Shown here: positions 1 to 64,000 of the stretch, piece after piece | How positions within the stretch are numbered: position 1 is the first letter of the stretch | How the letters are laid out: every line of letters begins with the position of its first letter | Assembly (NCBI GenBank): GCA_025786725.1 | Contig: JAHLTZ010000006.1 | Span: 434,001-498,000, forward strand | Length of the DNA: 64,000 nt | Direction of reading: 5' to 3' | DNA from: Syncephalis fuscata S228 | Lineage: Eukaryota > Fungi > Zoopagomycota | Translations under genes and position numbers: made by a program | The notes under the pieces: model-generated | What the model was told of the DNA's origin: nothing | The model's database searches: none | Seen by the model: only the letters and a program-made list of their open reading frames with translations

Positions 1-1925
1 GTCATCTCAGCAGTGTATTGAGCACCACATAGAATAATAAGTCGTTTTAAATATTCTCGTGCCATACCCGAGTAATTTGATATGGTTATTATCTAATTAA
101 TATGAATATATAGCAATATATATATACATATCAGTATAAACAATATGTAAATATCTGTTACTTACAAAGTGACGCATATTAGGTATACCATGTTTTGGTA
201 CTGGGTAGTGTAATAATTGACTACAACTGGATTCAAGTCGATATGTAAGCAGTAGATGATAGAGCCAATTCAACGTTCCAACTACTTTATTATCTGCTAT
301 AGCCTAATTTTACATTAGTCTATTATTGCTACTATTATTGCTATTGCTACTATGATCAACTTACTTGTTGGTATGCCTCACTTGTTCTCCATCGACAAAT
401 AACCATATCAACTTGATCAGCTGTATATATTTTACATAATTGACCGCCAGATTGTTTGATTCGTTTCTCTAATATAGCCTCTGTTTCATCGGTAATCTTT
501 AAATCATCGGCTAAATGAATTCGATAACCTTTTAAACATTGCGGATCCCTTGTCGTTCCATAGGCAGTGTTGCCGATTCATTCTGATCACTTGTTTCTGT
601 ATCAGCATCTATAACAGCTGTTGTCATATTTGTTGATGCTATCCAAGGATGTTCTTGTAGAAGAGGTGGGTTGGAAATAGATACTGATGCTAATCACAAT
701 TATAGGTATTTTATTTAATATTATTATACGTGTTACTAGTATTAGAGCTACTATAGACATACCTCAGGAATACGTCTACGTAATCTAAAGCAATCATCGA
801 GCCAATGTGGCAACACTACTTTAATGCCCAATTCTGGGTGTTGCATAGCTGATTCATATCGTGGCTATATATAATATAATCATATTGATAAGCATCTATC
901 TATCGGTCTATTTTATATGACTTACACCGCCAGATGACAATGCAATAAGATGTGTTACTTCTTTTACCATTTTCTCTTGCCATTGTCCACCAAATGCTTC
1001 AACACCTCCAAAGATGGCATCACGATCGATATCAGGTATCTAATATATATACATATATACATACACATATACACATATTAGTTTAATATATTGCTGTTGT
1101 TATTGGACTATTACCTGTGAAGTAGCGACAACAATACCTGATAGAAATCGTTCTGAATCAGTTGAATAGTATTCCGGTCTATTATATTGCTATTAATCAT
1201 ATAATATATAAATACACAATTACTTACCGATGTGTATAGCCATTCCGTATTGCTCGTTGCACCCAAGTAGGCTATAATATATTAATTAATTAAATTCAAA
1301 TAATATAACAATTGTATGCTACTTACTGTTACAACATGGATATTACGTGCGTTAACCTCTTCATATTCTGTAAAGTCATGATCCCATGAAATACAATGTG
1401 TTGTACGTGTTAAATTAAATCGTGTATTAAATAGTTGATCCTCTTCAGTCTCTGTATTATGATCATCATTATCAATTGATACAGCGGATGATCGTGTATT
1501 GGATGGAATACGACTTGTATTAACACCACCATTTGATTGTAATAACTGTGAAATCTATTATTTAAATAATATTAGTATTATATAATACTATACAGTAACA
1601 AATAGATAGATAAATACCTCGTCATATAATGGACGTGACATTAACGGATTAATCCAAAGTATACGCCATCGAATATTGGCCGTTTATTTGAGTGTGTTAA
1701 TCGATTTGTCCGTTGTTTAATGGTTTCTTGGTGTTGGTGGCCGTATGTCTTGCTTGATAATACGCGACGAGTTGGTACAGTTGTCGGTGTTGTTACAGAC
1801 AATTCATCAGCTTCTGAAATAAGCATTGGGTCATGACTTGAACTAGCAGGGTCCATTGCACTAATAATAACAATACTATGTCTATTACTATATAATTGGT
1901 TGTTGTAGCTAGTCACAATAGTCAT
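1..1925 (-). CDS. Multi-BRCT DNA-damage scaffold, Rtt107/Brc1/PTIP-like; multi-exon, 3' end runs off the window
   Basis: Spliced minus-strand exons read PIFDGVYF...TTHCISWD...IHVVT/PTWVQRAI, then FLSGIVVATSQ/IPDIDRDAIFGGVEAFGGQWQEKMVKEVTHLIA...IKVVLPHWLDDCFRLRRRIPE. These are tandem BRCT repeats with the THL and WxxDC motifs, arranged as in the Rtt107/Brc1 N-terminus. Confidence 0.8.
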
Positions 1926-2063
1926 TGGTATGAATAGTCAAAACAGACAGTGAAAGAATAAAAAGTGTGTAAAATCACGCAATTTTAATTTGAATTAATA
2001 AACAGCAAAATTTTAATAACTAAATATAAACGAGAATAATGCAAAAATCTGATCGAATTACAA

Positions 2064-4581
2064 TTAATTAACACGTCGCATTGACAGTTCATTGTCATGT
2101 GATGTGCTAATCATATCACGGCTAGAAGATGACGACGGTGATGAAGACTTGGTAAATAGACCAGAGGGACGAGCCATACTTGATTTAATACTACGTAAGC
2201 AGTGTGTAAGATGCTTTTGACGTAATGGTGATGATGAAGGCGATGAAGATGGCTGCATTGGCTTGTTATATGTTAAATGACAACATAGACCATGGCCAGC
2301 GTTACTTGTATTGCTGTTATGACTGTAATCTAGTATGGGGGATTTCGTGTGTGTTAATCGTGTCTACGTGTACCTAAACATTTACGCGATTTAGTCACTC
2401 GATCGTGTCGATATCCCAAGGGAGAAGCAGGTGCGCGACGTACTGGTTTTGGCTTGACTGGCGTTGCGGGTGGCGTAGTTGCTACCGTACATGTTGAATT
2501 GGTACCAGTAGTGGCAGGAACGGCAGTTGTAGCAATAAAAGATGTTGACGGCGACTGAGTATAGAGTATATCTGTTCGTTCAGCCACATCTAAAAGCGAT
2601 GCCTGAATAGCGGCAAGCCTATCTGCTTCTTCACGGGCCCGTGTTCGGCGTGTTACTCGACTATGTGATGGTAATGGCTCAACATCATTTAACGAGGCCG
2701 ATGGATACAGCAATGCTTGTCGTCGTGATTCTAGCCGGTGCACCACATCAATATCATCTTCAACATCGACTGAAATGGTAGATCGTGTTGAGTTGATATC
2801 AAGTGACATTTGTTTCTTAGTAATGGTGCGCTTGTTAACAATAGAATGGGCAGTCTGTCGTTTATCTACTTTATCACTTAATAATATCTTTTTATCATGT
2901 TCTATAGATGGAATTGATGGTAGATTATCACGAAGTGCTAATAAGGATGGGAAAGCGGCGTTTTACCCTCTGAATGTTGACTGGTGTTTGTATCTTTGGA
3001 TGAGCTTTTCGCAGACATGACAACATTGATTTCATTTTGCTTTTGAAATTGTGATGATTTGTCAGATAATTTGGACCGTGGTTTAACTACTGAATGAAGC
3101 TGGGTTAATTGTGTCTGGCCAGTAGCTGATAGATCCAGTTAACATTTATGATAATTAGTTATTAAAATTAAACTATTGAATGTAACTTACTTGATATTGT
3201 TGAATGTTTGCCATTGTTATTATTGTTGTTGTTGTTGCCATTATTATTGGCTTCTTTACTGATTGTAGCCGACATACTATTGAGTCGACGAATACGTCGC
3301 TGTTGGCGTTCTTGTTCAACATGACGAAGTGATTCTTGTATACCTTCTACCCAATCGTCCGAATCGCCTTCGATCCACCAATCAAATACGCCTTCCCATT
3401 CTTTACCAATGACTGGTGTGCGATTAATAAGTATTGTAGTGCCGTTGGTGGCACGAACTGCTTTGGCCGCATCACGTACAAGTCGCTTGCATCCATATAC
3501 TTTAAGTGATGTACCCATGACAAGTAGTAGATCGGGACGTCGACGAAGATCCCGTTCGATGCTTTGTGCAATATGCGATCCATCGGGGTGTACTTCATTA
3601 TACAGAACAATATCTGGCCGCAATGATCCAATAGCCAGTGGACGTTTATTGGCCGATGCACGAGCAGCCGAGAGATCCTCGCATGCCGGACAGGCTGGTG
3701 CCGATCCCGAATAAATGTATTTTCATGGAATGTAGCAAAGGGATAGGTAGCACAGCAGCGTGTACAGCGTACACGTTCAAGTGTACCATGAAGTTGTATA
3801 ACATGCGACAAAGCTTCATTGGCACGGCGTGTATTAGAAGTGGTGGTGGTTATCGATGGATCGTTTAACGTATTCATTGTAGTATTATCTGATTTAGTAT
3901 TTATGGGTGCATTTTCCATCGTTGAATTGGAATCACTATTAGATGCTATTGTTGGTAGATCATTTAAAGTTGATTCTTTCTTTACAGTTGGACTAGCTGC
4001 TTCATCGACCACTCGTTCAAGCCCATCAATGTTCTGCGTATAACAACGCAACAATTTACCCTCTGATTTAAGGTGAGCTAAGAAATGATGAGTACGTGTT
4101 GGCTGAGCTTTTATACAAGCTTTACGCAATTCACCCATAAACGTGTAAAATACTTCGGTGGTGTGTGCTGAGCGGAAAAGCGTAGCATCAAATAGCTCTT
4201 GTCCTTTAAGAACACTGTCTGGATATCGCTGTTTTACTAGATTATAAAGTCCATCTTCTGATCGAAATCCTAAATGTCATATTAGTGTGATATTTCTAAG
4301 TTAATTAGCAGATGCAATAGACGTACAGGAATGCCAGCACTGCATGATATACCTGCGCCTGTAACAACAATGCAGCGTTTTGCACGACCGATAATACGGC
4401 CCACCGTAGCTAGATTGGCGTCGCGAATAGGATCTGGTCGAGGGTGTTTTGCTACTGAGATATCTACTTGTGCATCAGTAGTAGCTGAACGGGTTATCTG
4501 GCGTGGCGCTTGCGTGGCTGCAGTCGACCTAGTCGGCAAATTGCCGCTATTAAGTGGCGGCAAAGTGACTCGAATAGTCAT
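2064..4581 (-). CDS. HST4: NAD-dependent sirtuin deacetylase, Hst3/Hst4 class, with long low-complexity C-terminal tail
   Basis: Motifs VVTGAGISCSAGIP|DFRS (intron 4270-4326), CYTQNIDGLE, QLHG, Zn ribbon CTRC...CPAC, LRPDIVLYNE and LLVMGTSLKV. Apparent 1-nt indels near 4265 and 3710. The C-terminal extent (ORFs 2354-2809 and 2064-2258) is uncertain. Confidence 0.88.
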
Positions 4582-6084
4582 TATAAAGTGCTAGCTATTA
4601 AATAAGGCTATGCGAGACAGATTGAGCCCAGTGCAGCTGAAATGACAGAAAACTAAACGTTGAAACGCGTTAGTGATAATATTGCAAATTTGTGTAAGGC
4701 TGTAGTGTAATCGATAGTGTAAAAACAAAACAAGAACTGGAACCAATAGATAGATACACGAATAGGCCATCGGCTGTTCACGTGGCAACGAAGGTGTCAA
4801 CTATCCACATGTGGCAACAATATACCGGAAAAGCAATAGCAAGAGAGCGAGAGAGAAAGAAAAGAGAGAAAAGCTAAAGACTGTACCAAGAATCGCTAGA
4901 GTCTATTACACATCAAGGGGTTGTCAAGAAAATAAGATACTAGATAGACATGGACTACTGTGTCGGTGACTACCCCTGCAGGCGCTGTATAACAATAAAG
5001 GCCAGTACTGGCTATAACTGCTATTAGTGCTGAAAAGGGTAAAGTAAAATGGATGGGGAAGAACGTAAGCAAATAAATGCCAATGACTATATACATCTAC
5101 AGTAAGAGCAAGAGGCAAAACAGGAGCAACAACAACAGCTGCTGTGCAGTTATACTTACTATCTGTGTACTGTTATTGCTTTAAACTAAAAAAAGGCATA
5201 TATCAACCAAACCAATCGACTATAGTAATATTCTATATATGCGCGTTAAATATATAGCCAATATAATGAAGTGCAATCACCAACAGTTTAGGTATGCTTA
5301 CTGCCATTGAATAGCGTAACGAGTAGAGTAAAGTAGGTGTACGCGTCTCCTAGGGATGAACAAAGCACGGTGCAATACAAAAAACAAACGAGTAAAGCGA
5401 GAAAGAAGAAGAGATGAGTCAAACGTCGGTACTTTTTCTATTTACGTTCATAAAATGAACTCAAGCCAACTTGGAAACAATAAAGCCTTCGTTGCTGACT
5501 TTGCTTAAGTAGAAGACAGTCGGATCGATTATTGGTTAATTGGCTATGCAGTAGCATTGATAAGTAGTAGGCAATAAAGGAAGAGCATCTACCAATAGGC
5601 ATGAATGGCTGTCGAGTCTTCTATGGTATATATACCAAGTGTGGTCTAAATTTACGCACACGATAGAGTTACGTATATCTGCGTAAAGTGCAGTAGCCGT
5701 TTAAGTTCATATTAATTTTTTTATTTTTATTTTTATTATATTTATTGTAAACATTTATATAATTACAATTTATTATATTTTACCAATACTTTACAGCAGT
5801 ATAACACTAATTTATGTTTATAATTTAGGATATATATATAACGATACGTAATATGTCATCCTTGTGTAATTCTATTATTTGTTTACTTCTATTAGTCACG
5901 GAGATAGCTGTTATTATTTTGACAGTTTTAAAATCTGCAGTTTCGATTTTGATTGATTGATTGATTTAAACTAAGATGAATCGGATCGTACTTGCCTAAT
6001 TTACCATATATTTCCCTGTTACACCACCACCACCGCCACGAGCTATCCATTCCTCTTGATACTAAACTGTCACTTACTTGCGTC

Positions 6085-7423
6085 ATGGCCGATACTAAAG
6101 CAAACACCAGCACGATTAGTCCACCGTTAAGGGCTGGTATCCTTGGTGCTACTGGAGCAGTAGGCCAGCGGTTTATTGCTTTGCTTTCAGACCATCCGGG
6201 CTTTCAAGTCCAACGATTGGGCGCGTCCGCTCGTTCAGCAGGCCGCACCTATGCCGAAGCCGTATCCTGGCGTATGAATACACCACTGCCCAAGAAAGTG
6301 GCAGAAATTATTGTAACCGAGTGTGTTCCTGAGTCTTTTGACGACTGTGACGTTATTTTCAGTGGACTTGATGCTAGTGTGGCCGGTACTATTGGTAAGT
6401 AGTAATAGTAGCGACAATAATAGTATAGCAGTATTAATTAACTAATTAAACATTATTTAATTACTTGTAATTATTTAAATAGAACTTGATTTTCTTGCCG
6501 CTGAACATTGTGTTTTATCAAATGCAAAAAACCATCGTATGGCACCGGATGTGCCATTGGTAATTCCCACCGTTAATATCGACCATCTACACGCTATTCC
6601 TGCTCAGCGATTATTACGCGGCATTCAACGTGGATTTCTTATTACCAATGCTAATTGTGCATCAACGGGTGTGTCCGTTGCACTAAAAGCCTTACAGGAA
6701 CAACAAAAAGAAGCAGGCAACAACAGCGCCATCCGTCAAGTGAATATTGTAACGATGCAAGCTATTTCAGGTGCTGGTTATCCAGGTGTTAGTGCTATGG
6801 ATCTTATGGATAATATGGTGCCACATATCGGCGGCGAAGAAGATAAGCTAGAAACGGAGCCGTTAAAGATTCTAGGCTCATTACAAAAAGACTTATTAAA
6901 CGTACGTGATCTAGTTACGTCTGGAGATGTTGAGAGTGCCAAAAAACTTCTTCATACGTCAAATGCATCCACCTCATTCTTCACTCCACTACCCAACTGT
7001 GTTATATCAGCAAGTTGTAATCGAGTAGCTGTACTTGATGGCCATACAGCTTGTGTATCAGTGGGATTTGATACATCGTACAGCACAGATGACGCAGCTG
7101 CTACAGCTGTCGCTGATGCAACCTACGCCTTCACTTCATATACGCCACCGGTCAGTACCGATGACCTGCCATGCTATTCAGCACCAAAACCTTCAATCCA
7201 CCTTCTAAAAGGCATCGACCGACCACAGCCACGTCTTGATCGTGACTTGGGACGTGGCTATGCCGTTTCAGTTGGCCGTGTTCGTCCCTGTCCTTTATTA
7301 GATTTGAAATTTGTGGTATTGTCACATAATACAATTCTCGGTGCAGCTGGTAGCAGCATTTTGAATGCCGAAGCAGCCTATGCTATGGGCTATTTGACAC
7401 ATCGTGGTGGAAATAAGGCATGA
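6085..7423 (+). CDS. HOM2: Aspartate-semialdehyde dehydrogenase
   Basis: GILGATGAVGQRF Rossmann motif, NANC catalytic Cys, MQAISGAGYPG, CNRVAVLDGH, PQPRLDR and SHNTILGAAG. One GT-AG intron at 6395-6482 restores the frame (…GTI-ELDF…SNAKNHRM). Confidence 0.96.
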
Positions 7424-7498
7424 TTTATATTGAAATAAACAAATAAATAGAATACAAATATCATACAAGTATTATTATGCATCATTCGTATTGGCTCT

Positions 7499-9147
7499 CT
7501 ACGTTTGTGCGTGTTTAGATTTAAGCGATTGAAAGAGCATATGATATGAGTCGATCGCTTTCTGTGGCAATAAACGGCGCTTGGAACGAAATCGGAAATA
7601 GACAATCGTTGATACAATACACATAACCGTAAAAATACTAAAAAACCAAGCAAGATTTTGAACGCCAAGGCCTGGCAACGTAATATTCATACCCCAAATA
7701 CCTAGGAGTAGATATTTTATTATAAATAAATAAGTTAATATTAGCATCAGCTATAGACTTTAGTAATCGCTGTTATTGTACCTGTAATGACATGCATTGG
7801 TATTAGCATTGTGCCCATAGTAGTTAACCAAGCAATTGAATCGTTAGTTCGATTAGAGCTTTTAGCCAGTTCGACATTAATCTGTCCCAAATAGTTGACA
7901 TGAGCCCGACCTAGAATACGTTCAAAATGTACTACATTCTGTGCATGCCAATTAAATGATCTAAAATAAACGTATTAATATCATTGAAATCAATTAAAAT
8001 TATTGCGCTTTTTTTACCTAAAATATCGCTTAAATACGCGTCAATATCATCATCTTTTTCCTCTTTATCACCACTGACATCTTCTTCAGCGTGGCCTTGT
8101 CGTCGTTTAATAAGACTTCGAATAACATCCGGTTTACTATTTAATAGTCTTCCAGCAGCAACCACTCGGCGTCGTGCTTCACCCAACCGTCGAAGCATAT
8201 CTGTTTGTTCGGATTGACGTAACACGAGTACAAGTTCATCAACGCTATCCACTTCCATTTGCAATTGCTCAAGCAATGGTGCAAATCCATCTGTAATATC
8301 ATCCAACAAAGCGTAGTTGACCCAGGCTGGTATAACCGATGCAAACACTTCTTGTTCTTCATCTGCTCCATTGTCATCTTCTGTGGAAGAAGGCGCAGAT
8401 GGATCGGCTGTCTCGCTATTTTCTCTAGTTAACAATAAAACTTGTCGTTGCAGTCGATATAATACATTTTCAGAATGATGGCATGACTGATGATGAAATG
8501 ACAGAATAAAATTAGAGGTCACAATATTAAAAACATTAATTGGTTGCATAAAATAGTCACTTTGTGGATTGGGATCAAATGTACGGAAACAGCAAAAATA
8601 GTAATTGGCGTACAATTCACATTTTTCTCGTGTATCTTCTGTAAGAATATCCTCCACTGTCAATGGATGTAATTGAAAGATCTGCAATAAATATTACAAA
8701 TTGCAAATATTATTACTTTAATTATAAATATTGTTACTATCAGCTTACATTACGAAACATATACATCTCTTCAATGGTGGGTGCAGTGACATCTAACCAA
8801 AATGGTTCATCGCCTAGTAATCCTATCATATGATTGCTTGGGCCTCAGACCCGGCAGCCACCGGCATGGTTTGACGAGCAATATCTTGAAAGGCGTCCGC
8901 TCTAACAACGCCTGTTTTCTTTGAATAGAATAAGAACCGCTCCGACGCCGTAACAGCAGCAGACTATTGTTATAACAGTTTTAATAATCGTCATTCAGAA
9001 GATGGTGTCGTCGTTGCAATTACGTACCCTTTCTATGGTTGCAGTCGTTGCTAGTGAGTGTGACTGTGGCAGCTGTTTATTCTGTTCCATTCTATAGTCA
9101 AGTCCACTAATATAGGAGTTGTTTAAACTTATTGGCCTTGTCATCAT
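7499..9147 (-). CDS. CorA-family Mg2+ transporter (Alr1/Mnr2-like), multi-exon
   Basis: FWLDVTAPT, LHPLTVEDIL, REKCELYANY, WVNYALLDDITDGFAP, DMLRRLG and the signature GIWGMN followed by a second TM helix. Confidence 0.92.
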
Positions 9148-9677
9148 TTAAGGTAGCAATAAATACGGCCCCTATACGGCAAGGAATTCAGTATAACTAG
9201 GTAAAAAGACGAAAAAGAAGTGACACTACTACGAATTAAAAAGGATGTGCCATAGAGCGTGTATTTGTGTGGAGTGGCGGGTGATTTCTTTATTCTCACA
9301 CAAATAAAAGATTTTACGAAAACTATAATATAGCGTGTTATTTACTATTAATTAACATTAGTATTACAATTATTATTGTTATTACTACCATCATATGGCA
9401 AATACGCTCATGTTGGCACTTTGTTCTTGCTGCTTGGTTTAATTATTGGTTTATTGGCAAAGCCACTGCTATCATGCTATCGTATCCCCCTTCTTTTTTT
9501 CACGATAGTTATTTCTATGGCGTCATATTTGTACAAATAAAACCCGTAAAATCAGTGCAACCAACCTATAGGCCGCCATTGATATCTATTTGGCCGAGAT
9601 AAGAAATGCTGCTGTACTGCCAATTATGATGATATTTGCCGCTTCCTATGGCAATCAATACATATGAGTGCCGACCT

Positions 9678-9874
9678 CACGTGATAATTTAGTAATGGCA
9701 TACCATTATGAGAAAACGCGATGCGGAGTTTGTCTCTAAACCCGACGCATCATTAACACAGCGTCTTAGCGTTATCGAGAAGGCGTTTTTTCTTTCGTTC
9801 AAACTTTTTTATTAGCCTCAGCCTTTGTTGAATGTAAGAAGCCGTGTTCTAAATTAGTTCACGTGTATCACGTG
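9678..9874. promoter_or_regulatory. Three CACGTG (bHLH E-box) sites in the divergent CorA / P5-ATPase intergenic region
   Basis: CACGTG at 9678-9683 (as TCACGTGA), 9860-9865 and 9869-9874. The sequence is seen directly; function is inferred. Confidence 0.35.
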
Positions 9875-10646
9875 TGCACTAATCACTGGTTCAAGGTTTT
9901 GTATATCATTGATAACGTTTTAGCAAGCTTCCTATCAGTATAATTACCAAGTTAATAATAGAATGTATCCTTGGCTCTCTGCAGTAGTTTCAAGCGGATA
10001 ACTTGTTTACAATTGCCAATGGACTATGTTACCAAGCTTTCATTTGTTTATTGACCATTATTCGGCAGTTTCAGCTTTTGTGTACTGCTCTTAAAGGTAA
10101 CACAGGTTATCGCCTATTTAATCACATTTTGTAATGGTCATAAAACGGTGTCTCAATGCGTTCACTCACCCGCACATAGCTTGTTTATTGGTTATAACCG
10201 TGGTCTCAGCTTCATGAGTATCTAGTTAATTTTGCCATTTAAAGGCATGAGATGTGAGCCATAGATTTTCTAATGGTTATTGTCCCCTCCTTCATTTTCC
10301 ACTTCCTCCACTGCTATTATCAGCGCGTTTGTTAGCGTTAGGATTTACATATTTTCACTTCAACAAAATACCACAAACAGCACAAGCACTTTCAATTGAT
10401 TGCTGGTGTATTACTTGTGTTTCATTTCTCCTCCCTCTTTGGCCCAAGAACACAATCGGTTATTCTATTTTTGTTGTTGCCAAGTTTGATTTATTTTAAG
10501 TATCGTTCTTTTCATTTAATGACAGCGTGCATCGCTTATTTATAGGTTTCGAACAATATTTTTATTACCACATTATCATTATTGCCATCGTTACCATTAA
10601 ACCATCAATATCACCACTTTCTCCGCTATTTTAACAATTTAACAGC

Positions 10647-13600
10647 ATGAAGTATTCAAAAATACGCAGCATCGATCCATCATGGACATTGCTTGGTTTA
10701 ATGTTTGTCAGTGCACTGTCAGTAGTTGATGCTTTACCGGCCTTTAATACAGGCAAGTTATTATTGTAGCAATATCAATTATTATTAAATAACATTTGTA
10801 TTAGTTAATCTATGGGATAGTCTTGGTCAAAAATGTCCCGTTCGTAGTATGTACAATCAAGCCTGTCCGATCCTATGTGTAGTGGATCCAACAAATGATT
10901 GTCCTGCATCTGTCCAGCCCAAATGTCCCGCAGGTCGAAAGTTCTGTGGTGATGGTGCCTGCCATTCAACCTGCAAAGGTGTGGATAATGTCTGCGCTTG
11001 TGGCGGCCTTTCACCAACTAAACCGGCTCTACAGCCATGTATGTCTGGACAACTGGTTAATATTCCGTCAATTGACCCGTCTCTTAATGCAACGGCCAAA
11101 AGTAATATTACCAACAACTTGTGTGCTTCACGTCTCTCATTAAATACCAGTGATATTGGTTTTACGGATAGTCCATTGGCAGCAAATGGCCGTCATGCTT
11201 GGCTTAGCTGCCCTGCATTGCCGCCGCCGTTCTTTACGTATAAAGAACCCATGTTCCAATCGCAGTACATCTATTTTGCCGTACAGTTTTTGATTGTTGG
11301 CGTTTGGCACATTTACAAACGTATTAAAGAGCGCAGTTTTGCCATTACCGATGCATCCAAGGTATCCAAATTGACAAATACAACACAAAAACCAATTGAA
11401 AATAGCACACCACCAAATGAAAAAGTATCAGAACGCAACTCACTTTCCACATACGAATCCGAGTCGGCCAACGATGTAAAGCCGCAATCGATTTTTAAAG
11501 GTTATTGTAACGACTATTTTGGCCTGTTTGTTTTTATTACTATTCAAATAACTACGGTTGGTGGCTTTTCATGCTCGGTATTATTGTCGCTGATTACTAC
11601 GGCCTAGTTACAGGAATTCAATTTGGTATATTCCTATCTAATGACCTTGGCTCAAAATATTCGTAACCATTTGGCATTTCACAACTGTGTGGCTTGTGCT
11701 AGTCAATTTAGCGCATAAACGTATTCGTAATTATTTCCGTTTACGCAGCGATCTTACTAGCTCAAATGTTGTTCAAATTGAAACACGTCGCGACGCAGTC
11801 ATTTTACTTGAAGATGATAGCCAGTGGCTAAAACGACTTCATTTAATTGAAAAGCGTTTGTCAGGTTTATTTGGGCTAGATACTATTGTATCGACTGTAC
11901 CTATACACAGTAGCGCTGATAATAGTACAGACAGTGATGTCAGCTATTTTGAGTATCAATGTATACGCTATATACTGGACACGTCATCATTGGGATTCCA
12001 GCAACATCAATACGATATGGGACACACGCACCAAGACTATTGTAGCCGTACACAGGGTCATACCGATAAGTCAGCAGCCGATTTACGTAATCTTATCGGT
12101 TTAAACTTTATTTCAGTTCATGTACCTTCGTTCCCAATGGCTTTACTTGAAGAATTCCAAGCATTCTTTTATCTCTACCAGCTAATGTGTCTCTGGGTCT
12201 GGTTCTACTTTGCTTATTATTACATGGGCTTTGTACAGCTTGTTGTCATTTTAGTATCAGCTTTAGTGAAGGTATATCTGCGACTAAAGGCAGAAAACAA
12301 AGTCAAATCACTAGCTGAATACAAAAGTGATTGTAATGTTCTTCGTAACAGTCAATGGGCTTCGATTAGTACCGTTGAACTGGTCCCTGGTGATGTTATT
12401 GAAATAGCTGAAAACCTTCAACTGCCTTGTGATGCAGCCATTCTTTCTGGCGAAGTCGTTATTGATGAAAGTTCACTCACCGGTGAATCGATGCCAATTC
12501 GTAAATTCCCCATGGCCAACGATCCAGTTATTTATCGTCCACAGGGTGCCAGTAAAAATAACACACTATTTGCCGGCACAACTGTACTTACTGCCACTCC
12601 ACTTGATATGAATGGGAAGGTAACTGCACTAGTAACAGCCACTGGAACATCAACAGATAAAGGAAAGCTAGTTCAAAAGATTCTATTTCCTAGCGAGGTG
12701 TCCTTTATCTTTAATGAGCATCTTAAAGGTGTAATTTGTATCTTACTACTATGGGGCATTATCTGCTTTGGCCTATCACTTTGGCTAATGGGCCGTGGTG
12801 ATATTACAAGTTGGTTCTATGGCCTGTTTGTCATTTCCCAAGTGATGAGTCCATTATTGCCGGCTGCTTTGGTCGTTGGCCAATCAGTGGCCGCTGCTCG
12901 TTTACGTAGTAAAAGCATATTCTGCGTTGACTTGCCCCGTGTAATGATTGCCGGTAAAATCCGCGTGTTTTGCTTTGATAAAACCGGCACATTGACCAAG
13001 GAAGGTCTTGACTACTACGGCATGTGTGTAACAGGGCCGGGTACACGCAATCCAGCTGCTCCAGCTGGAACACCCCACCACAGTTTACATCACGTATTGA
13101 TGGAGTTAACGCATTGCCGTCCATTGCTCGCCTAGGCGTTGCTACTTGTCATTCAGTCACTATGATCAATGGTCGGGTTATCGGTAATCCAGTCGATGCT
13201 GAGCAGTTCCGTGCTTGTGGATGGGAAATTCGCTCAGGCGATCAACCTGGCTATTTGGATACATTGCAGCCTCCAAACCAAGAAAATATGGAGCCAGTTC
13301 ATATTGTAAAACGATTTGAATTTATTCACGCACGCGCTTCAATGTCGGTGGCCGTACTTGATGCCACCACTAAACATGTTCATGTGTTTATGAAAGGTGC
13401 ATTTGAGCGTGTAAAAAATAGCTGTATTCCTCGCACACTACCAATCGACTATGATGCACGTGCTGCCAGTTATGCCGCCGAAGGTTGCTACGTTCTTGCT
13501 ATTGCCCATCGTGATTTAGGACCGATTTCTCTTGATGAATTACGCGAATTAACACGCGACGATTTAGAGCGTGATTGTGAATTTGTCGGCCTATTATTAT

Positions 13601-14979
13601 TTAAAAATCAGCTAAAGCCCGATACAACCGATGCTATTGCCGAACTTAAAGACGGCGACACCCGTACCGTAATGATTACTGGCGACAATGCACTGACGGG
13701 TGTTTACATTGCTCGTCAATGTGGTATGGTACCCAGTGGCGCGCGCGTATTACTGGGTGATATCATACCTGGCGGCAATACTAACGACGTTGAATGGCGC
13801 GATGTGGATACAGAGCGCGTTATTACCGATATCAATGCCGAGTTATCTACAAGTAAAATGATCTTGCGAGCTGGCTGTAACAGGCAAAGCATTCGATGCT
13901 CTTGTTCGAACAAATCAAATGCGCCATCTTCTGTTACAAACTCGTATTTTTGCACGCATGACACCTGACGGTAAAGTCGAATGCGTACAATTATTCATGG
14001 AGCGAGCTGTTACGGCAATGTGTGGCGATGGCGGCAATGACTGTGGCGCATTACGTGTAGCACATTGTGGCATTGCTCTAAGTGAAGCAGAAGCATCGAT
14101 TGTCTCTCCGTTTAGTACTAGTATACGATCCATCTTTAGTTGCGTTGAATTGGTACGTCAAGGCCGTGCTGCATTGGCCACTTCATTTGCCGGTTACAAA
14201 TTCCTTATTATGTACGGTGAAACGATGTGTTTCCTTGAACTTATTCAATACTACTTCACCGCTGTCGTGCCTCAATGGGTCTGGGTACTCATTGATGGGT
14301 TTGTCACGGTTGGTCTATCCTACGCGCTAACACAAGCTAAGCCGGCCACACGTCTAGCGCCACAACGCCCTACGGCACGTCTACTTGGACCAGAAACTCT
14401 TGTTTCTACCATAACCCAGGTTATTATTAATTTATTGTTCTTTGCCTGTGGTGTTTTACTGCTTTTCCGTCAGCCTTGGTTCTTATGTAATGAATTGACG
14501 CATCTATGGTCGATTCATCAAAATGGTGGCTACTCGGCGACAATTATGAAGCCTTGTTAATTACGGCATCACTTTACCGCAGTTTATTAATGCAGCCGCC
14601 ACTTTCAACTTTGGCTATCGATTCGCAGTGCGTGGTGGCGCAACTATACACTAGTTGTTTGCTACACTGTAATGATGGCATTTGTTTCCTATATTATTCT
14701 TGCCGATCCTAATCCAGTTGGCTGCTGGTTCCGCGCTAATTGTGGTGATCCTGATGTACTGGTGGAGCTTGGCTATCCACGTCCCACTTGGTATATAGAA
14801 CGCTACAACAGCCCACTTGGTCATAATGTATTACCTCGAGACTTCCGCTGGACAATATGGGGCTATACCATGGCAATTGCGCGGTCAATCTTTTGTTTGA
14901 ATACTTTGTCGTGCTTGGCCCAGTTCGTGAATGGGCCAAACGCCGCTTCCCATCGAAACGACTTCAAATTACTCGTTAA
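10647..14979 (+). CDS. P5-type P-type ATPase with N-terminal signal peptide and Cys-rich extracellular domain
   Basis: LVPGD, LTGES, FDKTGTLT (phospho-Asp), MITGDN, FARMTPDGK, MCGDGGNDCGAL, EAEASIVSPF and ELVRQGRAALATSF are P5 hallmarks. Exon 1 MKYSK...SWTLLGLMFVSALSVVDA is a signal peptide and joins in frame via intron 10753-10804. Several apparent 1-nt indels. Confidence 0.9.
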
Positions 14980-15712
14980 CGATATACATACAATATCAAT
15001 ATTTTAAATTAAATAGCTTTATTTCTAATTAGCATTGGTTATAATTTTTTGTACTGGATTTTATAAGTGTTGCTATTTTAGTTTATTTATTAGTTTTTTG
15101 TTAGTTATATAGAAAGAAATGAATAATAATAATGGCAAAATTTATACATATAAGTTGCATCACATACAAATACATCAACTATTTTAGTAGTAGTAGTAGT
15201 AATTATTTATTTAATTATTTTATTATGTTAAGGTTATTAATTATTGTCAAAAAGTTTACTAGCTATTATTATGGGTTTATGATCAAATACTCATTTAATA
15301 ATATTTAAATTAAACTTTCATTAAGTAAATTGGCAAGTTTGGTGTGATTTAGTCGTGCATTTTACTATGTGAGCACTTGTAGGTATATAGTCAACTAAAT
15401 ACTACATGATTTGTGGCATGCATTTCAGCGTGCTACAAACGGCGCTAGACTGCACATAATAAAACAACATTCTGTCTAGTGAATATGGAGCTTGCTGTGT
15501 GTTTGTTTGTGGTAGTTACATTGATAATTATAGGTGTGTAGACAGCATGAAATCGGCACTACAAATATTGTATGTATTTAAGTTGATATGGATATAATGA
15601 TGTAGTTGTAGTGTTTATATAGAGGTTGCTAGTTAGATTCTGCATGAAAGTGAATATAGTTTATCTGCATAGTTATTACATTTATGTTGCTGCCAATAAA
15701 TTAATACTAAAC

Positions 15713-15798
15713 AACTTATTAATAATTTAATATGAGTGTGAATCAAATATTACATTGGATAATATTCGCGCAATTAATTTAAACATTCTTTTTAACAT
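15713..15798 (+). repeat. Degenerate direct repeat, copy 1 (copy 2 at 18465-18555)
   Basis: AACTTATTAATAATTTAATATG...ATAATATTCGCGCA...AACAT aligns colinearly with copy 2. Confidence 0.7.
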
Positions 15799-15833
15799 GC
15801 TTTCATTGCTATTAGATGTTAAACAATATTTTA

Positions 15834-17603
15834 TTAATAATTATAAAACTTATTAATTGGACTGATTAATGACATTGTCGATAACACGCATGCATGCAGG
15901 ACATGTTCATCCTCGAAACGGCGACCACTGACCATAACACCGCACGGTGAGCCGTGAAATAGCTCAGCGTTGTAGTTGTTTCGAAACTGTGCTTCAACAG
16001 AATTGATGGGACGACCATCGTTCCACCAAGAAATGTTGTCTTGTGATGCATCTTTTTCTTTGTCAAATGTGATGGCAGGAATTACGCCGGATGGTGCGTC
16101 GAGTAAATTGTAGACTGCTGTAAATGTTAGATCAATGGGTAATTTAGTGGTGGTGCCGTGTGCAGCCATAGGAATGACCTGAGTGGTCGATAAAATAACA
16201 TCAACTGGGTGCTGTTCAGAGTCAGTAAGCTTGGCTAGTTCATCGAAAAACAGCTTGCGATAGCTGTCCCGTGCTTGAGTTACTAGATACATTTCTTCTT
16301 TTGTTTTATCGACACCCGCTTCAAGTATATCCGCTTTTCTTGGATCATCGGTGAAATTACGGATATACCAGCTAATGAGTGCACGTTGTATATAAGACTT
16401 GCTAGAGAATTGAGTAGTGGCTGCTATTGTCGGATACATGGGATCGCCCTTTAGCTCTTTAACAAGTGCTTGGCCACCATCTGGCCATAAAGCCTTGACG
16501 CTTGCCAGAGTTGCTTCAAAAATATTGGGCGGCTTAAATTCGACCACCTCGTGACCGGCAGCTTGTAGTTTTTCAACCGTTTCGATAATAGCACGTCGCC
16601 CAACAGGAGATGCTGGCACATAGCCATTGTCGACATAGTATGCAACACGCAGCTTTAACGGAAGAGTTGCTGGCACCCAAGGTATGGCAACACAGGATGG
16701 ATCCATGGTCCATGGCTTCTGATCGATAATGGAACTCATAAGCAATTGGAGCGCGTCCATATCGTGTCCTATCGGCCACATACTAGTGGTAGGACTGGCG
16801 CATAGTCATACGCTGAATGGTTCCGGCTTCCGGTATACGATTTGAAGTTGGCTTGAGCGAGTAAATACCATTAATAGAAGCTGGATTACGTAGCGAGCTA
16901 CCAATATCATTTCCTAGACCCAATATTGATCCATGACGGCCGATAAGTGCACCTTCACCGCCACTACTGCCGCCAGATATTAATGCTTTATTACGCGCTG
17001 AGTTTGTACGTCCAAAGATTGGATTATCCGTTTCAGTGCTGATTATTCCCTGGGGTACATTTGTTTTTACAAAGGGAATGGCACCGGCGCTGCGTACCAA
17101 TGCAACTGCTGGAGCATCATTGACAACTGGATGAAATGCACGCGCAGAATAGCCCAGTGTTGTATCTTTGCCGGCTACATCAATACTGTCTTTTATCGAG
17201 ACTGGAATGCCATGAAGTGGCCCTTTTGGCTTATCTAGTTTATCTAATCGACGCGCCTCCTCAAATGCCTCGTCCAGAAGAACTTCAGTAATAGCATTAG
17301 TATATTCGTTTGCATTTATTGCTGCTTGCAGCATTACAGCCAGAACTTGTTCTGCTGTGTACATTCTTTGAGCTAGCCGATTGCGCAGTTCAAGAGTTGA
17401 TAAAGCAAGGATTTCATCTGATTTGGCCAAAAGTGGATGTATTTCCGGAGATGCAAGTGTTTCGCGAGTTTTTTTCAGCTGTTTGTCTCGTATTGCTCGG
17501 CGTTTACGGCAACGTTTTGCTGCTGCATATTTTTCAACATTTTTAACGTAAAAAGTAAATAAAGTAGACTATCAGAACCAGCAGCTACTGAGAAGAATGA
17601 CAT
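15834..17603 (-). CDS. Amidase-signature enzyme (FAAH/acetamidase-like) with N-terminal hydrophobic anchor; apparently intronless
   Basis: GPLHGIPVSIKD (catalytic Lys), FVKTNVPQ, GGSSGGEGAL, GNDIGSSLRNPA, LKPTS and FTAVYNLLDAPSGVIP. Apparent indels near 17550 and 16790. Confidence 0.92.
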
Positions 17604-18464
17604 AGTATTTATAGCTGTTTCCATCATTAATATGTGCATTTAAGTTGATTTTGACAATAAAACCTCGTGCATTGCGTGCATAACATAGGCCTTGATACCA
17701 GAGTATACAGAGACTGTTATTACCAGTCACGAGTTCTCCGAGAAAGAAAATGGTCAATCTCTAAAAGATATGTAACAGGCTACAACACGTTACATGGTGA
17801 GCTGAATGGTTGATTATTTATAAATCTACGCTTTTTGAAAGCTCATTGTCGTATTATTACATATAAATCAAAAAACATAATGAATATTTTTGGCAGTCAT
17901 TAAGTCACATTTCTGTATTGCATTACAGGTTTAATTCTTGAATGCAGCATATGCTTGCGCTTTAATTTAATAGTCGTCATTTTTTTAATCTTCTAGTTTT
18001 GCACCCGTTGCAAATATGATTTGCTAAAATCAGTCAACATAAACAATCCAATAAAACCATTAGCAAAATGATAATAGGATTACTTATACGTACTAAATGT
18101 TCTTTGTCATATAATTACAGTATTTGATTAATAATTCTTACTAAAAGTATTATTTTATATAACAGTTTAAATGCATTTACATAATAATGATTAATCTATT
18201 TATAATTTTTATTTATATAATATCATTTGGTCATTTGATTTGTATTACATTCAATACAACTACTCTCATTAATCATTTTAACAATAACATCAGTGGTTTA
18301 TTTAGCCAATTATCCTATTTCCTATTAGTATTATTACATTAATATGCATTGTTATATTATTTTTAACTTTTGATTCTAAAGTTTGTAGACTCTAGCATTA
18401 ATTAAATTAAGTTAAATCAGTGTGCAAATCATCTAACGTTTCGTGGACATTTAAAGTTATTAAT

Positions 18465-18555
18465 AACTTATTAGTAATTTAGTATGGTTTGCAAGTCAGA
18501 TGATTAAATTTAATAATATTCGCGCAGCTAAACTAGCATTTATTCTATTGAACAT
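18465..18555 (+). repeat. Degenerate direct repeat, copy 2
   Basis: AACTTATTAGTAATTTAGTATG...ATAATATTCGCGCA...AACAT shares a 14-nt exact core plus colinear flanks with 15713-15798. Confidence 0.7.
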
Positions 18556-19253
18556 AAACTAAGTAGCAAATGAAATCGCCGATCAAATACTTATTAGCGT
18601 AGATTTATTATTACAGCCATTATCATGTACGTATTATATAATCTAAAATCACTATTTAATAAATACACTGTTGAATCGTATAAGACCAATAGTTTTCTAC
18701 AGTATATTTTTTATTATGCTACACGCTGGCCTATTAACATGTTAGGCATTGTGGCCACGTTCTGCAAAAATAAAAAACAAAAAATCACCATGCAGTTTTA
18801 AATAATGCCAAATGCGATATTTCTAACAATGGAATAAAAAAGGAATCAATCCAAAAAAAGCAAACCAATTTACTTGTTCTGGATCATGAATGACGATGCT
18901 TTTTGAAATAACTGGCATTTTAATATTTTGCTATACACATTATCTACAGACTTAGTTGTAGATTTTCAGCAAAGCAATATAGTATGTGTGTAGTACACGT
19001 ACTCTTTCATATACTTGTTGTATAGTGTACAACAGTAATAAATTATGCAAAGCTATTTGTCCAATAATGCTACTATGCATTGTGGATGCCACGTGAGTAT
19101 AGCCCAAATTAGTATCGGGCAAATTAGCATCGAACAAACTAAATATTTTTTTCAGTCTTTAAATATGCATGATTTTCACTTTACGGACAATAATCCATTA
19201 GCTCGCTATTTTCTCTATCTATTACGCTTAACGTCACGTCATATAATTCTATA

Positions 19254-20489
19254 ATGCGGTCTAACTGGCTAACGACCATTGGAGCAACCGGTGTCGTGGT
19301 GCTTTCAGTCACCCTGTCTGCCATGGCTGCAACATATTACATCGATGAAAATTTCCGAACAATTCCAGTATTGCCTCCAAAAGATACAATTTCCACAAGC
19401 ACGCCATTTGGTCCAAACTTTGATTTCGAAAAAACGCCGATACCAGAGCTTGTACCGGAAAACACAGAAGAGCCATTTGGACTTTCTAAACTAAAGGTCT
19501 TTGAATGGATCAAAGGCGATCGTGCCACCGCTTTGGCCGATTATCAGGGTCTAGGCATGATTCTAAGGTGTACAAAGCATCTTCCAGAGTTTTATAATGA
19601 AAATGCTGCATTCAAGGTAAATAATTGTAACAACAAAACGTGCTTAGTATTTATTTGTATGTAACTAAGGTACTTGATGCTCGAACAAAACAAACTGGCG
19701 AGAAATGGAAAGAAGCTTTACGGAAGATCCCTGACCGGATCATATCATTCGTGTGGAATAAGAAGGTTGGCTGTAACGGCTATGCCCACACTGGCTTTGC
19801 CAAATCGTTTTCACAGTTTATTCAAGACTTTAAGGGTGCTAATCGCGACGAAGTTTTCATTGAGCTATCACGCCAATTGATTGGAGCCATTGCCTTGTTC
19901 CACGAAGTTGGACTAGTTCATGGTGATATCAAACAAGAAAGTAAGTGATTATTCGATTGCTATCTCGTTCATAGTTATCTAATTCAGTATATACAGATAT
20001 TGTTGTCACTCAATTGCATCGTTCGCTCCCACCGGAGATCAGTGTTATTGGTTTCCATTACACACGCGCCATCGAGTCAGAGAAGGCCAGCACTCCTCCG
20101 TTTGGATACGCTACACCCGAATCGTTTGTTAGCGGTCAACAACAAGATAGCCGTAAAGCCGATTCATGGGCCTTGGGCGTTACCGTCTACACGGCAGTCA
20201 CCGGCAAAATGCCATACGGCTACACTTATTCCGCAAAGAAGCCTATGGTACAATGGGATGCTAGTGAAATGTCTAAGCAGATGCAACGTGTCTACAAGAA
20301 AAAACAAGGTGCTCAGCTTCCATTTAATGTACTGGGCATGTTGCCGTCATCTGCTTCTCGTAAATTCGTCAAGTAATCAACAAACTATTGGCCACTCGTC
20401 CAAAGGATCGTCCACTTCCCGTGGAAGTAATGGACAAGATGAAAGCTATTAACGTCAAGCACAAGCCAACATGGCAAGACACATTGTAG
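19254..20489 (+). CDS. Secreted protein-kinase-fold protein (probable pseudokinase)
   Basis: Signal peptide MRSNWLTTIGATGVVVLSVTLSAMAA. Introns 19617-19669 and 19941-19996 give LVHGDIKQENIV, YATPE, KADSWALGVTVY, TGKMPY and, after an indel near 20370, LLATRPKDRP. Confidence 0.85.
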
Positions 20490-20909
20490 CCATTGTTAGA
20501 GGAGCTGGCAACAAGATCCATTATATCCGATCTCGCTTATCGGTCTCTCGCTTCAAGGATGATATTATAAACAGTCTCTCCCTTTTCGTTAACCGGGCCC
20601 CTTAAGTAAGATTGCTTATCCTACACAATAAATCGTAATAGCAATCTTTATTATAACGCACAATACGTAGTAATTTGGATTAATCGATCAATATAATACT
20701 AACAATTCTACTACAGCACATCTATACTTGCTAATTAAAGTAGTTGTAAAATTACTTTATAATCCAACTATAGTAAATATAATAAACACTGTCATGCTAA
20801 CCAATTATTTATATACAATTATATACAATTTGTTTTTATTCCATCATCACAGCTTTATCGGTTAACTACCAGCACGACACTATCTTCTTTTGTTAGCGAA
20901 ACAACTACT

Positions 20910-21987
20910 ATGAGCCACTGTCACCATGAACATCACGGCCATGACGGTCACGACCATGGCGATGACCATACACATGACGACGAAATAGCCCTAGTTAAAG
21001 ATTTATTATACGAGAAAATTGATCGCGACAATGTACGCGGCTTAAATGAAAGTATACCTGGAGCGGCCAAATCGATCATCAAGCCGTGGCATGAACGCAA
21101 TTCAACCACACCGGTAAGTAGTCTGTCTATAGACATGTATACAGCAGTAATAGCATTATAAACCAAGTAACAACAAATATCCATTTTTATTCTACTAGTT
21201 GCTTGAAAGTGATAGTGACGAACAATTGATTGTTATTGTACCGTAAGCCAATAGCCTAACAAGTTGCACACACACACACACACACATATTTATATTACAG
21301 CTGATTATGGCACAATAGATTTACCGGTATGGTCAAACTCAAGTCGATACTGATTAAGACGGGAAGAGGCGACGTGGCACCGTCTAGATTATCTGTGTAC
21401 GTAGCATGCCAAATGGCAGTATAACTGCACTGCTGTTGTCGCTGTTTCGAATTTGAATCAAATGTTTATAGATTTGTAAATCGTGATGACGTTGACTTTG
21501 ACACGGTCAATGACGTGGAAGCGACCCAGACCTGGGAACTGGCCAATAATGCCGATGATGTTTGCGAGTATCACACTAGGTAGGTTGATTAATGAATAAG
21601 TGGATGTATTTGTTACACTGTTTAAAAAACAATTTAAATAATTGAATTGTATATGTCAACATTACTATGATCACGCTATAATAGATTGGCTAAATTCTCG
21701 TCGGTGCGATCAGTCACACTATTCTTTCCAGAAAATTTCGGTGATGATATAACACAACTAACGTTTCTAGGCTTCCGAGGTGAATGGACTAAAGTAAGTG
21801 ATGGCGGGGAGTGCACATGTACATAGATACGTAGTATGCATTATATTTATTACAGTAATAACCACATAATAATACCAATTAGATTCAACCTCAGCCAATT
21901 ATTACGGTTTATGAATTGCAAGCGAATCCGGCCGATCACCAAACACCGGCCGACGAGTTACGTGCCAATCCTCAAGGCTTTTCCTAA
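20910..21987 (+). CDS. PITH-domain protein (PITHD1-like), 6 exons
   Basis: His-rich N-terminus, LYEKID..NVRGLNES, LESDSDEQLIVIVPFTGMVKLKSI, FVNRDDVDFD, FFPENFG and YELQANPADH. Confidence 0.93.
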
Positions 21988-22156
21988 ATAAGAATACTAA
22001 GAATACTAAGAAGAAGAGGAATAATAATAATAAAGGCGTCCCATGATCGCTACTGCCATTGTTATCGCCACTTTGTTGTTACTGCTGTTGTACTGCTGTT
22101 AATATTAATGTTAATGTTATAATATATTATAACTGAGTAGAATTTTATTAATCAAA

Positions 22157-25100
22157 CTATTTTAATACGCGTGACATGGCCGTATCTAAACCTACACGTC
22201 GTTTCGGCGTTGTCACTTCTTGCTTCGTTGATGCTACTGCCGTTGTTGTGGTGGCTGTGGTCGACGGTGATCGTTCATTGCTTAGTGAACGAGATTGCAT
22301 CGTCAAAGGAGACCGTACCGACGGTAAAGATACAGTGGTAGGTGTAGGTGGTGAGGAGGAAGTCGATGCTACAGTCGGTGGTGATTTTGACGAACCAACT
22401 GTCGATAAAGGAGAGGTTGACATGTATTAACTATTCGTTGGCTCTTTTCCAGCTGAGCTAAAGCCGTCAATAATCGACGCTATTAAATAGTAAATACATT
22501 TCTATTAATAATTGTACAGAGTAGTAATATCTAGTAAACTACCTCTTGTTCTGAATTGACATGTCTTGCTGCACGGTAAACATCCTCGGCATGTTTAAGC
22601 CGTTTCTTTAAATTGACTTGAGCATCTTGCCATAATTGTACCTATTCAATTGATAAATAATAAATCGTTGTATACATCTATCCATTTACCTGATGTTGAC
22701 AAGATTTCCTACTACGTGCCAAATCCAATATTAATTGTTCTTTTTCATTCTTTAAATCATTAACTTGAAGTGCATTATCACTATAATATATACTATATAA
22801 GCATTATTAATGATATCAGGGCTATTTACTTACATGGCATGAGTACGTGCTATATCCAGCTCATGTTCTAGCGCATCAGCTCTCATTTCAGCATGTTTCC
22901 ATAGTTCTTGTAAATGTTCTGCTTCTTTACGCTGTTCTTCTCCCTTGGCCGTATCTTCCCGCCTATTTATTTGTTTATTTATTATAATACCATCGTATTA
23001 ATCATCATATCAATCAGAGCTGTAACTAAACTATTTACCATAACATTAACTCTTTTGATAGTTGATCAATTTGCTGTTCATATTCACCAGCCTTCATGGC
23101 CAACGCCTCCTGTCCTTTCACTTCATGTTCCATACCCACAATACTAATTATATTATATTAATACATAATATAACAGAATACAGAACAGTTAATCAATTAC
23201 CGGGAATAGCGTTCTTGTAACAACGTTTCTTGATTTCTTATCGTTGCCTACCAATATCCATACAATTAATACCATATTATTACACTATTATACAAATTAC
23301 TTACCATAGATCGATCTAACGAATCACGTAGCTCCATCGTATCAACTAGCATACGTTTCCGTTCATCTCGATACATTCTTAATTTATTATTAAGCTCATT
23401 TTGCCAATTAACATGATTGGCCTTGGCAGTAGTAGCCTCGGCTCTTTGTCGTTCATATGCCTCTTTAGTAAGACGAATTTCATTTTTTAATGCTCTACAC
23501 GTATTATACTATAGTTGCCTCATTAGTATCACTCTTTCCTATTATATATATATATATATGTATTTTCCTCAACTTACCAATCCTTGTCTCTCTGCCTCCA
23601 CGGCTGAATCCATCAATCGATCACGATGTAGACGACCAATATGTCGAGTATATTGCTGTTTAAGAAATAGCTCATAATTAAGCCGATTAGTCAGTAAAAG
23701 TACCTTCCGTTGTAGTACATTGACCGTTTTAATAAACTGTTCCGTCGATGTCTCTGTACTCTTAGTATCTATCGATACAGCATCACTAGTGGCCACTGGT
23801 TCAAACATATTGGCATCCTAGATTAAATTAAATAAAATGCTATTAATCTATCTATGTATTCAAAATAATACAATCACTACTTACCCAATGCTCTGTACCA
23901 ATAAGTGTACCCGAAGTAAGTGCTCGATGGGCAGCTAGAATAGATCGAACTGATGCCGCCACTGATATACCAGCCGGATATATGGCACTAAGTGACTGAT
24001 CTCTAGACATGGCTGATTCATCCAGATTCACCACTAAATCAGTAGATAAAGGAGCAACATCTGGTTTAGATGTTGTTTTGTCAATCGACTCTTTATCCAA
24101 GAGTAGCTCTTCTTGTCGTATTGGTGTATGAACTGCTTCATTGGGGATCCATCGTTCAGTTAAACTTTCTTCTTCACCAGCCTCGACATCCAGTACAGGT
24201 ACTTGATCGTTCTCTGATAGCATTTGATTACGTACAAGCATGACTTGCTCCTCTTCAAGCCAGCTCGTTTCACCAACCATCGTGGGTATACCCCATGATA
24301 GGAGACATCCTCATCCATAGATGCTTTATCTGACTGTAGACGAATACACTCGGCTACAATATCGGCCGGTTCTTTATCCATCCATCGAGAAGCATCTTGA
24401 CGCTCTTCAAGTGCATTGGTAAATAGAACAAAATTAGGATGAAGTTGATGTCGGCGAAGTAAAGGCTATATATATATATATATATGTAGATAGATATGCA
24501 TATATGTATATATCGTAATATTAGTTTATAGTTAATAAATAACAATTCATTGACAACTTACCATAGCCTCACTTCTAATTAGTTCATCTTCATCCTTGGC
24601 TATTACTTTACCAAAACAGCAATCCACTTCTTTGGTATAGGCAATAGGCGAACGTAGAAATGTAATAGTATTACAGGGAAACATACCATACAACATATTA
24701 AACAACGGTGCTGCCTCCGGCACACGAACATCGGCATCATCATCAACTGTCATAATATAACATATTAATGTAAATAGTATACATTATATTAAATGGTACC
24801 ACTTACTGGCTGTATCCCATTCATCAGCCATAACGGACACAATACGTAGACCAAGATTTTCACCAGATGGTGAACTAGTCTCATCGCCCATAGGAGGTGG
24901 ACGCCAATACAATACACGCATACACACCCAGTATAATAGTGGTAACATTTTAGTTAATGCGGTACATATACGTGGCATAAGCATTAATAGCAAGGATACA
25001 CCTGAAGTTACTACCAAGGCAGATTTATCCAACTAATCAAATATAATTAATATATATATATAAACATAACATAGCATAACATATAACACATCAGTATACT

Positions 25101-26116
25101 TACCAATAAAGAACATAATAATGCTTCCATTAATGGTGTATCTACAATATGATGTAAATGAAGATCCTATTCATTAATAATCAAAAGTAATTGTGAATTA
25201 ATATAATATAATATATAGCATTATTAATAACAAAATTACCTGTCGACGAGCATGTGTTATCAATAAATCAAGCATATGAGCACGATCTGATGAATGAATA
25301 AAATATTTATGTACTGCCATAAAGAATGCCTAATTACTCCATATTAATAACCTATTAACATAGTTATATAATAGTGTTTACTTTGGCATTGGCACCTCCA
25401 TAGGCCACAAGAATATCTTCCAGATTGTCCTTTAATTCACGAGTACCTGCTTGTTCCACTTGATTCGTAATAGTACAATTACCACGATAGACATGTAATA
25501 AGGCCATAATAAGACTTTCACGTGATATCAATGACAATTTATCCTCTTCAGCCGTCAATGGTGATGGTGACAATAGTTGTAATAATACATTAGTTACTTC
25601 ACGTACTGGTTCAAATCCATTCTCTTCTCTTAATGCACCCAATAGTGTATTATACCACCATTGTTTAGATATCATATCTACATCCATAGATACAGTTGTA
25701 TTACTTGATGTAGTTGAAGTAGTTGAATGATAAGGTGTGGCTGTATTTGTATTACTGGTAGAGGTTGTAGTTGTAGTTCCTACTCCTCCTCCTCCACTAC
25801 TACCACTACCACTACCACTACCACCTACTCCTCCTGTCCCTGTTGCAGTTACATTGATGGTTGCAGCGCCAGTATTTATATAACTGCCATAATTAGTACT
25901 GTTATAGGTGTTTGTGGTTCGTAGATTAGGTAACCGTTTACGAAGTTGTTGTACTGCTTCAGCATCAGGTATACAGATATTTAGTTCATTTTGGGCTATA
26001 TCCTGTGCTGTACTCTCTACTATAGACGCTCTTTCCCGGCAGTCTTCTACTAACGGTGTTGTATCATTATGGTCGTCTATGACCGATATTGACGGCAAAG
26101 AAGGCAATTGCGCCAT
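22157..26116 (-). CDS. TSC1: Hamartin / tuberous sclerosis 1 homolog, multi-exon
   Basis: PLFNMLYGMFPCNTITFLR (TSC1 LYGMxPCN motif), LHFIL, IVAECIRL, and the coiled coil LQRKVLLLTNRLNYELFLKQQYTRHIGRLHR. Confidence 0.85.
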
Positions 26117-26540
26117 AGTGCCTGTCCCGGTCTATTGCTTATTAATAATAGCCTATACTATTTATATTCCACTAGATCACACTAATCTACCACTAGTTGG
26201 TAGGTGTAATCAAGTAGGTGAACGTCGAGGTTATCCAACTAGTTCAGTTGGTATTTAAAAAGAAAAGGATTATAAAATGGGTCACTGTTTTAAATGACTA
26301 CAGTATGACTATAATATGACTATATGATCTATTATTTGTGTATTTGTGTGTATTAATTGAATATGGCTAAATGTGTTATGTTAAAATGAAGTTAAAACAC
26401 TTTTTCTTTCTAAGGTTTCCTTTTTAACTTGTTACTCAACCACTCACTCACTCACTTACCTACTAACTACTCGTCACTTATCATCATCATCATCATCATC
26501 TTTTATTGCTTTATTGTTATTGGGTTATTAGTCAGTCACT

Positions 26541-27307
26541 ATGAAAGTATTTGCTGTGGGTGTTTGTGCTGGTGAGGAGAAGCAAGAATTAATTGCTGCC
26601 GAACTTGAACTATCGTCATTTAGTTTCTTTGAACGTATGGGGTAAGTAGAACTGTATTCTATGGTAACTAACTATTAAATGCTAACAACACTATTCTTGC
26701 TATAGAGTTAAAGAATTTCTACCCTTTTTTATACGTACTATTGCTGAACGTACAGAGATTGGTCAACGACAAAGTGTAGAACAAGATAGTAAGTCTAATA
26801 GTTGTTCAATATGTAATATTAATATTCAATATACTTATTGGATATGAATAGATTATGTGGCTCATGTCTATCGTCGATTTGACGGTTTATCTGGTACGAT
26901 TGTTGCCGATAAAGAGTATCCACCTCGTGTGGCCTATTCCCTAATCAATAAACTACTGATGAATTCTCGGCTCAAGTACCACAGAGTCGTCGTGAACCGG
27001 GTTTGGTATGGGCACCACTTAAAGACTATATTAAAAAGTACCAAGATCCACGTCAAGCAGATACAATTATTAAAGTGCAACAAGAATTGGATGAAACCAA
27101 GATTGTACTGTAAGTATCTATCTATATCTATATCTATATCAATAGATCAATACTAATGTTGATGGAATAGCATAAAACAATTGAATCCGTATTGCAACGA
27201 GGAGAGAAATTAGATAGTTTGTTGAAAAGTCCGATATACTCTCTAGCCAATCAAAAGTATTTTATAGATCAGCTAAAAAACAGAATTCATGTTGCAGTCT
27301 TATGTAA
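26541..27307 (+). CDS. YKT6: Longin R-SNARE Ykt6
   Basis: [58 protein letters not shown]|[15 protein letters not shown] and C-terminal NSCCSLM (CCaaX). Three introns; apparent indels. Confidence 0.95.
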
Positions 27308-27414
27308 CGTATTAATAGAGAGCATTTCTGTATTATTCTCAACTAATCATTATAATCGTAATAAAATAATGATATCATCCATTATATATCTATATGTATA
27401 TGTGTGTTTATTTA

Positions 27415-30400
27415 TTAAGGTGGTTGTGATGTAATTGAATGATGGTTATCGTTATCACGTTTAGTATGAGCAGCAAATAAATCTAATAATCGACCTGATC
27501 GTTTTACTGGTGTCTCTTGTATAATTAAATCATGTTGTTGTTGTTGTTGTATTGATGGATAATGATGTGTTCGATGTGTACTGGGTGATCCCATCAATTG
27601 TTGTAATATTAAATCATCTTCATCGTTATTAATATCTTTATGATTAGTTAACGTTTTACGGCCTTGTGGTGTTTTAGACAATAGCCATGGTGCTCGTCGT
27701 TGACGACTAGGTGTTCTTAATTCATCTACAGTATTGGCTGAATGATGTCTAGTAGGACCTGGTCTACTCTCACTAGGTCCTATATCATCGGTGTAGCGCA
27801 TAGATAACTAGAATATATATATGTATATACGCATTATATTTATATATGTCATAGTATTAATACATTGAATAGCTGTATAAATAAATAAATTACCGGAGAT
27901 TCAGGCACTAAACAATTACGTATACGATTTGAACAAGGCGTGCCTATTACACATTAGTATGTATTTCTATTAAATAAATACAGTATTATAATATTTACCT
28001 GTAATAGAGTAACCAATTGATTCACGCTCTACACCACCACTATTACTACTACCACTATCATTACTAGTATTAGTAGGTATAGATACGTTGGATCTCTTTG
28101 ACAAGAATGATGGTATAGAGGGTGTAGATGATGTAGTCGATACACTACTGGCTGATGAATGTCTTCTTGATCGGATTTGTTGTCGTTTCTCTAGTTTAGC
28201 CTGTACTACTTTTGGATCAAGATAGACTTGTCGATGATGAAAGGGAAACTTGCCATTATTAACACCATGTCTTGCTGGAATACAGTCAGGATCATGTCGA
28301 CGTCTACGGCGAATAGACCGTTGGGTTGATTTCTTCTCTGATAGTAATAGCGATTCAATGTCTGGGGATTGATTACTACGACGCGTGTTACGTGATCGTT
28401 TACCCAATACGGCACGTATTGTTGATGGCTGAGGTGAATTGACTAATGGATCTGGTTCATCATGTTCATAGTACGGTACAGTATATCGAGTAATAATGGT
28501 AATTGTTGTTTATAGCTAGATAGATATATGAATAGATGTCAAGTAATGACATAGATTACTTACATTGGTAAAAGTCCATCGTAGAATACTTCAAGTGGAT
28601 TTGTTTTATGAGAACTATTATACATAGTAGATGGCAATAAATTGGATCGTGCTATGGGAGTGTGATCAATAAAACTGGCCCATATACACAATTTATCAGC
28701 CCATAATTGCATTTGTTGTTGATCGGTTGTTTCTACATCTTGAATTCGTATTAACGTTTTCTGTCTTAACCAGGCTGTTTCCAGTAATAATACAATCTGT
28801 AATTCAACTCTATAACAATTATATCATTATTATTAAAATGTTAATATAGTACTCATATTGTTAGTATCATAGTATTAATTGTATCTATATTAATAGTTTA
28901 CCCTATTAATTTAAGCCATCCAAATGAGGTTGATCGTTGAGTGGCTAGTTCAAAATAATCTTTTTCTTTAATATCAATCCATGATAAATCATCTTCGGTT
29001 ACAGTTTCCTTTCCTTTCTTTCTCTGTTTTAGTGCAGCAGTTATCTTATTTAATCGATTGGTCAATGCTTCTACTGTCATTATTAAACTATTTGCCCATT
29101 CATATAGCTATATTGATATTAATTATTCATATACTAATTATATTAAACATAGAGTTATTTACCTGTTCAATAGGCCATTCTTTACTTATAAACAATTCAC
29201 GTTTATGTGATAGTTCATTAATAAATGATGTTATTGTCATAGACTGGTTATATTATAATATATTATAATTAATTAATATATATATATATATACACTAGTA
29301 ATACGGATTATTGTAATCTTACCTTTTCTTCTTCTTCTTTATCTAGTTGATAGAACGTTATATAATACAAATGAAATAGTTGTTCAATGGCCTCGTTACT
29401 ATTTAATGGTAATTGCTTCTTCTTTAATTCCATCTCATTCTTTCTCTTTTCTTCATTAATTATCCATCTAATATCGTGTATATATATATATATATATAAT
29501 TATTATAACTACTAATATACTACTATTATGAATTACTTACTGTTGACGATGTTTTATATAAGATAATGCTTTATCTCTCTTTAATTGTTGCAATGGTTCT
29601 TGATCAAGTAAACAAGTACTTGATTGATGTTGTATACCTTTAATAGTCGAATTAAAATGACTATACTTTGACTGTAACCATCGATGTACTCTTGATGAAT
29701 CAGCCATTGTACATTCACCCCACCAATACTCCATTATTGCTGGTTCAAATGTTAATTCATTAGAATCTTAAATAATTGATATTAATTAGTATTTATAATG
29801 AACTAGTTAATTAATAGACCTACCTGATACATCATGTTGATTAGGAGTTGTATTGATATTCTATTATTCATCAATTTCACTACTAAATACATTGAATTGT
29901 TACTTACCTTTAATACTTGTTGATATGTATCAGTAATACCGTAGAAACAACCAATGGTAGATGTCAATGCTAGCCATAATCCATACTTAAATGGTATATC
30001 CTCATTATCATTACTAGTTGATTGTAATGAAACCAGTAAACACTGTTGAGCTGTTTGTAATCGCTGTATTATTTGATAGAACCACAATCGACCTATACTT
30101 GATACAGTATCTGTAATACACAATAATGGACGTCCAATCCATAAATGTGGTTTATCATTTAAATCCACTTTAAATGTTGTATTGAGTACTTGAAACCAAT
30201 CAATTTGTTGTAAATCAATCTTTTCCATAATATTGAATTGTATTCCCCTAATGATTAGTAATTAGTAATTAATATTGATTAGTTACTATGTGACATGATA
30301 GACTTACGGATAATTTAGACTACAATTATTCTTATTTTCAATTAAATCATAAAATATTAATTGAATCGGTTCAACTGATTTGTCGTTAGATATAACTGGA

Positions 30401-31534
30401 TGCCATTGTACTTGTAATACAGGTATTCTACTTTTTGTATATCATTACTGGGTAGTACTCTATCCATAGTAGTTGATCTAAATTCTTTTACTCGATAATG
30501 TCTGAAATAAGCAGAAAATGGCAATAGTGATTGCATTCTATGCCATAGTGTACTATCAAGTAATCTACCCTCATAGTGCTGTACGATACACGCTAATCCT
30601 TTTTTAATTTCCTCGGCAATCTATATAATAGTAATTAGTAATATTACTGGTTATACTAATATTGTATACTTACTATGCTATGCGGTCTATTTAATTCATT
30701 AGATGATATTAACCACCAATTAAATGATATACGCTCTTCATCGATCAACTGTTGTTTAATCATGTCTTGTTGTTGATCAGTCATTATATCAATCCATTCC
30801 CGTTGAATATATTCCGATAGAAATGCCCTATCTTCCAATGGTCCTGTAAATGTAGGATCCATTAATTGCAGCTCTTCTTTATTACACGGTAACTGTCCCA
30901 TAACATAAACGTAATTTTTAACAAATCGCCGTCTATCTCTATTACGCATCGCATGGACTGGTGTTTGAAAGTGATCATGAACGCTTGATTCATTCCATTT
31001 AATGATCTGTTGAGGTATTTGTTTTAACATTCAGTCCATCCACTAGCAAATGATGTTGTTGATGTTGAACCTATTGGTTTTATAGAAGGTGGATGTTGAA
31101 TAGCCTTATTAAGCGTATATTTTAATAGATCAATAGATTCTCTATTTACAGGCATTAAGTAGTCATTAGAGCCACTACTACTACTACTATTAGTATTATT
31201 AGTATTATTATTATTATTGGTGTTGTTGATAGATAATCGATTGGTAGGCTTATTGGGTTCATTCATTGGTTGAGGACACGTCCATTGTTGTGTTGCTGGA
31301 TGATATAGCCTAAATGTAGATATACAGTCAAGGTTTTTATACCGTTAATGGTCAATAGTTAATAAACAGAAAAGGATATGTCCATTGAATACGGCTATCA
31401 ACATATCGTGATAAATAGACGAGTGTTTGTACGAGACAGTTGACGAGTGATTCTACAGAAACTGATGTCGTTGTCGTCAACAATATACTACTGTCAATAA
31501 TAAATAGCGCTCTAGGTGTTGACCGCACTCTCAT
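27415..31534 (-). CDS. SLD3: Treslin/TICRR-Sld3-like replication origin-firing factor, multi-exon
   Basis: Sld3-core-like RVELQIVLLLE...LWADKLCIWASF...EVFYDGLLPM (28560-28810). C-terminal S/T-P sites (LVPESP, IIQETPVKR). N-terminal exons resemble the Treslin vWA region. Start codon uncertain. Confidence 0.72.
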
Positions 31535-31743
31535 AGACGGTGAACCAAACACCCATTGAGCAGTTTCCGTATTATTACGACGCGTATTCTGACCATGTTT
31601 GTTATACGGACAAGTATCGGTTGAATTCAAGTTATCATAGTGAAAAATTAATAAAATGTAAAAAAAAGGCATACCAAATGTTTATTATGTATTATTATTA
31701 TTATAATTATTATAATTACTGTATTTATTATTTATTAATACTT

Positions 31744-33494
31744 TTACCACTCTTCCAATTCATCGGGAATACTGCCCGTCATACGCACTAGACAGTGAGC
31801 GATATTGAGGGCGGTATCCACCATGAATCCACGGTAAAGACCTTGAATACCCCATGAATCCCACCAAGATACAGGAGATAGTGGCTTTTCATGATCTTTA
31901 CTAGAGGGAGAACTGCGATGGCGTGGCATAGGACGTGGTGTACGTCGACCGCCTTCTTCCGTTACAATACGGTAGAAACAGTCCCAGAAGCCGCGATAGT
32001 TACGACCAACACCTACACAGGTCTCCAGCTCACGTCCTCCGCCATAGGCTTGTACTTGTAAACGGCGTCGAATGGTTTCTACAGGACGTATAATGGCTAG
32101 ACCCATCGTATTTAGCCCAAGTTCCCAAAGAGCAAATCGCGTTGGTGCGTCAGCAGCCGAAATGCCCACGCATCGATCAATAATAAGTGGTGCAGCATGG
32201 CGTAGTACGGGTGTCACTGTATATACAATCATCGTGGGCAGCAATAAACTAGAAGAAAAGTAGAGTGACCAAAGAGATCCACGATGTTCACCGGAAATGA
32301 TATCGACCAATGCTTGAATAGGATTGCTATATCGACGATGTTGCGGATGACTTGTCTGGGCAATCATACTAATAGTGGTATTAACAATAGTGTAAATATA
32401 CTAAATAAATAATGCTTACCGGGTACGTATAAGATCTAATGGACTAAGTAACCAGCCAGTAATTAAGTGACTGCCCACCATAGTAGCAAAATTGGGAAAT
32501 GCCCGATCTAAATGCTGTAGAGGAATTGTATCGTCATAGAGTCCGAAAAAGTCATTCATATAACCTTCAAATGTTGGTTGAATCATTTCATGGCTCATTT
32601 CACGAATCCAGTGTGTAGTTTGACCTACGTATTATAAATGAGTGTCAAGCGTATATGTACGATAAAGGACTGTACCTTTCCATAGTGAAAATACGCCTTC
32701 ATCATCATGACGCCAAATTGTTTTAATCATGGATAGTGCACCACCCTGCACTGGATAGAATTGATAGGTGGGTCGAGTAGCATCTCGGTAAGGATTGGTG
32801 GCGGTAATATAGCCTGAAACATCAGTGGATAGACCGCGTTTATTACGCGATGCACCAGTTGAGCTTGGTGTTGGTTTAGGCGGCTTCTTTGGTGAACGTG
32901 GACCTGTACGGCGTCGTGGATCGTAGTATTCAGGATCATCCGAGTCGAAAGTACGATCCGACTACATCCATAGTGTTAGTTTGTTGTTAATATTAATAAA
33001 AGTACAAATGTTATATCGTTATAAATACTTACTAAGTAAAGATCGGATCTATCGGATAGACGGGCGTCTTCGTCTTCGTCGTCGTCATATTGCTCTTCGT
33101 CGGACGAAATAAGTAATCGGGCTCGCTCTTGTTGTTGTAATTGATAAAGCGCGGCATCACTGGGCAGCCATTGGATTTGCACGAGGGTGGCTGCCACTTC
33201 AAATGGCGACATCGCCGCCAAGGAAAGATATTTTAACATGGCAAACGAGCCTAATTGTCGGCCTGGTGTTGAAGCATTCGTGCCGAATGAAAAGCGATCG
33301 CGTACTGAAGACGTGGTGGAAGACGCGGCCGCTTGATCTTCAAGGCCACGGTAGTAATCCATTGTGGCTTCGCGTGGATCGCGACTAGGCGGCACAAATT
33401 GCGTTGGTTGTGTACGAAGCGGGTCAGATAGTTTAGGCCGAAATGCTTCGTAAACATACTCGGGTGGAGGGGGAGGAGCCCCAAAGTCTGTCAT
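31744..33494 (-). CDS. UGO1: Mitochondrial outer-membrane fusion protein Ugo1 (SLC25A46-like)
   Basis: SPFEVAATLVQIQWLP, DEGVFSLWKG, LLSPLDLIRTRMIAQ, RPVETIRRRLQVQ and GIQGLYRG are degenerate carrier motifs, with the acidic loop typical of Ugo1. Confidence 0.88.
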
Positions 33495-33727
33495 ATTGTC
33501 AAACTATATCCTACTACTACAGCTACTACTACTACCAGTAATATGAATGACAATATAAATAATAAAGATAATAAAATAGTTGTTTAACGTGGCAATCACC
33601 GCTGTAGAACGTAAAAGGTGCTTTTTCGAGTCAAGCAGAAGAAAGAAGGTGTGACGCTAACGATAGCGGAAGTTAAAATAGTATTTTCTTCTTCCTTGGT
33701 TTCCGTCGTAATATTCAATTTTACAAA

Positions 33728-35068
33728 ATGTTGCACGGGCGCTGGCCGCGCTTATTAAGTCGGTCCAATGTATTAACGCACAATACAGCTAGTAATGGAC
33801 AACAAACGAGTAGCCAGTTGATATTTAATACGAGTAAGTAACTATTGGCATAATATATACATATACATATACATATACATATTATTATTATTATATAGCA
33901 CTACAGACGCGATCAGCCTCTACTCAAGGCCCAGCTAGTGGCATCGCAATCAACTCACCGGCCGAACGGTATGCCAGCAAACTCAAGTCTCGAGTAGGCC
34001 TGTGAGCATCTCGGACATTGTTTAATACACTTATTTATATATATATATATTATAGAGATGCAAAGCAACTTCGATCCACTTCGGCCCAGACTAATAGCGC
34101 AGACTATTATCGGCAAAAATACGCAGATAAGCTTAAAGAAAAAGCAGCAAGGTAAAATAGAATAATATGTAAAATAACTGTTAATAAATATGCTATCTAG
34201 CATGGGTGTATCAGTTGAAGAGCTGGAGAAAAAAGCGCAACAAGAACGAGCGAAACGTGAACAAAATACATTGAAAATGGCCCGCGAAAAGGAATTAGGA
34301 GAGCCAGCATTACCGCCACTACTGCAGAGACCAGTCATTCTTCAACTATATCGGAAATTGGTTCAAAGGCATCTACAACCAATGCTAAAGAGCAAGTAAC
34401 AGAGGAAGGGCCCAATGGTGTTAAGGTAAATCATTATTAATAAGTCAATAATTATTTTATTTATTTTATAATAGCCATTGGATAAAATAGTAAAATTAGA
34501 ATTATTGATGGATAAAAATACCGAGGCCATTACAACTATTTGGAATCAGCATCATTCGAGTAAGCGTGGATTATCGGCCGTGATACCTGCTGATACTTAT
34601 CGGAATCTATTGGCTCGGGCCCGAGAATTTCCATCAGTAAGTGCACGACTATATTAACAATAAATACAAAATGCTAATTATTTATCATAGTTTATACTGC
34701 CATTGCCACGCAATGAAGGTGTCGAATTCTTCTGGCTTCAATTTAGTGGGCATCAGTGCTATTTTACATCATTAGCCGAGTATAAACTACACGCAGAACA
34801 CGCACGTCCCTACCTTATACTTACTCACTATCCAGAATTAATGGATAGTAAGCAAGTTGTGTTGATGCGAGGTGAACTTGGCGATACTGAATCTGCTAGT
34901 CAGTCAGTGCCAATGACTACAGATGATGCACGTCTACTCGTCTATATGTTGCAAGACTTTTACGTAACAGGATCGAAAGATAAACAGTCTTTGGTTGAGC
35001 GCTTCCATCGTCAACCAGAGACATTTAAGTTTGAAGATCTTGTGGATGCAGTAAATCGTCTTGGCTGA
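33728..35068 (+). CDS. ATP11: Mitochondrial F1-ATPase assembly chaperone Atp11
   Basis: Basic presequence, KYADKLKEK, VKPLDKIVKLELL..KNTEAITTIW, LSAVIP, FILPLPRNEGVEFFWLQF, FTSLAEYK, LMRGE and LQDFY. Confidence 0.93.
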
Positions 35069-35138
35069 AATAAAAGTTATTATTGCTAGTATTTGAAAAT
35101 GTATAGTAAATATTGATTTAATAAATAAAATAAAACAT

Positions 35139-38100
35139 TTATTTATAGCTATGTTTAGCCATAGACGTTAATGATATCAGGGACACAAAACCGTAATTTG
35201 GTTGGGTTATCTGATTCCAATGGTTGTGTATTGGCTTGAATACGCCAGATAGCTTTATAGGTTGTGATATCAGGTAATTTTTTGGTGCATCGCTCTTGCC
35301 TTCACGCGCCCGCCTCCAGTAGTCCATGTTAACCATTTTATGTGCATCTTTAGCTGCTTCTTTAACCAATTCGTGCAACTGGCGTAGTTCAATAGATTTA
35401 CGTGATATGTTTAATGTTGTAATTTGTGAATGAGCAGCCATCATTGTTTCTTTTATCGCAATAAGATTGGAGTTTAGCGACGGAATGTTTTTGCTAACCG
35501 TACCATATGAATAATTGCATGAAAGTGCTGTCTCAATATTTGATCTGCATAATAACGATAAGGCATTAATGGCTCACTGCTGCAAAAATTACTGAGTGCT
35601 AATTGTTGACTAAATTCGTAAGCAATGATACCAGTACCATTCTCGGTCATTAACAACGACCAAAGTTCATTTTGTCGAATTATAGCAATCATTTGAGTAA
35701 TAATAGATGGCATTTTGTTTTTAATAGCCAAGTGTAATGGTAACTCGCAATTAGCATCATATATATTTAGTACGCTGGCATCAGGTAACAGTTTAATAAT
35801 GACTTTGGCCGTATTGGAGTCTGTTTTGCTCACAGCAATGGCTAGTGGTGTCTGAAGACAGCCAGTTGCACGCGATGACATTAGTTGACGCCATTCATCA
35901 GCGGTTACTTTGCTAGCGATGTGACGTAATGTTTCATGATGGTCATGGTATCTAGTAAAATGCATAATTGTTAGTTAAATAATACAAAGTATTAATAATA
36001 ATACTTACGCAGCAAAATGTGCAATGTTCCAGCCTTTGTAGGTAGCCAATGGATTGGCACCAAATTCAACTAAAGTATCAAAAGACTCGAGTTGATTATT
36101 AGCAATGGCCAAGTAGATAGGTCGAACTAGATTGCCCTTATCATTAAATTCAAGCAGTTGCTTGAACTTTGACGGGTCATGACTATATAGTTGTTGGTAA
36201 TGCTGAATTATAAATCGCAAAGCATCTGGCTGATTGGCCGCAACAGCAATGTGGATTGGTGTTGGCTTGTTGATTGAGTCCACCCCTATTAAACGCTTTG
36301 TGGCATCTTCCAATTCGGTATCTGTTTTTAACACTGATGTACGGCGATCTTGCGGATGTTTTTGCGCAAATCGCCGAAGAGCATGGGTAGGCCGATCACT
36401 AAGCAAATACGCCATACTACGATGATTGTTTGCTGAGATGGCGAGGTGTAATAATGGTAAATCTTTTGGATCACGATTGTCCGGATTGTGTTTGTTGATC
36501 CAGCTTAGCTTCTTCTTTCCGTCGACGTTCAGTCCGAGGTAGTTTTCTTTAATGTTTAGTTTAGTTTCAGGATCAATCTCGTCACAATCGCGATAAATGT
36601 TAACTCCAGAGAAACTATCGCCAGCGGCACATTCTCTGTAATATATATGAACATAAATAGCGATTAGTCAATTGAATTATTTTGTATTAATGGGTGCTTA
36701 CTCAATGAATAAATCGATAATTTCTTCGTGTCCAAGCAACACCGCTAATGAGTAGAGAAAAATGCCGTTATCGCCGTATTGCCGTAGGAGTTGCCGCGCT
36801 CACTGCTTATTAATGCTTGTACAGCATCTGATTGAACCTTTGTGTCCAAATCCAATCCTAAAATATTGCATTAATTAGTTGTCTAAATTAATCATACTAT
36901 TGTTAATATTTACCATTTTCAAGCTTCTTTGTCGCATTTAATAAAGCACGAACCAATTCAAGATCGCCACGAATTACCGCAATCTGTAACGGAGTTAGTG
37001 CTTTGAAAATACTTTTCAAAGGCTTTACACCATTATTTTGATTTGGATTATATTCAATCCAACCATCAGGAAGAATAGAACCCAAATAAATACTATGCTG
37101 GCCTGTAAGCAAATTCTTTGGAAGCATATGATTGACTAATGGCTTATATGGCACTTCTGGTAAGTCATGGTCCCGTATTCTTTGAAGTTCATCCTCGTCC
37201 TCATCATCATCATCATCACCTGTATCAGCATTCTCTTCTTCGCTATAGTATTCATCATCATCTTCACTATCGGAAGCTAATTTGTCAAGTTTAAAACATA
37301 CGTTAATCACAATAATCTAAATAATAATGCTAGTAACTTACACACTCTTAAAGTATAATTATTAATGGCCTTTTCTTTGCGGTCATTTTTTCTGATTTAA
37401 CTTTTGGCGTGTACTGTTTGTCGGCAATCTCAATAATTAACGATGCCATTTCAGCATGTCCACGTAAACAAGCAATCGATAGTAGTGACTGGCTATTTTG
37501 ATCATACACACCAATATGAAGTAAATGTTGTTCGGATGTGTGTTTTACAGGGGATGTAAGGCGTTTTACGGTAGCAATGTCATTATTCCATACGGCATTA
37601 AATAGGCCATAATAAGTATCTTGCTCTTCTTGGCATACAGACATTTAATAACACCTGAGGTAATATTTGGTAATGTATACGCAAATATTTGTGGAATCTC
37701 TGGTTTGCTTTCTTTGGTGTCGGTTACTCTAGAATCAGCGACTTTTTTGTCGTAAGATGTGGATGTATTTTCCGATCGATGTCGCTTGTTTTGCTGCTCT
37801 TCCTCTGACTCTGGGAATAGCTCACTATAATGTTTTGCATTGTATGAAATAAAATAATCGCGACGAATATTCAGTTTTTTTAGCTTTTTTTGCTCGTCAA
37901 CAACATATTTCTTTTGGTAGGATTCAACATAATTATTATCTTTAGCTTTAAGAGGAGCATCAACTGGCTTTCGTAGGCTATAATATGCTTTATCCCAACA
38001 GTAACGCTCATAGGTATCATGTTCACATGCGTTAAATTGATCCAGATAAACCTGTGTAGGGTCCTGTTGGTTTTCTGATGATTTTGTAGATGCTGTTGAT

Positions 38101-41100
38101 TTTGCTGATGCTTTTGACTGAAGTGTGCTAAGTTTCTGCTCTACAGCACGAATATCGGTTTCAATTTTATCAAGAATTGTTAACTGCATGCCAGAAATGT
38201 TAGGGCTATAAGGTATATTAATATCAATGTTTAAGGGTACTAAGAGTTTGTACAAATCATTTTCATATGTGTAAATGATTGGCTGGACAATTCTTTTAAC
38301 CATAAATTCAGCGACTTGTTCTGGATTTAAATGATGATGTTCGGTAGCCTGCGGAGATGAAGTAAAATTATTAGTACCAAATCCGTGGTTAAGTTGTGGT
38401 TTAGGTAAATTCAGGCTGTTTTTGGCTTCTTGTTCCATAGCAGAGTAATACTGCTTATTTACTCGTAGAAATGCTCTACAGTCGTCAATATCGATTTGTG
38501 GCTAGTAAACAGAACAGTTAGCTATTTTTGTTGTATTATTGTCATTACCAAATATGACAATTATAAATTATAAATTATAATTACCTTTGCACCATTTTTT
38601 AGTAACAATTCGACTACATCTTGATTTTCCACATTAAGAGCTTCACACAGTGGTGATTTAAATTGAGCATTCAAGGAATTGACTAAAGAAAGTGGATTCT
38701 TAGCCGCACTTATAAAAAGCTCAATAAATTGGAAACGGCCATATTTAATTGCTGCATGAAATATTGATTCGCTGTTATGATTCAGCTGATATAATCAAAC
38801 ATGAGTATTGTTTTTAGCCATATATTATTTTATAACTTACCTGTGTTGGTCTTGCACCCTTGCTAATAAGATATTTGGCAACTTCTAAACTTGTTTCCGT
38901 ATCCTTAATTGCCATGCTTAAAGTCAATGGATAGTAAATTAATCGTCGTGCTTTAAACTTGATAACTCGACATGGATCTGCGCCAGCATCGATAAGTACT
39001 TTAACAACATCCAAATTTCCATAAAATACAGCGTGTTCCATAGCTGTCAGCTATGTAATTTAAACATAATTAAATTAGCATTTACTTAATTTGGTAGCTA
39101 ATTATGCAATATTTTACCTGAAAATCCCAATCGACCACACTAATATCGATAATGTCATCATCAATTTCTTCTGGTTCCAATTTCTCCGTCTCTCCATCAG
39201 CTTCCTGGTCCCAGTTGATTCTGCCTGGATAGTCGCTGAGCTCGTGTTTCTCAATAATATCAATTGAGCTGGCTTCACTGGCGGTATCGCTAACAACATC
39301 TTCCATTGCTGCTGATTCACGCGCTTCCTTTGCTTTGCGATTCTCTTCACTGCGGGCAAGAAGTAGTCGGATAATCTCACTATCTCCTTGCTGAGCTGCC
39401 AAATGTAAAACGGTTCTGCCGTCGGCAACACGTGCACAAATACGCGCACCTTGGTCAATCAAAAATGCTGCTACATCCCGATGCCCTTCAAGAACTGCCA
39501 ATTGCAATGGTGTTCGGCCAACGTGATCACGAATGTTGACATCGACTGTCGGTGTATTTGCATTATCTTGTGGTTCTTCCGATACCATTATTACATCTTG
39601 TACATGATCTGTGCCATCCAATTCGGCGACATTAGCTTTAGCTGGTTGGATGCTGTTTAAAAGCTGTTTCACAGTGTCCAGATCACCATTGGATGCTGCG
39701 GCACAAAGATCATTGCACGGCTGCTTAATGTAAGCCTCCGCTGACCAGTCGCCATCAGTGATAGGATGAAATGATCCAATTGCCTGACGTCCAGGATCAT
39801 CTTTTATAAAGCTGATAGTGCCTTGCACATAAATATCAAGTTCGTTCTGGTGTGGTTTATCTTCTTCTGCTAATTTGGTAACATCAGGGCAATAACCGCA
39901 GCAGTCATTCATGACTTCTTCCATAGTACCGAAAAAGCAAGGATGGCGATGGAATTTAATGCTGCGGCCTTTGTTCTTGGTATACCATGGTGAATTAAGC
40001 ACTACGTCTTTAGTGTACAGCTGTTTAACAGTATTGCCAGCATGCCATCTTGGACCATATGGCAAATGGACCGTTTCATAATCGTTATTGTCAGCCTCTA
40101 GCGCTTTCAAATCACCTTGGCGATCTTTTGCAGCATAGCTGCCAGCATTTTTATGTGCTGGTCGCTTGCGCTGTTCGCGTCGCATTTCTAAAAATTTATA
40201 TCGAACTTCTGGTGTGGCCAGTTCTTCCAGAACTAATAAACGAGCAAGTCCGTATAATTTCTCAAAGCCACGTTCATAGATTGTAGGATCGATGCGTTGG
40301 CGGTCCAATCCTGGAACGTGAATCTGTAGTAAACTATGTCAGTTTCTATTCGTTATTAATATATTAAATTCAGTTATAAATACCTCAAACCCACGCTTTG
40401 CATATTTTGCTAAACGAACTTCATAAGATGGCGAACGGCGTGTCATATCCACGCTATTCTGCTGACGAATAAACGCCTCTCGAGCGCGTGGTAAAGCCCA
40501 CACCTTTTTACCATCAAATCCAACAGAACAGCAATCAACGTCAAATCCCATTAAAACTTCGGCTGGGCTACGGTAAAGACGAAGGATGATCTGAATGTGT
40601 CGATATGGATATTGCGACACTAGAGTAACGACATTTTTACTACGAATGCACGTCACCTCCCATGGAATGCTAAAAGACATTGTTATTACTGGTCTGTTTG
40701 AATACAGTAAATATTGTATAGCCTACCTATCGCGCACTGATGTATAGATTTCGTCCATTTTAATTTTCGCTTGTTCTTCATCTAAGCCATAGATAAACAG
40801 ATCAATATCTGAACCACCATATGCTGTACTGTGGTAATATTGACGTATTTGGCTATAAGTTGCCGAGTGTTCTTTTGGTATTGGCAGCAGACATGCATTG
40901 ACCGCACCACCTAGTACCAATTGATTAGAAAAATGGATACTGCAGTCTTTAATTGATAATTACCTGCAACAAATACGTTATTCCAGTTAAGATTTTCCAG
41001 ACTGTTTTCGGTAAATAGACGCCAGTTACGACGAAACTGGTCCATTTTTTCAGAACAAATGGCCAGTTCGCCTGGCTTACGGCGCTCGTTTTCTTTCAGT

Positions 41101-41366
41101 GGCATCACGACACCATATCCAGTCTTTTCGAGCTCGTCCTTTGGAACTGTTTCTTGATGGTACCATAGCTCTGGATGCTGAAAAACATCAAGCAGCGATA
41201 CATACGGATTGCGCAGGCGATGGCCATCCGGCTGTTGGGCAAACTGTTGGCGAAATCCGGCCTCAGAGATCAGTGCGTTTTTTAATGCCTCAGCTGGATT
41301 GTTGGCATTTTGCTCTAAAAAAGCACGAATAGTTGCATCGGGATAGCTTAAGCTAGCTTCTGGCAT
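35139..41366 (-). CDS. Large protein with N-terminal nucleotidyltransferase-like domain and many ankyrin repeats, multi-exon
   Basis: VFVAG|GAVNACL...SDIDLFIYG...HIQIILRLYRSPAEVLMGFDVDCC...YEVRLAKYAKRGF, then ankyrin repeats (GRTPLQLAVLEGH, GRTVLHLAAQQGD, TPLQIAVIRGD, TPIHIAVAANQ, TPLAIAV, LPLHLAIKN). Confidence 0.88.
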
Positions 41367-42970
41367 GATTGAATACAGTAAATGATTGAGTAGTTGTTTA
41401 GCCTAGTGTTTCTGAACGTTTAATAAAGCAAGGATGAATATTGAAGCTAGTTCTTGGGAAATTGTTGAATTTCAGACCTGAAAGCGGTGCTTTTAGAACA
41501 ATTAAAAGACCGTCTTTGTGATATTCAAGCAAGAATTAAGCCAAATAGTGAGAAAAGAGTCAAAGCGAGTTGATGTGTGCTAATAATTAGTTGTATCTGT
41601 CTAGTCGTTTTATATAAAGTACGTGTTTTTTTTCAATTGTCAACAATAAACATAATACGAGCGCAAAGTGAACAACTCTGACTTGCGTGGTCATGCCGCA
41701 ATATGTTGCGTCATTGAATAGAGCTCTTGATTAGACATGAGTCATATTTCCTAATCTGGATTTAATTTTATTATATCCATTTTTGGTAATTCCATAATTT
41801 AGTCTTCTTACTTTTGTATATACATAATTAAGATTCAATATGATTAACAAGAATAAGACATATGGTATATCCATTACTGTTTCCTAACTAAACTATCAAT
41901 TATGATTTATGAATATTAATGCATAAATGATGTATATAAATATTTGCTTCTAAATTTAAGCAGTTTTATATTTTAATTTATTAATAAAACATGAAACAGT
42001 ACCCATAAACTAGTGTTTATTCTTCGGACTAAATTACGGTGTTAATTATATTTTTAATAATACTTTTGCATACATGTAAATAGCTATATAAATAAATAAA
42101 ACAGATGCACAATAGCAGCAAAGATAGTCATCATATCAATGAATCGACATAAGTATCGTACGCATACCAATATGATTGAACATGACATAATAACCAGCAA
42201 CCAATTTGACATTATCAATGTGCATAGTAGCTATTATATTAAACTTTAGCATCATATGTATATTTTTTAATAAAATTAATTACATGGCATTAATTAGTAA
42301 ATTGTTTAGTTCTGCAGTTATGTATATCAAAGCAACTAAAATCTATTATATATATTACGATCGTAAATTTGTTTCTAGACATTTTAGAGTTTTAGAAAAC
42401 GGTAATTACATATTAGCTGTAGCACTAATTGCAATAAAAATGCCTCTAGTACTTAATATGGCAATGATAATAACGATCAAGCAATAGGAATAATGTCGAA
42501 GTTGTAATGGTTTTATTGGAAAACGAATAGCTATTAAAGATGAATTAATCATCACCTCTCATCTTCAGGCAATAAATTATTCAGATTAATATGTTGAAGT
42601 TGCAAAACTACCTTACATATCATTAATGCAAAACATGCACATATTACTGAATTAATACAGGTTGTACTGTTTCTTGCTTTATTGTAAATATATGTGCTGC
42701 CATTTTATATAAGCAAATACTGCCTATTATTTCGTAACTATTACAGTATTGAAAATAATGAAATAAAACATAAAAATAGCTATAAAATCTATATAGTGTA
42801 CTGCTACAAATTGATTTCAGCATGTTTAAACCAAATATGCAATTGTATAGATTAATGGCTAGATGGCTTATTTTGTAGATTGCCAGCTATTAATCTGTAC
42901 TATTATATAAAAAATGTCCAATTAAGAAACAGTTATCATGTGCTGGTGAACCATCAACATAGCAATTATT

Positions 42971-43676
42971 CTAATTAACCAATGTTTTTTCAGTATCAGT
43001 TGATGGTGGAGGCGCCTCATTAGCAATATTCAGATCATCAGGAGTTGACCATTGCAGCATAACACGCCGTATTAAAATAATTAAAGCAATTTGCAAATAA
43101 GCACCAATGAATACAAAATAAGCACCATCGCCATCTGCTTAATATTAATTAACAAATACTATAATACATCTTGCTGTTTATACTTACTCATTAGCTGAAT
43201 GCCCATGATTAAACTGGTAATTGCCAGCAGCCAAGCACTAATACCACACAGAAATAACGCCCAAAAGCCGATTTTATTATGTTGGGTGGTAGATGGCGCT
43301 GTAACTGATTGCCACCATAGTCGTGCAATGTTGAGTAGCGCATAAACACCCAAAAGCACAAATGATATGTAGCCAATAATCCCATGCGTTGAATACGTAC
43401 TCCATGTATGATCGGGTCGAATAACAGACATTAGTAGGCCAACGGTAATTAACAGAAAAGAAGCTACTAGCGTTTTTACGTACAAATAAATCCACGTAAA
43501 TGATGACTGTCCATCTGTGCTATTAATCCAGTAACGCTGTAGTTGCGTCTCAAAAATGGCTGCCAAGGGAAAGCATACCAGCACGCTCACCTAACATGGT
43601 CACCTAACAAGAAATATTCATTAAGCCTACCTACCCCTGTAAGTATAATATGCATTAGCAAGAGAATGTCATCCAT
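42971..43676 (-). CDS. Small multi-pass membrane protein, cytochrome b561-like, 3 exons
   Basis: MDDILLLMHIILTG|VSVLVCFPLAA...WIYLY...STHGIIG...LLAITSLIMG|...; about five TM helices with b561-like spacing. Confidence 0.55.
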
Positions 43677-43949
43677 CTTATCTGTTAGTGGATTTTAAAA
43701 CGAATTGTAACAATGTTTAAATAAAATTGTATTTTTCATTAACCTCCGCAATTACTGCATTATATACTGTTGAATCATATAATGCTGTGAAATCAATGGT
43801 AAATACCATTCTCCCATTGAGCAGTTCACGTGTACCATCGGCCTCATTAATATTTGCTGAGTGAATATTATTCACAAGCGATCGTTTATAAATTGTAAAA
43901 ATGATATCATCCTTTACTAAGTAATTCTTTTCCTATATATCTTTACACT

Positions 43950-45900
43950 ATGGCAGGTCATAAGCTGTTTGCCACGCTTTATTCTCGTCTACTCGACACA
44001 GATACATATTTTTTCATAAACTGGGTCACTGACCATTTGTTGGGTGGTAGTGTGTGGGTAATAGTGCTCTTGGCAGCAGCGATTGTCTTGGCAATAGTTT
44101 TCTTGATAAGATACGTCAGGAAAACTATGGGACAACAAATTGCCAGACTTGAAGAAAGGCGTGTTCATAGCAACACTGCTAGTGTTCGAAAAGCACGTAC
44201 AGCAAAAAGTCAATTACAAACGGTAGCGGGCGCGAATTCCAGCAATAAGCACGATAGAAAGTTAGAAAATGCTTCGCCTAGTCCATTCTTAGTAGTATTA
44301 TTGGCGCCTGTTGCTTTGCTTACACTGCTGGCCATGTCTGCGTATAGAGTAATAAAGAGAACTGCCCAGTTTATTTTCGCATGGATACTATTTAATGTAT
44401 CGTATCCTCGAAGAAAGTAGCACATTGGCTGCGTAGCATCAATTATTCTTGTTTGGTCGCTATATGGCAAGCTTATCAGCGTTACTTGTTTAGAATATAC
44501 GCTACTTCGAAGCTGCTATGGTTAAATCAGTGGCATAAGATATTTTAATCATTGTATTTTATTGGGAGCCGATCTACTGTTTGGTTGCCAAAGTGCTTTT
44601 GTCAAGTGTACAAGTTAGTCGTCAGCTTGTAACTATTGTAGCGGCTTATTCTCATCAATGTACGACTGGATTATTTTTATTATTCAAAGTAGTATTATAT
44701 TTTTTATACAGCTATGGCATAGCAGCTTGTTGTGGCGCAAAAGATTGACAGCCAGTTTACTGTTTTGGTGTAAAGCCTATTTAATCACTTTTATCGATGC
44801 TGCTGCTCTTTTGCACCTTTATGTTTGTAAGTTAGCCATAGCGGGAAGACACCAATGGCAGAGTAGAAGACTACAAATATACGTGGCATGGGCCCATTTC
44901 TGGCAACACCATCGTCTACAATTATGTCAATATCAATGGATATATAACTTGATTTATATTCAAATGCAACAGTTAATACAATGGCCAACAAAATATACCA
45001 TTGTTTATCGCTAATATCAGCTCATGTTCTCATGAAACCATGGATAATCGATTTCAACTATTTTTCAAGACAACAATTAAGTCGATGGATGATACATATT
45101 TTTTGCTAATCAATAGAGAAAAAACAGCCTGGCGTCACTTGGTGCGCTGCGGTGTAGAAGATTACCTTCATACACCGCTACGCATACTCTTGCTCATAGT
45201 TCAAGACAGCTGGCTGCTACTTCGGCTTATATATTTCTATTTCACGGTTGCTATAAAGCCGATAAGTCGTTATTGTCAAAACTTTAGTCAGCTATTGTTT
45301 TGCATAGCTCGAAATTAGCAACAGCCATGACATCAATGACTAGCTGGTTTCAGTTATTGTTTACAGGATTATGCTTCCGATGGCTGTTCAAGCTATCTAT
45401 GAGTATCTATAATTGCCTTAATGCCTTTGGAGTTCATGTTATTCATTTAATTGTTAACAGCTACAAAGGAATTGTCCATCAAATAACATTTTACGCACCA
45501 TATTTGAAAAAAACAGCATGGATATGGCTGATAGGAATGTCATCGTATACTTTTACATTTTATACGATGATTGTTTTATTTATCAAACAAATAATAGCCA
45601 CACTGCTGCTACCATCGGTCCGTTTTGCCATCAAGTGATTTACTGGTCCAGATGGCTTTTGGAAATATCAAAACTTTTACTACGCAACAGTATATCCACT
45701 GTGCGATGGTGGATTCAGCGATAAATATATCACTATTGTTAATTTTTTATTTTTAAAATGCGCAATTTATTGTTATCACTGTTTCTTTACCACATTGTTA
45801 GAATTCGCTAAATTACATAAATAATCGGAGCTTTAATTTAAGCTTTGCCGCATCTATTGTGCTTAAAGTTTTCTTCCATCACACATTAATACTATGTGCT
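43950..45900 (+). CDS. Orphan hydrophobic/amphipathic protein (fragmented ORFs); possibly a pseudogene
   Basis: A chain of same-strand, overlapping or adjacent ORFs (43950-44420, 44658-45014, 45001-45318, 45300-45638, 45518-45724) with consistent W/I/L/F/basic composition. No motif recognised; 3' end approximate. Confidence 0.45.
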
Positions 45901-46154
45901 CTTGTTAGAGCTTTAACAGTATTAAAGAATAATAAAAGAAATAGCTTTTTTTACTCCAGCTTTAAATTATTCTACATATGTTAATTTGAGCGATATCTAA
46001 ACGCTAAAGTTATTTAATATTGATAATAACCATTTATTGAATTGCTATCAAACATCTAAGCTACTTCTTGTACTTTTTCTTGTCATTTGGTTGCTTGTTC
46101 AGTGTTATGTCATTACATTACTGATGATTTAACAATATTTTATTTACCTATTAT

Positions 46155-47396
46155 AAGGGGGATTTAGAAAAATACACCGGTTTTAAATTTCTCCATAATA
46201 AATTTAATAAATAAAAATAGATCATTTTTAAATTTTATTTATTAAAATACGCCGTTTTGAAAAATCTACCAAATGTCTACCAAAATATTTAAAAAAACTA
46301 TATTTAATAGTATTGAAAAACTAAGGGCCACTATTGACAAGTTTAAGCTTGTTAACGGTTGCAATTTTAAGAGGAAAAATAGTGATTCAACAAGATTACA
46401 GCGTATTTGCCCTCATGAAGACCGTTCCAGCAACAAATGTCATTTTGTTTTGACTGCCAGAAAGCAAAAAACTGGCCTACTAAAGATCACCCAGTACAAT
46501 ATTAAACATTTTAATGTTGTTCATATAACTCTGGTAATAATAATATTAAATCTATAATAAATATATTACAAATGATGTTGCTACATTTTCAAATGTAAAA
46601 TCAAAATATGCGCAAATAAAAGCATTAAGTACATATTTGATTATTTAATATAAACTAACAATTGTAATAGCTTAATAAATGCTATTATTTTTTATTACAA
46701 AGTTTGGTCTGCTTTTAATTAAATAAAAAATAACATTGTTATAACAACAGTAATAAAATGATGTAACTTTGATCAAATAGCTAAAGATAAAAAATAAATA
46801 GAAATATTAGCTTAGTCAAATGTTTTAATATCAATTTAGTAAAGAATATTATTAGTATCAAATGAATTTAACTTATAAAAATACCTCGAATTAACAGATT
46901 TATAACAAAAATTGTAGTCGTATAAATTTTGATAATAAATAAGTAAAGTTTTAAATTAAAATTGTTGCATTTATTGTAAATACATAATAGTGTTAAATTT
47001 AAAACTTTACTTATTTATGTAATTTAGTTAATTGTAGCAATATTAACAACAATGCCAATTGTGTTTTATTTGTTAACTTCTAATGATACTTGTAGTAAAT
47101 ACATATAAAAAATACAATACAAGAAATATGTTATGTAAAAACTAGTACTAATAGTATTGAGACAGTAGTTGATGTTGAAATAAAAGTTTTTATTGAAAAA
47201 CAAATACAAAATACTAATGAAACAGCTATAAAAAAGAAAACATGCCACTAAAGAGTATCTAATTTGTGGTAAACGTTATTACAAAAAACGAAGTGTGGGG
47301 CAAATAAAAATTTTTATTAATAAATAATTTTTAAATTTTTAAAAGAGGAATTTATTATGGGGAAATTTAAATGGTGTATTTTTCTAATTTCCCCTT
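46155..47396 (+). mobile_element. Non-autonomous, decayed Mutator-like (MULE/MuDR) DNA transposon with ~50-bp TIRs
   Basis: Left TIR 46155-46204 (AAGGGGGATTTAGAAAAATACACC...CCATAATAAATT) matches the reverse complement of 47349-47396. ORF 46273-46557 resembles the MuDR N-terminal DNA-binding domain (FNSIEKLRATI..F...FKRKNSDSTR...C...C.F.L.A...H). Zn-knuckle-like remnant at ~47250-47300. Confidence 0.82.
46935..47018. repeat. 23-bp perfect inverted repeat (hairpin) inside the MULE
   Basis: ATAAATAAGTAAAGTTTTAAATT (46935-46957) and its reverse complement at 46996-47018. Confidence 0.85.
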
Positions 47397-50300
47397 CAAT
47401 TAAATATAACAGTAACAAAATACTATTTTATGCTTGATACTTGTTGCATAAATAATAATGAAACTACAGCTATATTTTGCAATGCAATATGTTGGCTACA
47501 ATAATCAACACTATAATAACTCATTCGAGCATGATGGCAAGCACTAATTATTGTCACAAATGTTTAATTTAAACCACTAAGCTAAAACTATAAACATTCA
47601 ACTAGCTGTAATAAGTAATCGTTGCTTGGCAATTGTATACGTAATGTAACATTTCGATTTTTCAAATATTTGAGTATGTCATTACATTGAATTAAAGAAA
47701 TACCATTGATTGTCGTAGTCGAATATAAGCTCCAGTCATATGACTTTGCGTGCTACTAGTGTGATACTGAATCATTCTTATTGCTTAAAACAACTATAGC
47801 TCGACAGCTTGATGATGTAGCATAGGCCCCAACAAGCATGCGCGTCAAATCATATGATAATGATACTACTGGGTTGATAAAAAACAAGCACGTGCATTAT
47901 TGTGCACTTGCAGTGTTTCTGGCGTGCGCACCTATCCCCGGCTTGGACGCCAGCACGACAAACATATATCTGCACGCGCTTACCGGACCACGCCTAATAT
48001 CTATCGTGCTCTGAGCGTGAGCTGCACACAAAACAAAGCATGCATATCGTTTGTATTGTGCTTTGTGGCCATCTCGACAGGTTGGAGTTGAAATATCATA
48101 TTTGCTTAAGACAAGGAACGAATCATTGGTGGGATTTCGTTTTGGAAATTTTCCAATGAAATTGGGGACATATTGTGTTTGTATAACACGCTTTATGCCT
48201 ATGGCAGCTGTCTATCGATGTCATACCAAATTTGTTCAGTCATAACGATACACTAACCTATCTAGTCTATCTCTCTAGCCATTATCTTGTTTATTTCATT
48301 GTTTTTTTAATAACTCGTAGATTTAAAAAAGCTAGTGGATACAAGTACCAGCTTGCATTATTTTGACTAGAATTTCCATTTCTCTATTCTTTGTCATCCT
48401 CTCGTCATTGGATCTCGGGCCTGCCTGACATTCTCGCCTTTGTGCCATGTATGTTGCCGTATGAATAGGCGAAGGAGCATGAATATCCGTTCGCCTTCCT
48501 ATAGCGCTCATATTGTGTACGCACATCGCCCATTCACACGTCTATTGACACATTGCATTCTCGTATAAACCTATCATTTTCTTTATTACAGCCACGGTGC
48601 CCATCACCAACCGTCCGTCGTCTTTAATAAACAACGCACTGCGCCTTCCTAACATTTTAATCTACATCCATAGGTGCACAGCACCGGCCAGCTTGCATCA
48701 ATGAAATACATGTGATCCTATAGAGTGCCCCTTGTTCTTTCTACAGTATTATATTAGTACTTGCCTGTATTGTATTTTTTTTACTATATAGACCATTTGA
48801 ACTACACCGACGCCGATCCTTTTACTATTGTCTTTACATTGTCTATTCGCAAAAAGATCCGATTGTTTGATCGTTCTATAGTCAGCGTCATTATATTTCC
48901 GAACACCGCTCCTCTCTAGCTGTGGCAATCGTGACGCACACACTCCTATTGCCGTCATCATCGTCGTCATCGCATCACCATTTCCATTATTATCATCATC
49001 GCCATCACCGTCATCCTCAATAGTACACAAACATAAATCGTTGTAATAACTTTTATTCGGCTTTCTCTCTGTGTGCCAACAGTGTTTTAATCATTGTCAT
49101 ATTCTGCCTTCAACACTACTCCTGTTTGACCGTTGTCTTTTCGCCCTTATCATAGGCCTAATCCGTCAAACAGCAGTTTGATCTGCGCCTACAAATAATC
49201 GTCAAGTCGACCTTGTAGGTCGTTGCCACGCCACTACTCCGTGTACGTGTTCATAGTCCTTCTCCTGCTCTATTCGACTATCTTGTTAATATTCAAGTTC
49301 ATTCAGCCAGTATACTGTGTTTATTAATACGTGTGACTGGTTTTACCGTCTCAGCCCAACATACGCTTGCCTGCGCTTGTCTCCTCGCTCCCCTTTCTTC
49401 GATATCTTCATTTATTGTTATTTACTCTCGCAACTCAAATAATCGGCCTATTGGCGCTATATCAAGTTCCAGCTCAGCCTAAAATCCAGCTATTGATACA
49501 GTTCCGGGTAAGTAACCGACATCATAAACGGCATTTTTCTCTTTGTCTTGTTCCCTGCCCATCAGTTCTAGTCTGCAGAGACGATGAAACATATGAGCCC
49601 CTGTCTATGGCTAGAACATGTGTATTATTTTATGACAACAGCGAATTCAAAAAGTCCTTTACCAACCAATTCAGTGTGATCATTTTGTGATACAACGTTA
49701 GCATTGCACGTGAGCCAACATTATTACCGGCAGAACTTGTATTTGCTGGTTGGTGGACAATAGCCACGTTACTTTTTAACATCCTATGTTGGAAAAATGT
49801 TGCTATTTTTACAATTTTATTTAAATTATGCTGTAAAATCATTTTGTACTTTATTGAAACAAAATGAGAGCCCACAGCTTGGTTACACGCTTTGTATTGC
49901 AATTTCTCGGCAAACTTGTGTGCATGGCAATGGGTGGCAAAAATGTTTTGCATGATTTTAGCACGCCTGTTCGATCTCATGAGTTGAGCGGCGTAGTGTT
50001 GCCACGTCATCCGACAACTGTAACGCGCCACACCTAGTTAACTATGCTCAGGGGAGGGATAAATGAAATTAAGGGCAAGGATGGAACTAGTATTAATAGT
50101 AGCGGCGGCAGCACTATTAATAACAGTAGCTGTACTAATAAGAGACAAGACAACAAAGAAAAACAAGTTGCCTGAGGGTAACCTGCATGGTAAAACGCCA
50201 TATATACTTATTAGTACAAAGTAACAGTAAAGTGTATTTTATTTAAGTAATTTTATCCCCGATACTTGTGGCCACGGCGGCCGTCGTTTTAGCACAGCTT

Positions 50301-51110
50301 TATGTTTTTGTTAAATCATGCCGTTAAAACTTCTGGCATACAGTTCCCTGATCCTTGCAAATCCATCCACGTTCCAGAATGGTCTGCGGTCGTGGAGAAT
50401 GAGGAGTCTTAGACGAGGGGAAAGGTGAGGGAAAGCACATGCACACATGGGCGCATGTGTATGAGCTGAAACAAGGGTCAGTTTCTAGTGTGCAGTGAGC
50501 GACTGAGGAGAGCGGCAATGGACCGAGACGCCCCGCCGCCTCTGCTATACTATTGTCACAGCTGCTGCCGCTACTCCTACGGCTATTGTCCGTTACTACC
50601 GTGCAGTTATTACTGCTGCTATTACACTGTTGTTATTACACTGCTGTTTTTTTCTCCCCCATACTTTGCTTGTTTTACCATCGACTTTCTCCTTTGCGCC
50701 ATTTTCAGACATACGTGTATAGATATATAACTATCGTTTCCTGCTCACCGGTCTGTTTGAAAGTGTTTTTTCTCTTTGTTACAGTGTCGTAATAATTCGT
50801 AACTACGACTGTTTTTTCCTAGCCTTTTAATACTGCGCCTTTACTGTAGTCATTACTTTCATCTCTTTACTGCCTTCAATCGTCTTTTTAAATTCATTGA
50901 TTAATTCGTGTTCCGCTGTAGTTGCCATTGCCGTCGTTGTCGTTGTCGTTGTTGTCTTTGCTCGAAACTTTTCGCTTATACTTTGCTTTCAACGTATTCT
51001 ATACATTACATATTTTCTGTTACTCTACCGAAGGGCCTAGCTTCTAGTCTGGTATTAGTCGAATCTTCTTTCTTTCTTTACCGTTGACTCGGTACGAGTG
51101 TTGCTTAAAG

Positions 51111-52210
51111 GTAAATACCTTCCCCTTTTACAGTATGTCAGTCGTAAATGTATCGCGCATACTATAGGCCTTTTTCTGGCTAAATAGCATATAGAACTGA
51201 ATGTTTGCATACTCAGTTACACGGGATAATTCTAACGTTGATTTTATTATTATCTTTAGTTCTTTCAAAGTTTCCTCAGTATCACATTGATCTAGCCGTA
51301 TCATAGGTGTACTACCTAGGTAAGTTGTTGTGGCGACTATAGAATGGTATAGCCATACACTCCTTTTAAGCGGGGTGTTGCTGCAACAGTCTACAGAACG
51401 GAGCTGTAGAAGCGGCGTGTTTGTGTATCTTTACTGTATGTTTAGAGGAAGAGTAGTGATAGGTTTGTATGGCTGATGTACGGATCGGGCCATAGTTGTA
51501 CAAACAAGGTTGCTTCTTTGGTTATATGCCTCCGCGCTGACTTTACACGTGCACCATGCGTGTTACTTTCTAAAACGCAACGGAAAGTACTGTTTTTAAA
51601 CTTGCTAAATCTATGGCATCTTTCCACACGAGCAAGAGGGCTTATGTAGTCCGATTGCGGACATATATTGCTGGATGGTTGGCGTGTGCCCATCTACGCC
51701 ATGTGTTGAGTTATTTAGCACTGCTGCTACTCGGAATAGAAATTGTTACAGACCCATATGTTTGATTGATCTTTCCTACTAAAAAGATTCCATTCATGTG
51801 AATCCACCTACCATTTTAGTAGAAAGGTTTTTTTTCAAACAATGTGTGCGGTATATGTGTGATATGTGTGTGTGATTTGTGATGTGTGTTTGTGTAGGCC
51901 AGATTGAAAAGTGTGAGTAAAGAAGCGACCGAACAAACAAGCGAAAACGACACAACAGCATCTTCTTTTTCGTTTCAGTTGTATTTCCTACGTTTATATG
52001 CTTGTTCATTCACTCATTCACTCATTCGCTTGCTCTTTCTTACGAATCCGACTATTGTTCGCTTATTTTATTTAATTGTTTACATTAATACTACGTCAAA
52101 CGTTTTTATAATAATATGTGCGTAGATATGGATATGGGGGCTGTATATACACTATCTACACTCAACCACATATGATATACATTTACTAACAATGATATTC
52201 GTTTGGTTAG
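51111..52210 (+). other. Probable 5'UTR introns of the 52244 gene (51111-51259 and ~51320-52210)
   Basis: First intron: AAG|GTAAAT, CTAAC branch, TTTAG acceptor. Second intron: TAG|GTAAGT, TACTAAC at 52184, TTAG at 52210. Confidence 0.55.
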
Positions 52211-52243
52211 TTAGTTTTCAAGTTTTATTTGTTCTAGTCCATT

Positions 52244-54037
52244 ATGACTACCGCTGTAGCTGCCTCCACTGTTGATCTGCATCAACAATTGATGGAAGTT
52301 GTAACTGAAGTTGAAACTACCCGTGCCATGTCGGTAGAGAGGCCGGGTAAACGAAAGCACTCGGAGGTTGATGTAGCCGACACAGATTTAGGCGTGGATC
52401 ATGTAGGTCCATCTGCCGTCAAACGTACTCACACTCGTTCCGCGTCCATGGCCAATACGGCTATTGGCGCTGATGATGACTGCCATGGTAGTGGCAGCAG
52501 TGATAGCACCAATGGCAACAACAACAACAGTAATAGTGGTAGTAGCAATAATAATATTGCTGCTGAATCTACCAACTTAATTGCCATGGACACAGCATCA
52601 TTGTCTTCCCGTGTTTCGTCCACTGAGCATACAATGCCTTTGGCAAGCCAAGATACGGACAAAATATGCGAATCAACCTTGCGTATGCGTCCTATTCAAC
52701 AAGGTATTCGTCGACAACGTCGTCCATCTTCACTGCGTTCTCGTGATGGTATTGGCGCCTTAATGCCAGCACCAGCCGGTGGTCCATTAACACCGCTGAC
52801 CCTTTGTCCTCCTGCATCGGCTACTGCAGCGACCATTGCCGCAACCATTGAGCGTGAATCTACCTTGAACGCAACAGCTTCACTTGAGAACGAAGAAGCA
52901 CCTTGGCTGGATGTTGATCGTAATGTACGTAAGATGGACGAGACATTTGACGCATCTTTCCATGCTTGGCTGCGCAATGAGGCCAACGTATGGGTGAGTG
53001 CTGGCTATTTGCAACGACTAGCCATCGAATATCCAGCTGAGCGAACAGCTCGTGCATTGGCCTGGTTGGCCGATGGATGGTCTGTTAGATCAGCAGCTGT
53101 ATTAGCTCGTGTAGTTACACTTCGATGGTGTTTGGCTGCTGGTATGGCGAGTCAAAGTACAACACCAGCCTCCTCTACTACTACAAGCTTTTCAGAAAAG
53201 CTATTTAAACAACAACATCAACAGCATCATCAGCAGCAGCAGCAGCAACATCACCACCATCAACAGCAGCACTCGTCATCGTCTGCTTTGCATTTGTCTG
53301 ATGCTGCTACTGTTTCTGGGCCACCTTCTGTACAGCGCTGCTGCCATTTATGCTGTGCTAGCACTACAGCGGCCTATCCACCTACACCCACCACGGCCAC
53401 CACACCAACAACGGCATCAATGCCGATCATGGCTGCCTCGTCCGATACTGGCTATTTGAATACAATGATTGTATCCGACTTGACACGATCCCATCAGCTA
53501 CGAGGTGTGGCCAAAGTTATTTGCGCCATTACCAGATCATATGCTCCAAGAGATGTGGGTCGACTGTTGACTGCGGCTTATGGTGATTTGGATGCACCAC
53601 GCCTACAAGCATTAGTAGAATTGGTAGGTGTAGGATGGCCAGCCAACGATTTCGCCGTACTAGTTAGCAGTCTTGGCGATCCAGTACCGGCTAATGTTCG
53701 TCTTGCTCTATTGGATCGTGTACGCCATACATTATCTATTGAACGTATAACTACTACTGCTGCCGCCATTATTCCTACACCAGCTACAGCCAGTACAAAT
53801 CCCACGGCTCGCTCCATCCGTCACCGATCAATGGCCAATGCAATGGCGGCCAATAGGACGGCTGCCATCGCGACTGCCAATGCTACTGCTACTGCCAACA
53901 ATCCAAGTTCATCGCGTCCACTAAATGCATTGCATATTCATACGGCGGCTACATCTTTTGCAAACCAATCGATTCCGCCTGCACCTCGATCTGCACCGTT
54001 ACTTGGTCGAATGGAAGTGTCATCTACTTCCCTTTAG
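52244..54037 (+). CDS. Uncharacterised 597-aa protein: NLS-like KRKH, low-complexity and poly-Q/H tracts, two Trp-containing helical blocks
   Basis: Uninterrupted 1.8-kb ORF with coding-like composition; no family recognised. Confidence 0.8.
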   Translation: MTTAVAASTVDLHQQLMEVVTEVETTRAMSVERPGKRKHSEVDVADTDLGVDHVGPSAVKRTHTRSASMANTAIGADDDCHGSGSSDSTNGNNNNSNSGSSNNNIAAESTNLIAMDTASLSSRVSSTEHTMPLASQDTDKICESTLRMRPIQQGIRRQRRPSSLRSRDGIGALMPAPAGGPLTPLTLCPPASATAATIAATIERESTLNATASLENEEAPWLDVDRNVRKMDETFDASFHAWLRNEANVWVSAGYLQRLAIEYPAERTARALAWLADGWSVRSAAVLARVVTLRWCLAAGMASQSTTPASSTTTSFSEKLFKQQHQQHHQQQQQQHHHHQQQHSSSSALHLSDAATVSGPPSVQRCCHLCCASTTAAYPPTPTTATTPTTASMPIMAASSDTGYLNTMIVSDLTRSHQLRGVAKVICAITRSYAPRDVGRLLTAAYGDLDAPRLQALVELVGVGWPANDFAVLVSSLGDPVPANVRLALLDRVRHTLSIERITTTAAAIIPTPATASTNPTARSIRHRSMANAMAANRTAAIATANATATANNPSSSRPLNALHIHTAATSFANQSIPPAPRSAPLLGRMEVSSTSL

Positions 54038-55332
54038 TGCGCTATTGTGCTCTTTATTCACCCACACTTTCTCTCTTTTTATTTTAAATCTATTATCTAT
54101 TCATTCATGTAGCTATGCTTACCCATTTTGTTTATGTGGAATAGTTTTTGTATATTTGAATAGTTTATTTAGATATTGTGCACAATATCTTCTCGATCTA
54201 CATAGTGTCTTTGTTTCAATAGTGCCGGTATTATCTGGAAAATACGCAAATCTCGAGCTATATTACTTTATGGAGAAGTTGTTCTAGTGTTTAAAAAACA
54301 TCCTCTCCTTTTACTCTATCGCCTTCTCTTCTTTCTCGCTAACAGTCATCCAGTAAAGACTTAGTATTCATATAAAGTATGCATATGCGACCATGATGGG
54401 CTTTTTGTCTTTTAAATGTTGGTAATCCTTCCCATATATCACTTTCATTACTTTCGTTTCTTTTCTTTGCGTCGATGATCATTTAGCATTTTATTAAACT
54501 TGATAATACCATCCATCGATTTTGAATTTAGTGTATCATACGACATATGAATGATGTGCATAACAATTGTTTTCCATCTCTGTAATATGTCGTTTAGTTG
54601 CTTAAATCGTATTAGCATATTTACATATTATAGCTAGTTAAACTTGATACAAATACACTCTTAATCATTTTAGTGCTAAATTAATAGTTTATTTTGTTAA
54701 ATTATTATAATTATATTGTGATTTAAGGGTCAAATGACTATATTGAATAACATTTGCGTAATTGAACTGCACATTCAATCTATTGAACATGCTGATTGAT
54801 GTCACTCATCACCCAATGCCATGCTCAATAGAACAAATGTTAGTTTAGATGTGTATTATTGTCGTTTACTCATCCCTTCCTAATTCATATTAAATTTTAA
54901 TAAATTGTTTATAAAAAATACCAATGATAACAATAGTGTGAAATAATACATCACACATTAGCTTAATAATAATAGCATAAGTAAATAAATTGCTGTACTT
55001 AGTCATTACGCTCAAGTAACTATATATTTGCACTATAATTGTTCTACAATAAATAATATATATGTTTTATACAGCACTGATCAATATTTATTCTATAATA
55101 ATATTTATCTAAGTTGATAATCGGTATTGGCACTCACCTATAATATGTTGTTCGCTATAATGTAATATTGATTAAATACTATTTAAAATATGTACATGCA
55201 CAATATCAACAGCCTTATACGTCTTAAAGCATTAATAATTTGCTTACTGTTTTAATGGATTATTCAATTTGGAAACTCAAATATTCAGTATTAAATGTAT
55301 TTGTATTAAATACTTGCAACTAAGCTTTTTAT

Positions 55333-57427
55333 TTATAATATGTATGCTTCATACTGGCCATCCTTTTTATTAATTCGACCAATAACAGCACTTGATACGC
55401 GATATTCGGAATGCGATTCTGGCACATTTCTACTTGGAGTTGGTAGATGTGCTGGCTCAATGGGATTTTGAGACCAATTTACATTGTTGTTTTTAGTTTG
55501 TTCATCGGTAAAACAGGGTGGCGGTTTATAAATATGGCCAGTGCACATATCAACAAACCAACTTTTCCGTCTTCTCCATCAAGCATTGCGCACAATGATC
55601 CAAGAATAGGAGTAAACTTTGTGTGGAACGGGCAAGCAATTGAACGTAACAAGCTACCATCCAGAGCATTTAGCACATCGAATGTTTGATAATTTTGAAC
55701 GACAATCAGTTTTTTACTGTATAGACCTGTGATTTTATTGATGGTTATAGTCCGAGTCCATAATACACGTCCTTGTTCTGAACTACTAATTGGCAGTGAT
55801 TGGTCTTGATCTGTAGCATCGAATATTGATTGTGCTGAATTGTTCGATGATAGCTTTTCAAATACAAAAAACAACAGTAAAGCGTTAAAATTCTCATTAT
55901 GGATTTCGTACTCTTCATCATCTGCATCATGTACAATAACTAAACACATTTTTTCTGTATACGTTTCGGAATTAATTACGGCATTTGGCAATATGGAATA
56001 GAGATCTGGCCCGATAATATTCTTCGATACTTATAATGACCCTTTTGAACGTTATATAATTTCCACTCAGATTCAATACTTGTTTTTCATTATCAGCGTT
56101 TGTGTTGTTTGAGTAGCAGTGAATGCGGAATAATAGTCATATTCTTCAGAGTCACATTTTCAGAGTCATGTCTTCCAAAGCCATATTCTTCATTGTCATG
56201 CATTATTGTCCATCCCAACACTTGGCATTGGTTGCGAGAAGCAAACTAAACACAACCACTTGAATCAAGCTGAGAAAGTGTTATAGTGTTTGCCCATCGT
56301 TTCCCATTAAATCCAATAAATAAAATCCTTGACATGATCCTTGGATAGCGTAAGCCTGTAAGAACATCCAGTTGTCATAAATATCAATTAATCTAGGTGC
56401 AGAAAACATTGCATGGCTATTTGGATCTTTAAGATAAATTATACTGGGAGGTGAGTTGCCAGCAGTGGGCCATACTATAATGGCTTGGTGAAGTCCAGTT
56501 AGCCGTTGAGCTAGGGGTCTAATAGCCGAAGAGGTGCTGGTGTATCCCCCTGAAGCATTAAAAGATCGAGTTTCTTTTTTAATGTACGTTTCCTCCATTT
56601 CAACCATAGTTACTATTTTAATGGCATTAGTAAACAATTAATATATTCATTAATGTTTTAATCATTAGTTACCTATTTTATCACCAGGTTCCACAGGTTC
56701 TACGTAATAATCTGCATTTATATCAACATCGGCTACAACAAATCCACCTGCTTTACGAACAGAGTTAAAACTAAAAATCTGACCAAACAAAACCGATGGT
56801 GAAGGAATAGTCAGTTTTTTCCATGTCATTTCTTCTTTGTTGTGTTCATTTTTCTTGCTAAAAATTATGTCGAGCTAAATATATTCTCGACTTTTTCTTG
56901 TTCTGCACTAACGCATACCAGGATTCACGTCTTCTAGTTCCACTTTTTGAAGTCTTTAATTGGTAGTTTACATAGTTGCTTTCTAAATCGGCCTGCTATA
57001 AAGTTGCGCTTAGTCTGTCGGCGCCGTTGATAAGCGTAAAACCATCAACTGTATCAAAATAAAGATAGATGGTGAACTATTAATAGATGGTATAGTTTTA
57101 CTATCGTTGTTATCAGTAGTTGTAGTGATAGTTTGCAATGGATCTTTTTGCGTTTTCTAATTTATATTCGATGTAGATTTTTTAATTTTGTCGTAGTATT
57201 GATGTGCTGGCTATAATGTGTAAGCCATTCTTGTTCTCGTCGCTCGCCTAGTGAAAATGTTCGTTTATATTTTCGTTCCCAATGATTAGGCTGATCAATT
57301 ATTGTCTGGTAAATAAAACGACTGCTGGAGGCAAAAAGTACCAGTTCTTGACCTTCCATAAAGCGACATAAATACAGTAAAATGTCTTGTTTTGTCAGAA
57401 ATGTCCGATATGCATACTTGAAGACAT
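55333..57427 (-). CDS. F-box-like protein with unknown C-terminal beta-rich region (frameshifted; gene or pseudogene)
   Basis: LTKQDILLYLCRFMEGQELVLFASSSRFIYQTIIDQPNHWERKY fits F-box spacing. Followed by WFYAYQRRRQTKRNFIAGRF and colinear ORFs 56281-56637, 55479-55991 and 55333-55548. Confidence 0.6.
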
Positions 57428-59937
57428 GATGAAATGGAAATAGTTGTGCTAAAAGTACTATTTGATAGACAGAATGAACAGTAGTTGGCGAAAGTAGAAA
57501 GAAAACCTGCACAAATGTGGGTTGCTTTAGTCTATCTATAAATGAATGTTGTTATTAGTAGCAGTAACAACAACACGTGTTTCATTCAAACATTATGTTT
57601 TCAATTTTCGTTATTTTATTCTTTTTATTATTACCAAAATACAATTGAAAAGGCCTTACCTTTACGATTTGAACAAAAGTTCATGGGCTTGCTTGTTTAC
57701 TCGTTTATTCCTCAATTCATCAAATAAATAAGTACTCATCAAATGATTTAGAATGTATTTAACAAAATGATAATATACCACTATAAGTTATTCGCGATTT
57801 AGGTTTATTTTACTTAAATAACATTTATTTGTGGTAATTGCGCTGAATGTCAATAGAAAGTTACATGGAATCAAAATTTTATGATATATAACAATGTTTC
57901 TATTAGCATTAAATCAACTTGGAGTAGAAACTACAATTTAAATGAATTTGCCGTATTATCTTAAACTAACATAATTACAATGACAAATTCTAGTCCTTTA
58001 TTGTAAATAATTAAGTGTTTAGGATTTGTCATATAAAGATAAATATTTATTATTACTTTAATTTGTATTATTTGTTAAAATATATTTGGCAATTTTTGTA
58101 ATAATAATAATAATTGATGAATGTAAGTTATACAATAAATATGTTAGGTGAGCCTAGCAATCGTATATTGCGTTAATTTAAAATAATATTTGTGCAATAT
58201 ATTATATAATTAATTAAATCATAAAACCTCTTGGGATTATCTAGGTAATTATATAAATTTCAAGTGTCTATGTTGATTTTGGAAAATTAAATCAGGCCGC
58301 GCACCATGTTGCATGTTGTGATGACGATGCATTAGATAAAAATCACGTGATGGAGCCTTTAGTAATTAATTTAATTACCATATTTGGTAATATGCATAAT
58401 TAAACTTACAATTGAATGATTGCTTTAGTGAAATAGTAACAACATTATTAAGTATATAGATATATGTATCTATACGTACGTATCGTAAAGTAGACAAAAA
58501 CGAGCAAAGGCGGCTTATTCTTCACCGAATGAATATGATTGGATCAATCCGAAAACGGGATATGCAACCATTCCATGTGTGCATCGCTGCAATCCACCTA
58601 CCCATACACACACGCACACAAAAGTCCATTTCTTTTCGTAGCTCGCCTTAAACTATTCGTATTCGCTGTTTTTACTAATTATTCTAATTGTTATTATTGT
58701 ACTAGTAGTGATTCTGTAGATTTAAGGCTTAGTTCATTATACAGTATTTGTAAAGGTATTGCTGCTATATCCGCCATATTGCAATATAGTGTATTAATAC
58801 TCAGACCTATATAGCCTACTATTATTGCTACTACACTTCCTTACCTTTACTTCTCTCCTCTTATTGCTACTACTACCCCTTGGCACTCCCTCCTCTCCCT
58901 TTTAAATAGCAGTAGCAGTAGCAGCAACGCCGACTCTGACCAGCTATTATAGTCGACGTAGATATATATAATATTTAATTTTAATTCAGCTGTCGCTATT
59001 TTTATACATTTTATATATCATCATCATCTATTGCCTAAGTCTCTGCACTCCAATCACCATCTGATTTTGGGCTAGAATACACCTTATTACAACTAATCTT
59101 TTTATTAGATTAATATATTACACAGCCACAAAGCCTTTTTTTCTCCTGCTTTTCTATACAAGCTGTTGAATGAGCATAGCTGCTGTGAAACCCCTGATTT
59201 AAGTAATTGAAGCTGTTGGTCGACCTTTGTTTTGTCTTACTAATTTCTCCGCTATATTACACGGTACGTACTATAAGGTTTGTAAGCAATTGATGAATGG
59301 TGCTGGAGATCCGTTGAGTATCATAGTTTCATAGTTGGCAGAGATGGTTGTTTGGACAGGTGGTATCTTGGTAACCATTGCCAGTCAGTGGATGAAATGG
59401 CTATGGTCATTTAATAATAATAGCAATAATAATAATGGTTGTTACCATTTTATTGTTATTAATAATGTAATTGCTATATTATAATTATTAACTAAAATGG
59501 TAATATGGCAATTAAATCTATTTTATTATTCAACAAGTGTGTACCTTAGGTGACATGTTGGTTAATGAGCCATTCATTCAGCGCTTACATTGGTTTTTAG
59601 TTGGCAACCAACTTGCTTTTAATTATTTACTGGGCCTGTCCCTAGTAGATTGGCGGGCGACGCTTTTCTTCCGTTTAATACTCTTTCTAGAGTATTGATC
59701 GTTCCGTCTATTTTGTTGTTATTGCTGTCGTTACTGTTGTTACTATTGTCGCTGCCGTTGTATTCATTTTCTCGTCATTATCATTTTATCAAAACGTCTG
59801 TTCATCAAACTGACCTCCTTGTTTCCATTTCGTTTGCTTAATTTAGAGGTTCAATTATTGTTATTACCATTGAGACGAGCTTTGCTCGTTGGCAACTAGA
59901 GGCGCACCAATAGCTCATTCGTGAGAAACGGTCCAGT

Positions 59938-62900
59938 ATGGCTCGTAGACATCGTTCCTCTGCCGTTGAGAACGATGACTCTAATCTCGTACAATTACCG
60001 GCCAATTCTGTCACACCCACTACTGTGGCCCAATTACTAAAAAATCAACATGCTAAAGAGCAGCCGTACACCGACTGCGGTACTACCACTTTGGTATCAG
60101 TCAACCCGGGTCGTGCACTTTCATTGATGCAGGATGAGAGTGCAAAGGCATATGCAAAAGAATACAAAGATATCAATAGTGCCGATACACCATCGCTGCC
60201 ACCGCATGTGTTTGCTCTGGCCTCTAAAGCTTACCTTCATTTGCGCCGTTTGGGTCAAGATCAAGCGGTAGTATTGACGTAAGTGACAAGTTTTGAATTA
60301 TTTTATTATTTTGATTGACAAGCATTGCAACATTAGTGGTACCGCTGGTAGTGGTAAAACAGAAAGTCATAAGGCTTTAGTGCGTCAACTATGTCTTTTG
60401 GCCGCTCATTCAAAGAAGGATGCCAAGATGCACGTGCAGATTCAACAGGCTCAGCATGTTCTTGAAGCCTTTGGCAATACACGCAGTGTCAATAATCCAA
60501 ATGCCTCTCGTTATGGTCTATTTGAAGAACTGCAATTTAATGAGCGTGGCCGTGTTGTCGGCGCCAAATTCCTTACATTTGGCTTTGAAAAGACACGTGT
60601 TGTTGCAACCAATTCACAAGAACGTAGCTTCCATGCCTTTTACTATTTGTTGGCTGGAGCCAGCAGCGAAGAACGTCAACGCTGGCAGCTGCGTGATATT
60701 ACATCATATGCATACCTACGTGGAAGAGCTACACAAATACCTGGGGTAGATGATACACTAAAGTATCAAGAAGTTACCGAAGCTATGCGTGTGTGTGGTA
60801 TCAAAAGCCGTGCTCGCGATCAAATATTCCAATTACTATCAGCAATTCTGCATCTTGGTGAGCTCGAATTTGATGAAGGCGAGTTGCCTGATGATGCGTG
60901 TACGATACGCAATCATGACCAATTAGAAGTTGTTGCCACATTACTTGGTGTAACAACTGCAGCACTTGAAACAGCTTTAACACACCAAACAAAACAAGTT
61001 CGTGGTGATGTGTGCACCGTATTGCTGAATCCCGAGTCAGCACGCCAACATCGAGATGGATTTGCTTGTGCACTTTATTCCTTGCTATTCACATGGCTTG
61101 TTGAATGTCTTAATCAAAAGCTATGTCATGAAGAAGAGACTGTTAATATTGTTGCATTACTCGATCCACAAGGCTTCCGTACTAGCTCTGATAGCTCTAA
61201 TAACAGCAAAGGAGCAGCTACAGCCGACTTTGAAGCATTTTTAACCAATTTTGCAGCTGAACGTGTACAAGCTTATGCATCACGTCGGGCATTTGAAGGT
61301 CCAGTAGATGCTGAAATGCGTGCTGATGGTATACCCACATCTCGTGCACCTTACAGCGATAACTCAGCTTGTATCGAACTACTACGTGGTAGTGATGCCG
61401 ATAAAAAGAAGTGTATATTGGCCATTTTAGATTCAGAAATATCCAAAAAAGACAATATTAATTCAGAAGGACTTGCATCAAAATTAAACCAAAAGCTATC
61501 AAATCATCCCAACTTCTCGTTGGGCTCTGCTAAAAACAACACTTGGACTATAAGCCATTTTGCCGGAAAGGTCAACTATGCCGATCCATATACACTTGAA
61601 AAGCATGCCGACATTTTGGTACCAGATTTAGTAAGCATCTGTCGCGCATCAAAGCTGCCATTCGTGGCTGAACTATTCAGTACTATCGCCATTGCTACCG
61701 AGTCTGATCCACGGGACGATAAAGCTATTGTGGCAGCCCGTCCTCAAGGAAAGCTTATGCGCTCGCCATCTCGTCGATTCAAACGTGATGCCACTCGACT
61801 CAAGGCGTCAAGTGCCAATGGCGACGAACACTCACTAAGTGATAGTCATAACGGCCAAGCGCCTTCCTCGCCTACATTCTCATCAGTTAACAGCAAGAAT
61901 GGCATTGCACGACAATTAGATAATACAATGAGTGAATTTTTTATTACATTAGACGAATGCCGCATCTGGTTCGCATATCATGTACAGCCTAATAGTCAAG
62001 ATATTGCCGGCAATGCATCCGGTGCAGCACCAAAAATTGATGTAAAACATGTACAAGCTCAAGTACAAGCACTATCGCTACCAGAATTGGTACGCCAGCG
62101 ACACGCTGTTCCCGATATGACTATTGGCTTTGGACACGAAGAATTTTTAGAACGCTATGCGCCAATTATTCGATCATTGCAACTTAACGCGTCGCGTCCA
62201 CCACGAGAAAAGATTAATGCATTGGCTATGCTTAATCACTGGGGTGATAATGACATTCGCACGGGTAATCGACGCGTATTTTTATCAGAACCAATTTGGC
62301 GACAATTAGAAAACTCGCTAAAACAGCATGAAAAAGGCGAACGTGGCAAAGATCAGTCCACAAAAGCTGATTCGATTAAAGACAGTTCAGCCGGTAATAG
62401 TGCTGTAGATGAACATCAGGCTCATAGAAACCGTCAATCAGCCGCTTACAGTAGCACAAGTACTGGATTTAATCCTCATGCCGTAAATACACCTGGTGAT
62501 GAAACCAATAGTATACTTAGTGAAGATGGCTACTTTGAAATGCGCAATCATGGTGCTTTTGTGCCGACTATCCGTGGTAATGGCTCTAATAGTGCACGCG
62601 GTAGCACCATTGGTGGTGGTAGTGTCCATGGTGGCCGTAATAGCAGATATGATGATGATAGTGCATCAGCCTATGAATCCATCTATCATGGTGGTGCCAA
62701 TAATAGTGGTACACGTAGTGAGTCTGGCCGCAATGATCATTTACGCCAAATGTGGGGCGATGATCCAGTTAACAATATGGGCAAGATGAATGACAGTGAA
62801 CAAATAGACGAGAAAAATCACGAAGAAGAGGAAGAGGAGGAAGAAGAAGTATCACGTCAGCGTCGTTGCTGGGTCTGCTGTACTTGGGGACTTACCTGGT

Positions 62901-64000
62901 GGATTCCTACCTGCTGTATATCTTCATGCGGCAGAATGAAGCGTGAAGATATCCAAATGGCCTGGCGTGAAAAAGTTGCCATTTGCATTATTATCTTCTT
63001 TTTCTGTCTTATATCGTGCTGTTTATTGTACTACTACCGTCTATGCTTTGTCCCAAGTCATATGTGTTTTCAACTGAAGAAGTGGGCTATCATCAAGGCC
63101 CTGATGATCTGTTTATGTCGATTTACGGTGTTGTGTATGATGTTAGTATATTTGCACGCAATGGACACGGATCTGTGCAACGAAAGGCATCTAAGGACGA
63201 CATGCTACAATTTGGTGGCCAGGATGTCACGCCATTGTTCCCATTGCCACTGACAGAAGCATGTCCAGGATTGGTTTCAAAGACCTACGTAGAAGTTAAA
63301 GACAATCGTACATTGACCATGAACGCGTTTGTGCATCGATCAGGCGATGATCCTCGAGTAGATGTTACTTCAGATTTACATCAACAAAATTGGTATAAAA
63401 ATCATGTACTTACTACATTAAAGCGTAGCCGAAAAGGTGAAGTGGCATTTGAAACGAAGCAAGTCGCCGATGAAGCGCGTATTAATAATCGCCGTTGGTG
63501 TATCATTGACCAAAATGTTATTGATTTGACATATTACTACGATACGTTAGCGGATCCATCAGCAGCTGCACTTAATCTAACTGAATTTACGTATTTCACA
63601 AAGGCTATTGATCCACTATTCACGGAATACAATGGTCAAGATAATACAAAACGATTCCAGCAACTCAATCCACCCGTGTTCCGTAAAATGGTGCGCAACT
63701 GTATGATGAACGCTTTTAAAGTGGGTGTAGTTGATCAACGACACTCTATTCGATGCCAATTGGCCGACTATCTACTATTGACGACTGCCTGTCTTATAGT
63801 GGCAGTAATTTTTGTTAAATTCTTGGCTGCATTGCAATTAGGAACACGTCGAAATCCTGAAGATCATGACAAATTTGTCATTTGTCAGGTGCCGTGCTAT
63901 ACTGAAGGTGAAGATTCACTACAGCAAGCATTTGAGTCGTTAGCCATGCTTAATTACGACGACAAGCGTAAACTGATCTTTGTTATTGCTGATGGTATGA
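59938..64000 (+). CDS. Chitin synthase with N-terminal myosin motor domain (class V-like); partial, runs off the window
   Basis: LPPHVFALA, P-loop GTAGSGKT, LEAFGN...NPNASRYG, ERSFHAFYYL, QMAWREKVAIC, a cytochrome b5-like region (GGQDVTPLFP), VKFLAALQL and ICQVPCYTEGEDSL...YDDKRKLIFVIADGM. Intron ~60279-60336; apparent indel near 63015. Confidence 0.95.

Follow-up and report, generated by a model that had tools for sequence, protein, structure and literature searches.

The window, a 64,000-nucleotide stretch of Syncephalis fuscata DNA, carries on its minus strand (41366..35139) an 11-exon gene with 10 short GT..AG introns (53-83 nt). The gene is real and transcribed, and its product of ~1,870 residues joins a nucleotidyltransferase (NTase) domain to long ankyrin arrays. 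We consider it probable, as the best explanation overall, that this protein is an ancient orthologue in which a Gad2-family, class II-like NTase would use an RNA 3' end as acceptor and the ankyrin arrays would serve as docking scaffolds. A sequence-only reading of the window had proposed an NTase-ankyrin fusion as a candidate receptor, likened to fungal non-self sensors; the fusion was borne out, while the sensor role was not supported.

The gene structure was read from the sequence and from the spliced contigs of a public RNA run (X1), in which all 10 intron joints were recovered. The coding sequence runs from an ATG at 41366 to a stop at 35141-35139, and all features below lie on the minus strand. 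Exon 1 (40964..41366) codes for aa 1-134, a helical extension on the N-terminal side of the enzyme domain, and supplies the first base of the G135 codon. Exon 2 (40727..40910) encodes NTase motif A, comprising the strand VFVA, G135-G136, a helix, an inserted helix specific to the family (153-164) and the S168-D169-I-D171-L-F strand with its pair of metal-binding aspartates. The remaining NTase sheet is encoded by exon 3 (40384..40669), with QIILRLY, GFD239VD241, D270..R273-R274-S275 and Y278-E-x-R-L-x-K-Y-x-x-R288-G-F. The Gad2-like domain closes with a C-terminal subdomain (aa 292-490), encoded by the first half of exon 4 (39727..40323) and including a His/Cys cluster (39886..39951; H416-R-H418-P-C420..D431-C432-C433-G-x-C436-P437). 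It is followed in the same exon by ankyrin block 1 (39337..39708, about aa 497-620; Pfam Ank_2, Ank and Ank_4) and, at the exon end, by an acidic Ser/Glu/Asp-rich linker identified by translation (39118..39336). The NTase and ankyrin parts had been taken to belong to one transcript, and this was confirmed both by the intron joints and by exon 4, a single uninterrupted exon of 402 codons in which the last part of the enzyme domain is encoded together with ankyrin block 1.

Ankyrin block 2 (38585..39050) consists of exons 5 and 6 (39050-38841 and 38785-38585) and the intron between them, as defined by Pfam and the X1 joints. Exon 7 (37342..38501) encodes a long, poorly conserved linker and then the start of ankyrin block 3, exon 8 (36914..37276) an Asp/Glu-rich linker and then one ankyrin repeat, exon 9 (36702..36857) an ankyrin repeat, exon 10 (36009..36635) ankyrin block 4 (Pfam and X1 joints), and exon 11 (35139..35951) the final ankyrin block together with a conserved tail at the C-terminus. 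The protein C-terminal to residue ~490 comprises five ankyrin blocks with acidic or variable linkers between them. Pfam matched the public gene model P0002 to Ank_2 (E 2e-53) and Ank (E 2e-36), with further exon-wise Ank matches, so the earlier description of ankyrin repeats split by acidic linkers was accurate. The 400 nt upstream (41367..41765), covering the 5' UTR and promoter, are duplicated together with the gene in a paralogue at 98-99% identity.

Comparison with the transcripts showed that the assembly is short by four single bases, after 37645, 37385, 36750 and 35548, the first two of which lie in exon 7. With the transcript base restored after 36750, the frame of exon 9 continues as ...SLAVLLGHEEIIDLFIE, and with the base restored after 35548, exon 11 stays open to the stop at 35141-35139. 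The exon lengths plus the four transcript bases sum to 5,613 nt, or 1,870 codons and a stop. The sequence-only reading's frame to 35139 is continuous only once these bases are counted. The tail frame (35573-35142) matched the S. plumigaleata orthologue at its C-terminal end (E 2e-8). The NCBI model P0002 ends at 35477 and skips over the frame breaks; it is wrong because the assembly drops the four bases.

The genome holds two copies of the gene, the second being an inverted, mosaic paralogue 138 kb away, with only 42-65% DNA identity in the exon 7 linker. If the four gaps were real, the window copy would be a young pseudogene, the paralogue the sole functional copy, and the intact-frame transcripts paralogue-derived. 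The four bases missing from the window copy are indeed present in both the paralogue and the RNA contigs; at three of the four sites the copies are otherwise identical, so that the RNA is assignable to neither, and the low-depth DNA contigs cover other places. However, the contig that has the additional base at 35548 belongs specifically to the window copy (~99% identity here versus ~60% to the paralogue), and a second copy-specific contig, X1 record 3 (816 nt, 2 differences), shows that the window copy is transcribed and spliced. The paralogue has about 10 single-base gaps of its own relative to the window, five of them exonic (41225, 39302, 38765, 38633 and 36137), whereas the RNA contigs omit no base anywhere along the gene stretch. 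Window and paralogue differ by 16 indels versus 21 substitutions in 4,862 nt, every indel being a deletion in an assembly; deletions only, about as numerous as substitutions, are the mark that consensus errors leave where a region is duplicated. Once the four bases are included, the length divides exactly by three and the stop adjoins the conserved tail. We therefore regard a pseudogene as improbable.

The motifs named in the sequence-only reading were all found on the minus strand. VFVAGGAVNA spans the exon 1/2 junction (G135-G136), SDIDLF (aa 168-173) lies in exon 2, FDVDC (238-242) and RLAKYAKRGF (281-290) in exon 3, and HRHPCF..CCGYCP (416-437; 39951-39886) in exon 4. The motif-bearing region was placed correctly in the N-terminal part, but its proposed length of ~600 aa was too long, the non-ankyrin part covering about 490 aa. 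Among 1.84 billion proteins, the exon 3 peptide matched 3,551 representatives at E<=1e-3, and an alignment of 48 homologues showed A134, G135, D169, D171 and F173 to be invariant in every one, along with D239, R273, R274 and E279/R281/K284/Y285/R288. The match count and this invariance place the motifs far beyond chance. G135, D169, D171, D239, R273, R274 and the E279..R288 motif are kept in two giant-virus proteins as well; conservation of the DxD aspartates, which the earlier reading had made a test, was thus confirmed. Further invariant residues are M1, R39, F111, W128 and N130 in exon 1 and G316/L317/L320, Y373, D397, N401 and a PGRQxIGSFxP..W484 motif in the C-terminal subdomain; in all, ~30 residues are invariant beyond the catalytic GG and DxD. 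In the His/Cys cluster, H418, D431 and C432 were invariant among 28 full-length sequences, including the two giant-virus proteins, and H416, C433 and C436 were at least 90% conserved in the same set. The cluster is a candidate metal (zinc) site.

We modelled the N-terminal domain with AF2 (pLDDT 84, pTM 0.87; helices 11-44 and 107-119 at pLDDT about 90). Three independent fold searches returned NTases exclusively at the top. A134-G135-G136 and D169-I-D171 lie on model strands 131-134 and 170-175 in a strand-helix-strand arrangement, which upheld the proposed Pol-beta NTase signature. The spacer between GG and DxD is 33 residues, compared with the usual 9-13, because of the inserted helix. The conserved D239 and D241 are placed in the model in a loop after helix 231-236. 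Pfam PF26128.2 (Gad2) is the precomputed label on P0002, on the paralogue, on nearly all homologues (about 120 of them) and on Atlas clusters; the Atlas clusters so labelled matched the model at TM 0.76-0.86, and a stand-alone 432-aa Ascomycota cluster aligned to residues 10-427 (TM 0.76/0.86). The model has the class II CCA/PAP I head-domain fold, and a CCA/PAP-type profile, phrog_1614, matched from the DxD strand through exon 3. The N-terminal ~490 residues are thus predicted to form a Gad2-family (PF26128) NTase with a class II (CCA-adding enzyme / PAP I-like) Pol-beta head domain as its core, to which are added a stretch of helices at the N-terminus, the helix inserted in motif A and a C-terminal subdomain bearing the His/Cys cluster.

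The link to CCA/PAP enzymes is drawn from the fold and the one PHROG profile, since P0002 and four homologues gave no Pfam match to PF01743 (PolyA_pol; E<=0.01) and the family profile matched no chain in the PDB. By eye, GFD239VD and Y-E279-x-R..KY..RGF resemble the 'RRDxT' and 'EDxxR..RF..F' of the fungus's own CCA1, but hhalign against exon pieces of S. fuscata CCA1 gave no match. The PF01743 profile found this separate, canonical CCA1 at a different locus, and a housekeeping CCA-adding role for the window gene was rejected on that ground. Class II tRNA nucleotidyltransferases and PAP I (PF01743) include the A. aeolicus A-adding enzyme (3WFO), the T. maritima CCA enzyme (3H3A) and E. coli PAP I (3AQM). 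Structural alignments to such enzymes cover about residues 56-360, leaving their tRNA-binding body/tail domains unmatched. The fungal protein differs from them in lacking a PF01743 match and these domains, in carrying a 20-residue helix insert in motif A, and in having GFDVD at what appears to be the expected place of RRD; the subdomains at both ends and the His/Cys cluster are particular to the Gad2-like family. The TENT5/FAM46 non-canonical poly(A) polymerases (6JYJ, 7CQZ, 6W36) share only about 10% identity with the fungal domain and, unlike the fungal protein, are metazoan and have no ankyrin repeats.

The enzyme domain is probably active, judging from its conserved residues. It would move a nucleotide from an NTP onto a hydroxyl acceptor without a template, and the acceptor would most probably be the 3' end of a tRNA-like or another RNA, since this is where all clear structural relatives act. 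The ankyrin arrays would serve as docking scaffolds for proteins, positioning or regulating the enzyme, rather than as a hypervariable ligand sensor. A catalytically dead scaffold that, like NF45/NF90 or MiD51, retains the NTase fold solely for binding would fit the unusual 33-residue motif A spacer and the fact that a canonical third carboxylate was not located on the sheet. We consider this very unlikely, since G135, both DxD aspartates and a dense Arg/Lys/Asp set are invariant from fungi to giant viruses, which is unexpected for a pseudoenzyme. In addition, the pandoravirus preprint (bioRxiv 10.1101/2023.12.02.569716) describes class II CCA enzymes as able to function with just the two carboxylates of motif A.

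The domain could instead transfer nucleotides to a protein or small molecule in an AMPylation-like reaction, the ankyrin arrays bringing in the protein substrate. This seems unlikely: RNA 3'-end NTases gave much stronger matches than NTases of that type, and the phrog_1614 match is of CCA/PAP type. Comparators for such a reaction are MntA, GlnE and the aminoglycoside and lincosamide NTases. A ligand-gated second-messenger synthase, in which the ankyrin arrays would sense a ligand or protein and the NTase would make a cyclic or linear oligonucleotide signal as in cGAS, OAS and CD-NTases, would use the same superfamily chemistry of GG and DxD. The lower ranks of the Foldseek list include CD-NTases, cGAS and the NF90 DZF domain, and relatives joined to a variety of partner domains (BTB, VWFA, RING, ART) are numerous in the conflict-prone genomes of giant viruses and phages. 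The comparison with cGAS, OAS and CD-NTases that had been suggested did not reveal a Mab21/CD-NTase-type fold, and we hold such a synthase to be quite improbable. The reading we prefer is transfer to an RNA 3' end.

Profiling of homologues in fungi, amoebae, giant viruses and phages, as the sequence-only reading had advised, showed that full-length relatives are spread over six phyla of fungi and are also present in an amoebozoan, in Blastocystis and in giant viruses. Between phyla, orthologues share about 50% identity, and the gene tree tracks the fungal species phylogeny. The protein represents an ancient, vertically inherited eukaryotic family of about 1,750-1,900 aa that is conserved across fungi, and a fast-evolving immune receptor was rejected on this basis. 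Fungal NLR-like/STAND receptors (ankyrin, WD40, TPR) follow the same plan of an N-terminal enzymatic or effector-like domain and a C-terminal repeat array; the NTase-ankyrin protein differs from them in its high cross-phylum conservation and vertical inheritance. Pfam found no NACHT/NB-ARC module on the protein, and the gene has no long, near-identical tandem repeat units. These results, together with the tree, did not support the self/non-self sensor-effector role first suggested.

For the window itself the result is modest, namely one ordinary orthologue of the Gad2-like NTase-ankyrin family and an incorrect public gene model. An enzyme domain that stays ~50% identical from chytrids to mushrooms within an ~1,800-residue protein almost certainly has an important role, and fungi, with their tractable genetics, could reveal the activity of a class II-like NTase. 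We know of no Gad2-family member with an established activity or substrate, the phage anti-Gabija protein included, and of no Gabija in fungi. By extension, a fungal answer could hint at the way in which Gad2 counters Gabija and at the reason for the domain's multiplication in giant viruses. Gad2 (Gabija anti-defence 2) has its founding member in Bacillus phage SPbetaL7 (Yirmiya et al., bioRxiv 10.1101/2023.05.01.538930), and as of February 2026 its mechanism was reported to be still awaiting elucidation (PMC12904381). Both proteins are predicted NTases; the phage protein is a stand-alone 400-aa protein that blocks bacterial Gabija, whereas the fungal one is an ~1,870-aa ankyrin fusion. Inhibiting Gabija is a function of the phage protein and probably has no relevance in a fungus. 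When 50,697 phage records were searched by tblastn with the core, nothing above noise came back, with no BLAST-level similarity, and the sole phage PF26128 cluster in the Atlas list matched the model at just TM 0.38.

The domain also occurs in BTB fusions in haptophytes and in dozens of giant viruses, with more distant relatives in phages, and giant-virus and phage relatives carry varied partners (BTB, VWFA, RING, ART). One could suppose that the NTase-ankyrin protein is an unrecognised ancient RNA- or nucleotide-modifying enzyme from a toolkit for virus-host conflict that phages, giant viruses and hosts have in common, tagging a nucleic acid or nuclease-type target as Gad2 neutralises Gabija, and that giant viruses captured and multiplied the domain to manipulate the same host pathway; we think this doubtful. 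The giant-virus fusions, such as the Fadolivirus 1,496-aa ankyrin protein and the pandoravirus 'cluster 7' BTB-NTase (bioRxiv 10.1101/2023.12.02.569716), have the same domain and share the fungal GG, SDIDLF, QIILRLY, GFDVD and S-x-Y-E-x-RL-x-KY-xx-RGF motifs. Their genes are intronless, have multiplied within genomes and have exchanged partner domains (BTB, VWFA, RING), whereas in fungi the gene is a conserved orthologue present in one or two copies. The best match in BFVD had E 6e-38 and TM 0.78, and giant-virus metagenome ORFs of 1,509-1,553 aa showed the same NTase and ankyrin layout at about 40% identity.

The minus-strand stretch 41366..35139 is a single gene. Its first six exons, at the 5' end, were obtained by reading the sequence, and contigs of four public sequencing runs over 35450-41400 confirmed them and supplied the remainder. 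The contigs of one of these runs, X1, which by its behaviour is a transcriptome, skip ten short segments, each GT..AG on the minus strand: introns 1-5 (40963-40911, 40726-40670, 40383-40324, 39117-39051 and 38840-38786) and introns 6-10 (38584-38502, 37341-37277, 36913-36858, 36701-36636 and 36008-35952). The start ATG at 41366 is the M1 conserved across all homologues in a 48-sequence alignment. Exon 4 (40323-39118, minus strand) stays open through 402 codons, which cover the enzyme domain's final 200 residues, the His/Cys cluster and ankyrin block 1. Because both parts share this uninterrupted frame, the fusion of enzyme and ankyrin repeats is not a gene-model artefact, and with the spliced X1 contigs the shared exon confirms the earlier view that the nucleotidyltransferase (NTase) and ankyrin parts lie on one transcript. 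Searches were run exon by exon, and full-length work used the public NCBI model of this copy, P0002 (1,722 aa; [quoted passage not shown]), rather than a joined spliced protein. P0002 is 100% identical to the exon 3 query (95 aa), which in an exhaustive protein search matched 3,551 representatives at E<=1e-3. Syncephalis fuscata, a member of the Zoopagomycota, lives as a mycoparasite.

The genome holds only two copies of the gene. The second is a whole-gene, inverted paralogue on the same contig, about 138 kb from the first (G000:C328:335004-340877, plus strand, loci L001/L003-L005; public model P0151, 1,729 aa), which aligned with window 41765-35047. The two copies are 99-100% identical over 41762-38514 and 37514-36017, and diverge to 42-65% identity over 38513-37764 and about 60% over 35766-35047. 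Such a mosaic suggests an older duplication in which gene conversion later evened out part of the sequence. An assembly artefact was ruled out by the divergent middle and 3' end and by the separate DNA contigs for each version.

The X1 contigs carry one base more than the window after each of 37645, 37385, 36750 and 35548, exactly the four sites at which the window is one base short of the paralogue. The paralogue is in turn about ten single bases short of the window, five of them exonic (41225, 39302, 38765, 38633 and 36137); a further gap aligned to window 37237, and there were others. Over 4,862 aligned nt, the two copies differed by 16 indels of 1 to 3 bases against 21 substitutions. No X1 RNA contig left out a base anywhere along the stretch. 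The breaks in the window copy are read as deletion-type consensus errors within the duplicated region, and the single-base deletions in both copies are probably consensus errors arising where polishing failed in duplicated sequence. A young pseudogene is the rival explanation, for which the RNA leaves room at three of the four sites. At 35548 the contig with the extra base is copy-specific (about 99% identity here versus about 60% for the paralogue), and once that base is included, the frame aligns with the C-terminal end of the S. plumigaleata orthologue (E 2e-8) and terminates at 35139, the end given by the sequence-only reading. With the four bases, the exon lengths sum to 5,613 nt, that is, 1,870 codons and a stop, near the 1,860 aa of the sister-species protein. 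Both NCBI models, P0002 and P0151, sidestep the base gaps by positing false introns and ending too soon; P0002 bridges the breaks with spurious splices and ends prematurely at 35477.

For the enzyme domain, an alignment of 48 N-terminal regions (A1) gave an AlphaFold2 model with a mean pLDDT of 84 and a pTM of 0.87, and both Foldseek and an exhaustive fold search assigned it the Pol-beta NTase fold that had been proposed. Against the PDB, Foldseek placed class II CCA/A-adding enzymes on top, followed by TENT5/FAM46 and E. coli PAP I, with CD-NTases, cGAS and NF90 much lower. The exhaustive search, run without Foldseek, gave the identical order: nine class II/TENT5 chains led, and then Z fell to 3.8. 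Of the folds suggested for comparison, the CCA/PAP type was supported and the cGAS/CD-NTase type was not. The PHROG profile phrog_1614 ("nucleotidyltransferase") matched from the DxD strand onward, with E values of 1e-6 in the Geosiphon orthologue and 1.6e-4 in P0002; it also picked up housekeeping CCA/PAP genes in nine control bacteria. The Pfam PolyA_pol family (PF01743) did not match the protein, and a Pfam search of individual exons, in a set without PF26128, gave no match in exons 1-3. Sequence searches of the PDB returned noise only with exon 3 and no chain with the 48-sequence family profile, NCBIfam profiles gave MntA alone (E 0.09), and an ESM Atlas feature search with exon 4 residues 1-200 yielded nothing usable.

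The DxD aspartates D169 and D171 are conserved as anticipated, being invariant in all 48 homologues together with A134, G135, F173, R205, Q222, R226, Y228, E233, F238, D239, G249, R257, D270, R273, R274, S275, Y278, E279, R281, L282, K284, Y285 and R288. In all 28 full-length sequences, two giant-virus proteins included, D241, D397, N401, H418, D431 and C432 are additionally invariant, and H416, C433 and C436 are each retained in at least 90% of them. The FDVD motif is probably the counterpart of motif B, since the phrog_1614 match spans it at the expected distance from DxD; in related pandoravirus proteins, "DFD" is reported to replace RRD (bioRxiv 10.1101/2023.12.02.569716). An hhalign comparison of the family profile with two pieces of CCA1 exons from this fungus gave a probability below 1%, so the motif B/D correspondence is one we infer by eye. 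The sole stretch that hhalign aligned with the CCA1 motif B RRDxTxN, at negligible probability, was Y-x-K-D397-x-x-L-N401-S (P0002 residues 393-407, window ~40020-39976), in which D397 and N401 are invariant; it offers a second candidate for a ribose or phosphate contact. The canonical CCA-adding enzyme is encoded at G000:C339:755789-758896 (L014), with the motifs AGGWVRDK / DLDIAI / RRDVTINTLFYN / DDPLRVLRCIRFASRF, and is interrupted by several short introns. The presence of this separate gene ruled out the present gene as the housekeeping CCA-adding enzyme.

Precomputed Pfam labels place PF26128.2 (Gad2) and Ank families on P0002 and essentially all homologues, and by this annotation the protein belongs to PF26128. 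ESM Atlas searches returned PF26128 clusters by features at 0.94; by shape, they returned a stand-alone 432-aa Ascomycota cluster (TM 0.76/0.86), a haptophyte BTB_2+Gad2 cluster (TM 0.70), and a phage Gad2+ART cluster with several PolyA_pol clusters (TM ~0.38). By sequence, tblastn with exon 3 and with a 231-aa core found nothing meaningful among 50,697 phage records. Gad2 is a 400-aa phage protein needed to escape Gabija and a predicted NTase (bioRxiv 10.1101/2023.05.01.538930), whose mechanism was still called not yet elucidated in 2026 (PMC12904381).

Full-length NTase-ankyrin relatives were found in fungi, an amoebozoan, Blastocystis and giant viruses. Glomeromycota, chytrids, Allomyces, Basidiomycota and Ascomycota have orthologues of about 1,750-1,900 aa that are 47-57% identical across the N-terminal 480 residues, and so do Planoprotostelium and Blastocystis. 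Giant-virus metagenome contigs encode intronless proteins of 1,509-1,553 aa with the matching layout at about 40% identity, and hold many more divergent members that retain the motifs. Dozens of IMG/VR giant-virus contigs (up to 1.26 Mb; loci L006-L013, L015-L044) encode the domain, in some cases in several copies on one contig (e.g. UViG_3300042922_000939 and UViG_3300024981_000255). In BFVD the domain turned up in Fadolivirus, Bodo saltans virus, pithoviruses and pandoraviruses, where its partners are BTB, VWFA, RING or ankyrin domains. When 35 N-terminal domains were put into a quick maximum-likelihood tree, its branching matched fungal phylogeny (chytrids and Allomyces, then Zoopagomycota, Glomeromycota and Dikarya). 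The full-length viral proteins clustered with the amoebozoan Planoprotostelium on long branches, so transfer may have run in either direction. Pandoravirus BTB-NTase relatives have already been described as class II NTases (bioRxiv 10.1101/2023.12.02.569716); our literature search turned up no publication about the eukaryotic branch.

The idea of a non-self recognition receptor was not upheld: the Pfam search found no NACHT/NB-ARC domain, the ankyrin region has no near-identical repeat units, and the tree follows fungal phylogeny. The gene is a conserved orthologue rather than a diversifying receptor. The protein is most like class II CCA/PAP and TENT5 enzymes and is a member of neither PF01743, the CD-NTases nor the NLR-like receptors; it is an uncharacterised addition to a known family, and the interest lies in this Gad2-like family more than in the window locus. 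Given the fold class and intact catalytic motif, the most likely mechanism is template-independent transfer, in which the domain would move a nucleotide from an NTP to an RNA 3'-OH, the ankyrin arrays serving to bring in partners or substrates. The missing tRNA-binding domains and the family-specific subdomains weaken this proposal. Its rivals are nucleotidylation of a protein or small molecule, second-messenger synthesis by a domain whose fold matches to cGAS and CD-NTases rank far lower, and a dead scaffold, to be weighed beside the invariant DxD; RNA 3'-end transfer is still favoured.

Several relatives have unusual arrangements. The precomputed Pfam domains of Mycena kentingensis P0235 (2,272 aa) include an extra HD domain (PF01966), and this protein may be a gene-model fusion; HD domains co-occur with the PolyA_pol heads of bacterial and phage CCA enzymes (cf. 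an ESM Atlas row). Gymnopilus dilepis P0001 has a WD40 start and the NTase core twice (two matched stretches, with a score above the self match), and P0154 and P0162 from the same species (~1,000-1,080 aa) carry PF26128 only, without ankyrin repeats. Several Agaricomycetes (Wolfiporia, Mycena maculata, Crepidotus, Coprinopsis marcescibilis and Crassisporium) have two copies per contig, the same-contig pairs being P0169/P0254, P0193/P0222, P0171/P0033, P0194/P0032 and P0207/P0250. The three pairs in the quick tree (Wolfiporia, Mycena maculata and Crepidotus) each group by species, which points to repeated duplication or else to concerted evolution of an ancient pair of genes.
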